A DNA stretch of 64,000 nucleotides from Mustelus asterias (Eukaryota): positions 62,001 through 126,000 of the forward strand of contig NW_027590163.1 in assembly GCF_964213995.1 (NCBI RefSeq), in the 5' to 3' direction. A model generated the notes under the pieces. It ran no database searches. It was not told the DNA's origin and was given only the letters and a program-made list of their open reading frames with translations. The translations under genes and the position numbers were made by a program. Below, one piece after another: positions 1-64,000 of this stretch (the first letter of the stretch is position 1; each line of letters begins with the position of its first letter).

Positions 1-261
1 ACCTTTAATCCCAGAACTGTCCTTCACAGTGATGGTTCTCCTGGACATTTTCCCACGAACACAAGCAAGGCGAATCTTCCAGCCTTGGTTCAGAATTCTC
101 AGGAATTTGTGACCAACATTCGACATCAGAGCAGAAGTAACCATTTGGCCCTTTGAGTCTGCTCCATCATTTATTTAGATCATGGATGATCTTTTTGTGT
201 TGCGTTCTCGTGCTATACCTGATACTTTTGATGTCCTTATCGAACAAGAATGAGTATAAAG

Positions 262-395
262 GCAAAATTCTGCTGTTGTTGGAAACTGAAACAAAAACAG
301 AAAACGCTGGACAATCTCAGCAAGTCTGACAGCATCTGTAAAGAGAGAATAGAGACAACATTTTGAGTCAGGATTACTCTTTATCAGAGGTGAAG
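262..395 (-). mobile_element. Degenerate family-B Penelope-like LTR fragment
   Basis: Reverse complement resembles the 'cagatgctg..cagacctgctgagattttccagcattttctgtttttgtttcag' repeat at 42938-43070. Confidence 0.55.
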
Positions 396-567
396 ACAAG
401 AAAAATCGGATAAAATTTATCCTGTGAGGGTCAAGAATTGGGAAGCAATCTATTAAACCTCCTCTGAACCACTTTCAATGCATTTGTATCATTTCTTAAA
501 TAGGAGACAAAGCTGCAGCCAGTGTTCAAGATGCAGTCTCAGCAACGCCCTGTATAACTGAAGTACA

Positions 568-789
568 TGATGTGGAGATGCCGGCGTTGGACTGGGGTAA
601 GCACAGTAAGAAGTCTCACAACACCAGGTTAAAGTCCAACAGGTTTATTTGGTAGCAAATACCATAAGCTTTCGGAGCAATGCTCCTTCGTCAGATGGAG
701 TGGTCTCTGTTCTGAGACCACTCCATCTGACGAAGGAGCATTGCTCCGAAAGCTTATGGTATTTGCTACCAAATAAACCTGTTGGACTG
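568..789. mobile_element. Fold-back Penelope LTR insertion (family A) with hammerhead motifs on both strands
   Basis: Perfect 75-bp inverted arms 633-707/714-788; 13-bp TSD taactgaagtaca at 555-567 and 790-802; same sequence as the LTR following the GIY-YIG ORF at 13660-13756. Confidence 0.85.
723..759 (+). ncRNA. Minimal type I hammerhead ribozyme motif (mirror copy at 662-698 on minus)
   Basis: CCAU-CUGACGA-A-GGAGC(AUU)GCUCC-GAAA-GCU-U-AUGG: conserved core, stem II, stem I CCAU/AUGG, palindromic AGCU stem III. Confidence 0.75.
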
Positions 790-837
790 TAACTGAAGTA
801 CAACATCTTTACTTCTCTGTTCAATTTCTCTCGTAAT

Positions 838-1630
838 AGAACAAAGAAAATTACAGCAGTAACAGGCCCTTCAGCCCTCCAAGCCTGCACCGACCATGGT
901 GCCTGACTTATCTAAAAACCCCTACCCTTCCGGGGACCACATCCCTCTATTCCCATCCCATTCATGTACTTGTCAAGACGCCCCTTAAAAGTCTCGACCG
1001 TATCCACTTCCACTACCTCCCCCGCCAACGAGTTCCAGGCACCCACTACTCTCTATGTAAAAAATCTGCCTCGTACATCTCCTTTAAACCTCGCACCTTA
1101 AACCTATGCCCCCTAGTAATTGACTCTTCCACCCTGGGAAAAAGCTTCTGACTATCCACTCTGTCCATGCCCCTCATAATCTTGTAGACTTCTATCAGGT
1201 CTCCCCTCAACCTCCGTCACTCCAGTGAGAACAAACCAAGTTTCTTCAACCTCTCCTCATAGTTAATGCGCTCCATACCAGACAACATCCTGGTAAATCT
1301 TTTCTGTACCCTCTCCAAAGCCTCCACATCCTTCTGGTAGTGTGGCGACCAGAATTGAACACTATATTCCAAGTGCGGCCTAACTAAGCTTCTATAAAGC
1401 TGCAACATGACTTACCAATTTTTAAACTCAATACCCCGGCCGATGAAGGCAAGCATGCCGTATGCCTTCTAGACTACCTTCTCCACCTGCATTGCCACTT
1501 TCAGTGACCTGTGTACCTGTACACCCAGATCCCTTTGCCTATCAATACTCTTAAGGGTTCTGCCATTTACTGTATATTTTCTATCTGTATTAGACCTTCC
1601 AAAATACATTACCTCACATTTGTCCGGAAT
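838..1630 (-). mobile_element. CR1 LINE 3' fragment
   Basis: ORF 1217-1408 LYRSLVRPHLEYSVQFWSPHYQKDVEALERVQKRFTRM is the CR1 ORF2 C-terminal region; typical 3' tail. Confidence 0.9.
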
Positions 1631-2593
1631 AATAAAGGATAACATTCCATTTGTCAGAACTTTGATTTGTTTGAACTAAGATTTATGGGGGTTCTCTTGT
1701 TTACAAGAACCTCCCTAATCGTAAATCACACCAGGTTCCAGTGTCTTAACCATATGGCAAGAAAGAACACTTTAAATGGTGAATTCAGAAAGTTATTAAA
1801 TCATTAAAAATTTAACAAGTCAGAAAGATAAAAAAAACAGAGTGTTGATTAACAGTTAATAGAGAAAGTTTAACATTAACAATTGAACAGACTTCTCTCC
1901 ATCCCTCTCAGACCAGGACATGAAGTGACCGCTCCGAAAACGTGGATAACTTGTAAAACCAACAGCTCTCAACACCTCTCTGTAAACATATCTCCCTCCA
2001 CCTCTCTCTACCAAATTGCCTTCTCAAGACCACTTCTTTATACTTTAAAAATGTCAAAAGACCATCTGAGCCAATTCCCATAAATCTTCAATTATGAACT
2101 AAAATAGACACGAGTTTCCGGGCGATTTAAAAACAAATGAACTGATGCGGAAAGGGTTAACTTTTCTACAGAACCTAAAGGGTTGGGGAGTGAGCAGCAA
2201 AAACTTGGCACACAATTACATCACTTTACACAAGTTTAAAACAAAACAAATGATCTTAAACTTCATCTATTAATTATTTTTGTTATATTCCTCAACCTAT
2301 TTAATTTGATCAGTTATTGTTAGGGATGGGTAACTTCTGTTCTTTATAAACTGGTTCACTCATTTTGTTAATTCCACATGGGCTCGGAGAATCAGAACCC
2401 AGACTCTATCATCCTTATCCTTTTTCTCCTCTCCCACCACTCCCTCTGTTTTGCGGGAGGGTCGTGGGGATTCCAATCAGACCAAATCATTTTATCATAA
2501 AAGTAAAATACTGCGGATGCTGCAATCCGAAACAAAAACAGAAAATGCTGGAAAATCTCAGCTGCTGAACACCAGCCGGTCCTGCAATAATCT

Positions 2594-2912
2594 CATAGAA
2601 TCTCTACAGTGCAGAAGGAGGCCATTCAGCCCATCAAGTCTGCACCAACCACAATCCCACCGACCCTATCCCCATAACCCCATTCATTTACCCTAGCTAG
2701 TCCTCCTGACACTGAGGGGCAATTTAGCATGGCCAATCCATCTAACCCACATTTCTTTGGACTTTGGGAGGAAACCGGAGCACCCGGAGGAAACCCACAC
2801 AGACACGGGGAGAATGTGCAAACTCCACACAGACAGTGACCCAAGCTGGGAATCAAACCCGGGTCCCTGGCGCTGTGAGGCAGCAGTGCTAACCACTGTG
2901 CCACCGTGCCAC
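2594..2912 (-). mobile_element. tRNA-derived SINE (HE1-like)
   Basis: Minus strand starts ggcacggtggcacagtggttagcactgctgcctcacagcgccaggg (A/B boxes); CR1-like tail; many copies in window. Confidence 0.85.
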
Positions 2913-3404
2913 CCCAGTTTAATTCTAACTCATTCTGAGTAAATATTCTCACCAGGTCCTCTGTTGGGGCTCTGCTAAGCAGCTTTAATGGTCCATGATT
3001 GCAGAAACTGAGCAGTCACAGGAATGTGGTCAAGATAGTCCAGTCCCATAATGCCTCACATTCAATCTGCTGTCCTTCAATTATAACAGAATATGTGGCT
3101 GTATGTAGCTGCCTCGGCCGTGGTCAACCCCAACACTGCCTTCCTGAACTGCTACAATGCCTGAGGTGTAAGTACACCCACAGTGCTGTTAGGGAGGGAT
3201 TTCCAGCTACACATTCCAGACTTTCACTGGACTGTAGGTGGATATCAGATTGATATATTCCATTCAACCACTCCCAAGGCGAGTTATTCCAAATCCTTTA
3301 TTGTCCAGGACAATATATTTACAATATCTTTAAAACAGAAATTAAACATTCCCATTTGATTTCAGAAATTAACACATTCTGTTAGTTTGTCCATTCTTGT
3401 CGAT

Positions 3405-4045
3405 GTCAGGCTGGGGTTGTTCCTCTTGGAGCAAAGGAGGTTGAGGGGAGATTTGATAGAGGTGGACAAGATTCTGACAGGTTTATCACAGAATCATAGA
3501 AACCCTACAGTGCAGAAGGAGGCCATTCGGCCCATCGAGTCTGCACCGACCACAATCCCACCCAGGCCCTACCCCCACATATTTACCCACTAATCCCTCT
3601 GACCTACGCATCCCAGGACTCTAAGGGGCAATTTTTAACCTGGCCAATCAACCTAACCCGCACATCTTTGGACTGTGGGAGGAAACCGGAGCACCCGGAG
3701 GAAACCCACGCAGACACGAGGAGAATGTGCAAACTCCACACAGACAGTGACCCGAGCCAGGAATCGAACCTGGGACCCTGGAGCTGTGAAGCAGCAGTGC
3801 TAACCACTGTGCTACCGTGCCGCCGTTTAGATAAGATGGACAAAGAAAACCTGTTCCCATTAGCTGACAGGACAAGGACGAGGGGGACACAGATTTATAG
3901 TTTTGGGTCAGAGAGGAAGGGGGGATGTGAGGAAGAATATTTTGATGCAGCGAATGGTAATGACCTGGAACTCGCTGCCTACGAGGGTGGAGGAAGTGGA
4001 GACAATAAACAATTACAAAGGAAATTGGATGGGCATTTGAGGGGG
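3405..4045 (+). mobile_element. CR1 3' fragment interrupted by SINE
   Basis: LGLFLLEQRRLRGDLIEV continues after the SINE as LDKMDKENLFPLA. Confidence 0.75.
3486..3824 (-). mobile_element. tRNA-derived SINE (HE1-like)
   Basis: Same family as 2594-2912; gttta duplicated on both sides. Confidence 0.85.
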
Positions 4046-4298
4046 TTTCCAAACAGATATAGTGACTCTGAACTTCCTCACACCCTGTCACTCTGTGATC
4101 CTTGAGAAATCTGAAACCAGGTATTCGCAACAAGACTCAAAGAGAATCAGCCCACTGGAGGCAAAGTCATGAGACCGGCCAGTCCAGCAGAAAGAAACCC
4201 TCCGACCCTCCCCATTGACCAACTGTGAGAATGAACAAAATGCAGTCCTGGATGTAATTGAGAGCAGAAACAATTACAGCAGAATCCAGCCCCTGGAA

Positions 4299-4889
4299 TC
4301 ACTTGTGAACTCGCTGATGTCTCAGCAGCTGGGATAAAAGACTGAATCTCTTCTCACACACAGAGCAGGTGAACGGCCTCTCCCCAATGTGAATTCGCTG
4401 GTGTGTCAGCAGGCTGGATGAATCACAGAATCCCTTCCCACACTGAGAGCAGGTGAATGGCCTCTCCCCAGTGTGATATCGCTGGTGTCTCTGCAGGTGG
4501 GATGACAGAGTAAATCCCTCCCCACATCGAGAGCAGGTGAACGGCCTCTCCCCAGTGTGAACTCGTTGGTGTTTCCGCAGGTCGGAAGACTGAGTGAATC
4601 TCTTCCCACACTGAGAGCAGGTGAACGGCCTCTCCCCAGTGTGAATGCGCTCATGGACCGGCAGATCGGAAGATCGAGTGAATCCCTCCCCACACTGAGA
4701 ACACGTGAAGGGCCTCTCCCCAGTGTGAACTTGCTGGTGTCTCTGTAGGCTGGATGACTGAGTGAATCCCTTCCCACACTGAGAGCAGATGAACGGCCTC
4801 TCCCCAGTGTGGTTGCGCCGATGAGCTTCCAGCAGAGATGGGTATCTGTATCTCTTGCCACAGTCCCCACATTTCCATGGTTTCTCCAT
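4299..4889 (-). CDS. C2H2 zinc-finger protein (ZNF-A), 7 tandem fingers
   Basis: [11 protein letters not shown] start, 7 CxxC-x12-HxxxH units with TGERPF linkers; exon acceptor ttttacag|gatatt at ~5240. Confidence 0.85.
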
Positions 4890-5407
4890 GGTGCAGGTGT
4901 CCTTGCCTCTCTCTTGGGTGGACAATCAGTTGAAGCCTCGTCCACACACAGAACACGAGTACAGTCTCTCCCCGCTGTGAATGGTGTGATATTTATTCAG
5001 GCTGTGTAACTGGTTAAAGCTCTTTAGTCAGTGCACTGGAACACCCTCACTTGAGTGTGGCAGTGTGTTGGTGCTTTTCCAGTCACACTGACACTTCAAA
5101 TCTTTTCAAATCGACAAACCGGACAATCATTTCTCCTTCTAGATTCAAAGTCCGATGATATTCAGCTCCCAAGGAATATGACTCTGTCAGATCTAGACGT
5201 GACGTTTGAGTTTTCAGTCTGTGATTCCTCTTTCAATATCCTGTAAAATGAGTTTACAAAAGTCATCAGTGTCAGTACAGGATAGAAATTCAGAACAGAC
5301 AATTCTAGTTTCTATGGAACATTCTTTCCTATTTCAGTCCCAAAAAGCTGTGAACTCCATCCCACACACTCTCCCTCCATTCTCACTCTGCTGTATCTAA
5401 TATTCAC

Positions 5408-5468
5408 CCTCCCAATTCTCCTGAAGGTGCTGATTGAGGCTGATTGACAGATCCATGCTCACTGCTTC
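5408..5468 (-). other. Putative 61-nt 5' micro-exon with uORF (MDLSISLNQHLQENWE...)
   Basis: gacag|GAAGC...GGAGG|gtgaat splice-like boundaries; identical to 30376-30436. Confidence 0.5.
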
Positions 5469-5489
5469 CTGTCCTGGACACAGAGACCA

Positions 5490-5900
5490 TAACAAATAGG
5501 AGCTGCAGTCGGCCATTTGGCTCATCGAGCCTTTTAAACTATTCAATGAGATAATTCGTTCATCTACCTCAGCATCATTCTCCCCACACTAAACCCATAT
5601 CCCTTGATATCTTCAATATCGAGAAACCAATCAATCAAACTCTTGAAAATAGTTGATGACTGAGGTTTCACTGTCCTCAGGGGTTGAGAATTCCAAATCT
5701 TTACCACATCCTTGAGTGAAGAAATCCCCCCACATCTTAGCTTTTGCTCCATCTTCTTGTCTGTTCCCCATAACCTTTGACACCCTTGTCAGTCAAAAAT
5801 CTGTCTGACTGGAATATATACAATGATCCTCAGCCTCCACTGGTCCCTGTGGAAGAGAAATCCAAAAGACTAACAATCCTCTGAGGGAAGAGATGTCTGG
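5490..5900 (-). mobile_element. Old CR1 3' fragments (duplicated at ~17560-17960)
   Basis: KIWNSQP...FKSLIDWFLDIEDIKGYG CR1 C-terminal motif. Confidence 0.65.
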
Positions 5901-6644
5901 AAATATATAACGTAGCTACAGTTCCACATTACAAAATATTCAGATCCCAAGGAATATGACTCTGTCTAGACGTGACGGTTGAGATTTTTGCCTGTGATTC
6001 CTCGTTCAAAATCTTGTGAAATGAGTTTGCAAAAGTCATCACAGTCAGTATAGGATAGAAATTCAGAGCAGACAATTCTAGTTTCTATGGAACATTCTTT
6101 CCTATTTCATTCCCAAAAAGTTGTAAATCTCCATCCATATCAATGGATTCTCACCTGGTGTTGTGAGACTTCTTACTGTGCTTACCCCAGTCCAACGCCG
6201 GCATCTCCACACTCTGAGCGGAGACAGAGAGAAGTAGGAGAGGCCGGAGGTGAGGAGAGAGATTTTATACATCTACAAATCAACAGGAACTTTGACAGAA
6301 TTTCCAAACCCTGTGAACACCATCAGGTCCAAGTTTCTCCCCAACTCACACACCACCCTGACTTGTCTGACATCCAGTACTGAAAGAACAGAAATTTATT
6401 TCATATAAATACTGGGAAGACTGAACCCATTGTGTTCAGTCCCCACTACAAACTCCACTCCCTCACCAACAACTTTATCTCTCCTCCTGGCAACTGTCTG
6501 AGGCTGAACCAGGCTGTTCACAACCAGGGTGAAATAGTTCATCTCAAGATGAGCTTCCAGCCACATGTCCACATCATCATCAAGACCACCTTCATTCATA
6601 GAAGCATTAATAGTAATTAATTAAAAGTAATGAATAATAAAATA

Positions 6645-6936
6645 GTGTAGAAGGAGGCCATTCAGCCCATCGAGCCTGCACCGACAACAATCCCTATCCA
6701 GGCCCTATCCACATATTTACCTGTTAATTCCCCCTGATACCAAGTGGCAATTTATAATGGCCAATCCGTCTAACCGGCACATCTTTGGACTGTGGGAGGA
6801 AACCGGAACACCCGGAGGAAACCCACACAGACACGGGGAGAATGTAGAAACTCTGCACAGACAGTGACCCGAGGCTGGAATTGAACCCGGGTCCCTGGCG
6901 CTGTGAGGCAGCTGCACTAACCACTGTGCCACCGGG
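6645..6936 (-). mobile_element. tRNA-derived SINE (HE1-like)
   Basis: SINE head and body; paralogous copy at 18712-19005. Confidence 0.8.
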
Positions 6937-6990
6937 CCACATGTCAGTGCCATCGCCCGACTCCAGCCCAGTCTCAGCTCATCTGGAACT

Positions 6991-7098
6991 CTCACCCATT
7001 CCATTGTGACGTCACACCCTCACCCATTCCATTGTGACATCACACTCTCACCCATTCCGTTGTGACATCACACGCTCACCCATTCCATTGTGACGTCA
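6991..7098. repeat. 28-bp tandem repeat x4 containing TGACGTCA/TGACATCA (CRE-like) sites
   Basis: Unit ctcacccattccattgtgac(g/a)tcacacN. Confidence 0.85.
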
Positions 7099-7329
7099 GG
7101 GCTTCCCTCTCCGATCACAATCCCTGCCGGCCTCCCACATGCAGCCTCAATGGCGGCAGTCAGCCCGGGTCTAACACTACAAGCTGCAGCTCCATTTGGT
7201 ACAAAGGGAAGTTCATTTCCGGGGTTTGGGTTTGAACAACATGTTTACGAAGCCTCTCCACCCACCCGCCACATTTATCATTCCCCGCACGCCGCCCTCT
7301 ACCTGGTATTGATCTCGCTTCCGAGTTAA

Positions 7330-7565
7330 AACCATCCGTCTGTCCATCGCCATTACCCGCACTTCCTGCCCCTCATTCACTCCGCTTGGTTGGAGGACCA
7401 GCCGCTCCCGTTCGGTCCTCCAGCCCCGCCCCTCATTCACTCCGATTGGTTGGAGGACCAGCCACGCCCGCTCGGCCCTCCAACCCCGCCCCCTCTTCCT
7501 ATTGGTCCGGAGCTGCCGTCAATCAGTCCCCGGGCATTGTGATGTGGAGCATGCGCAGTGTCATT
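7330..7565. promoter_or_regulatory. Bidirectional CpG-rich promoter between ZNF-A and ZNF-B
   Basis: ATTGG (CCAAT) boxes, CCCCGCCCC GC boxes, ACTTCC ETS-like sites, GCATGCGCAG NRF1-like site; lies between divergent ZNF genes. Confidence 0.7.
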
Positions 7566-7973
7566 GCTGTCCTTGGCGCTTGTTTGTCCCGGAGAAGCGG
7601 AGTCAGCGTTAGGCGGTGGCTGGGAGGATTTGGAAACACTTTGTGGATCCGCAAACCCTTCAGAATCATTGTCAGCTCCCTGGTTTGCAACTGCGGGGCT
7701 TCTCCCTCCCTCCCTCCCGGGAACAGGCCCAGGTTAACGGCCCCATCCTGGCTCAGCCACTGGAGGATGGTTCACATCAGAGGATGGGGACAATAAATAA
7801 GAGGTTACACTTTGGCCTCAAATCAATGAGGACTCTGATCTCTGGGAAGGAAGGAAACCCTGGGAGGTGGGCGGGGAGGATTCACAAACACCCGCTGGAG
7901 GCCCCAACACCCCCAATCAGACCCATTGGTTTTATTGTCAGTCTGCAGACAGCAGCTGGAGAACTGAACCCAG

Positions 7974-8139
7974 TAAGAGTTTTAACAACACCAGGTTAAA
8001 GTCCAACAGGTTTATTTGGTAGCAAACACCATTAGCTACCATTAGGTGTTTGCTACCAAATAAACCTGTTGGACTTTAACCTGGTGTTGTTAAAACTCTT
8101 ACTGTGTTCACCCCAGTCCAACGCCGGCATCTCCACATC
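7974..8139. mobile_element. Fold-back Penelope LTR insertion (family A, no ribozyme core)
   Basis: ~60-bp inverted arms; 14-bp TSD agaactgaacccag at 7960-7973/8140-8153; absent from the paralogous site at ~19981. Confidence 0.85.
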
Positions 8140-8697
8140 AGAACTGAACCCAGACAGAGGAGAGGGAGGGAGAAAACTGGAAGTGGAGAAAAGAAATGGT
8201 GAGATGGGTTTGGATTTCAGCCCAGGGAGGAGGAAGAGTTTGTGGGACAGGAATTTATTGATTTGGGGAACAAGAGAGGAAGAAATATTCCAGAGAATTA
8301 GAATTGCCTGTTCAAAATTTCTATCCTGGACTGACAGTGATTAATTTTGTAAAGTCCTTTTACAGGTGAGGTGAAGAAACATCACATCAAAATCAGACAG
8401 AGTCTCGATTCACTTGGACTTAAATATCCTCAGACTTTGACCGTGGAAGGAGAAATGTTTGTCTTCTGTCTGGAGAAGAAGATTTCAAACATCAGCGTGA
8501 CTGAAAAAGCACCAAGATACACACACACCCGAGTGAGAGTGTTTCAGTGAATTGACTGTGGAAAGAGCTTTATCCAGTTACGCAGCCTTAAAAAACATCA
8601 CACCATTCACAGCAAGGAAAAACTGTACACGTGTTCTGTGTGTGGATGAGGCTTCAACTGATCGTTTAACCTGGAGAAACATAAGGACACCAGCACC

Positions 8698-9621
8698 ATG
8701 GAGAAACCGTGGAAATGTGGGGACTGTGGGAAAGGATTCAGTTACCCTTCCCTGCTGGAAAACCATCGGCGCAGTCACACTGGTGAGAGACCGTTCACCT
8801 GTTCTGTCTGTGGGGAGGGATTCATTCAGTCATCTGGCCTTTGGTCTCACCAGAGAATTCACACTGAGGAAAAGCCATTCACCTGCACCTCCTGTGGGAA
8901 GAGGTTCAGGCATTCTTCAGCACTCACTGTGCACCAACGCACTCACACCGGGGAGAGACCATTCATCTGCTCCGTGTGTGGGAAGGGATTCACTCAGTCA
9001 TTCCACCTGCTGTCACACCAGCGAGTTCATACTGGGGAGAGGCCGTTCACCTGCTCCGACTGTGGGAAGGGATTCACTGGGTCATCCCACTTACTGTCAC
9101 ACCAGCGAGTTCACATTGAGGAGAAGCCATTCAGCTGCACTGACTGTGGACGGAGTTTCAGACAGGCATCCTCCCTCATTGCACACCAGCGAATTCACAC
9201 TGGGGAGAGACCGTTTACTTGCTTTGTGTGTGGCAAGGGATTCACAGTTTTACCCACCCTGCTGAGACACCAGAAAATTCACACTGAAGAGAAGCCATTC
9301 AGCTGCACTGACTGTGGAAAGAATTTCAGGCAGTCATCCAACCTCAGTGCTCACCGACGCACTCACACTGCAGAAAGACCATTCACATGCTCCGTGTGTG
9401 GGAAGGGATTCAATCGGTCATCCAACCTCTCTGCTCACCAGCGAGTTCACACAGGGGAGAGGCCATTCACTTGCTCCGTGTGTGGGAAGGGATTCGCAAA
9501 GTCTTTCAACCTGCTGGCTCACCAACGCACTCACACTAAGAGGCCATTCAACTGCTCTGTGTGTGGGAAGGGATTCACTCAGTCACAATGGCTCCTGAGA
9601 CATCAACAAGTTCACAAGTGA
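8698..9621 (+). CDS. C2H2 zinc-finger protein (ZNF-B), 11 fingers
   Basis: 307-aa intact ORF of tandem Kruppel-type fingers; acceptor ttttacag at ~8365. Confidence 0.9.
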   Translation: MEKPWKCGDCGKGFSYPSLLENHRRSHTGERPFTCSVCGEGFIQSSGLWSHQRIHTEEKPFTCTSCGKRFRHSSALTVHQRTHTGERPFICSVCGKGFTQSFHLLSHQRVHTGERPFTCSDCGKGFTGSSHLLSHQRVHIEEKPFSCTDCGRSFRQASSLIAHQRIHTGERPFTCFVCGKGFTVLPTLLRHQKIHTEEKPFSCTDCGKNFRQSSNLSAHRRTHTAERPFTCSVCGKGFNRSSNLSAHQRVHTGERPFTCSVCGKGFAKSFNLLAHQRTHTKRPFNCSVCGKGFTQSQWLLRHQQVHK

Positions 9622-10889
9622 CTGCAGGGGTTGGATTTTGCTGTTTTTGCTGCTGTTCAGTATTGACAGTCTGACAATATTTTATTTCTGCTGATGTGAA
9701 CAAACCCTATAACTAGTTGGAATTTAATATTCTGGAAATGTCACTGATTTTCGGGGCTGCAATGTCACTTTTTAAAAGCAACACCTGTGATCTTCCCTCT
9801 TAACTGAAGAACTCTCACAGGAACCTGTTGAGAATAAAATTAAGAACTTTTGCTTCAATTCTAATTTGATCTTTGGGGCAAAATCTACAATTCATTCTCT
9901 GAAAGATCCATCTGCAGGGCACAAAGTATTTATTTTCAATGCTTGTATTGAGATTTTCTGGAAAGCTGCTCTTTGATTTTTAAGGGCTATTTTTTGGTTT
10001 CCAGGGCATCGTTTTCCATTCTCAGTAACTCCTTTATTAGTGATGTAGTCACGTAGTAACATTACCTTTTGTGTTTCTGTTAGTTTACTTCTTTGAATAA
10101 GATAGCACAAATACTGAAGACTGTGTATATATTAAATCTTTTAAATTGGAATCTATGAATGATATTTTTTGTTAACTTATTTTAAAAATACTCCCATACT
10201 CTCTTTCCAAAATGAGAATTCTAACTATTTGACACAAGGTAACTGAATCAGATGTTTACTGGTTCAGACGGTGGAGCAGGAAAAATCTCTCCCGATTCTG
10301 ATCTTCATTGTGTGTGGATTTACATTGATAACCCATCAATAACCTCACTACACCAGCTGAGATCAGCTCTGACCGGGGATTCTGTATGTTGTCTGTGAAC
10401 GTTAAACTGCAAATAAAAGCAGTTTAGAATATGAACCTGGATGAATGGATCTCAATTTCTAATGTGACGACCCAAGTGATTGTAAGTACGTTCACAATAT
10501 CTGTTTACTCAAATTCCTGAGCTGTAAACCCCACCTCCTGAGATATATAAAAATAATCAAGACTTGTTCAGCAGAATGGGGAAAGCTCTGCCGATGGTCG
10601 GATCATTCCTTTTGAGGCTCACACTGCTATGAAACTAGTTCTGTAGCAGGAAGACACAACTCCTCCACACATCACCGATAGGCTGCTGAGTCAGTGAACT
10701 TCTTTTCTCAAAATAGGTGGCAAAGCTGTTCCTCCAGTTTGAGACTGTCTCTGCAGATGTAGCAACATCAGGAGAGACAGAATCTGTGATTGGAGGAGAT
10801 GGTCCTCACAGTTTCTGTCTCTCCCATGTACAGGATGATTTATTTTTTCCAGTAGTTCCTCCCAAGACAGAATTTCTGCGGGCCTTTTG

Positions 10890-11483
10890 GCAAGTCATGT
10901 TGCAGCTTTATAGAACCTCAGTTAGGCCGCACTTGGAATATGGCGTTCAATTCTGGTCACCACACTACCAGAAAGATGTGGAGGCTTTGGAGAGGGTGGA
11001 GAGGGTACAGAAAAGATCTACCAGGATGTTGCCTGGCATGGAGGGCATTAGCTATGAGGAGAGGTTGGAGAAACTTGGTTTGTTCTCACTGGAACGACGC
11101 AGGTTGAGGGCGATCTGACAAAGTCTACAAGATTGTGAGGGGCTTGGGCAGAGTGGATAGTCAGAAGCTTTTTCCCAGGATAGAAGAGCAGTTACTCGGG
11201 GGCATAGGTTTAAGGTGCGAGGGGCAAGGTTTAAAGGAGATGTACGAGGCAGATTTTTTACCCAGAGGGTGGTGGGTGCCTGGAACTCGCTGCCGGGGGA
11301 GGTAGTGGAAGCAGATACAATTGTGACTTTTAAGGAGCGTCTTGACAAATACATGAATAGGATGGGAATGGAGGGATATGGTCCCCAGAAGGGTAGGGGG
11401 TTTCAGTTCAGTCGGGCAGCGTGGTTGGTGCAGGCTTGGAGGGTTGAAGGAATGTTCCTGTGCTGTAATTTTCTTTGTTTTCT
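10890..11483 (+). mobile_element. CR1 LINE 3' fragment
   Basis: VMLQLYRTSVRPHLEYGVQFWSP and RGRFFTQRVVGAWNSLP. Confidence 0.9.
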
Positions 11484-12914
11484 TTTGAGAGTGAATTCAC
11501 CATCCACAGCCATTTATTTTGAACCCTGGTTTGAAATATTCTCACTCTGGGTTTAAGGCTTCACGGCGTAATACACAGATTTAGATCTTACCACCAAACA
11601 CCAATTCATATCCTCATCCGAGTCCCAGATTTAAATGTGGTTGTCCAAACTAGGAAACATATATAATTTGACTCTTTTTAAACCTGATTCACCACACCCC
11701 TGCCACACTAACTACAACAGATTGTGTTTGGGACCAGTTGTTCCGTTAAAGTCTGTGTTGTTCTCAATGATGACAGTTTTAACCTCTCCGTAACCTGTCC
11801 TAACACTTCTGCCCTCCAGGGGGCTCTGTTTTTCTGATGGTGACATTCCCTGTTTACCCAGTCAGCCCTTGAATTGTTTGTGAATCCAGTCACATGTCGG
11901 TTAGACTGGATCAGGGCGGCAGATTTCCTTCCTTGAAGGGAATTAGAGAACCAGATGTGTTTTTACAACAATTAATTCATGCTCATCAATATTTTTGTTG
12001 AAACGTGGTGGGATTCAAACCCAGGTCCCAAAATCATTATAATAAATAGAGAAAATGCTGGATAAACTCAGCAGGTCGGTTCTTTTCAGAACTCCAGCAT
12101 CTGCTGGATTTTCCTTTATCTCCAAATCATTCCCCTGGATTACTCCTGCTCTGGCTCTAATTCCAGTCAGCTCAGACAACAAAAACAGGTTTCACAAAAT
12201 CGCAAACATTTAAAAAAGGAGGTAGTCAAAAGGCAGGTAACTATAGGCTGGTTAGCTTAACTTCTGGAGGAGGGAAAATGCTTGGATCTATCATCAGGGA
12301 AGAAATAGCGAGACATCTGGATATAAATTGTCCCATTGGTAAGACACAGCATAGGTTCATGAAGGGCAGGTCATGTTTGACTAATTTGGTGGAATTCTTT
12401 GAGAACATTACATGTGCAGTGGACAATGGGGAACCTGTGGATGTGGTGTATCTGGATTTCCAGAAGGCATTTGACAAGGTGCCGCACCAAAGACTGCTAC
12501 ATAAGATAAAGGTGCACAGTGTTACGGGTAATGTATTAGCATGGATAGAGGATTGGTTAACTAACAGAAAGCAAAGAGTGGGGGTAAATGGGTGTTTTTC
12601 TGGTTGGCGATCAGTGACTAGTGGTGTGCCTCAGGGATCAGTGTTGGGACCGCAATTGTTTACGATTTACATCGATGATTTGGAGTTGGGGACCAAGTGT
12701 AGTGTGTCAAAATTCGCAGATGACACTAAGAGCAAAGTGTGCAGAGGATCCTGAAAGTCTGCAAAGCGATATAGATAATCTAAGTGAGTGGGCGAGGGTC
12801 TGGCAGATGGAGTACAATGTTGGTAATTGTGAGGTCATCCATTTTGGTAGGAATAACAGCAAAATGGACTATTATTTAAATGGTAAAAAATTGCAGCATG
12901 CTGCTGTGCAGAGG

Positions 12915-12992
12915 CCAAGCTGATTGGAGGAGGGAAAGCACTTCCTCCTCTATGACTTGATCTCATTTGCATCTTAGCCAAAAGGCCGAGAT
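12915..12992 (-). pseudogene. U2 snRNA 5'-end-derived fragment with non-U2 tail
   Basis: Minus strand tctcggccttttggctaagat(gcaaatg)agatcaagt matches U2 nt ~7-32 from recalled sequence. Confidence 0.7.
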
Positions 12993-13049
12993 ACTGCTTT
13001 TAAAAATTGCTTCATATGAAACATATGAAGCTTCAATGTAACCTAATGA

Positions 13050-13756
13050 CCTCAAACAAACCTCTGCAAGACGTGCCGGATCATTGACACGGATGCCATC
13101 ATCTCACGTGAGAACACCATCTACCAGGTACACGGTACCTACTCTTGCAACTCGGCCAACATTGTCTACCTGATACGCTGCAAGAAAGGATGTCCCGAGG
13201 CATGGTACATTGGGGAAACAATGCAGACACTACGACAACGGATGAATGAACACCGCTCGACAATCACCAGGCAAGACTGTTCTCTTCCTGTGGGGGAGCA
13301 CTTCAGCAGTCACGGGCATTCAGCCTTGGATCTTCAGGTAAGCGTTCTCCAAGGCGGCCTTCACGTCACACGACAGCGCAGAGTCGCTGAGCAGAAACTG
13401 ATAGCCAAGTTCTGCACACATGAGGACGGCCTAAACCGGGATGTTGGATTTATGTCACATTATCAGTAACACCCACAGCTTGCCTCCTGGGCTTGTAGAA
13501 TCTTAATAGCTGTTCTGTCTGGAGACAATACACATTTCTTTAACCCGTGTTTACTGTTCCCCCCACCCACATTGTCTGTACCTTTAAGACCTGGCTGGAG
13601 GATTCACATTCTAATCAGTATTCTGCAATTTGATTTTGCACTGTTTGAGAGCACATTTCCACTCCATCTGACGAAGGAGCAGTGCTCCAAAAGCTTATGG
13701 TATTTGCTACCAAATAAACCTGTTGGACTTTAACCTGGTGTTGTGAGACTTCTTAC
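13050..13756 (+). mobile_element. Penelope-like element 3' part: GIY-YIG endonuclease coding region plus LTR
   Basis: CKTC...NIVYLIRCKKGCPEAWYIGETMQTLRQRMNEH...EHF; LTR with hammerhead-like motif ~13664-13700 (GAAA mutated to AAAA). Confidence 0.9.
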
Positions 13757-14467
13757 GCTGTGCAGAGGGACAGGGGTGTCCTTGTGCAGGAATCTCAAAG
13801 AGTTGGTTTGCAGGTGCAACAGGTAATTAAGAAGGCAAATGGAATTTTGTCCTTCATTGCTCGAGGGATGGAGTTTAAAAACAGCGAGATTATGTTGCAG
13901 CTGTATAAGGTGCTGGTGAGGCCACACCTGGAATACTGTGTACAGTTTTGGTCTCCTTACTTGAGAAAGGATATACTGGCACTGGAGGGGGTGCAGAGGA
14001 GATTCACGAGGTTGATTCCGGAGTTGAGAGGGTTGGCTTATGAGCAGAAACTGAATAGACTGGGGCTATACTCATTGGATTTCAGAAGAATGAGGGGAGA
14101 TCTTATAGAAACATATAAGATTATGAAGGGAATAGATAAGATAGAAGCAGGGAAGTTGTTTCCACTGGCGGGTGAAACTAGAACTTGGGGGCATAGCCTC
14201 AAAATAAGGGGAAGCAGATTTAGGACTGAGTTGAGGAGGAACTTCTTCACACAAAGGGTTGTGAATCTGTGGAATTCCCTGCCCAGTGAAGCAGTTGGGG
14301 CTACCTCATTGAATGTTTTTAAGGCAAGGATAGATAAATTATTGAACAGTAAAGGAATTAAGGGCTATGGTGAGCAGGCGTGTAAGTGGAGCTGAGTCCA
14401 CAAAAAGATCAGCCACGAGGCTCGAGGGGCCAGATGGCCTACTCCTGCTCCTAGTTCTTATGTTCTT

Positions 14468-14560
14468 CCCACAATTCCCACATTTCCATGGCATCTCCCT
14501 GTGACTGCAATTATGTTCCAAAAGGCCAGATGATTGGTTGAAGCTTTCACCACACCTGAC
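14468..14560 (-). pseudogene. ZNF relic truncated by CR1 tail
   Basis: CGESFNQSSGLLEHNCSHREMPWKCGNCG then CR1 tail. Confidence 0.6.
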
Positions 14561-14949
14561 TAAACCTCTGACTAACCTGAGTAAAACTGAGGATAAAGTA
14601 TTGGTGTCTGTAAGGGCTAAAACAATACCCTTGGCTTCCTTGCAGATCTGTGGCACCAAGTTCAAGACTCCTTCATGAATCATCCTCTTGGCCTCTTGCC
14701 TGTCAACTGTCCATGAGAATCTCATGTTTCAGAATGTTCACTGCTCATTCTTCCAGACCTAATGAGTATAGGTGCAACCTTTCTCCAAAAGACAACGAGT
14801 TGGATTCTGTGGGATCACTTCCCCAAAACTGGAGAATCCCCCCCTGAGGTCAGAGGACCCCCCGGCCTGCTACGGTTCCTGTGGTGGGTGGGATGGGAGA
14901 ATTCTCCCCTACACCTTCACAACCTTTCCTCAAAAGCCAACACCTTCAT

Positions 14950-15420
14950 CTTAGGAATGGGCCTGGTGAACTTTCTCTGAACTCATTCCAATGAAAGCAT
15001 GTCATTCCATAAGTAGGGAGACCAAAACCGCACACAGTATTCCAGCTGCTATCTCAGCAATGTCCTGTGTAGGTGCAGCAAGTTCCCTTTTTCAAACTCC
15101 ACCCCCTTGCAGTAAAGTCCAACACTCCATTTGCCGCCTTCTTTACTTGCTGTACCTTCATCCTACTTTTTCACGATTCATGTACAAGGACACCCAGATT
15201 CCTCTCTACGGCAGTATTCTTCAGTTTCTGTATATTTATAAATTGTTTGCTTCTCTATTCTTCCTGCCAAAGTGGAAAAGCTCCCACTTTCCTGCACTAT
15301 ACTCCATCTGCCATTTTTCTGTCCATTCAGGTAACTTATCTGTGTCCCTTCCAGATTTTTTGTAACAACCTCACAACTTGCTTTTCTACCTATCTTTGTA
15401 TCATCAATTCTGGCTTCATC
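14950..15420 (-). mobile_element. Old degenerate CR1 fragment
   Basis: DDTKIG... and CR1-like post-RT nucleotide motifs with frameshifts. Confidence 0.6.
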
Positions 15421-16142
15421 CAAGTCATTGATCAAGGTGGCTGTTTTTCTCTCTCTCAGTTGTGGGTGATTTTTGTCTCTATTCTCCTGGAAACTGAATG
15501 AATCTTGTTCCAAACTGGGTTCAATATCAGATATTTCAGGGAGTCAGGAATCATTCGCCCCTGAACCTACACTGGTAAAACCCCAGGCAGTTCCTCAGTG
15601 AGGATTTTTCTGGTTCCTCACCATATATTAGTCAGGATACTGAAACCCAACTTTTTTACAGTCCACTCCTGGAGGCCCCACTCCCTGAGCCGACAACATT
15701 CAGCAGTGTCAGTGCTGAAGTTTCACAGTGGGAGTGATTCCCAGAGTAACTGTCAATCATATCACCATTGATGTCCAGGTTTGTGTATTTTTAGTTATCC
15801 TGATGTCTAACACACACACATCAATAAAACAGGGAATTCCTGCAAACAAACTGCAGCTTCTTCTCTATCTGGAGATCCAATGTTTGTTGAATAATTGTCC
15901 CAGCGGTTAACAGGCTCCTGTGAACTCATCCAACTCGTATTTTAATACTGACTTTAACAAATATATTTTAAATAGGTTTATTTTAAATGAGTTAAAACCA
16001 GCCTTAAAATGGTAGATAGAGAATAATAACCATAGTACTTTTCAGACTGGAAACTTTAACCTGCTGTTTCACTTTGATTTAGGAGCAGATCCCAGTTTTA
16101 CACCAATCTCTGATTCATGTATCCAGCATTCACCGTCATTCT

Positions 16143-16318
16143 AAAAACAGAAGTTGCTGCAAAATCTCAGTAAGTCTGACACAATCTGTAAAGACAGGAA
16201 CAGTTAATGTTTCCAGTTGAATGTGACTCTTCTTCAGTGTCAAAACATTAGATCTGTTTCTCTCTCCAGAGATGCTGTCAGACCTGCTGAGTTTTTACAG
16301 CACTTCTTGTTTTTATTT
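16143..16318. mobile_element. Degenerate fold-back family-B LTR element
   Basis: Imperfect inverted arms of the cagagatgctgtcagacctgctgag repeat. Confidence 0.6.
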
Positions 16319-16458
16319 ACGAGTTCAGGACTCAGACAAGACAATCCACAATACAAATCTTACAACTGGGCTCGGGTTTATTAACATCAGCAGAAACAGA
16401 CACCAATGAAAATGGTTGGGACCTCGATGTGATTAACAGCAAAATCCAGTCCTTGCAG

Positions 16459-16964
16459 TCACTCGTGAACCTGATGGTGTTTCAGCAGGTGAGGTGACTG
16501 AGTGAATCCCTTCCCACACACGGAGCAGGTGAATGGCCTGTCCCCAGTGTGAATTCGCTGGTGTGCCTGCAAGTTGGATGACTGAGCAAATCCCTTCCCA
16601 CACTGAGAGCAGGTGAACGGCCTCTCCCCAGTGTGAACTCGTTGGTGTCTCAGCAGGCTGGATGGATCACAGAATCCCTTTCCACACTGAGAGCAGGTGA
16701 ATGGCCTCTCCCCAGTGTGAACTGGCTGGTGTCTCAGCAGGCTGGATGAATCACCGAATCCCTTCCCACACTGAGAGCAGGTGAACGGTCTCTCCCCAGT
16801 ATGAATGCGCTCGTGTGCCCGCAGGCTGGATGACCGAGTGAATCCCTTCCCACACTGAGAGCAGGTGAATGGCCTCTCCCAGTGTGGCTGCGCCGATGAG
16901 CTTCCAGCTGTGATGGGGCTCTGTATCTCTTCCCACAGTCCCCACATTTCCATGGTTTCTCCAT
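16459..16964 (-). pseudogene. C2H2 ZNF (ZNF-C), 6 fingers, frameshifted after finger 1
   Basis: MEKPWK finger 1 and fingers 2-6 are in different frames (linker cacactgggagagg vs normal cacactggggagagg). Confidence 0.8.
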
Positions 16965-18711
16965 GGTGCAGGTGTCCTTGCCTCTCCCTTGGGTGGACAA
17001 TCAGTTGAAGCCTCGTCCACACACAGAACACGGGTACCGCCTCTACCCGCTGTGAATGGTGTGGTATTTATTCAGGCTGTGTAACTGGTTAAAGCTCTTT
17101 AGTCCGAGCACTAGAACACTCTCACTCGAGTGTGGCAGTGTGTTGGTGCTTTTCCAGTCACACTGATGTTTGAAATCTTTTCAAATCAACAGACTGGACA
17201 ATCATTTCTCCTTCTAGATTCAAAGGCCGATGATATTCAGCTCCCAAGGAATATGACTCTGTCAGATCTAGACGTGACGTTTGAGATTTCGGCCTGTGAT
17301 TCCTCTTTCAATATCCTGTAAAATGAGTTTACAAAAGTCATCAGTGTCAGTACAGGATAGAAATTCAGAACAGACAATTTCTATGGAACATTCTTTCCTC
17401 TCTCATTCCTCAAAAGCTGTAAATCTCCATCCCACACACTCTCCCTCCATTCTCACTCTGCTGTATCTAATATTCACCCTCCCAATTCTCCTGAAGGTGC
17501 TGATTGAGGCTGATTGACAGATCCATGCTCATTGCTTCCTGTCCTGGACACAGAGACCATAACAAATTGGAGCTGCAGTCGGCCATTTGGCTCATCGAGC
17601 CTTTTAAACTATTCAATGAGATAATTCATTCATCTACCTCAGCATCATTCTCCCCACACTAAACCCATATCCCTTGATATCTTCAATATCGAGAAACCAA
17701 TCAATCTCTCTCTTGAAAATAGTTGATGACTGAGGCTTCACTGTCCTCAAGGGTTGAGAATTCCAAATCTTTACCACATCCTTGAGTGAAGAAATCCCCC
17801 CACATCTTAGCTTTTGCTCCATCTTCTTGTCTGTTCCCCAAAACCTTTGACACCCTTGTCAGTCAAAAATCTGTCTAACTGGAATATATTCAATGATCCT
17901 CAGCCTCCACTGGTCCCTGTGGAAGAGAAATCCAAAAGACTAACAATCCTCTGAGGGAAGAGATGTCTGGAAAGATATAACGTAGCTACAGTTCCATATT
18001 ACAAAATATTCAGATCCCAAGGAATATGACTGTCTCGATGTGACAGTTGAGATTTTTGCCTGTGATTCCTCGTTCAAAATCTTGTGAAATGAGTTTGCAA
18101 AAGTCATCACAGTTAATATAGGATAGAAATTCAGAGCAGACAATTCTAGTTTCTATGGAACATTCTTTCCTATTTCATTCCCAAAAAGTTGTAAATCTCC
18201 ATCCATATCAATGGATTCTCATCTGGTGTTGTGAGACTTCTTACTGTGCTTACCCCAGTCCAACGCCGGCATCTCCACACTCTGAGTGGAAACAGAGAGA
18301 AGTAGGAGAGGCCGGAGGTGAAGAGAGAGATTTTATTCATCAACAACTCAACAGGAACTTTGACAGAATTTCCAAACCCTGTGAACACCATCAGCTCCAA
18401 GTTCCTCTCCAACCCACACACCATCCTGACTTGTCTGACATCCAGTACTGAAAGAACAGAAATTTATTTCATATAAATACTGGGAAGACTGAACCCATTG
18501 TGTTCAGTCCCCACTATGAACTCCACTCCCTCACCAACAACTTTATCTCTCCTCCTGGCAACTGTCTGAGGCTGAACCAGGCTGTTCACAACCAGGGTGA
18601 AATAGTTCATCTCAAGATGAGCTTCCAGCCACATGTCCACATCATCATCAAGACCACCTGCATTCATAGAAGCATTAATAGTAATTAATTAAAAGTAATG
18701 AATAATAAAAT

Positions 18712-19005
18712 ACAGTGTAGAAGGAGGCCATTCAGCCCATCGAGCCTGCACCGACAACAATCCCTATCCAGGCCCTATCCACATATTTACCTGTTAATCC
18801 CCCGATACCAAGTGGCAATTTATCATGGCCAATCCGTCTAACCGGCACATCTTTGGACTGTGGGAGGAAACCGGAACACTCGGAGGAAACCCACACAGAC
18901 ACGGGGAGAATGTAGAAACTCTGCACAGACAGCGACCCGAGGCTGGAATCGAACCCGGGTCCCTGGCGCTGTTAGGCAGCTGCACTAACCACTGTGCCAC
19001 CGGGC
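18712..19005 (-). mobile_element. tRNA-derived SINE (duplicated copy)
   Basis: Paralog of 6645-6936. Confidence 0.8.
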
Positions 19006-19058
19006 CACATGTCAGTGCCATCGCCCGACTCCAGCCCAGTCTCAGCTCATCAGGAACC

Positions 19059-19166
19059 CTCACCCATTCCATTGTGACGTCACACCCTCACCCATTCCAT
19101 TGTGACATCACACTCTCACCCATTCCATTGTGACGTCACACGCTCACCCATTCCATTGTGACGTCA
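19059..19166. repeat. 28-bp tandem repeat x4 with three TGACGTCA sites
   Basis: Paralog of 6991-7098. Confidence 0.85.
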
Positions 19167-19399
19167 GGGCTTCACTCTCCGATCACAATCCCTGCCGGCC
19201 TCCCACATGCAGCCTCAATGGCGGCAGTCAGCCCGGGTCTAACACTACAAGCTGCTGCTCCATTGGGTACAAAGGGGGGGACCGGGAAGTTCATTTCCGG
19301 GGCTTGGGTTTGAACAACATGTTTACGAAGCCTCTCCACCCACCCGCCACATTTATCATTCCCCGCGCGCCGCCCTCTACCTGGTATTGATCTCGCTTC

Positions 19400-19580
19400 C
19401 GAGTTAAAACCGCCTGTCCGTCGCCATTACCCGCACTTCCTGCCCCTCATTCACTCCGAATGGTTGGAGGACCAGCCGCTCCCGCTCGGTCCTCCAGCCC
19501 TGCCCCCTCTTCCTATTGGTCCGGAGCTGCCGTCAATCAGTCCCGGGGCATTGTGATGTGGAGCATGCGCAGTGTCATTG
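19400..19580. promoter_or_regulatory. Bidirectional promoter between ZNF-C and ZNF-D
   Basis: Same CCAAT/ETS/NRF1-like motifs; one copy of the ~59-bp unit that is doubled at 7368-7500. Confidence 0.65.
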
Positions 19581-20573
19581 CTGTCCTTGGCGCTTGTTTG
19601 TCCCGGAGAAGCGGAGTCAGCGTTAGGCGGTGGCTGGGAGGATTTGGAAACACTTTGTGGATCCGCAAACCCTTCAGAATCATTGTCAGCTCCCTGGTTT
19701 GCAGCTGCGGGGCTTCTCCCTCCCTCCCTCCCGGGAACAGGCCCAGGTTAACGGCCCCATCCTGGCTCAGCCACTGGAGGATGGTTCACATCAGAGGATG
19801 GGGGAGGGGGACAATAAATATGAGGTTACACTTTGGCCTCAAATCAATGAGGACTCTGATCTCTGGGAAGGAAGGAAACCCTGGGAGGTGGGCGGGGAGG
19901 ATTCACAAACACCCGCTGGAGGCCCCAACACCCCCAATAAGACCCATTGGTTTTATTGTCAGTCTGCAGACTGGAGCTGGAGAACTGAACCCAGACAGAG
20001 GAGAGGGAGGGAGAAAACTGGGAGTGGAGGAAAGAAATGGTGAGATGGGTTTGGATTTCAGCCCAGGGAGGAGGGAGAGTGTGTGGGACAGGGATTTACA
20101 GATTTTGGGGAACAAGAAAGGAAAAAATGTCCCAGAGAAACTAGAATTGTCTGTTCAGGATTTCTATCCTGGACTGACGCTGATGACTTTTCCAAATTTT
20201 TTTTAACAGGATATTGGAAGTGGAGGATTGGCAGACAGAAAACTCAAACCGAACATCATGACTGGCAAAGTCATTTTGTTCATTAGGAGCTGAATATCAT
20301 TGGTCTTTGAATATGGGAGGAGAAATATTTGACTCTTCTGTCTGTCGGCAAAGATTTTAAACATCAGTGTGACCGGAAAAGCATTGAAACAAACACACAC
20401 CCGATTGAGAGTGTTCCAGTGAACTGACTGTGGAAAGAGCTTTAACTAGTCCACAGCCTGAAAAAACATCACACAGTTAAGTTCACAGCAGGGTGAAATT
20501 ACATGTATGTTGTGTGTGTGGACGAGGTTTCAATTGATCATCCAACCTGGAGAAACACAAGGGCACCAGCACC

Positions 20574-21554
20574 ATGGAGAAACCGTGGAAATGTGTGGAG
20601 TGCGGGAAAGGATTCCATTTCCCATCACAACTGGAAGTTCATTGGTGCAGTCACACTGGGGAGAGACCGTTCACCTGCTCTGTGTGTGGGAAGGGATTCA
20701 CCCATTCATACAACCTTCTGACTCACCAACGGGTTCACACTGGGGAGAGGCTGTTCACCTGCCCTGTGTGTGGGAAGGGATTCACTCGCTCATCCGACAT
20801 TGTGACACACCAACTTGTTCACACTGATGAGAGACTGTTTACATGTTCTGACTGTGAGAAGAGTTTTAAATGCAAAAAAGATCTGCTGACACACCAACGT
20901 ATTCACACTGGGGAGAGACCGTTCACCTGCTCTGTGTGTGGGAAAGAATCCATTCAGTCATCCCACCTGCAGACACATCAACTTGTTCACTCTGACAACA
21001 AACTTTTTAATTGTTCTGACTGTGAGAAGGGCTTTAAAAACAAAAAGGATCTGCTGACGCACCAATATACTCACACTGGGGAGAGGCCATTCACCTGCTG
21101 TGTGTGTGGGAAGGGATTCAGCTGCCCATCTGCCCTATTGAACCACCAGAGAATTCACACTGGGGAGAGGCCCTCCACCTGCTCCAACTGTGGGAAGGGA
21201 TTCATTAATTCATCCAACCTTCTGATACACCAGCAGTTCCATACAGGAGATAGACCGTTCACCTGCTCTGAATGTGGGAAGGGATTCACCCGTTCATACA
21301 ACCTTCTGACACACCAGCGAGTTCACAGTGAGGAGAGGCCATTCATTTGCTCCGTATGTGGGAAGGGATTCACTCTTTCACCCAACCTATTGAACCACCA
21401 GCGAGTTCACACTGGGGAGAGGCCGTTCACCTGTAATGTCTGTGGAAAGGGATTTATTCAGTCATCCCACCTGCTAACACACCGGCGAGTTCACAAGGGA
21501 CTGCAAGGTTTGGATTCTACACTTATCGATGCTGTGAATCATATCCAGGTCTGA
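20574..21554 (+). CDS. C2H2 zinc-finger protein (ZNF-D), 11 fingers
   Basis: 326-aa intact ORF; acceptor ttttaacag|gatatt at ~20209. Confidence 0.9.
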   Translation: MEKPWKCVECGKGFHFPSQLEVHWCSHTGERPFTCSVCGKGFTHSYNLLTHQRVHTGERLFTCPVCGKGFTRSSDIVTHQLVHTDERLFTCSDCEKSFKCKKDLLTHQRIHTGERPFTCSVCGKESIQSSHLQTHQLVHSDNKLFNCSDCEKGFKNKKDLLTHQYTHTGERPFTCCVCGKGFSCPSALLNHQRIHTGERPSTCSNCGKGFINSSNLLIHQQFHTGDRPFTCSECGKGFTRSYNLLTHQRVHSEERPFICSVCGKGFTLSPNLLNHQRVHTGERPFTCNVCGKGFIQSSHLLTHRRVHKGLQGLDSTLIDAVNHIQV

Positions 21555-22464
21555 ATCATATTCACTCTGACTTTTTTCTTCTGTTGAGGTTCGATATTCT
21601 GAATAAATGTGAAATACACATTTAATTGAATTATTGTTGTAGATTTTTGTCTTTTCCATTTGAGTGTTTAACGTCACCAGGCTGGAGCTCAGAAAGGGCA
21701 ATCTGAGGGACGATCATACAGTAGGAACAGAACTTAATTCTTGACACAGTCCTTCAGGGTCACGCTGAGAGGGTCACACAGCACTTTGGTCTTTTTCGGC
21801 ACTTTTTCACTGACAGCAAAGTCCCCGTGTGGGTGAATCCTGAGGTGTGTAAGAAATGTGTCCCAGTTGCTCTTTTCCATGGTTCAGAGCTCCTAGACAC
21901 GGAACAGAAGCTCCTTTACAACTGTGTTTAGAGTCAGGAAGAACAACGGTGAATGCTGGAAACGTGCTGTCAAAGATTGGTGTAAAACTGGGATCTATTC
22001 GTGACTGAGAGTGAAATGGCAGGTTTAGATTTCCAGACTAAAAATGAAAAAAAGTCTAAAACATTTTAATGTGTGTGTGCATCAGTCCTGGTTTATTGAA
22101 CAGAAACTGGCTTCAAATAAATTGGTTGAAGTCTGCATTAAAGTAGCAGCTGGAGACGTTCAAAGGAGCCTGTTAACTGCTGGGACAATGAGACAACAAT
22201 TTGATTCCCAGATAGAGAAGAAGCTGCAGTGTTTGTCCAAGAATTCTCAGTTTTGTTGTGTGCTTCCCACACACTATCCTTTCAAATAAACCTCACTCCT
22301 ATCAGCCTTTAACCATTATGAACAGAACAGAGAGAAGCTGAGCAGCATCAGAGCCCTGACTGACCATTTTAGAATGAGTGATGTGTTCAGCTGAAGTTTC
22401 CTGTTGGTAGTTTTCTGGGTGATCTCCCTATTTTGATCATTCTCAGTGACCCCTGGGTGTGAAC

Positions 22465-22975
22465 CTGCTCTCCTCTCTTTCAGACATTCACTCACTCAAC
22501 ATCTCCTCTCTCTCAGAAACTCAATCACTTAACATCTCTCATCTCTCTCACACTCACTGAACGTCTCTCTCTCTCTCCAGGCATTCACTCACACCTTACC
22601 TTCCACCTCTCTTACACTCTAACCTCGCTCCTCTCTCATTTTCACTTAACCTCTCTCCTCTCAGAAACTGTCTTCATCACTTAATGTCTCTCTATCTTTC
22701 TTTCAAACACTCACTCATTTAACCTTCCTATTTCAGATAATGCTTAAACTTATTCATTGTTTTCTCTCTCTCATTATCTCTCTCTGAAAAAGCACAAACA
22801 CACTTCATCTCTCTTCGCTGTCTGAGAAAACATCTAATTGATGGAGATTCAATCCTCTCTGTTTCTCTCTCCCACTTCCTCTGACAGGCCCTGACTCACT
22901 TTAAATCTCCTCTTTTCTAATAACCCTCTTTGGGAAAACTCATTTGTTCTCTAATTCCTCCTCATTTCTCCCAGT
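22465..22975. repeat. CT-rich low-complexity tract
   Basis: Recurrent ctctct and cactcact motifs. Confidence 0.6.
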
Positions 22976-23436
22976 GATGACCCTCAGTCCATCTCCCAAT
23001 TCAGTGAATGTGTTAAAAATCCAAATGATCTCCTTTCTTTATTGTTTAAAATGGGAATGGAGCTGAATGTAATGCTGAGACTGGTAGCAATCTGTGTGGT
23101 TGTTCTTGATGCTGTCAGAGTGAGTTCACCCTCACAGGAAGGAAGACTGTTCACGGTGATAACATCAAACTGACGCCGGCTGTTTCATTCTCGGGTAACA
23201 CAACTTCCTGTCTCTCTGCTGCCGGTTCAAAAACGCACATCTCAGTTCTGAGCAGAAAATAAATCCAGGGACAACAATCTGTTAAGAACATCTGTCAATG
23301 CGGCCTTTATCTGTCCACAGAGTCAGGGCGGAGTCACACAGGTCACATTGTGGTGACATTTACAAATGAGTCAGTTATTTCTGTTCAGAGTTTCCATTCG
23401 CAGATATAGCCAGCTGTGTCTGTGGATCAGTTACTG

Positions 23437-23779
23437 AATCATAGAAACCCTACAGTGCAGAAAGAGGCCATTCGGCCCATCGAGTCTGCACCGACCACAA
23501 TCCCACCCAGGCCCTACCCCCATATCCCTACATATATTTACCCGCTAATCCCTCTAACCTACACATCTCAGAAAACTAAGGGGCAATTTTAGCATGGCCA
23601 ATCAGCCTAACCCACACATCTTTGGACTGTGGGAGGAAACCGGAGCACCCGGAGGAAACACACGCAGACATGAGGAGAATGTGCAAACTCCACACAGACA
23701 GTGGCCCAAGCCGGGAATCGAACCCAGGTCCCTGGAGCTGTGAAGCAGCAGTGCTAACCACTGTGCTACCGTGCCACCC
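23437..23779 (-). mobile_element. tRNA-derived SINE (HE1-like)
   Basis: Full head-to-tail match to 3486-3824. Confidence 0.85.
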
Positions 23780-24340
23780 ACTGGACAGTTCACTCATCTT
23801 TGTGACATTCTGAATGTTTCTCTCCTAAAGTTTTAATATTTGAACTTTTCGGTCATAATGTGTCTCAAACAGAAGATTAAAATATTGTGTTTGATGAGCT
23901 GTCAGATCTCTTTCCTGTGTGTCTGTGTAACTTGCGAACTGGAGATAACCATGAGGAGGAACTGATTATTTTCAGTTCCTCTAACAGACACACCTCAGAT
24001 ATCAGAAATCTCAGGAGATCCACATGTCTTCATTATTCTCGCCTTGACTATAACAGCTCTCAGTCAGGCCGAGTCAGTCACATGTGTCTCTGTCATGATG
24101 TTTCCACTTGTATTTTATCACTCACTTCCCAGTGACACTCACCATAACACAGACACCTTAAAATATCATTGTTCCCTTACACTTTGTCCTCCTATTATAA
24201 TCAAATGTTTGTTGGGCCTCTTGTCTCCCTTAATGTCAGATTACCTGCAGTTAAAATGACCTCAGAGACACTGAAACCGACCTTTGTGATTGTTATACCA
24301 GACTCCAATCAGCCCCAGGAGCTGCAGTTGTAAAATACAG

Positions 24341-24554
24341 TAAGAGTTTTAACAACACCAGGTTAAAGTCCGACAGGTTTATTTGGTAGCAAATACCATT
24401 AGTTTTCGGAGCGCTGACAAAGGAGCAGCGCTCCGAAAACTAATGGTATTTGCTACCAAATAAACCTGTTGGACTTTAACCTGGTGTTGTTAAAACTCTT
24501 ATTGTGTTCACCCCAGTCCAACGCCGGCATCTCCACATCATAACAACCATCGAC
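24341..24554. mobile_element. Fold-back Penelope LTR insertion (family A)
   Basis: ~75-bp inverted arms; 14-bp TSD gttgtaaaatacag 24327-24340/24555-24568; degenerate hammerhead core at centre. Confidence 0.85.
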
Positions 24555-24807
24555 GTTGTAAAATACAGCAGAATTGGAAGAACAGACAGGTTATTGTCTG
24601 ATACTGACAGTGGCAGAGTAACACACACCGGAATCTAAATACATTATATCAATGGACCATGACTCACTCACACTATCAAATGAAACCTAAACTTTGGTTA
24701 TGGTGCACTAGATACTGACTGTATTATCATTACATTGGATCTAATGCTGTGTTCGCTAACATACTGCAACGTGACTCTTATTATTTGAACAAACATTGTA
24801 TTTGTTG

Positions 24808-25068
24808 CACTCAGAGTAAGTCAGTGCTTTGCTGTGTTGTCTCTGTGCTCCATCCCCACTCTGATTGTATTGGAGCCTGTGTGTGTCATTGTTACACTCA
24901 GAGTAAGTCAGTGCTTTGCTGTGTTGTCTCTGTGCTCCATCCCCACTCTGAGTGTATTGGAGCCTGTGTGTGTCATTGTTACACTCAGAGTAAGTCAGTG
25001 CTTTGCTGTGTTGTCTCTGTGCTCCATCCCCACTCTGATTGTATTGGAGCCTGTGTGTGTCATTGTTA
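24808..25068. repeat. 87-bp minisatellite x3
   Basis: Units start at 24808, 24895, 24982, nearly identical. Confidence 0.95.
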
Positions 25069-25094
25069 TACTGAGACTCTGTCACTGTGATTAT

Positions 25095-25400
25095 TGGACA
25101 AACAGCAAGTTACCGTCACAATGACCAGCTGATTGACGGCAGCGCGGGCCAATGGGAGGAGGGGGCAGTGCTGGGGGACCGATCTGGAGCGGTCGGTCCT
25201 CCAACCAATAGGAGCGAACGAGGGGCGGGGCCAACTTTGACTCGAGCATGCGCAGTGTGAGTAATGGCGATGGAAAACGTTTATTTTGGGCTCGGAAATC
25301 TGTTCGAGGTGATTGGCGGTACGGAGAGAGCAATGGATCGCCCAGGTGGGTGGAAACGCTGCGTAAGCATGTTGTGTAAGCCGCAAACCGCAGAAGAGTG
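25095..25400 (+). promoter_or_regulatory. CpG-rich promoter / first exon of ZNF-E
   Basis: CCAAT x2, GGGGCGGGG, GCATGCGCAGT; inverted version of the module at 7370-7520; donor-like gtaagc ~25363. Confidence 0.6.
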
Positions 25401-25714
25401 CTTCCCGGACCCCGTTTGTACCGAGCAGGGCTGCAGTTCCTCATGTTCGTCTGGGGTTAACGTTCGCCATCTTTATTGGGGGCAATATGCAGCAGTGCGC
25501 ACGTGCGGCCGCCATGTTTGTAGAGGGCAATGTTGTCGATCAGTGGGAGGCGCTTGTTCCCCAGTGTTCAGAATGGAGACAACTTGTCCATCAAACTGCA
25601 TCAACCCTCTGAGTCCCAATGTCTTATTGATGAGGCAGAGGCGGTGACAGAGAAGGAAAAAGAAAGGGAAAGTAAAACAGAAAATGCTGGAAAATCTCAG
25701 CAGATCAGACAGCA

Positions 25715-26090
25715 TAGAACGTTACAGCGCGGTACAGGCCCTTCAGCCCTCGATGTTGCGCCGACCTGTGAAACCAATCTAAAGCCCCTCTAATCTACAC
25801 TATTCCAATACCATCCATATGTTTATCCAATGACCATTTAAATGCCCTTAATGTTGGCGAGTCTACTACTGCTGCAGGCAGGGCATTCCACACCCTTACT
25901 ATTCTCTGAGTAAAGAACCTACCTCTGACACCTGTCCTATATCTATCACCCCTCAATTTAAAGCTATGTCCCCTCGTGCTAGCTATCACCATCCGAGGAA
26001 AAAGGCTCTCACTGTCCACCCTATCTAATCCTCTGGTCATCTTGTACGCCTCTATTAAGTCACCTCTTCACCTTCTTCTCTCTAATGAAA
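25715..26090 (-). mobile_element. CR1 3' fragment
   Basis: TRGHSFKLRG..RGRFFTQRIVRVWNALP. Confidence 0.85.
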
Positions 26091-26099
26091 AATTACACC

Positions 26100-26185
26100 A
26101 TAGATAAGCCCCACCAACGCCTCTACTTTCTCAGAAGACTAAGGAAATTCGGCATGTCCGCTACGACTCTCACCAACCTTTACGG
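26100..26185 (+). mobile_element. Rex1/Babar-like LINE fragment
   Basis: Translates to HQRLYFLRRLRKFGMSATTLTNLY. Confidence 0.55.
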
Positions 26186-26279
26186 CTCCCGGGTCAAGGT
26201 CGGAGGATAAACATTCTCTCCACCTCCGCCACCACCCCCGCGCCCCCCCTCCCCGCACGCCCCCAAAGATCTGCACTCA

Positions 26280-28856
26280 TTGGGGAGTGACTACGCGGGG
26301 GTCCTGGGGGAGAGCGTCGCTACCGGGGAGATGCCCCTTTCGTGGCGCAGGGCCGTCATTGCCCTGCTGCCCAAGAAGGGGGATCTCCACCTGCTCAAGA
26401 ACTGGCGCCCGGTCTCCCTCCTCAGCACGGATTATAAAATCTTTGCCAGGGCTATGGCTTCACGCCTTGGATCCGTGCTGGACCACTTGATCCACCCTGA
26501 CCAGTCCTACACGGTCCCGGGCCGTTGCATACATGACAATCTCCACCTGGTCCGGGACCTAATCCATCACACCCAGAGGGCTGGTCTGTCGGGCGCCTTC
26601 TTGTCATTAGATCAGGAGAAGGCGTTCGACAGGGTGGAGCACGAGTATTTACTCGGGACTCTGCGGGCATTCGGGTTCGGGACGCATTTTGTCGCCCGGA
26701 TCCGATTACTGTACTCTGCCGCAGAGTGTCTGATTAAGGTTAACGGGTCCCTGACGGCGCCCCTTCGCTTCGGGAGAGGAGTACGGCAGGGCTGCCCCTT
26801 GTCCGGCCAACTGTATTCCGTATGCGTGGAGCCATTCCTGCGCCTCTTGCGGAGGAGGTTGTCAGGTTTGGTCCTGCGCGGACCGGACGTAGGGGTGGTC
26901 CTGTCAGCTTACGCCGACGACGTGCTCCTCATGTTCACGGACCCGGCTGACCTGCGGAGGATGCGAGAATGCCAGGCGGTGTACTCCGCCGCGTCCTCCG
27001 CCAGGATCAACTGGGCCAAGTGCTCCGGACTCCTTGTCGGTCCTTGGGAGACGGACCCCCTTCCGGAGGAGCTCAGGCCTTTCACCTGGAGCAGGACCAA
27101 CCTCCTCTACTTGGGGGCCCATCTCTGCCCAGCCGAGGAATCCTGGCCGGCGAACTGGCGGGAGCTGGAGGCCAAAGTCTCCGCCCGCCTGGGTCGCTGG
27201 ACAGGACTGCTCCGAGTGCTGTCCTACGGGGCGCGAGCTCGCGTCATAAACCAGCTGGTCGCCTCCATGCTGTGGTACCGGCTGGTCCCTTTGACCCCTC
27301 CCCCTGGCTTTGTCACCGATATCCAGAGAACCCTCGTGCGGTTCTTCTGGGGCAATCGACTGCACTGGGTCCCTGCTGCGGTCCTGTATCTCCCGCTTGA
27401 GGAGGGCGGACAAGGTCTGGTGTGCCTCCGCACTCAGATAGCGACCTTCCGCCTCCAGGCCCTGCAGAGGTACCTTTACGTTGAGCCCCCTCCACAGTGG
27501 TGTGCCATGGCGACGTATTTCTTCCGCCAGTGGCACGGCCTCAATTATGACGTGCAGCTCCTGCATATCGAACTGGGGCGTGCTTCGACCACCCTGCAGG
27601 AGTTGCCCGTCTTTTACCAGGACCTCCTCACTGTCTGGAACAAGGTCGCCTCGCGACGCAGCTCTCCCCCGTCAGGAGTAGCGGCTCTTGTGCGAGAGCC
27701 GCTGCTCAGGAATCCGCTCCTCCAGCCGTATAACTTCAGGTGGCTGGCGGAGAGGGGGGCTGTGGACGCCGGGGTGACCAGAATCGGGGACGTGCTCGAT
27801 GGCGGAGGAGCGGGCTGGATGAGTCCCCGCGTGCTGGCTGAGCGCGCGGGGACGTCCGTCCGGCGCGCGGCCAAAGCCATCCTAGACCTTAGGACGGTCG
27901 TGCTCGGCCCCGAAACTGCACGCAAACTCGAGACGGCGCAGGCGTGCGGTGGGATCCCGCCCGAGCGTTCCCCTGTTCGGGCGGAATTCCACATTGGCCC
28001 AAAGCCTCAGCCCCCTCCCCTGGGTGAGGTGCCCCACAGCCTGAGCCGCCTCGCGGAAATGCCCTCCGTGCCTTTTTCTACCGCGCGGAGGCGTTTCCTG
28101 TGCGGGCTGCTGCTGCACACCCTCCACTACCGCCTCCTCGCCTGTCGCCCGGATACACCTTGGCGGGCCTTGTTGCCGCCGGGCGGCGGAGGTCCCCGCT
28201 GGAGGTCCCTCTACGGAGGGATCTCCCCCAATTACGTCGGGGACCTGGGGTGGAGGGTGATGCATGCAGCAGTTCCGCACAACCGTAGGATTCACTGGTT
28301 CACGGGCTCCGAAGACTGCCCTTTCTGTGGCCTTGTGGAGTCCGTGGACCATGTCTATGTTGAGTGTCTTAGGCTGCACTCCCTTTATGTTTTCCTGAAG
28401 AACCTTTTATTGATGTTTTGTTTACACTTCAGTCCCACGCTCCTGATCTACGGACACCCGGTGCGGAGAGGGGAGGGTCGGGATGGCGACCTCCTCGTGA
28501 ACCTGCTCCTGGGCCTGGCGAAACGCGCCATTTACCGGTCCAGGCAGCGGGCGATCGAGGGGGCCGTCCATCCTGACTGTCTTCCCCTCTACCGCGGCTA
28601 CGTTCGCGGCCAGGTGTCCCTGGAGAGGGAGCATGCGGTGTCCACGGGCGAGGTTGACGCTTTCCGCGCCCACTGGGCACCGCAGGGGTTGGGGTGCATT
28701 ATTGACCCTGATAATCACATTTTAATTTGATGTTTTTAAGTTTCCTTTGCATTTTGATTTCTGTTCGGGCTGTTCCCCCTCCTTTTTGGGGAGCTGCCCC
28801 TTTTACTTAGTCCTGATTTAATTTGAGTTTGTTTACTTGGTTTGACCTAAAAAGAG
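26280..28856 (+). mobile_element. Tx1-clade (L1 group) non-LTR retrotransposon, 5'-truncated; uninterrupted 816-codon ORF2 part (26280-28730)
   Basis: KNWRPVSLLSTDYK, SLDQEKAFDRV, GVRQGCPLS, YADD, C-terminal CPFC-x7-H-x4-C; GC/CpG-rich; T-rich 3' UTR. Confidence 0.9.
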
Positions 28857-29544
28857 GTCTCTCTGAATGAAGATTGAGTACAGACAGACTCAAACTTCCT
28901 TCTGTCTCCCACATCTGTGAGTAAAACACTTTCTTTTATCCCCCTATCCATTTCTTTTCTCATTCTGGGGGAAATTGGGGACTTGCAGCAACTGAAGGGA
29001 AAGAAAGTGAATCCAGGGAGGCTGCAGACTCTGGAAAGGTTGGCCCAGGTCTCTCTCTTTCTGACTGAAAGACATTGACATCCTTTGCTCCCTCAGCTTG
29101 ACACATTGATTTGTCTGGCTAAAAGGATGGTCCCTTTCCTAATGTTCACAATTAAAGGGCTGGTTTTCCCAGGAGATGCCTGACATTTAAGAGAACAATA
29201 AATTAATACAGGACAGAGATATGCCTAGTGTTGTTATATTGTAGATTTGATATATTATTTATGGTTCTGTAACAAAGTACATTTATTATTATTTCTCATC
29301 TTGTAATGTAACACTGAAGCTATGTTATATATTTCCACTCATCGAGTCATTACAGCGCAGAAGGAGTCCATTCAGTAACTCAAATCCATGCCGACTCTTT
29401 GTAGAACAATCCAGTCAGTCCCATTCCCCTTCTATATTCCCTTTTCCCTGCAAGTTTATTTCCTTCATGTGCCCATCTAATTTCTGAAATATATTAAAGG
29501 GGACAGTAAACTAATATCGGACAGAGACATGTCTGATGTTGGTT

Positions 29545-29846
29545 TTTTTTAATTCATCCTTGGGACACGGGCATTGCAGGCTGGGCCAGCATTTATTGCC
29601 CATCCCTAATTGCCCTTGAACTGAATGGCTCGCTGGCCCATTTCGGAGGATGGTTGAGAGTCAACGACATTGCTGTGGCTCTGGAGTCACATGTAGGCCA
29701 GACTGGGTAAGGACGGCAGATTTCCTTCCCTTAAATTCAAATTCCACCATCTGCTGTGGCAGGATTCGAACCTGAGTCCCCAGATCATTAGCTAAGTTTC
29801 TGGATTAATAGTCTAGCGATAATACCACAAGGCTATCAGCTCCCCT
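29545..29846 (-). mobile_element. Second SINE family (tRNA-like head)
   Basis: B-box-like ggttcgaatcc on minus; related fragment at ~11885-12035. Confidence 0.55.
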
Positions 29847-30375
29847 GTTGTTATATGGTACAGATTAGATATATTATTTATAGCTCTGTAATAAAATACA
29901 CTTATTATATCTGGCTGTGTAATTTTGGACTGCAGCTATATTTTATATTTCAAACAATCTCTTCCCTCAGAGAATTGTTAGTATCTAGATTTCTCTTCCA
30001 TAGGGACCAGTGGAGGGATTGAATATATTCAAGGATGAGTTAGACAGTTTTCGAATGACAAGGGAGTCAATAATTATTGGGAACAGGCTGGAAAATGGAG
30101 AGAAAGCTCAGATGAGGAAGGATTTCTTCACTCAAGGACGTGGTGATGTTTTGGATTCTCTACCCCAGAGGACTATAGAGCCTCAGTCATCAAAAATTTT
30201 CAAGAGAGGGATTGATAGGTTTCTAGATAGTGAAGATATCGATGGATATGGGGGAAAGTGTGGGGAAAATAATGCAGAGGTAGATCAACCAATAATCTCA
30301 ATGAATGGTTGAGCAGACTCGATGGGCTGAATGCTGACTGCAGCTCCTATTTGTTCTGATTTCTGTGCTGGACAG

Positions 30376-30436
30376 GAAGCAGTGAGCATGGATCTGTCAA
30401 TCAGCCTCAATCAGCACCTTCAGGAGAATTGGGAGG
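30376..30436 (+). other. Putative 61-nt micro-exon with uORF upstream of ZNF-E
   Basis: cag|GAAG...GAGG|gtgaat; ATG at 30388; identical to ZNF-A copy. Confidence 0.5.
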
Positions 30437-31145
30437 GTGAATATTAGATACAGCAGAGTGAGAATGGAGGGAGAGTGTGTGGAATGGAGATTCACGGCTT
30501 TTGGGGAATGGGAGAGGAAAGAATGTTCATTAGAATCATAGAATTGCTGCATCTTATCAACCGTCCCTGAGCTTTCACAATGAATCCCACTTCTGAGGAC
30601 ACCCTTATCTCTGACTTGTCTGTACTGCTGGCAGTCTCACAAAGCAGCTGCCTGTGTGCTGATACGGGAGGCCCTGCTCGGCAAGTTTAATGCTCCATGA
30701 CTGTGTCTTTAATGAATGCTCCATAAACTAGAAATGTAGATTTGAATTTCGATTGTATTCTGAATTGCGATTTTTTTTTCTAAATTGACTTACAGGATAT
30801 TAGACAAGGAGAAATCAGACAGAAATCTCCAACATCACATCGAGATCTGACAGAGTGACTCGATTTCTTGGGACCTGAATATCATTGGCCTTTGAATCTA
30901 ACAGGAGAAATGTTTGTTTGGCCTCTTGGCTTCAAAAGATTGTAAACATCGCTGTGATGAGAAATGCACTGAGATACACACACCCGAGTGAGAGTGTTCC
31001 AGTGCACTGAGTGTGGAAAGAGCTTTAACCAGTTACACAGCCTGAAAATGCATCACAGCATTCACAGCGGGGAGAGACTGTACCCGTGTTCTGTGTGAGA
31101 TTTAACTGATTGTTTAACCTGGAGAGTCACAAGGACACCCGCACC

Positions 31146-31599
31146 ATGGAGAAACCGTGGAAATGTGGGGACTGTGGGAAGAGATTCGGGTTCCCATCTG
31201 AGCTGGAAATTCATCACCGCAGTCACACTGGGGAGAGACCATTCACCTGCTCTGTGTGTGGGAAGGGATTCACTCATTTATCCAGCCTGCAGAAACACAA
31301 TCTCACTCACACCAATGAGAGACCATTTAAATGCTGTGACTGTGGGAGTGGTTTTAAAAGCTCTCAGTATCTGATGTCCCACCAGCGCATTCACACTGAG
31401 GAGAGACCGTTCAGCTGCTCTCACTGCTCAAAGAAATTTAGAACTTCATGCAACCTGCAGATTCACCAGCGAATTCACACCAGGGAGAGACCGTTCACCT
31501 GCTCTGTGTGTGGGAAGGGATTCACTCATTCATCCAGCCTGCTGAGTCACAATCTCACTCACACCAATGAGAGACCCTTTAAATGCTCTGACTGTGGGA
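31146..31599 (+). pseudogene. C2H2 ZNF (ZNF-E), 5 fingers, sixth truncated by CR1 tail
   Basis: [11 protein letters not shown]...; after CSDCG the sequence switches to cagatggcctactcctgctcctagttcttatgttctt; ORF runs on to 31736. Confidence 0.75.
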
Positions 31600-31789
31600 T
31601 CAGATGGCCTACTCCTGCTCCTAGTTCTTATGTTCTTATCAGCACTGATTCCAGATTGTTCAGTACTTCTAATTTGAATCGCTCTGCTTTCCTTCTCCCA
31701 TATGTACTCTATGATGTACCGATCATGATGCCCTAACTAAACTAAAACAAAAAACCTTCTGACTCAACTAGGGATCGGTAATAAATGCT

Positions 31790-31978
31790 GTAAGAAGTTT
31801 AACAACACCAGGTTAAAGTCCAACAGGTTTATTTGGTAGCAAAAGCCACACAAGCTTTCGGAGCTGCAAGCCCCCACTCACCTGAAGAAGGGGCTTGGAG
31901 CTCCGAAAGCTTGTGTGGCTTTTGCTACCAAATAAACCTGTTGGACTTTAACCTGGTGTTGTTAAACTTCTTACTGTG
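31790..31978. mobile_element. Fold-back Penelope LTR (family A, variant subfamily) with hammerhead at 31879-31915
   Basis: Inverted arms ~75 bp; CAC-CUGAAGA-A-GGGGC..GCUCC-GAAA-GCU-U-GUG. Confidence 0.85.
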
Positions 31979-31998
31979 GTAGTTTCAGACCACAGCAC

Positions 31999-32208
31999 GA
32001 GTTTTAACAACACCAGGTTAAAGTCCAACAGGTTTATTTGGTAGCAAATACCATTAGCTTTTGGAGCGCTGCTCCTTCGTCAGCTGGAGTGGAAATGTGC
32101 TCTCAAGCTAATGGTATTTGCTACCAAATAAACCTGTTGGACTTTAACCTGGTGTTGTTAAAACCCTTGCTGTGTTCACCCCAGTCCAACGCCGGCATCT
32201 CCACATCA
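31999..32208. mobile_element. Fold-back Penelope LTR (family A)
   Basis: Inverted arms; mutated hammerhead on minus at ~32051-32087. Confidence 0.8.
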
Positions 32209-32314
32209 GTTTAAGACCACCCAGAGACGTAGTTTTCACTGTTTTGACCCCATCAGCATTCATAGGCAAACAGTTGCGGGTTGGCAATGGGCCCGGAGGT
32301 GTCATTAAATATAT

Positions 32315-32560
32315 AAGAACAAAAGACCAAAGAAAATTACAGCTCAGGAACAGGCCCTTCGGCCCTCCAAGCCTGCATCGACCATGCTGCCCGACTGAAC
32401 TAAAACCCCGTACCCTTCCGGGGACCACATCCCCCTATTCCTATCCTATTCATGTATTTGTCCAGACGCCCCTTCAAACTCACCATCGTATCTGCTTCCA
32501 CTATCTCTCCCGATGAGTTCCAGGCACTCACCACCGTCTGTGTAAATAACGTGTCTCGTA
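32315..32560 (-). mobile_element. CR1 3' end
   Basis: Matches tail of 838-1630. Confidence 0.75.
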
Positions 32561-32842
32561 CATCTATATATCCATCAAGTGTTACCGGTTGGAATGTTAT
32601 CCGGTGTTATCAACATTCTTTAATGCATATTGATTTCAAACAAATTACACGTAATTTAAATTTGCTTCCAATATACCATTAAACTTAACAATTAGAAGCA
32701 AAACATTATTTAAGTTTATTCATTTATTATTCATTATTAGTTTCACAAATCGTCTTACATTAACACTGCAATGAAGTTACTGCGAAAGTCTGAGATTCCA
32801 CAGCCAGGGAAAATAATGTATCAGCATACACCCTATCAAATT

Positions 32843-33152
32843 CATAGAATGATAGATTCCCTGCAGCACAGAAGGAGGCCATTCGGTACAACGAGCCTGC
32901 ACCGACAACAATCCCACCGACGTCAAATCCCTGCAACACCACGTATTTAACCTGCTAACCCCTCTGACACGAGGGGCAATTTATCATGGCCAATCACCGA
33001 ATCCACACATCTTTGGACTGTGGGTGGAAAGTGGAACAACTGAAAGGAAAGCCGCGCAGACACGGGGCGAACGTGCAAACTCCACACAGAGAGTCACCTG
33101 AGGCCAGAAATGAACCGGGGTCCCTGACGCTGTGAGGCAGCATTGCTAAACC
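32843..33152 (-). mobile_element. Diverged HE1-like SINE
   Basis: SINE body and tail. Confidence 0.7.
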
Positions 33153-33820
33153 CTGAACAACAGTAGCAATACTTCAAAAATTTCAAAACTTAACTCCGTG
33201 TTGAAGGCTGGAAGGAGAGTGTGACAGTGGGTGATTGGCAGTGTGCACATTCCTGTAATCAGTGACTGGGAGGATCAGGAAGATGAGATATCTGGATCTC
33301 TTTATACTGTCATCTCTAAACTCCATCTCCTCTCAGTCCCGTGTGTCTTACATTCCCTGCCCCTGCTTTCCAGGTATAGCTCGGGCTCACTACTTGTCTC
33401 TGTCTGCATTAAGCAGCTAATTGACCCTGGGAGCTGGACGGTCAGAGGAAGCTGGAGAACAGAAACAGGAAGAGAAGCGACATGATAGTGTTTCGTAAAC
33501 GACTTGTATCACTTGCTCTCCGTGATGAATGCCTGCCGTGTGTTACCTTGTAAGTTTCACAGGAGCCACAGTGATGGAGTTGGTGGGTTTTGGAAATTGA
33601 AAGTGTCACATGGCAGCTTGCGGGACTATTTCACCTCACTGTCGATTTCATGTTCCAACTAACAGAATTCGCTGTTTTCATTGGCTGAAGCAGTCACTTG
33701 TGTTCGATCTAAACATTAAACTTTGAAGGAGAAACATGCTCTGGTGAATATATGTCCAACATAAAATAAAAGGCAGGTGGTCCATGTATAAATTACTGCT
33801 TTAAAGAATTCGCATTAACT

Positions 33821-33892
33821 TCCCTGATGGTCGAGTGGTTAGGATTCAGCGCTCTCAGTACCGCGGCCCGGGTTTGATTCCCGGTCAGGGGA
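33821..33892 (+). pseudogene. tRNA-Glu(CTC)-derived, probably pseudogene
   Basis: Matches vertebrate tRNA-Glu with disrupted anticodon stem and TTCG->TTTG T-loop. Confidence 0.75.
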
Positions 33893-34355
33893 TGTCGATT
33901 TATTGCTATACCCTGTACAACAGTCCCGCGTTACTTCCGGGTCAGCACCAGTTCTGTCGCAATCAGTATAAGGGAGATTTCCTCTTTTGTGTCTGAATTG
34001 GAAATGTCACACGTCAAGAATTTTAAAAAACCGATGGACTGGAAAGCGCTGACGATAGAGATGGTGATGCGGGTAAAATTTGGCTGATAATGGGGTGGAT
34101 TTCATTGTTTCCACTGACACAAAGATCTTGCAGATCTGGATCCAAATCTCAGGCTCAGTGACAAGAAAACCTTTAACTGAATTAAACAGCAAACTTTCTG
34201 ACCTCCAGTGAAGTGGTGGCAGCTTTCACTCAGAAACCAGTAACGGTGAGATTAACAGCGCGGGATGGAGAAGGACTCAGTTTGAGTGATGAGACTGCTG
34301 GTGGAATGGCGAGCTGAAGTTCAACCAGAAATGCGGCAAAGTTTAAAAACAATCG

Positions 34356-34383
34356 CGCTCAACGTGGGGCTGGAACCCACGGT
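34356..34383 (-). pseudogene. tRNA-Lys 3' fragment
   Basis: gtgggttccagccccacgttgagcg. Confidence 0.5.
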
Positions 34384-34512
34384 CCATTAACGGTGATAAA
34401 TTCATGTTGTTCAGCAGAATTACCACAACATAATTTAATCACAGGTTGATACTAACACTGCCCTTTGAACGCAGCGAGCTGCAGTAAAATTGAATGTAGT
34501 AGAAAGGCCGAA

Positions 34513-34680
34513 ACGGTGGGACAGTTGTTCGAACTGATGCCTCACAGCCCCAGTGACTAAGGTTCAATTTCTCGGGTTACTGTATATGCGGAGTTTTCAC
34601 GTTCTCCCCCTGTCTGCGTGGGTTTCCTCCTGGTGATCCGCTTTCCTTTTCAAAGATGTGTGGGTTAGGTTGATTGTCAT
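34513..34680 (+). mobile_element. Diverged SINE 5' part, cut by Penelope
   Basis: gtgggtttcctcc...caaagatgtgtgggttagg. Confidence 0.6.
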
Positions 34681-35082
34681 GATGTGGAGATGCCGGCGTT
34701 GGACTGGGGTAAACACAGTCAGGAGTTTAACAACACCAGGTTAAAGTGCAACAGGTTTATTTGGTCGCAAAAGCCACAAGATTTCGGAGCCTTAAGCTCC
34801 TTCTTCAGGTGAGTGGGAATTCTGTTCACAAACAGGGCATAGAAAGATACAAACTCAATTTACAGAATAATGGTTGGAATGCGAATCCTTGCAGCTAATC
34901 AAGTCTTAAAGGTACAAACAATGTGAGTGGAGAGAGCATTAAGACAGGTTAAAGAGATGTCCAGATAGGACAGCCAGTGAAATTCTGCAAGTCCAGGCGA
35001 GCTGTGGGGATTACAGATAGTGTGACATGAACCCAATATCCCGGTTGAGGCCGTCCTCATGCGTGCGGAACTTGGCAATCAG
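34680..35082 (-). mobile_element. Penelope 3' end plus LTR with hammerhead (34775-34811)
   Basis: LIAKFRTHEDGLNRDIGFMSHY matches the ORF end at 13395-13469; CAC-CUGAAGA-A-GGAGC..GCUCC-GAAA-UCU-U-GUG. Confidence 0.85.
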
Positions 35083-36115
35083 TAAAGAGATTAAAAGGGA
35101 AGGTCTGTGATAGAGAGTATAACAGGATGGATGAACTGAAACAAGGAATGATGGACAAGGGCAACATTGGCTGGTTCTCATTATTTTTAAACTTTGCTGC
35201 TTTCCTGGGTGAACTCCAGCTCTCCATTCCTCCGGCAGCGTCACCAATCAAACTGAGTCTTTCTCTATCCCACTTTGTTAATCTCACAGTTACTGCTTTC
35301 TGAATGAAGACTGCTTGGAATCAGTCTAAGTCAAATAGATTACTGCTAAATTCAGTGAGAAGTTTCTTGTCATTCAGCAAGATATTTTTATCCAGAAATG
35401 AGTGATATTTTTGTCAGTGCAAACGGTTAAATCGACACATTACCACACAGATTTTACCTTATATCAACATCTCCAACGTCAGGCTATCACTATCTTTCAC
35501 TATCAGTATTGGTTGTCGAACTGACCTGATGCCCATATGACATTTCCAACTCGGAAGCAAAAATACTAATCTCACTCCACTGTTTCTGGCAGAGCTACTT
35601 TCGAGCAGAAAGTATTGCAGGTTTCTTTATCAAAACATTTAAATCTTAATATATCGCAGCCAGTCTGCGACTCGGAAAGGGCTGAACCCGAACCACTAGG
35701 ATCTCATCTTCCTGATTCTCCCAAATACTTATGACAGGATTGTGCACAGTGCCAATTATCGACATTCATACACTCCTCCCTGTCTGTTAAGACATTAAAT
35801 TGTTCATATTTTCACACTGGCTTCCAGTGTGACGAAAGCAGAGCTGTGATATGCTGATGTTGTTCAGCATCTTTAACACAACAGGTTTATAAAAGTTCGA
35901 TGCTAACATTGCTCTTTAAACGTGATGAGCTACAGTGAAATATAATGCAGCTGAAGGTAGCCTACTCATTTTTGCAGGAGGAATCAGCAAGGGCAATGTA
36001 AATATGAATTGCTGTGGATAATTGATGGAAATGTGCAATGGGACTGATATTTCGCCCTGCTGTTCAAATTGCCACAGGTACTGAACGACCATTTGTAGAT
36101 TGCTTATGTGTGCTG

Positions 36116-36187
36116 GGTTCCGTGGTGTAATGGTGAGCACTCTGGACTTTGAATCCAGCGATCCGAGTTCAAATCTCGGCGGAGCCT
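36116..36187 (+). tRNA. tRNA-Gln(TTG)
   Basis: Full cloverleaf, A/B boxes intact, one G-U in acceptor stem. Confidence 0.85.
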
Positions 36188-36525
36188 TGCTTTAATTTGC
36201 AGATGATGGATATACTAAAGGGCGTTTAATTTTCTCACCAAGTCCGAATCGAGAGGACAATTTGTCAGCCAGTTCAGCTGCTGTTCCAATGCACATTGCT
36301 GAACCTCTGGCGCCAGATGCCTGCAACATCAGTGCTTTTCATCTTTTCGCTACTCTTTAACTCCTCTGTTGAAAGATAGAAGCAGTTGGTTTCACACAAT
36401 AACAATTCGATTGGAGTCTGGCAATTATTGAGCAAAATGTGTGTGTGCGCGTGTGTGTGTGCGTGTGAGTGCGTGAGAGAAAGAGAGTCGGTGCGTGTGT
36501 GTGTTTTGGAGAAAAGACTGCTGTC

Positions 36526-37363
36526 GATTCCATGGTGTAATGGTTCGCATTCTGGCCTCTCGCCTCCGAATTCTGGTTTAAATTGGGACGCATGAGTGAA
36601 TGAGTGACACATGTAGGTGGACCCCCTGCCCACTGTGGTGTCTCTGCTTCTCAGCCCTTTCTGTTCTTGAGCAATCGTTCTCTGGAGCTGATGCAATGAC
36701 GCCAGGAAAGTCATTCGCTGCATCGTCTGCAATGTGATTGCGCTGGAAATTGCTGAAATTTCCACAGTGTTTAGTTTTCCACTTTCTGAGAAGTAAAAAT
36801 GAAATGCGCTTCAGCAAACTCATCATCGTCTTTAGCAAATTCGAACAAACTTTCACCGAGTTCTGAACTCCGTTTACTGCATTCGGGGTCCAGAGTGCCC
36901 ACCATCACACCACAGAAACAGAAACAGAGCCACCTGATGCAAATGGTTATTCAAAGCATGTGACCTTTTTCATTCAATGCGGCAGCAACAGCAAGTGGGT
37001 CAAATGCTTTGAGTGACCATTTGCAGCCGGCTGCTATGTTGTAGGTCCTCTGGTCTAATGGTGACTACTCTGAATCCAGTGAACCGAGTTTAAATTTAGG
37101 CGGACCCTTGCTCTTCTTTGCCATTGTTGAGGATTGATTTGTCGATGGATCTTTTATTTCAGTTCCTCATAAAGCAGGAATCGGGAGGACAATTTGTCAG
37201 CCAGTTCAACTTCCAGTACATTGCACAATGCTGAGCCTCTGGCGATAGATGCCGACATCAGCAATGTTTTTTTTCATCTTTCGCTACTCTTTAAATCATC
37301 TGCTGAAAGAAAGAAGCAGTTGGTGTCACACAACAGCAACCATTCGACTGGAGACTGGCAATT

Positions 37364-37399
<36 letters not shown>

Positions 37400-37500
37400 G
37401 GGAGCAAGGTCTGGTGTCATAGGTCAGAGTGCTGTCTTTTCCTTGGTGTAACGCTGAGCAATCTGGACTCTCGCCGTCCGACTTCTTGTTTCAATTGGGA
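36526..37500. pseudogene. Group of tRNA-Gln pseudogenes (half-gene + 36526; - ~36850-36920; + ~37045-37108; half-gene + ~37438)
   Basis: Recognisable ggttccatggtgtaatgg/aatccag/gagttcaaatctcgg remnants. Confidence 0.65.
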
Positions 37501-38126
37501 CAGATGAGTGAGTGAATGGCACCCGGAGGTGGACCCCCTGCAAAAGATATTTTGAATTAGTAACATCTTTTGGAATGATTGATCCTCATTTTGTTTCATT
37601 TTATGTCAAATAGGGTGACACATTCTTGTATCTTATTTTTTAATACCTCAGCCCTTTAACGATTTAAACAGGGAACATTCAGTCCAAGAAAACTAATCCA
37701 CATTGAACTAGAAAAAGAAACACTGAAGTTACTGAAAATCCCATTTCAAAACAGAAAATATTGGAAGAACTCAGCAGGTCAAACGTCGTCTTTGGAGAGG
37801 GAAACAAAGTGAATGTTTCGGGTCGCTGACGTTATATCCAAAATGGAAGAAGTTAGAGATTCAATGGTTTACAAGCAACTACAGAGTGAAGGAAAAAAAG
37901 AGGACAAGAACTCTTTTTATGACCTGGTGACAGGATGTAAGGTTGGAGTGACTGAATGGCAATGGGAATGATTATTGTTTCCACTGACACAATCTCCCAG
38001 ATCTTGGTTCCAATCTCGCGCAAAATGAGAAGAAAGCTTCTAGCTGAATTAAGCACTAAACTCTTCGACTGCCAGGGAAGCAGAGATCGCTTTAACTCAT
38101 GAAAGTAGTAACTGTGAAATTCATAG

Positions 38127-38380
38127 AGCGGCACGGTGGGACAGTGCTCAGCACTGCTGTCTTTCAGCGCCAGGGACCGGGGTTCGAATCTCGCCTTGGG
38201 TCACTATCTGTGTGTGGTCTGCACGTTCTCCCCGTGTCAGCGAGTGTTTCATCCCACAGTAGGAAAGATGTGCTGGTTAGGTGCATTGACCCGAAGAGGC
38301 GCTGGAGTCTGGCGACTAGGAGAATTTCACAGTAACTTCATTCATGCAAGCCTTCCTTGTGACTACTAAATAAACTTTAA
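38127..38380 (+). mobile_element. SINE (HE1-like head, different tail)
   Basis: gcggcacggtgggacagtg...ccagggaccggggttcgaat. Confidence 0.7.
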
Positions 38381-38449
38381 AAGAAAACGGGATGGGAAAA
38401 GGTTCAGTTTGAGCGGCGACACTGCTGGAACTTAACCCAGTAAAAACAG

Positions 38450-38493
38450 AGCCCAACGTGGGACTCAAATGCACGACCCTGAGCTAGACGGAC
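38450..38493 (-). pseudogene. tRNA-Lys with internal deletion
   Basis: D-loop to anticodon arm lost between two ctgag direct repeats. Confidence 0.55.
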
Positions 38494-39199
38494 ACATATC
38501 AGAACTGGCACTCCATATACTCAAATGCATGGAGACAAATATGGCTTTTCCATCTACTATCTCAGCTTATTCCAATTAGAAAGTTGGCGATTAATCAACC
38601 GACAGAATATTTGAGGTTAGAATGCATTCCTCTCAATGATCGACAACTTCATTCGCATCTTGCACTTCTGAGGTGCATCTCCTTCCAAACATTGCAAACT
38701 CCTCTTACATCTTTCGCCTTAATATTTTTGATCTAACTACTCAAACCAGGTGGGGAAACAGCATCTCAGTATGCCTGGAGTCAAACTATCGCCCCATTTT
38801 CAGACTTTTCGATCTGACCACCTCTCAGCCCAAAATCATCCCACTGAGTCTCTCCTCCCCGCACAACCGCCTCATCACAGGATCAAATCCAGTGAACGTT
38901 GGTGAAACATAGACAGCGAGAGAATAGAGGGTGCAAAGAGCAAAAGAGGGAACAGTGATCGATGCACAGACAAAAAGACTGAAAAGTGAAAGAGTCAGAG
39001 ACAGGTCTCCAGCGACAAAAAGAGACAGACAGGGAAAGAAAGTGAAGCAATCACCCGCAACTCAATATACACAAAACAACTGTCGGAACCCACAAAACAT
39101 GCGGTCCTCTGAATGGGTGAATAAGGATTAAATGAATGTCTGCAAGCATTGTCTCCTTTTGAAAATGTCTGGACCTCTGTGAGTGTGTTGTGCGAACAG

Positions 39200-39556
39200 A
39201 ATTTGATTTGATTCATGGTCACATGTATTAACATACAGTGAAAAGTATTGTTTCTTGCGCGCTCTACAGACAAAACATACAATTCATGCACCAGGAAACG
39301 AGAGAGTGCAGAACGTAGTGTTACAGTCATAGCTAGGATGTAGATAAAGATCAACTTAATGCAAGGTAAGTCCATTCAAAAGTCTGACAGCAGCAGGGAA
39401 GAAGCTGTTCTTGAGTCAGTTGGTACGTGACCTCAGACTTTTTGTATCTTTTCCGGATGGAAGAAGGTGGAAGAGGGAATGTCCGGGGTGCGTGGGGTCC
39501 TTAATTACGCTGGCTGCTTTGCCGAGACAGCGGGAAGTGTAGACAGAGTCAATGGG
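39200..39556 (-). mobile_element. LINE 3' end (Rex/Babar-like); related copy at ~44735-44915 (+)
   Basis: Shared tail ending in aatcaaatcaaa repeats. Confidence 0.5.
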
Positions 39557-39666
39557 AAGCCTTTCAGTGTGTTCTCAGGTTCTCAAATCATGCCCCATGT
39601 GAACCAATTCCGCCATGTCACGGGAAATAAACTAACAAAATCCACGACATGTCCATTACAAAGCAA

Positions 39667-39756
39667 GGGCTTGTCCAGGATTTAAACCAGGGACCTCTCG
39701 CAAGCCTGCGGATTTTAACACCCAAAGCGAGAATCTTACCCATCGACCAACAGGCC
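39667..39756 (-). pseudogene. Intron-containing tRNA-Pro(TGG), degenerate
   Basis: 72-nt tRNA-Pro plus 18-nt insert (39703-39720) after position 37; T-loop TTC->TTT and other substitutions. Confidence 0.75.
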
Positions 39757-40194
39757 CGCGTCAAAAAAGCATGTCAACTAAATATATTTTCATTGCCATC
39801 TAACAGCGGATCAGAAATTTGCAATGAAATGTAATAATGTTGGAAAAACTCAAGAAGTCAGACAGCGTCTGTGCATAGGGAAAGAAAAGATAAACTTTCA
39901 CCTCCATGACCTTTCGTTAACATTCGGAATGTTTAGAAATGTAGGAATTTTAAAAGAAGTGAAATCCAGCAGGGAGGAAACATAACAACATCTGATATGG
40001 TGGAAGCCAGGGGAAAATAAATGAGGGAAACAGAGAATGACAGAATGATTACACCACAGAATGAGACGATTACAAATTTACTTGCAGGACTCACATGCGT
40101 TGTGGGTGAAGGGGAACCAGAGGGCGTACTGTTCATATATTTCAACAAAACCGCAGTGATGAGGTTGGTGGGCTTGAAAATTGAACGCTATACA

Positions 40195-40620
40195 TAGAAA
40201 CATAGGAACATAGGAATTGGGAGCAGATGTCGGCAAATTCAGCTCTGTGATCCTGCTCTGCCATTCAATCAGATCATGGTTGACCTCTCCTTGATCTGAA
40301 ATCCACCTCCCCACCTATTCTCCATATCCCTTTAATGTGTTTTTCTTCATCAGAAATATTTCTATCCCTTCTTGAAATCATTCAACGATTCAGATTCCAA
40401 CGTGCTATGGAGCAGCGAGTTCCACCAATTCACCACCCTTTACGAGAAGTAGTTTCTCCTCACCTCAGTTTTAAATCCACGGGCTCTCAAACTATACACG
40501 TGAGCTCTTGTCCTTGATTGCCCCATGAGCAGGAACTTTTGGTCTACCTTTTCTTTATCAATCCATTTAGAATTTTATATACCTCTATCAGATTCCCTCC
40601 TCATCCTTCTAAACTTTAGC
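40195..40620 (-). mobile_element. CR1 3' fragment
   Basis: (catagaaa)-like tail and CR1 3' body. Confidence 0.7.
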
Positions 40621-40825
40621 ATTTTGTGGGACCATTTCATTTCACTATCAATTCCATGACCCAGCGAACTCAATCCGTGTTGTCATTGGCTGAAGGAGGC
40701 AATTATGTTCCACCCAAACAGGACATTTTGAAGAGGAAACGTGTCACAAGTGAAAAAGATCTGAGCGGAAAATAATGAGCAAAGGGACATGTGTGAAGTC
40801 AGTTTGAAAAACACAGTTCACCGGT

Positions 40826-40897
40826 TTCCATGGTAGTCCAGTGGCTTGTGTTCAGCACTCTCCCTGTGATGTCTGGTTTCAATTCCCGCTTTGGAAA
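40826..40897 (+). pseudogene. Highly degenerate tRNA-Glu
   Basis: Same upstream cassette as Glu copies at 33821, 43455, 46443. Confidence 0.45.
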
Positions 40898-41839
40898 AGA
40901 GGACTATTTGCTCTCAGCAAACCATTAATAATGATCTGATTTACTCTCTGATCGAAAACAGATCTATTAGAATCAGCCGAGTGAGGTTTGCAAGTTTATA
41001 TCAGAGCTGGAAGTTTCACCTGTGCAACAGTTCAAGAACAAACACAGAAAGAGAAGGACAGTGATAGGGTGCATCGTACGAACGATTGAGAAGTTGTTGC
41101 AAGGTAAAATCTGTCTGGTAATTGGTCAGATTTTACCGTTTACATTGACACTGAATAATGAAACTTTTTCCCGCACTCTGCATTGAAAAGCACTTGGAAA
41201 TATTTCTGTCCGGTTTCGAACCGTCGGAAGCGAAAGCGATAATTGCACTGGAGTGTTTGTTATATGTTGTCATTGGCTGAACAGATCACTGGCGTTGAAA
41301 CAGAGGGCGCCATTTTGCAGGAGAAAGCTATTTGTGGCGAAAGTGGCGTGAAAATTAAAGTAACAAAAGCAGCGTGGATAAATTAAATTCTAAAACACGC
41401 TGCAAGCTGCTGGTCTGGTGGTTAGAGTTTGACTCTTTCCCTGCTGTTTAGATTACTGGTCTGGAATTGAAGATTTATTGCTCCCATCCAAACTCTGAAA
41501 ACAAATGTGGGTTATTGCCTGGATGAAGATATAAAACATAATCTCGCCTCGTGTCCTTAAGTGCAGACCCTGAGCAAATTCAACAGGAGGTTCCCTTGTA
41601 ATTTCTGGCTGGAAATTGGGAAGAGACGAGCTTAAGGACAGTTTAAATGATGCCGGCCCTTCACTGCAGCTCATTGTGTTTCTGACGTGAGATGATTTCT
41701 GTTTGTTGCGCAGTTCAGGTTTACCTGAATCAGTGAAGGAGCAGCTCATGCTTCCTGTTGGCCTTTCCAAGTTTCATTGCTTTTAATGAATTTCAGTAAC
41801 AATATCATTAAATAACATGATCGCGATGTATTGCGATGT

Positions 41840-41921
41840 GGTAGCGTGGCCGAGCGGTCTAAGGCGCTGGATTAAGGCTCCAGTCTCTGCGGAGGCGTGG
41901 GTTCGAATCCCACCGCTGCCA
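41840..41921 (+). tRNA. tRNA-Leu(AAG)
   Basis: 82-nt sequence differing from recalled vertebrate Leu-AAG only in the variable loop; TTTT shortly downstream. Confidence 0.92.
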
Positions 41922-42107
41922 AAATAGATTTGAGTTTTGGTCTAACGGCTCAGATTAAGTGCAGGAGTGCGTGCGGTGTCGTTTTCGTCATGAACAACGA
42001 GCAGGGACATTACCAACTTAAAACGTTGCTGGGGTAAAGCAGCGTGTGTTCAAGTGGCTCCTTTCGAGAGCACACACAGGCTGAATTTCTGATTGCGGAG
42101 TCAAACA

Positions 42108-42232
42108 ACCTGATGAAGGAGCAGTGCTCCTGAAAGCTCGCAATTCCAAATAAGCTTGTTGGACTTTAACCTGGTGTTGTGAGAATTCTTACTGTACCCA
42201 CTGAATTCCAACGCCGGCATCTTTGCATCATG
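42108..42232 (+). mobile_element. Penelope LTR fragment (family A) with hammerhead-like core
   Basis: ctgatgaaggagcagtgctcctgaaagctc...ctggtgttgtgaga...caacgccggcatc. Confidence 0.75.
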
Positions 42233-42934
42233 ATATAAATAACAGGATTACAGACAGTGAGACTTTATTCCCTGCCCAGGAATTAAAGTGATGGACTTGA
42301 ACTTTCGAAGTGAAGTTCAAATCCTATCATGTACACGTCCCATCATTCCTCGTTCTCACCAGATATTTTCAGAATTAACCTGGCTCTTGTGATAACCACC
42401 GAACTACAGAAACACGGTGATGACCTCAGGGCAAGCAGATCCGGTTTACTGAAGAAACAACCACACTGGCTCCAGAAGCCCATCTTTTGCCCACAGCAAT
42501 TGCTATGACATTGTCTCTGCTGGTTTCTCCTGTCAAAATGAGTAATGATACATCCTACTGCATTAACGTTTCGTAATAACATGTTCGAGAAAAAGTATTC
42601 ATGACGTGTAAAACAAATCAACCGAACACCTGACATTTGCGGCATTTGATCACTTTCCCCCACAAATGCTGCTGCCTCGAATTCAATGCCTCAGAACACT
42701 CACCGACCCTTTTAACAGAGGTGATTCCTATCAGATCTGGTGCTGCAGGGAACGGAATTAATGGAGTAGGATTGGCTCACATGTCCCATGGAGTCTCCTC
42801 CACAATTTAAGGAGATCATGACGAATCCCAGGAATCAACATCAATTTCCAAACGTATCCTGATGGCCCTTCATTCCCTTAGATTCCAAAAATATCTCCCC
42901 TGAAACTTCAATATTCTAATTAACTGAGGATCGA

Positions 42935-43072
42935 CAGACCTCTGGCGAAGGGTCATCCAGACTCGAAACGTTGGCTCTGTTCTCTCTCCATAGATGCTGC
43001 CAGACCTGCTGTGATGTTCCAGCATTGCCTGTTTTTGTTTCAGATTCCAGCAACCGCAGTATTTTGCTTTTC
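42935..43072 (+). mobile_element. Family-B LTR element with hammerhead-like motif
   Basis: ctggcga-a-gggtc(atcca)gactc-gaaa-cgtt-ggctct. Confidence 0.65.
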
Positions 43073-43454
43073 GCGCCACCATTTACATTCCCTTTGATTT
43101 TTTTCCCATCACAACTTTGTCAACTCTTACCCACGGCTCCCACCCTCACACAACATATCCCACACTTAAAGTATCAACCTTGTCCTCTTTTCCTGTCTTC
43201 AGCTTTGATGACTGACCATACAGATTTGAAATGTTGGCTCTATTCTCTCTCCGGAGAGGCCGTCATGCCTGTTGAGATTTTCGAGCATTTTAAGTTTGTC
43301 TTTTAAGTTCCAGAATCTGCAGTAATTTGCTGTTGGCTGAAGGAGTCATTCGTGTTCGATCGAAACATTAGGTTTTTTTTCCCCGACAAACCTTTCGCGA
43401 GTATTTGAAAAACGCTGCAATGTATCGGTCAGATTAAAATGCTTGCTTGAATCT

Positions 43455-43526
43455 TCCCTGGTGGTCTAGTGGTTAGGATTTGGCGCTTTCACCGCCGCGG
43501 CCCGGGTTCGATTCCCGGTCAGGGAA
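43455..43526 (+). tRNA. tRNA-Glu(TTC)
   Basis: Complete cloverleaf, intact boxes, TTTT terminator ~8 nt downstream. Confidence 0.88.
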
Positions 43527-44319
43527 TAGAGGCTTTATTGCTGCCGACCAACACATGAATGCGGAGGGGCTGAAATTACTTCCTGATCAATAACAGGAGT
43601 GATCATTGTGTCAGTTTGAACGACCTGAAGAAACAAAATAAACCCACTTGCACAATCCCGTCAATTGTCCCCGGCAACTTTTCATGACATTCCCCTTGCT
43701 GCTTCCTCCTGTCAAAATGAATAATAATACATTCGACCCCACTAAATTTCACTGTAGCTCACCACATTGACAGATCATTCGTAACCTCTGCGTCTTCTGT
43801 AGCTTCTTGTGGTAAATCTGCTGAACAACATCAGAGATTTGTATCTCATTGATCATCATTACTGTCTCCATTCCCTCATTCCAGGTCACTGTCGCTACAG
43901 ACATAGTCACACAGTCATTCTACCTTCTGCAGCAAATGATATACTCTTCCTTTGCTTTCAGATACTTTCCCCTCCAGAAACTGATTACACGCTCAGTAAA
44001 ATGTTCTGTTTAGTTGACAGTTTATCATCAATTCTGGGCCTTGGTGGTGAATGGATTGAGTCTGAACGACTTGACCACCCGGCCTCCACCATCGCCAGCT
44101 AAATCTTGCCTTATCCATCACTGCTTGTTTCATTTAATCATCCTCCCTTGCTTTATATCACAGAACATCCGTTTTGTTCTTTTCACAAGCTGATTCATGG
44201 CGTTACCATCAGAAAATGTTGAAAATACTCGGCAGTTAATGATTCGTGGCAAATGCGTGATTAATTCTGAAAGCTGAGTTACTCTGAAATTGAAAACATT
44301 TGGAAATGTTTCTGTAAAG

Positions 44320-44525
44320 ATGAAATACTGCTGAGGCTGGAACCTGAAACACACAAAAAGAATACTGGAAAATCTCAGCAGGTCTGGCAGCATCTGTGAA
44401 GTGAGAACAGAGCCAGTGTGTCGAATCAGGAAATCTGATGAAGGGTCATCCAGATTTGAAACGCTGGTTTCCCCACAGATGCCGTCAGTTCTGCTGAGAT
44501 TTTCCAACATTTTCTGTTCCTGTTT
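44320..44525. mobile_element. Fold-back family-B element with hammerhead core (~44435-44467)
   Basis: Inverted arms; ctgatgaagggtcatccagatttgaaacgct. Confidence 0.65.
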
Positions 44526-44530
44526 AATAC

Positions 44531-44595
44531 ATTTCTGCCCAGGATTGAACCAGGAAACTTGCGTGTGTACGGCGAACGTGATAATTATCAGAAAC
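44531..44595 (-). pseudogene. tRNA-Val pseudogene (other Val relics ~41202-41250, 45541-45613, 54270-54325)
   Basis: ttatcacgttcgcc.tacac...ggttcaatcctgggcagaaa on minus. Confidence 0.55.
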
Positions 44596-46442
44596 GCTGC
44601 GGTGAAACGATGTAAGGAAACTGGCTCCACAAACACGTCAATTGCCCACAGCAATTTATATTTGCATTGTGTCTACTGGTACCTGCTGTTGACATGTTTA
44701 ACGACACATTCTACTGCATGGAATTCACGTGTTAACATGCACGACCTACCTTGTATTAAGTTGATCTTTCTCTACACCCTAGCTGTGTCTGTAACAGTAC
44801 ATTCTGCAATATTTCGTTTCCTTCCCGATGAACGATATGCTTTGTCTGTGTAGCGCGCAAGAAAAATACTTTTCACTGTATGCTAATGCATGTGACAATA
44901 AAAAATCAAATCAAAGGTACTCCATGAAGTTAATTAATTGAAAATTCAGCAGTGATTGGTTTCGACCATACGCCTTAATCAAGACTTCAATGCTGTCAGC
45001 AGACGTCATTGGTACCGGATCTGGTATTGATAGTGAACAGAATCAATGAAGTAGAACTGGGTCACATGTCCCATTGAGCCTCCTCCACGATTGATTCAAG
45101 GCAGATCCGCCACCTCAACCCCAATTTCCCAGCTTATCCCAATAGCCCTTCATTCCCTTAGATTTCAGAAACCACTCCAACTCAACCCTCCAGTGTCCTC
45201 ATCGACTGAGGATCCACACACCTCTGGCCGGCTGCAGAATTCTAAATATTCACAAGCCTTTGAGAGAAGAAATATCTCCATACCTTCGTCATAAATGGCT
45301 GACACATGATCCAGAGAATGTAAGCCCAGGGTGCCTGACCGAGACTGTTGTCGCCACCTTAACCCACTTAAGCCCACACATTTCCCATGGATAATCCATC
45401 AAACCGACATCAGCTGCACACGGACAGCATTTTTTCCAATAATTGATGAAGAACAAATTAATATTTTGGTTGATCCATATTCAGTTCACATCCAACAACG
45501 AACTACAATCGGGCAACTTTCCAGCAGTAAATTTCGATCATGTTCAACCCCGTTTCGAATCGGGGAGCCTATCCTGGATGATATGAAGATGATAACCCCT
45601 ACACTATAGAAACTCTGCTCATGACCAATGTGACCGGCCGAGAATATCAAACCGTGCAGTCTGATTGCAATTTAGAACCTTGTTTTCTCCTATTCCAATT
45701 CGGCTGGAAACCTTAGCAATGTGGCATATTCATTGATCTAACGTAAGATTCAGAAAATAATATTTGTCCCAATTGTTTTCCTTTCTCTCTGACTGCAGTT
45801 GTACAATATTATTCAGGACATGGCGAAGTGTAAATGTCCTATGGCTGTGAGACAATGTAATGCCTTAATATTTAACAAAACAAATTTGAAATGAGTCAGT
45901 TGTTTTGAAAATATTTTGCCGCTTTGCAAACGCAACAATCGCTATAATTCAGAAACAGCTAACGCATGGAGGTATTTAGATTTTTATGTGTCCACAGATG
46001 CTGCCAAATCAGCAGAGAATGTCTACCATCAGCTGTTTATATTATAAATACAGGTTTTATCACAATATAAAATACACAGAAAGTCGGTAATGATCAGTGG
46101 AATGACGATAGTCTTAAACTTTAACGGTGCTTTTAAACCTACACAATGCTGAGGTGGAAAGCAGATAGTTTGCAGCGATGAACATCTGCTGTGTGTTACC
46201 TCATCCGTTTCACAGGATCAGCATGATGAGATGGGTCGGTTTTGGAAATTGCAAGATACACATGAACAGCCTGTGAGACCTCACTGTTGATTCCTTGTTC
46301 CAGACAGCAACAATTAGTGTTTCATTGGCTGAAGGAGTCACACGTGTTCTTTCTGGATGTGATTTTTGTCCAACAAATATTTCTTGTGCATTTAAAAAAA
46401 TTCTGAAGTGGAAAAGTCAGGCTAAACGTTGCGTCGTTATCT

Positions 46443-46514
46443 TCCCTGATGGTCTAATGATTAGGATTCGGCGCTCCCACTGCCACGACCCGCATTCGAT
46501 TCCCGGTCAATGAA
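46443..46514 (+). pseudogene. tRNA-Glu-derived pseudogene (anticodon now CCC)
   Basis: Glu backbone with broken T and acceptor stems. Confidence 0.7.
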
Positions 46515-47702
46515 AATTTATTGAATGCGCGTAGCACATGAATGAAGAGGAGCTGGAATTATTTCCTGATTGAAAACAGGAATAATAGTTGACCCAGTTT
46601 GAACTGCGGTGAGAAACAAAATCGCTAATTTTCACAATCTTGTCAATTATCCCCAGCAACTTATTGCCTCTGCTGGTTCCTCCTGTCAAAATGAATACCA
46701 TTCATTTTGCTGCATGAAATCTGAGCTACTTACAAACTTCTCGTCAGAAATGGAATAAAACTGCATTTCTTGTACAAACGCAACCAAATCGGCATCAACA
46801 TTCATAAGTTTCTCACTTTTGAAACCTCATTGGAGGATCGATACATAAACAATTCATCCAGACACTCGTGTGGCAGAGGATTCCACAGGTTCACCACCCT
46901 CAGAGTAAAGATATTTCTCCGTGTCGCAGATCGAACTGGCTCCCCTGTATCCTGCAATTATGAACACTTGTTCCACAGCCGTCCCCCTCGCAGCCATCGC
47001 AAACCACACCCAACTGTCGAGTCTATAAAGCCTTGTCAAAATTGTGTAAGTTTCAGTGACATCCCCTCTCATTCTTTAATTTATTTGTTCGTCACAAATC
47101 CAGCTTATATTAGCACTGCAGTGAAGCTACCCGAGTCGTCACAGTTCATGTCAATTCACCTAATTAGCACGTCTTTCAGAACGTGGGAGGAAACCGCAGC
47201 ACTCGGAAGAAACCCACACAGACATGGGGAAAACCCGCACAACCAGTGATTCAAGCCGGGAATCGAACAGGGTCCAGAGAGCTGTGTGACAGTGGCGCTA
47301 ATCACTAACCATTCTTCTATTCTCCAGAACCACGAGCAAGAAATTTGGAATGAGAGTAGCTCTTTCACTGAACACACTTGAGGCTGGGATGGACAGATTT
47401 CTGATTGAACCGGGAATGAAGTGGAGTGGGTGGGAAAATTAAATTGAAACCCAGGATTAACCATGAGTTAAAGTTTCGCGTTCAGTTATTAAGTTTAATA
47501 GTATTTGAAATATATAAATTACTACAAATGTGTTTGGGATGAATATTCACTGAATTAGTAATGTCGATAACACCGGTTAACAGCAGAGCTGGAAGCACAT
47601 GAGAAATACTTTCATTGACGCCCATGGACGAAATGAAAAAGAAAAACTAAAACTATGTAACAATAAAAGCTGGTGGGGGAAAATGAAACACAGCGGCAGT
47701 GC

Positions 47703-47777
47703 CATCTCCGGACGGTCTCGAATCACCAATCTTTCGGTTAATAACCATGTTCGCTGACCGATCGCGCCAGAGAGGAT
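47703..47777 (-). pseudogene. tRNA-Asn pseudogene
   Basis: tggcgcgatcggtcagcg...taaccgaaagattggtgattcgag on minus. Confidence 0.6.
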
Positions 47778-48163
47778 GACACGCACGACATTCTTAATCA
47801 GGCTGGAAGCTTTTTCTCTGCAAATTTGACGCCAGTTCGATTTGCACCAAACCTGATACAGGAAGACCACATGATGATATAGTTTACAAATCTAAACAAG
47901 TTCCTTCGACTACTTTACCTCCACAGTGTTGTTTTGATGCAGTGGTTAAATCCTTCTGCCAAAAATGGAAAAAGGGCCGTTTGATAGAGCAGAATATGGA
48001 CAAACTATTTCCATTGACTTGAGTCAGTAAACAGAGGACTGGGATTGAAGATCATTAAATACTTGCATTTTTATAGAGCCTCTTCCGACCAGCGGACGTC
48101 ATAAAGAACTTTCCAACCACTGAAGGACTGTCAGAAATACAAAAAAATCCAGTTAAATACTGA

Positions 48164-48233
48164 AGAGGACATCCCGAATTGAACAAGGAACCTTTTGATA
48201 TGCAGTCAAATGTTCAACAACTGAGCGTCAAGC
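48164..48233 (-). pseudogene. tRNA-Cys(GCA) pseudogene
   Basis: gctcag...catttgactgcatatcaaaagg on minus. Confidence 0.55.
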
Positions 48234-49000
48234 CTCTGCCTTTGTCGTCCTTAAGCGTCTGTCACGCTCACCGTCTATGTTTACGTTTGCTCCTCTGTGT
48301 GCGTCACTGTGGCTATGTACCCGGAGGGAACATGTGGACGTATTTTTAGCATCAAATCTCTGTTCACTTACTGTATAAATCTTCACGCTAAATGGTACAA
48401 AAAATAACAAAAGCTTTGAAGTTGTAAGAGGAAATAACACTTCTTTCGTGAATGGAGACTTTATTGAGTCAGTTCCCGCATGTTTCATAGCGGAAGCTGA
48501 TTAAAATTTCACTGATCAACATTTAAACGGGCAGTGGATTTGCTCGGTGTGATGGTGCGTTACAGTTCTATATCTACAACCAGAGCATCAATTTCTATCA
48601 GTTACTGAGAATGACAATAGGTTTGATAATATGTGCAGGACTGATATAATTTGTCTAATTTTATTTGAATTCGACATTGCTAAATCTATTGCTATCATTG
48701 TGTCCCTGCAATGCAGAATCAGGACATGCGGCCCACCAATTCTGAACCAAATCTCTGATATAGCATCTTACACAGTTCTAAATGATCAGCGCCACATCCT
48801 GAGACTGTGTCCCCGTCCTTTAGATTCTCTGACCAGCGGAAACAATCTCCTTTCTTTCGTCTGACTCCAGAGAATAAACACCCAATTTACTCAGCCTTTC
48901 ATAAGAACATAAGAACATAAGAAATAGGAGCAGGAGTAGGCCATCTAGCCCCTCGAGCCTGCCCCGCCATTCAATAAGATCATGGCTGATCTGACGTGGA

Positions 49001-52000
49001 TCAGTACCACTTACCCGCCTGATCCCCATAACCCTTAATTCCCTTACCGATCAGGAATCCATCCATCCGCGCTTTAAACATATTCAGCGAGGTAGCCTCC
49101 ACCACCTCAGTGGGCAGAGAATTCCAGAGATTCACCACCCTCTGGGAGAAGACGTTCCTCCTCAACTCTGTCTTAAACCGACCCCCCTTTATTTTGAGAC
49201 TGTGTCCTCTAGTTTTAACTTCCTTACTAAGTGGAAAGAATCTCTCCGCCTCCACCCTATCCAGCCCCCGCATTATCTTATAAGTCTCCATAAGATCCCC
49301 CCTCATTCTTCCAAACTCCAACGAGTACAAACCCAATCTCCTCAGCCTCTCCTCATAATCCAAACCCCTCATCTCCGGTATCAACCTGGTGAACCTTCTC
49401 TGCACTCCCTCCAATGCCAATATATCCTTCCTCATATAAGGGGACCAATACTGCACACAGTATTCCAGCTGCGGCCTCACCAATGCCCTGTACAGGTGCA
49501 TCAAGACATCCCTGCTTTTATATTCTATCCCCCTCGCAATATAGGCCAAGATCCCATTTGCCTTCTTGATCACCTGTTGTACCTGCAGACTGGGCTTTTG
49601 CGTCTCATGCACAAGGACCCCCAGGTCCCTTTGCACGGTAGCATGTTTTAATTTGTTTCCATTGAGATAGTAATCCCATTTGTTATTATTTCCTCCAAAG
49701 TGTATAACCTCGCATTTCTCAACGTTATACTCCATTTGCCATATCCTCGCCCACTCACTCAGCCTGTCCAAATCTCTCTGCAGATCTTCTCCGTCCTCCA
49801 CACGATTCACTTTTCCACTTATCTTTGTGTCGTCTGCAAACTTCGTTACCCTACACTCCGTCCCCTCCTCCAGATCATCTATATAAATGGTAAATAGTTG
49901 CGGCCCGAGCACCGAACCCTGCGGCACGCCACTAGTTACCTTCCTCCAACCGGAAAAACACCCATTTATTCCGACTCTTTGCTTCCTGTCGGATAGCCAG
50001 TCCCCAATCCACTTTAACACACTACCCCCAACTCCGTATGCCCTAATCTTCTTCAGCAGCCTTTTATGGGGCACCTTATCAAACGCCTTTTGGAAATCCA
50101 AGAACACCGCATCCACCGGTTCTCCTCCATCAACCGCCCTAGTCACATCTTCATAAAAATCCAACATGTTCGTCAAGCACGACTTTCCCCTCATGAATCC
50201 ATGCTGCGTCTGATTGATCGTACCATTTCTATCCAGATGCCCTGCTATCTCCTCTTTAATAATGGATTCCAGCATTTTCCCTACTACAGATGTTAAGCTG
50301 ACCGGCCTATGGTTACCCCCCTTTTGTCTCCTTCCTTTTTTAAACAGCGGCGTAACATTAGCCGTTTTCCAATCAACGGGCACTACCCCAGAATGCAACG
50401 GGTTTTGATAAACAATCACTAACGCATCCACTATTACCTCTGACATTTCTTTCAATACCCTGGGATGCATTCCATCTGACCCGGGGACTTGTCCACCTTC
50501 AGTCCCATTAGTCTACCCAGCACTGCCTCTCTGGTAACATTAATTGTATTAAGTATTTCTCCTGCTGCCAACCCTCTATCGTTAATATTTGGCAAACTAT
50601 TTGTGTCCTCCACCATGAAGACCGACACAAAAAACTTATTTAAAGACTCAGCCATATCCTCATTTCCCACTATTAACTCCCCCCTCTCGTCCTCCAAGGG
50701 TCCAGCATTCACTCTAGCCACTCTATTCCTTTTTATATATTTATAAAAACTTTTACTATCATTTTTTATATTAATTGCTAGCCTAGCTTCATAGTCTATC
50801 CTTCTTTTCTTTATCGCTTTCTTAGTCTCTCTTTGTTGTTTCTTAAATTTTTCCCAATCACTTGTTTCTCCACTATTTTTGGCCACTCTGTACGCAGCTG
50901 TTTTTATTTTAATGCTCTCCTTTATTTCCTTCATTATCCACGGCTGGTTCTCCCTTTTCTTACAATCCTTGTTTTTTGCTGGAATATATTTTTGCTGAGA
51001 ACTGAAAAGGATCTCCTTAAAAATCCTCCACTGTTCCTCAGCTATCCTACCTGCCAGCCTGCTCTCCCAGTCTACCTTAGCCAATTCATCCCTCATCCTA
51101 TCATATTTCCCTCTGTTCAAACAGAGGACACTGGTTTGGGACCAAACTTTCTCCTCTTCCATCTGAATCAGAAATTCGACCATATTGTGGTCACTAGACC
51201 CAAGAGGGTCCTTCACAATAAGATCCTTAATTCTACCTACCTCGTTACACAATACCAGATCCAAAATAGCTCGTTCCCTCGTCGGTTCCGTAACATGCTG
51301 TTCAAGGAAACTATCCCGACAGCATTCTAAGAACTCTTCCTCCATTCCACCCTTACCGACTTGAGTCTGCCAGTCCATGTGCATGTTGAAGTCCCCCATG
51401 ATTATTGCCGTTCCGTTTTTACACGCATCCCTTATCTGCTTGTTTATAGCCCTCCCTACCTCAACATTATTATTCGGGGGCCTATATACCACACCTACTA
51501 GTGTCTTTCTCCCTCTACTATTCCTCATCTCTACCCATAATGATTCCACGTTTTGTTCCTCAGAGCCTATGTCATCCCTCAGTACTACCCTGATATTATC
51601 TCTTATTAATAGCGCGACCCCACCACCTTTTCCTTCCTGTCTATTCTTCCTAAACGCCTGCTACCCCTGGATATTCATCTCCCAGTCCTGGTCACCTTTC
51701 AGCCACGTTTCTGTAATGGCCACTAGATCGTACCCACTTGTGCTGATTTGCACCATCAACTCATTTACCTTGTTCCGAATGCTTCGTGCATTCAGGCAAA
51801 GTGTCCTTATTCCAGCTTTTATCTGGACCCGCTTTGATGAGTCGCGAACACCCTCTCCCTCTACTCCCTTATCTAAATTACCGCCTTCATTCACTTGCAC
51901 CCTCTCCTCTACCATTAATTTTGTAATTCCCCTTACCCCTGCATCCTCCCCCCCATCAATTAGTTCCTTGATCCTAGTCAACTCTTCTAGCTCCCCTCCC

Positions 52001-52005
52001 CCCAA
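49001..52005 (-). pseudogene. CR1 ORF2 (APE endonuclease + reverse transcriptase), one nonsense and one frameshift
   Basis: CLNARSIRNK, ITETWL, GDFN, SDH (APE); KFADD (RT); in-frame stop 51661-51663; frameshift ~50475. Confidence 0.9.
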
Positions 52006-52010
52006 CCTAT

Positions 52011-52949
52011 CTAGTTTAAATTCTCCCCAGTAGCCTTAGCCAACCTACCGGCCAGGATATTGGTCCCCGTGTGATTCAAGTTCCACCCGTTTTTTGTATA
52101 CAGATCACCCCTGCCCCTAAAGAGGTCCCAATGGTCCAGGAACCTGAATCCCTGCCCCCTGCACCAGTCCCTCAGCCACACATTCATCTTCCACCTCACT
52201 CCATTCCTGCCCTCACCTTCCCGTGGCACAGGCAGTAATCCTGAGATTACTACCTTTGCTTTCCTCTTTCTCAGCTGTCTCCCTAATTCCCTGTACTCCC
52301 TTTTCATGACCCCTTCCCCCTTCCTACCCACATCAGCGGTACCAATATGTACCGCTACCTCAGGCTCCTCTCCCTCCCACCTCAGGATTTCCGGGACGCG
52401 ACTAGCGACATCCTGGATCCCGGCCCCAGGGAGGCAGACCACCATGCGAGAATCCCGCCTACCTCCGCAGAAACGCCTGTCTGTCCCCTTCACCATCGAG
52501 TCCCCGATTAATACCGCCTTCCTCCTCTTTTCCTTAGCCCTCTGAGTTACAGGGCTGGACTCCACTGCGGAGACACGGCCACTGCTGCTTCCCCCAGGCG
52601 GGCTGTCCCCCCCAGCAGTATTCAAGCAGGAGTACTTGTTGTGCAGGGGCAAATCCACTGGGGTGCTCTCAACCACCCTAGCCTTACCCTTCCTGGCCGT
52701 CACCCACTTGGCCTCCTCCCGTGGCCCTGGTGTGACCACCTGATGATAGCTCTTGTCTATCACCTCCTCATTCTCCCTCATCAGCCTAAGATCCTCGAGC
52801 TGCAGTTCCAGCTCCCTAACACGGTCCCTCAGGAACCGCAGCTCGACACACCCCTCACAGATGTGGATGTCCGGGAGGCCAGATGCCTCCAGGACCTCCC
52901 ACATCCTACACTGGGAACAACACACTGGTTTCACACTCATATTGGACAC
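52011..52949 (-). CDS. CR1 ORF1p: Zn-finger/coiled coil plus SGNH esterase domain
   Basis: CSQC..CEGC, heptad LRDRVRELELQL, IGDS block, CLPGA, HIGT. Confidence 0.85.
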   Translation of the reverse strand: MSNMSVKPVCCSQCRMWEVLEASGLPDIHICEGCVELRFLRDRVRELELQLEDLRLMRENEEVIDKSYHQVVTPGPREEAKWVTARKGKARVVESTPVDLPLHNKYSCLNTAGGDSPPGGSSSGRVSAVESSPVTQRAKEKRRKAVLIGDSMVKGTDRRFCGGRRDSRMVVCLPGAGIQDVASRVPEILRWEGEEPEVAVHIGTADVGRKGEGVMKREYRELGRQLRKRKAKVVISGLLPVPREGEGRNGVRWKMNVWLRDWCRGQGFRFLDHWDLFRGRGDLYTKNGWNLNHTGTNILAGRLAKATGENLN

Positions 52950-53107
52950 TTTATGTCAAGTTAGACAGTGAAAAGTTAATAAGAATGTAAGGAAACAAAA
53001 ACTCACCCCTGCTCGTCCAAGCCCTGTGAGCCAAAGCCCTGACAGCTCACTCAACTTCCCACTCACTCTGCTGCCCGCTACGATGCTGCCCGCTGTATAC
53101 TTTGGTG

Positions 53108-53450
53108 CACTTTTAAACCCTCCAAAAACTTCCCCAGGCCACTCCTGGCCCTACTTCCGGTTTTGAAAAAAACCTCCGATTTTAAACCCAAAATTAACTG
53201 AAAAAATAAATAATTAATTAAAGTCAGAAAACCCACTCTCTTACCCTCAGCCTGCTCCTGGGAACAATGAAGCTGAACCTCCAAGGTAAGCCCTTTTTAA
53301 ACCCTCCAAAAACTTCCCCAGGCCCCTCCTGGCCCGACTTCCGGTTTTGAAAAAAACCTCCGATTTTAAACCCGAAATTAACTGAAAAATTAAATAATTA
53401 ATTAAAGTCAGAAAACCCACTCTCTTACCCTCTGCCTGCTCCTGGGAACA
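53108..53450 (-). repeat. Two tandem ~183-bp monomers in the CR1 5' UTR
   Basis: ttttaaaccctccaaaaacttccccagg...ctcctgggaaca repeated at ~53111 and ~53295. Confidence 0.85.
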
Positions 53451-53833
53451 TCATCATAGGACAACTCCCTCATCTCAGGATCCAATCTTTCGAACATTCC
53501 CTCTGCAACCTCCAATGAAAGTCTATCAGTTCTCCACCGTGGGGATCAAAACTGCACAGAATGTTGCAGCTGTGGTCTCAGAAGAACCAGGTTACAATTG
53601 TGGCAGACTTCTTGATTCTTCCATTTCATTCTCCTGATAATGAAGACCCAAATACCCATTCATCACTTTGAACATCAACACATAACTTTCTCAACATTTT
53701 CAAGTAGGTCCTGTTCTTTCTACTTCTCTCCCTCCGTAACTAAATCTTCTTGCTCATTAATCTAAAATGTCTGTCTCCCCCCGACAGCTTATTTCACCAT
53801 CTAACTTGTTACCGGAATCTCAAACGTAACCTC

Positions 53834-53897
53834 AGGCTCCAGCGAGAATTTGACTCGCGACCATTGGTTTACAAAAAAACAGTGCTGTAATGAAGCC
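53834..53897 (-). pseudogene. tRNA-Thr(TGT) pseudogene
   Basis: gcactg...tgtaaacca.tggtcgcgagt...ctcgctggagcct on minus. Confidence 0.55.
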
Positions 53898-54593
53898 AAC
53901 TACTTGCGAAGATCGACAGTAAGTTTACCACAAACTGTGGAGCAGGCTGAATTTTTGTTGGTTGATATTTGATGGGTGTGGAAATGTCTGAGATGTAGAA
54001 CAGGGAGTTAAAATAATGTGACTTGAGAGCGGCAGATTTGGGCATGTATCAAATTCTTGAGTGAACAATGTTTGGGCCATGTGATTTATCTTCTGAGCTT
54101 GTTGTTGTTGTTACATCTCTGACTTTTCCAAGTCTGATACAAGATATCCAGCTGGAAGGTGAGTCTTGTTTTGCCCTTCACAGACACTGACTGAAAGCAG
54201 AAAATGCTGGTTACACGCAGCAACGCAGTTGATGCAAATGACGAATGCAAATCATACTGAAATCGGAGCTGTTCTGAAATTGAAGTATTGGAATTTTTCG
54301 CGTGTGAGGCGAACTAAACTGCACATATACAATGACGGGTTTTGAACTAACGGATCTACTTTGCTGGAGGACGAACGAAGCTGGTTCCACAAGCCTATCA
54401 ATTGCCCACAGCAATTCATGTTTGCATTGCCTCTGCTCGTTCCTCCTGTCAAAATGAATAATGCTACATTCTACTGCATGAATTTTTAGTGATTACATGT
54501 TCGATTAATGACGTTAGAAGTAATGACGTTTAAAGTAAATTGTAGAGTAACTGTTACATTGGACCTGCGGTTGGCTTAATAGCTTAGAAACTA

Positions 54594-54650
54594 GTAATCG
54601 TGTCCGAGTGATTAACGTGATCGAGTTAAAATCCATTGGGATTTCCCGCT
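54594..54650 (+). pseudogene. tRNA-Ser 5' relic
   Basis: gtaatcgtgtccgagtgattaa...aaatccattggg. Confidence 0.45.
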
Positions 54651-55096
54651 TTTCATTATTCCTGCTTTTAATTGTATGTCTACAGAGTGAATTAAATCAA
54701 ATCCATGCAAAAACTCGGGCGTGTTCCCATTTCCGTTAATTCACAGAAGCATTCACGGATGCTGCAGCCGGAACTGGAACACATCAGAACCATGTTAGTG
54801 TCAGGCTTGTTTTCATTGTGTTTGTCTCTCCTTAGGCCCCTGTCTCTCGGGTGTGTGTATTTGCTTCGTTTTCTCTGTGTCTCAATGTGCTTCAGTTCCC
54901 GATGGGAACGAACAGCTGTTACCGTCACAAAATGATTCATATTCGTTCAAAAGTTGAATCTCGAAATGTTACAGAGAAAAGATCAGAATGAAAGCTGTAA
55001 GAGGAGTTTGTAATGTTTGAAGGAACTGCAGCTAAGAACTGGAAGATTTGAAATATGTTATTGATGGTTGAGAGGAACGCATTGTAACCTTGGGGA

Positions 55097-55336
55097 TAAA
55101 AGCAAATTGCTGCGGATGCTGGAATCTGAAACCAAAAGGCGAAATGCTGGAAAATCTCAGCAGGTCCGGCAACATCTGTAAGGAAAGAAATGAGCAGACG
55201 TTTCGAGTCCAGATGGCCCTTTTCAAAGCTGACATTTCTAATTGAGCTTTGAAAAAGTGTCACCTGGACTCGAAACATCAGCTCCTTTCTCTCCTTACAG
55301 ATTCTGGCAGACCTGCTGGGATTTTCCAGCATTTTC
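55097..55336. mobile_element. Fold-back family-B element
   Basis: Inverted arms either side of ~55235 with degenerate hammerhead cores (gactcgaaac). Confidence 0.7.
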
Positions 55337-55466
55337 TTGGTAACCTTGGGGATGCTGTTCGTCCATTAATTGTAAACTTTGTAATCAGAACAAACTGAGA
55401 CACCAGATTCGAACAATATTTGGGTTCATGCATATTAAGAGTCGGACAACGGTAATCACAGCAGTA

Positions 55467-55538
55467 GCCTGGCTATCTTAGTCGGTTGCATGGCAGATGT
55501 AATTGCAGAGTCTTGGGTTCAAGCCCAACGTTTGGCGC
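55467..55538 (+). pseudogene. tRNA-Lys pseudogene
   Basis: gcctggcta..tagtcgg...gggttcaagcccaacgtttggcg. Confidence 0.55.
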
Positions 55539-55554
55539 CATAGTTTTTATACTC

Positions 55555-57390
55555 TGCTGATTTCCTGGTTAAATTCCAGCTCTCCATTCCTCCGGCAGTG
55601 ACACCACTCAAACTGAGACTTTCTCCATCCCGCGTTGTTCATCTCACAATTACGGATTTCTGAATAAAAACTATTTGCAATCAGTAGAAGTCAAATAGTT
55701 TAGTGTTTCATTCAGAGAGAAGTTTTCTAGAAGTCATTTAGCCCGAGATTTTTATCCAGAAATAAGTGATATTTCTGTCAATGTAAACGGTTAAATCTGA
55801 CCTCTTACCACCCGGATTTTAGCTTGTATCACCATCTCCATCGTCAGCGCTTTGCAGCTTATCACTGCCTTTGACTGTCTGTGTTTGATCTCAGCCTGTC
55901 ACCCATGTAACATTTCCAACTCGGAAACAAAACTACAAATCTCACTGCACTGATTCTGGCAGAGGTGCCTTGGAACAGGAAGTATTGCTGGCTTGTTTAT
56001 TTTTTAAAATCTGAATATATCGAAGGCAGTCTGCGACCCTGAAAGCGCCGAATCCGAACCACAAGACCACCAGGATCTCATCTGCCCGATTCTCCCAGAT
56101 ACTGATTACAGCAACGTGCACAGCGCCAGTTATCCACAGGCACAAACTCCTTCCTGTCTATTAAGATTTGAAATTGTTTATATTTTCACATTGGCTTCCA
56201 TTGTGACGAAAGCAGAGCTGTGATAAGCTGATGTTGTTCAGTACATTTACCGCAGTAAGGTTCATATCAGTTCGATGCTAACATTGCTCTTTGAATGTGG
56301 TGAGGTACAGTGAAATTTAATGCAGTTGAAGGTAGCTTACACATTTTGACAGAATGAACCAGCAAGGGCACTGTGAATGTGGATTGCTTTGGTAATTGAC
56401 GGGATTGTGAGTGGGACTGATATTTCTCCCTGCTGTTCAAATTGGCACAGGCATTGAACGAACATTGTCAGAGTGCCATGTGCTTGGTTCCGTGGTGTCA
56501 TGGTGAGCTCTCTGGGCTCTGAATCCAGCGATCCGAGTTCAAATCTCGGCGGAACCTTGCTTTAATTTGTCAACGCAGATGATTGATATGATACTGGGCG
56601 TTTCGTTTAATTTTCTCACAAAGTCAGAATCGAGAGAACAATTTGTCAGCCAGTTCAATTGCTAAGACAGTGCACATTGCTGAGCCACTGGCGCCAGATG
56701 CCTGCAATGTCAGTGCATTTCATCTTTTATCTACAGTTTAAACCATCTGTTGGAAGACAGAAGCAGTTGGTGTCACAAAATAACAGTGCGACTGGAGTCT
56801 GGTAATAATTGAGCAAGTGTGTGTGTGTGTGTTTGAAAGAGAGAATGTGTAGGTGTGTGTGTGTGTGTGTGTGTGTTTTGGGAGAAAAGTATTGTGTCTT
56901 CGCTCAGAGTGCTGTCAATTCCATGGTGTAACGGATCGCACTCTGGCCTGTCGCCTCCGAAGTCTGGTTTAAGTTGGGACAGATGAGTGAGTGAATGACA
57001 CGACACATGAAGGTGGACCCCCTGCCCACTGTGGCTTCCGTGTCTCTCAGAGTTTTGTATTCTTGAGGAAAAGTCCTTTGGAGCTGATGCAGTGACGCCA
57101 GGAGAGTCATTCGCTGCATCGTCTGCAATGTGATTGCGGTGGAATTTGCTGAGATTTCCTCAGTGGTTAGACTTCCACTTTCTGAGAATTTGAAATAAAA
57201 TGCCCTTCAGCAAAAAAAAAGCAATGCGCTGGCGGGATTGAACTCGGATTGTTGGATTCAAGGTTCAGAGTCCTCACCGGTAAACCACGGATCCCGAAAC
57301 GCGCCCACAAGCTGCAAATGATCACTCGAAGAATTTGACCTCTTTCATTCGATGTGGCAGCAACAGCAAGTGCAACAGAAACGCCTCACT
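55555..57390 (+). repeat. Diverged duplicate of ~35195-37000 tRNA-Gln cassette
   Basis: Colinear unique sequence and tRNA order. Confidence 0.8.
56486..56557 (+). pseudogene. tRNA-Gln(CTG), D-arm mutated
   Basis: Full length; A14->C and D-stem mismatch. Confidence 0.7.
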
Positions 57391-59474
57391 CTGCGAAGAC
57401 ACAGTCCCCCAGTTCGACATCAAGTCATTTCCTTCGCAAGCCGTATCGGGAGATAGCAGCAGAAATAGTCATGTCTCACAGGTCATTTGCAGCGCTTTGT
57501 TGTATCCTGCGTTCCGTGGTGTAACGGTAAGCACTCTGGACTTTGAATCCAACGATCTGCGTTCAAACTTCAGCGAGGCCGTCCCTTTCTTTGCCAATAA
57601 TGATGATTGCTTTGCGGAAGAGCATTTCATTTAAATTTTTCACAAAGTGTGAATCGAGAGGACAATTTGTCAGCCAGTTCAACTGCTATTTCAATGCACA
57701 TTGTTGATGCACCGGCGCCAGGTGCTTGCAACATCTGTGTTTTTCTCCCTTACTTTTCGCTACTCTTTAAAGCTTTGTCGAAACAAAGGAGCAGTTGGTG
57801 CCAAACAACAACAATCCTTCGAAAGTAGTCTGGCAATTATTGAGAAAGAGTGTGCAAGTGATATCTGGGTGAAAGGTTTCCTGCCTTAAACATGCGCCCT
57901 GTTGGTTCCATGGTGTAACGGTTAGCACTCTGGTTTCTTAATCCAGCAATCCGAGTTTGAATCTCGGGGAACCAGTATGCTCATCATCCCAACTCTTGTT
58001 TAACTTGGGGCAAGTGATTCAATGAATGGTATCGGTAGGGGAACCCTGACCAATGTGGCTTTTCTGGCACGGTGGCACAGTGGTTAGCACTGCTGCCTCA
58101 CAGTGCCAGGAACCGGGGTTCAGTTCTGTCTTCGGGTGTCTGTCTATGTGCAGTTTGCACTTTCTCCCCTTGTGGAAGGAAAACGAGCACCCGGCGGACA
58201 ATCCAATGATGTGCGGCTTCGGGTGATTGGCCATGCTAAATTGTCCATAGCATCAGAGGGACGAACAGGGCAAATACGTGGGGTTACGGGGATCGAGCCT
58301 GGGTGGGATTGTTGCCGGTGCAGGCTCGATGGACCGAATGGCTCCCGTCTGCACAGGAGGGATTCAATGATTCTGTGTCTGAGCGTTTTGTATTCTTGAG
58401 CAATCGTTCTCTCGGGTTGAGGCAATGACACCAGCAGAGTCATTCGCTGCATCGTCTGCAGTGTTTAAAATACCACTTTCTGAGAATTTTAAATAAAATG
58501 CCCTTCAGCAAACCCATCATCGGCTTTGGCAAAGAAAAGCAAGGTTACACCGAGATCTAAATTCGGATCGCTGGATTCAGAGTCCAGAGTGTTCGCCATT
58601 ACACCACAGATCCAGGAGCACAGCAGCCATCTGCAAATGGTCACTCAAAGCATGTGACCTCTTTCATTCAATATGGCAGCAACACCAAGTGGGTGAAATG
58701 CTTTGAGTGAGAATTAGCAGCTGGCTGCTCTGTTCTATGTGCTCTGGTCGAATGGTGAGCACTCTGGATCCAGAGGCGGATTTTTGATTTCTTTCCAAAA
58801 GCTGATGATTAGTTTACTGAAGGAAATTTCGTTTAAATTTTTCACCAAGTACGAAGCGAGAGGACAAATTGTCAGCCAGTTTAACTTCTATTACATTGCA
58901 CATTGCTGAGCCTCTGGCGACAGATGCCTGCAACATCAGTGTTTTTTTAAAGTCTTTTCTCTTCTCTTTAACTTGTCTGTTCAAAGAAAGGGGCAGCTGA
59001 TGTCACATAACAACTATTCAACTGGAGACAGACAATTATTGTGCAAGTGTGTGTGTGTGTGTGAGTTGGAAGAATGGTCTAGTATTTTAGGTCAGAGTGC
59101 TGTCGTTTCCATGGTGTAACGGTTAGCACTCTGGACTGTCGCCGTCCCACCTCTTACGTAGATTGGGACAGATGAGTGAGTCAATAACATCTGTAGGTGG
59201 ACCCCCTGCTTTCTGTGGCACCTCTGCCTCTGAGCCCTTTGTATTCTTGAGCAGTCGTCCTCTGGGGATGATGCAATGGCGCCAGGAGACACATTCACTG
59301 CATCGTCTGCAGTGTATTTGCGGTGGAATTTGATGAAAACATTTCAATGTTCCGAATTCCACTTTCTGAGCCTTTGAAATAAAATGTCCTTCAGCAAACC
59401 GGTCATCGGCTTCAGCAAAGAAAAGCAAGGTTTCACCAAGATTTGAACTCAGATCGTTGGTTTCAGTGTCCAGA
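56918..59474. pseudogene. Tandem tRNA-Gln pseudogenes (+56918 half, -57224-57295, +57510-57581, +57904-57974, -58542-58613, +58738 fragment, +59106 half, -59428-59474)
   Basis: Recognisable Gln sequences in repeating +,+,- units. Confidence 0.7.
58045..58372 (+). mobile_element. HE1-like SINE inserted in Gln unit
   Basis: ggcacggtggcacagtggttagcactgctgcctcacag head. Confidence 0.8.
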
Positions 59475-59489
59475 AAGAGTCATTTTTCA

Positions 59490-60190
59490 CAGGGGCAAAT
59501 GCCCATTCATAAATCACACAGAAACGTCCCTTCGGCCCATCGCGTCCCCACCAGTCAAAATCGTCTCTCAATTCTAATCCCATGTTCCAGCACTTGGTCC
59601 AGTGCCGTATGTGCTTTGGCTTCACAGTGCATATCGGAATATGTCTTCAATGTTAAGAAGGTCTCTGCCCCGCCATCCTTTCAGCTCGCGATTTCCAGCC
59701 TCCCATCACCCTCTGGGGGAAAAGTTGTTTTCATCGCATCCCCAATAAACCTCGTGCCAATTACATTAAATCTTTACTCCGAGTCATTGGTCTCTCCACC
59801 AAATGGAAAAGTTGATTCCTGTGTACTCTCGCCATGGTCCTTATAGTTATGAGAGACATGGAAACAGTGGACAAGGAACAGCTGTTCCACTGAGCTGAAT
59901 GGTCAGCCACAAGAGGACACGGGGTTAAGATGAGGCTTAGGGGGGATCTGAGGATTTCCTTTCTTAACCAGAGGGTGGTGACGGTTTGAAATCCGCTACA
60001 TGGGAGGCTGTAGAGGCGGATTGCTTCACATCCTTTAAGAAGTATCTCGATGAGCACTTGGCACATCAGAACATTCAGGACTATGGGCCAATGCTGGTGG
60101 ATGGGATTAGGTGGCAGTTCGGATGTTTCTAATGTGTTGGTGAGGACTCGATCGGCCAAAGGGCCTCCTCTGCGCTGTATTATTCGATGA
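59490..60190. mobile_element. Two old CR1 3' fragments back to back (- then +)
   Basis: CR1 3' motifs on opposite strands meeting at ~59848. Confidence 0.55.
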
Positions 60191-60224
60191 TACTAAGAAA
60201 TCCCGGGTCAGAACCAGCCCTGGT

Positions 60225-60325
60225 GTGAATCCGATCACAACAGTGAAGTATTTGAATGGTTCCTCTCCAGTGTGACTCTACTATTGTATCAGTGAATGGG
60301 ATGACCGAGTGAATCCCTTTTCACT
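60225..60325 (-). pseudogene. ZNF relic
   Basis: EKGFTRSSHSLIQ**SHTGEEPF. Confidence 0.5.
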
Positions 60326-60639
60326 TTCAGCTGCTAATGACCTTATTCACACTTTGATTTTACCAGTCAGTTTTCAGCTCACAGGGGGATCTCAGAGCTT
60401 TCTTTGCAATAATTCCTTATTGCGGGAACTCACCAATTAAACACAGTTATCCTGCTGCAGATGATTTACATTGCAATAAAAGCAGTAAATCCTGGAACTT
60501 TCAGCCAATCTGAGTGCGTCTGTGAAGAGCGAAACATTGTTTACATTTCCAGTCTATGTTCTTTCATTGGAATTGCATTGTGTCTCTGCGCAACTCGATT
60601 GGCTCTGTTTATCAATACACTGAAGCTGTCACTGAAAAC

Positions 60640-60738
60640 TACCCCCCTCCGCCCCTCCCCCTCACCACACCTAACCCCCCCCCCCCACGCCACCGCCCCC
60701 CCCCCCCCCGCCGCCCCCCCCCCCCTCCCCCCCGCCCA
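60640..60738 (-). repeat. Poly-C / G-quadruplex-prone tract
   Basis: Long C runs on plus strand. Confidence 0.8.
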
Positions 60739-61566
60739 ACTTCACTGGGAGTAAATGGAAAACGTTTGTCATTGCAGCCGAACAAATATTCCTTTATGGG
60801 ATATTCCATCAACACCTGATGGGACAGAGGGGACATCATTTTAAAATATCCGTCAGTGCAGCAAACTCTCAGTTATTGCGGGAGTTTTAACCTATATTGT
60901 TGTGTTCAAGTGGCAGTAATACAATTTGGCCGAATGACATTCCAAAATCGTTACCAACAGAGTCACAGGAAATTAAACTATTGAATGTAACAGAATTAAT
61001 GGCAGGATTAGAGGGAGTGGTTCAGTAATGCATTTCACCCAGACGGTGGCTTATAGAACTCACAGCCTGAGCTGTGATGAGGCAGAACCCTCCATTGGTT
61101 TTGAAAATAGAATACTTGGAAAAATAGTTGTGGTCCTGTAACCGACGGAGATGCAGAGAAACAGATACAATGTGGGATAAAACTGGAAGAAATTAGAGAT
61201 TTAATGGTTTACAAACAAAAACAGAGTCAAGGAAAACAGATGATGAGAGGAGGAAAGATCAAACGTCCTTACGATAAAATGAAAGGCTGGAGTGATTGAA
61301 TGACAACGGGAATCATTATTGTTTCCACTGACACAATATCCCAGATTTGGTTTCAAATTTGGCGCAAAATTAGAAGAATCCTTCTCGCTGAATAAAGCAC
61401 TAAACTAGTCGACTTGCAGGGAAACAGAGATAACTTTAAAGCAGAAAGCAATAAATGTGATGTGAACAAAGTGGGATGGAGAAAGTCTCAGTTTCAGCGT
61501 TGACACTGCCGGGGGAAAGTGGAGCTGGAGTTCACCCAGGAAAGCAGCAAAGTTTAAAAGTAATGA

Positions 61567-61630
61567 CACCTAACTGGGGCTCAAACCCTGAAATTAAAGC
61601 TTCATGTTTTACCGACTGAGCTAGCCAGGA
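61567..61630 (-). pseudogene. tRNA-Lys pseudogene in duplicate of the 37850-39130 cassette
   Basis: cctggctagctcagtcggtaaaacatg on minus; flanks colinear with 37850-39130. Confidence 0.6.
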
Positions 61631-62147
61631 ACATGGAAGAAGCGGCACTCCATATCCTAAAATATGTGAAGACTAGCCTGTTTTTTGTCCATTTGTTGTC
61701 TCAGTTTATTCTGATTAAAAAGTTTACAATTAATCGACCGACATAATCCCCAAGGTTTCAATGTATTCCTCTCAATCATCAATAATTTCATTCACACCCT
61801 CCACTTCTTAGTTTCATCTCCATCCTAACATAGCAAACTCCTCTTACATGTTTCACCTTAATATTTTTGTTCCAAGTACCCCGGCTGGGTGGAATCAACG
61901 TCTTGGTATGTACACTGTAAAACTGTCTCCCAGTTTCAGAATTTTTAATCAGATTACTTCTGGTTATTCTGAACTATAGGACGAACAGACTCATCCCACT
62001 GAATGTGTCCTCCCTGGACAACTGCCTCATCACAGAAATCAATCCAGGGAATTTAGCTCACACAGACACAGCAGGAAAAAACAGCAAAAAATGAACAGTG
62101 CGAGATGCACAGACAGAGAGACTGAGGGGAGAAAACAATGGGACCGT

Positions 62148-62380
62148 TAGAATCTTAGAATCTTAGAATCCCTACAGCACAGAAAGAGGCCATTCGGCCC
62201 ATCGAGTCTGCACCGACCACAATCCCATCCAGGCTCTACCCCCATATCCCTACATATTTTACCCACTAATCCCTCTAACCTACGCATCCCAGGAGACTAA
62301 GGGCAATTTTTAGCTTGGCCAATCAACCTAACGCGCACATCTTTGGACTGTGGGGGGAAACCGGAGCACCCGGAGGAAAC
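62148..62380 (-). mobile_element. SINE 3' part
   Basis: HE1-like tail and body. Confidence 0.8.
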
Positions 62381-62484
62381 ATCGAGACAAAGTGAGACAG
62401 ATAGTGACAGAGATTGGGATGGACACACAACCCACGAATGAACAATAATAAACACACAGCCAGCTGTCCGAATTACAAGCATAG

Positions 62485-62850
62485 AGTCATGGAAGTTTAC
62501 AGCATGGAAACAGGCCCTTCGCCCCACATTGTCCATGCCGCCACGTTTTTAAACACTAAACTAGTCCCAATTGCCTGTGTTGGGCCCATATTCCTCTATA
62601 ACCATCTTACCCATTTAACTGTCTAAACATTTTATAAAAGACAAACCTGTACCCCCCTCTCCTACGACATCTGGCAGCTTGGTCCAGACACTCACCATCC
62701 TCCGTGTGAAAAAATTGCCCATCTGGGCACTTTGTATCTCTCCCCTCTCACCTTAAACCTATGCCCTCCAGTTTTAGACTCCCCTGCCTTTGGGGAAAAT
62801 ATTGACTATCCAGCTGATCTATGCCCCTCATTATTTTATAGACCTCTGAA
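62485..62850 (-). mobile_element. CR1 3' fragment
   Basis: CR1-type tail. Confidence 0.65.
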
Positions 62851-62870
62851 CAACCTCAGTCTTCAACTAG

Positions 62871-62952
62871 GGTGGCACGGTAGCACAGTGGTTAGCACTG
62901 CTGCTTCACAGCTCCTGCGACCTGGGTTCGATTCCCGGCTTGGGTCACTGTA
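62871..62952 (+). mobile_element. SINE head, interrupted by CR1
   Basis: gggtggcacggtagcacagtggttagcact...gggttcgattccc. Confidence 0.75.
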
Positions 62953-64000
62953 TCAAAGAACAATACAGCACAGAAATAGGCCCTCCAACCCCGCGCTGGT
63001 CCAAACTGGACCATTCTTTTGTATCCCTCCATTCCCACTCCGTTCATATGGCTGTCTGGATAAGTCTGAAACGTTCCCAGTGTGTCCGCCTCCACCACCT
63101 TGCCTGGCAGCGCATTCCAGGTCCCCACCACCCTCTGTGTAAAATATGTCCGTCTGATATCTGTGTTAAACCTTCCCCCCTTCACCTTGAACCTATGACC
63201 CCTCGTGAACGTCACCACCGACCTGGGGAAAAGCTTCCCACCGTTCACCCTATCTATGCCTTTCATAATTTTATACACCACTATTAAGTCTCCCCTTATC
63301 CTCCGTCTTTCCAGGGAGAACAACCCCAGTTTACCCAATCTCTCCTCATAACTAAGCCCCTCCATACCAGGTAACATCCTGGTAAACCTCCTCTGTACTC
63401 TCTCCAAAGCCTCCACGTCCTTCTGGTAGTGTGGTGACCAGAACTGGACGCAGTATTCCAGATGCGGCCGAACCAACGTTCTATACATCTGCAACATCAG
63501 ACCCCAACTTTTATACTCTATGCCCCGTCCTATAAAGGCAAGCATGCCATATGCCTTCTTCACCACCTTCTCCACCTGTGACGTCACTTTCAAGGATCTG
63601 TGGACTTGCACACCCAGGTCCCTCTGCGTATCTACACCCTTTATGGTTCTGCCATTTATCATATAGCTCCTCCCTACATTATTTATACCAAAATGCATCA
63701 CTTCGCATTCATCAGGATTGAACTCCATCTGCCGTTACTTTGCCCAAATTTCCAGCCTATCTATATCCTTCTGTAGCTTCTGACAATGCTCCTCACTATC
63801 TGCAAGTCCTGCCAATTTTGTGTCGTCCGCAAACTTACTGATCACCCCAGTTACACCTTCTTCCAGACCATTTATATAAATTACAAACAGCAGAGGTCCC
63901 AATACAGAGCCCTGCGGAACACCACTAGTCACAGGCCTCCAGCTGGAAAAAGACCCTTCCACTACCACCCTCTGTCTTCTGTGACCAAGCCAGTTCTCCA
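62953..64000 (-). mobile_element. CR1 LINE (RT to 3' end), runs off window
   Basis: [30 protein letters not shown]. Confidence 0.92.

What the first reader, a model, noticed from the sequence alone, without database searches (positions are those of the whole stretch)
568..789. Fold-back Penelope LTR mini-elements carrying a hammerhead ribozyme on each strand
Seen: a 222-bp insert with perfect 75-bp arms, a 13-bp TSD and an intact minimal hammerhead core in each arm, so transcription in either direction would contain one. The same architecture recurs at 7974, 24341, 31790 and 31999 with different fold-back points. The two arms share private variants (loop ATT here; gaaaact at ~24435), so the second arm was probably copied during insertion. 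Known: Penelope-like elements encode minimal, dimer-acting hammerheads and make inverted LTR structures. Inference: in this genome most copies are ORF-less ~170-220 bp hairpins, a MITE-like class of potential dsRNA/ribozyme cassettes seeded into introns and promoters of a ZNF cluster.
Basis: partly seen in the sequence, partly recalled or inferred. Interest (0 to 1): 0.7.

Follow-up and report, generated by a model that had tools for sequence, protein, structure and literature searches.

The report
Two-armed Penelope insertion, palindromic target site
This hairpin is one of many thousands of mirror-image stumps left by a Penelope-type jumping gene at a symmetric DNA motif, likely because both cut DNA ends copy the same RNA, so it is a known shape rather than a new mini-element class, and its ribozymes are predicted to be locked shut by the hairpin.

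Summary
The 222-bp insert, 75-bp perfect arms, 13-bp duplication and two hammerhead cores at 568-789 are real (11 empty paralogous sites). It is the known inverted-pLTR-plus-tail insertion of an abundant Penelope-like retrotransposon (57,995 exact tails; RT/GIY-YIG parent found), not a MITE-like class. Only 1 of the 5 window hairpins, and 25 of 81 unselected ones, has two cores. Lengths run 72-3,326 bp. The 'private' ATT loop has 2,779 copies. DNA fold-back cannot be the general rule: in 43 of 109 units each arm holds sequence the other lacks. Both arms start at fixed RNA sites 37 nt apart, share subfamily (58 of 60), and targets fit CTG-N16/17-CAG (144 of 169 at 5+/6 versus 7 expected), with a central ~12-bp duplication. 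Best reading: a dimer nicks both strands and each end primes cDNA on one RNA. The hairpin is predicted to bury its ribozymes (66 kcal/mol), yet shorter copies end at the predicted cut, suggesting cleavage in vivo. The scan noted this architecture before (206 findings, 24+ genomes), and the motif once in this genome.

The parts
568..789 (.). Two-armed (head-to-head) 5'-truncated insertion of a Penelope-like element, 222 bp
   Evidence: absent from 11 paralogous sites; identical in 6 segmental duplicates
555..567 (+). Left target duplication (13 bp seen; the central 12 bp, 555-566, fit the motif frame)
790..802 (+). Right target duplication
550..552 (+). CTG half-site of the target motif
   Evidence: site scores 5 of 6, spacer 16
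804..806 (+). Second half-site (CAT, one mismatch to CAG)
568..713 (-). Tail-bearing arm: pLTR end up to the ORF start codon; includes the loop 708-713
568..606 (-). About 37-nt 'tail' between the two usual arm start sites
714..788 (+). Tail-less arm; ends about 25 nt short of the usual site
662..698 (-). Minimal type I hammerhead motif, predicted cut between 666 and 665
   Evidence: activity untested
723..759 (+). Minimal type I hammerhead motif, predicted cut between 755 and 756
   Evidence: activity untested
7974..8139 (.). Two-armed copy, 166 bp, 14-bp duplication, perfect CTG-N16-CAG target, no hammerhead core; tail-less arm is the longer
24341..24554 (.). Two-armed copy, 214 bp, 14-bp duplication, perfect CTG-N16-CAG target, one mutated core, tail runs 15 nt into the ORF
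31790..31978 (.). Two-armed copy with both arms tail-less, one core, no clean duplication
31988..32207 (.). Two-armed copy; tail-less arm 46 nt longer at its 5' end; one mutated core
13059..13764 (+). One-armed tail-less copy reaching into the ORF 3' end
34681..35083 (-). One-armed tail-bearing copy
6144..6211 (+). Short one-armed copy; a near-identical one at 18212-18279
42108..42222 (+). Older one-armed copy (87% to reference)

Best explanation
The hairpin is a truncated, two-armed insertion of a Penelope-like retrotransposon into a near-palindromic CTG-N16-CAG site, likely made when a paired enzyme nicks both strands about 12 bases apart and each free DNA end primes its own cDNA on the same RNA. 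One cDNA starts at the tail end beside the ORF start codon, the other about 37 nt further in; both stop early and their ends are joined head-to-head, which gives the stem, the one-sided tail and the duplication. Shown: architecture, fixed start sites, target motif, arm concordance, the parent ORF. Inferred: dimer, nick positions, 3' overhangs, use of a single RNA, end joining. The copy is a dead by-product. Read-through RNA would form a 75-bp duplex that buries both hammerheads. The ribozyme likely acts only on some of the element's own template RNA before copying; this copy came from uncut RNA.
For: Parent: 915-codon open frame with RT (PF00078, E 4e-10) contiguous with this pLTR; GIY-YIG hit on a second copy (E 3e-4, just under cut-off). 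Of 109 canonical two-arm units the tail-less arm reaches further 5' in 43, about equal in 36, the tail arm in 30 (sign test p 0.16); in the 43 neither arm can be a DNA copy of the other; L067 has a 2.9-kb tail-less arm and a 0.3-kb tail arm. Arm starts cluster at about 0 and -37. Arms share subfamily type in 58 of 60, 60 of 62 and 31 of 31 typed pairs (shuffles 14, 24, 9); 5' ends correlate (rho 0.72; 22 of 81 within 5 nt versus 4.5). Target: CTG left of 122 and CAG right of 111 of 169 sites (distal controls 17 and 15); 75 of 169 match 6 of 6 versus 0.6 expected; duplication edges lie 2 nt inside the half-sites in 65 and 66 of 104. Both primer ends pair with the RNA beyond the start site (mean 1.09 and 1.27 nt versus 0.4). 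One target is used in both orientations, and a second subfamily hit the same 13 bp in a paralog of this locus. Head-to-head 1,995 loci versus tail-to-tail 1. PMC11167929 (abstract and main-text results read): an anole PLE protein cuts and extends both strands, starts at two RNA sites flanking the tail, and is predicted to be a dimer.
Against: 66 of 109 units (tail arm longer or equal) are also compatible with fold-back, this copy among them (tail arm 6 nt longer, no seam homology). The rare GAAAACT change in both arms at 24341 fits fold-back equally well. Short inverted pieces inside many seams show that local snap-back happens. 25 of 99 tail copies have no inverted arm. 25 of 169 targets match 4 or fewer of 6 motif bases. 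Most sampled copies come from one chromosome (C1), many from its first 4.7 Mb. No biochemistry; the dimer is borrowed from another clade's predicted model.
Confidence: 0.72

Rival explanations
1. Fold-back: the first cDNA snaps back on itself and is copied, so the second arm is a DNA copy of the first.
For: Near-symmetric arms and correlated 5' ends; shared variants; short inverted inserts at seams; this copy fits.
Against: 43 of 109 units have sequence unique to each arm; no bias to the tail arm, including 9 versus 7 at one recurrent seam; the tail-less arm ends at a fixed site with primer pairing; a few units have arms of different subfamily, e.g. L088, L101.
Confidence: 0.12
2. Each nick primes on a separate RNA molecule held by the two subunits, usually from the same source locus.
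For: Rare discordant arms (L088, L080, L101); symmetric target.
Against: Strong correlation of 5' ends and both arms ending at the same cut point in several units favour one molecule.
Confidence: 0.1
3. The hairpin is a MITE-like unit, or a hairpin RNA copied whole (including self-priming on an antisense template, as proposed in PMC3846280), that spreads with its seam intact.
For: The exact 568 seam occurs 6 times; 18 of 50 short copies share one 29-nt seam.
Against: All 6 share flanks at 96.6-100% identity, so they are segmental duplicates; 81 of 81 unselected end pairs differ; the shared seam occurs in both polarities and three subfamily backgrounds and sits at the predicted cut.
Confidence: 0.05
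4. Assembly artefact.
For: Palindromes are a known artefact class; no read set spanning this exact seam was listed.
Against: Target duplications, empty paralogs, six identical filled paralogs, arms that have diverged from each other by 3.6% on average, and like joints in independent public runs.
Confidence: 0.01

Closest known systems
Canonical EN+ Penelope-like insertions with an adjacent inverted 5'-truncated copy and one-sided 30-40 bp tail (PMC8557442, passages and Fig. 2 legend; Adineta Pen2a, PMC3846280, passages)
   Same: Head-to-head arms, tail on one arm, target duplication, hammerhead in the pLTR, heavy 5' truncation.
   Different: Here the two-arm form is the majority (74 of 99), many copies are ORF-less stumps, and targets follow a palindromic CTG-N16/17-CAG motif rather than the AT-rich or microsatellite targets those papers mention.
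Poseidon of Anolis carolinensis, PAc (PMC11167929, abstract and results read)
   Same: Two RT start sites flanking the tail; both strands cut and extended; predicted dimer; uncut RNA is the main template.
   Different: PAc prefers ATT, starts 111-118 nt inside the ORF and showed no pairing to the cut DNA or reads ending at the ribozyme cut; this family starts at the ORF start, shows 1-2 nt pairing, and has copies ending at the cut.
Neptune/Nematis clades of PLEs (PMC8557442, passages)
   Same: CX4CX2C linker before a C-terminal GIY-YIG domain, DKG motif.
   Different: No tree was built; clade assignment rests on the motif.
L1 twin priming (recalled; original paper not held)
   Same: Both target ends prime cDNA on one RNA, giving an inversion inside a duplication.
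   Different: In L1 the second priming point is variable and the two pieces barely overlap; here it is fixed 37 nt away, so the pieces overlap and form a hairpin.
Non-LTR retrozymes (10.64898/2026.07.22.740005, abstract, introduction and part of methods read) and MITEs (recalled)
   Same: Short, non-coding, PLE-related or inverted-repeat, high copy.
   Different: Retrozymes are tandem direct repeats; MITEs have matching termini and fixed length. Neither holds here.

Membership tests
EN+ Penelope-like element | Single ORF with RT domain joined to the pLTR | tested here: met
   915-codon frame in L067, PF00078 E 4e-10, DKG motif; ORF starts at the tail end
EN+ Penelope-like element | C-terminal GIY-YIG endonuclease with two cysteines between the motifs | tested here: met
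   PF01541 E 2.8e-4 on L125 (21.6 bits, cut-off 22.6; no hit listed for L067); motif and cysteines visible in the translation
EN+ Penelope-like element | Tandem or partial-tandem copies forming pLTRs | tested here: met
   ORF-pLTR-ORF in L125, L116
EN+ Penelope-like element | Inverted 5'-truncated copy with 30-40 bp tail on one side | tested here: met
   109 of 114 two-arm units in the expected end ranges; tail about 37 nt
Neptune/Nematis clade | CX2-5CxxC linker between RT and EN | tested here: met
   CX4CX2C in P0001 (definition)
Neptune/Nematis clade | Placement in an RT tree | not tested
   No reference PLE proteins were at hand
Minimal type I hammerhead | Core bases, stems I and II, palindromic helix III | tested here: met
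   Both arms of 568 (definition from PMC4209133 passages)
Minimal type I hammerhead | Able to fold in its transcript, with a second sense copy for a dimer | tested here: not met
   Forced fold 66 kcal/mol above the hairpin in both directions; one sense copy per transcript, preceded by its complement
Minimal type I hammerhead | Self-cleavage | not testable with these tools
   Indirect only: arm ends at -2..+1 versus +2..+5 of the cut, 44:9 and 50:9
MITE | Matching terminal inverted repeats and uniform length | tested here: not met
   Termini differ by the tail; 72-3,326 bp
MITE | Moves as a unit | tested here: not met
   81 distinct end pairs in 81; six identical copies share flanks
Non-LTR retrozyme | Tandem direct units each with a hammerhead | tested here: not met
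   Arrangement is head-to-head

The most novel reading that the evidence does not exclude
This family's RT-endonuclease is a sequence-specific dimeric nuclease for CTG-N16-CAG that makes a 12-nt staggered cut and copies one RNA onto both ends at once. That would explain the inverted pLTR, the one-sided tail and the duplication of Penelope elements in one step, and about 1,900 short copies ending at the predicted cut would be a genomic record that the minimal hammerhead cleaves in the germ line.
Probability: 0.55. Interest if true: 0.7.

Novelty: new variant of a known kind. Interest (0 to 1): 0.45.

Why it matters
The hairpin itself is ordinary. But how Penelope elements make inverted ends is stated as open in PMC8557442 and PMC11167929, and this family gives a precise test: a defined palindromic target, a predicted 12-nt stagger, two fixed priming sites and a ribozyme-cut end class. 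A two-ended, semi-specific RNA-to-DNA inserter would also interest genome engineers. Tens of thousands of 50-800-bp stems are a possible double-stranded RNA load for the host, untested here.

Tried and rejected
DNA search of the genome with the arm found nothing because common words are skipped; exact patterns were used instead. Rfam gave only hairpin-driven microRNA matches below gathering score and no hammerhead family. No PDB sequence match for the ORF. No RNA holder was listed for the locus, so expression, editing and small RNAs were not examined. Laying four public DNA runs showed the family and similar joints but not this seam. Homogenisation of arms after insertion was rejected: arms differ by 3.6% on average, more than from the nearest other unit (2.2%; a minimum over many, so biased low). 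In unselected units 5' ends did not peak at the ribozyme cut but 0-30 nt upstream of the core; a transcription start there is possible, TATA-like boxes occur in only some subfamilies, untested. Two papers recalled by id were not held. Searches for a published twin-priming or palindromic-target model for PLEs (listings only) and for shark PLE hairpins showed none; subscription papers, Repbase notes and supplements were not seen. No complex prediction was run.

Full report
Observation. The insert spans 568-789 between two identical 13-bp flanks, with perfect 75-bp arms (633-707, 714-788) and a 6-nt loop. A flank pattern gave 18 genome sites: 11 empty with the 13-mer once, 6 with this insert, 1 with a different insert. 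The 6 filled sites share flanks at 96.6-100% and the insert at 100%, so they are segmental duplicates of one event. Hammerhead cores lie at 670-694 (-) and 727-751 (+). The other four window hairpins are real but none has two intact cores. The host is probably a shark (tool labels and earlier notes; not established here).

Identity. The 28-nt tail has 57,995 exact matches in 3.68 Gb. Where it continues, it runs into an ORF start (762 matches). One copy holds a 915-codon frame with RT, DKG, a CX4CX2C linker and a GIY-YIG-type end, which by the definitions in PMC8557442 (passages) points to Neptune/Nematis; no tree was made. An inverted 5'-truncated copy and a one-sided 30-40 bp tail are described as common for these elements (PMC8557442 and PMC3846280, passages), and minimal hammerheads in pLTRs are known (PMC4209133, passages). 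So the architecture is known.

How common and how long. Of 99 exact-tail copies in stretches chosen only for the tail, 59 have an inverted arm plus a duplication of 9 bp or more, 15 an inverted arm without a clean duplication, 25 none. From 240 units in 888 kb of C1 plus the window, 114 were plain two-arm units away from edges; 5 with atypical ends were dropped, leaving 109, of which 81 were not selected for hammerhead or long tail. These 81 run 72-3,326 bp (median 251; 18 within 170-225) with 81 different end pairs; 25 have both cores, and only 2 of the 40 at or under 250 bp do. This is a truncation continuum, not a MITE-like class.

How the second arm is made. The ATT loop has 2,779 exact matches, so it marks a source subfamily; GAAAACT is rare (78) and shared by both arms at 24341, which fits any one-template model. 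The decisive count is which arm is longer. In 43 of 109 the tail-less arm reaches 6 nt or more further 5' while the other arm alone has the tail, so neither can be a DNA copy of the other; 36 are within 5 nt and 30 have the tail arm longer. L067 is the extreme case. Arms start at about 0 and -37, agree in subfamily in 58 of 60, 60 of 62 and 31 of 31 typed pairs (loop type 41 of 58, mostly single-base CpG-type changes), and their 5' ends correlate (rho 0.72). I infer two cDNAs from one RNA. Against: 66 of 109 units, this one included, also fit fold-back; seams often hold short inverted pieces; a few units have discordant arms.

Target. Among 169 rebuilt empty sites, CTG lies within 7 nt left of the duplication in 122 and CAG within 7 nt right in 111 (distal controls 17 and 15; wrong-way 3 and 2), with spacers of 16 (56) and 17 (23). 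75 match 6 of 6 and 144 match 5 or more, against 0.6 and 7.4 for random sites. Duplication edges lie 2 nt inside the half-sites in about 63% of 104 frames, giving 12 bp. With nicks so placed, both primer ends pair with the RNA just past the start site (1.09 and 1.27 nt versus 0.4). The 568 site scores 5 of 6 and lies in a decayed CR1 RT fragment; another subfamily used the same 13 bp in a paralog, and CR1 sites recur in both orientations. A symmetric site, symmetric pairing and either-way use fit a dimer. PMC11167929 (results read) shows both strands cut and extended, two start sites flanking the tail and a predicted dimer, but reports an ATT preference. I derived the motif; an unreviewed note on this genome states the same.

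The ribozymes. Because the arms are head-to-head (1,995 loci versus 1 tail-to-tail for one subfamily pattern), read-through in either direction makes the antisense arm first; forcing the hammerhead stems costs 66 kcal/mol, and each transcript has one sense copy, so no dimer. The cassette idea is therefore unlikely. In unselected units 5' ends cluster upstream of the core, not at the cut. But in targeted samples of short hairpins (first 50 of 1,582 and first 50 of 1,870 loci) arm ends fall off sharply after the predicted cut: 44 versus 9 and 50 versus 9 for positions -2..+1 versus +2..+5 (p about 1e-5 and 6e-7 against a simple window model); the longer arm ends within 1 nt of the cut in 33 and 22 of 50. 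A few rows were typed to the wrong subfamily. 18 of 50 share one seam, 9 with the tail arm longer, 7 the reverse, 2 unoriented. This suggests that some template RNA is self-cleaved in vivo, roughly 1,900 exact-anchor copies; RT stalling is not excluded. PAc RNA data showed no such ends.

Context. The insert is 3.5 kb beyond a minus-strand ZNF exon and about 7 kb from the next ZNF upstream; intron or promoter status of the others was not established. Enrichment in the window is weak and post hoc.

Novelty and verdict. The shape is known and the scan has met it often (206 findings in 24 or more genomes). My searches showed no paper giving twin priming or a palindromic target for PLEs, within a library that lacks most subscription papers; supplements were not seen. 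The finding as written is overstated; the family data make the open mechanism testable. Interest 0.45.

Noticed in passing
L257 (G000:C549), paralog of window 555-567: An independent insertion of another subfamily uses the same 13-bp duplication and polarity as the 568 copy.
   Followed up: yes
L001, L009, L022, L168, L231 and others: The same CR1 position is hit repeatedly, in both orientations, because it fits the motif.
   Followed up: partly
window 55142-55334, 44347-44525, 245-350: A different inverted-repeat family (82-nt arms, 85%) with a hammerhead-like core at 44435-44461; probably another, older Penelope-like or SINE-related family.
   Followed up: no
window 36886-37077 and 58583-58768: Imperfect 77-80 nt inverted repeats with tRNA-like ends, next to tRNA genes.
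   Followed up: no
window 33821-58613: Eight tRNA or tRNA-like genes interspersed with the ZNF cluster.
   Followed up: no
L067:7921-7990, also L006, L024: A young subfamily carries about 50 bp of extra sequence between duplicated ORF-end bases, apparently captured and propagated.
   Followed up: no
L112-L141: Many long-tail copies stop about 90 nt into the ORF, a possible third priming or jump site.
   Followed up: no
window 26211-28730: 839-codon frame resembling a Tx1/L1-type RT, unrelated to the finding.
   Followed up: no
window 7236-7796 and 19391-20206; 6144 and 18212: Internal duplication of ZNF gene units within the window, including a short PLE end.
   Followed up: no
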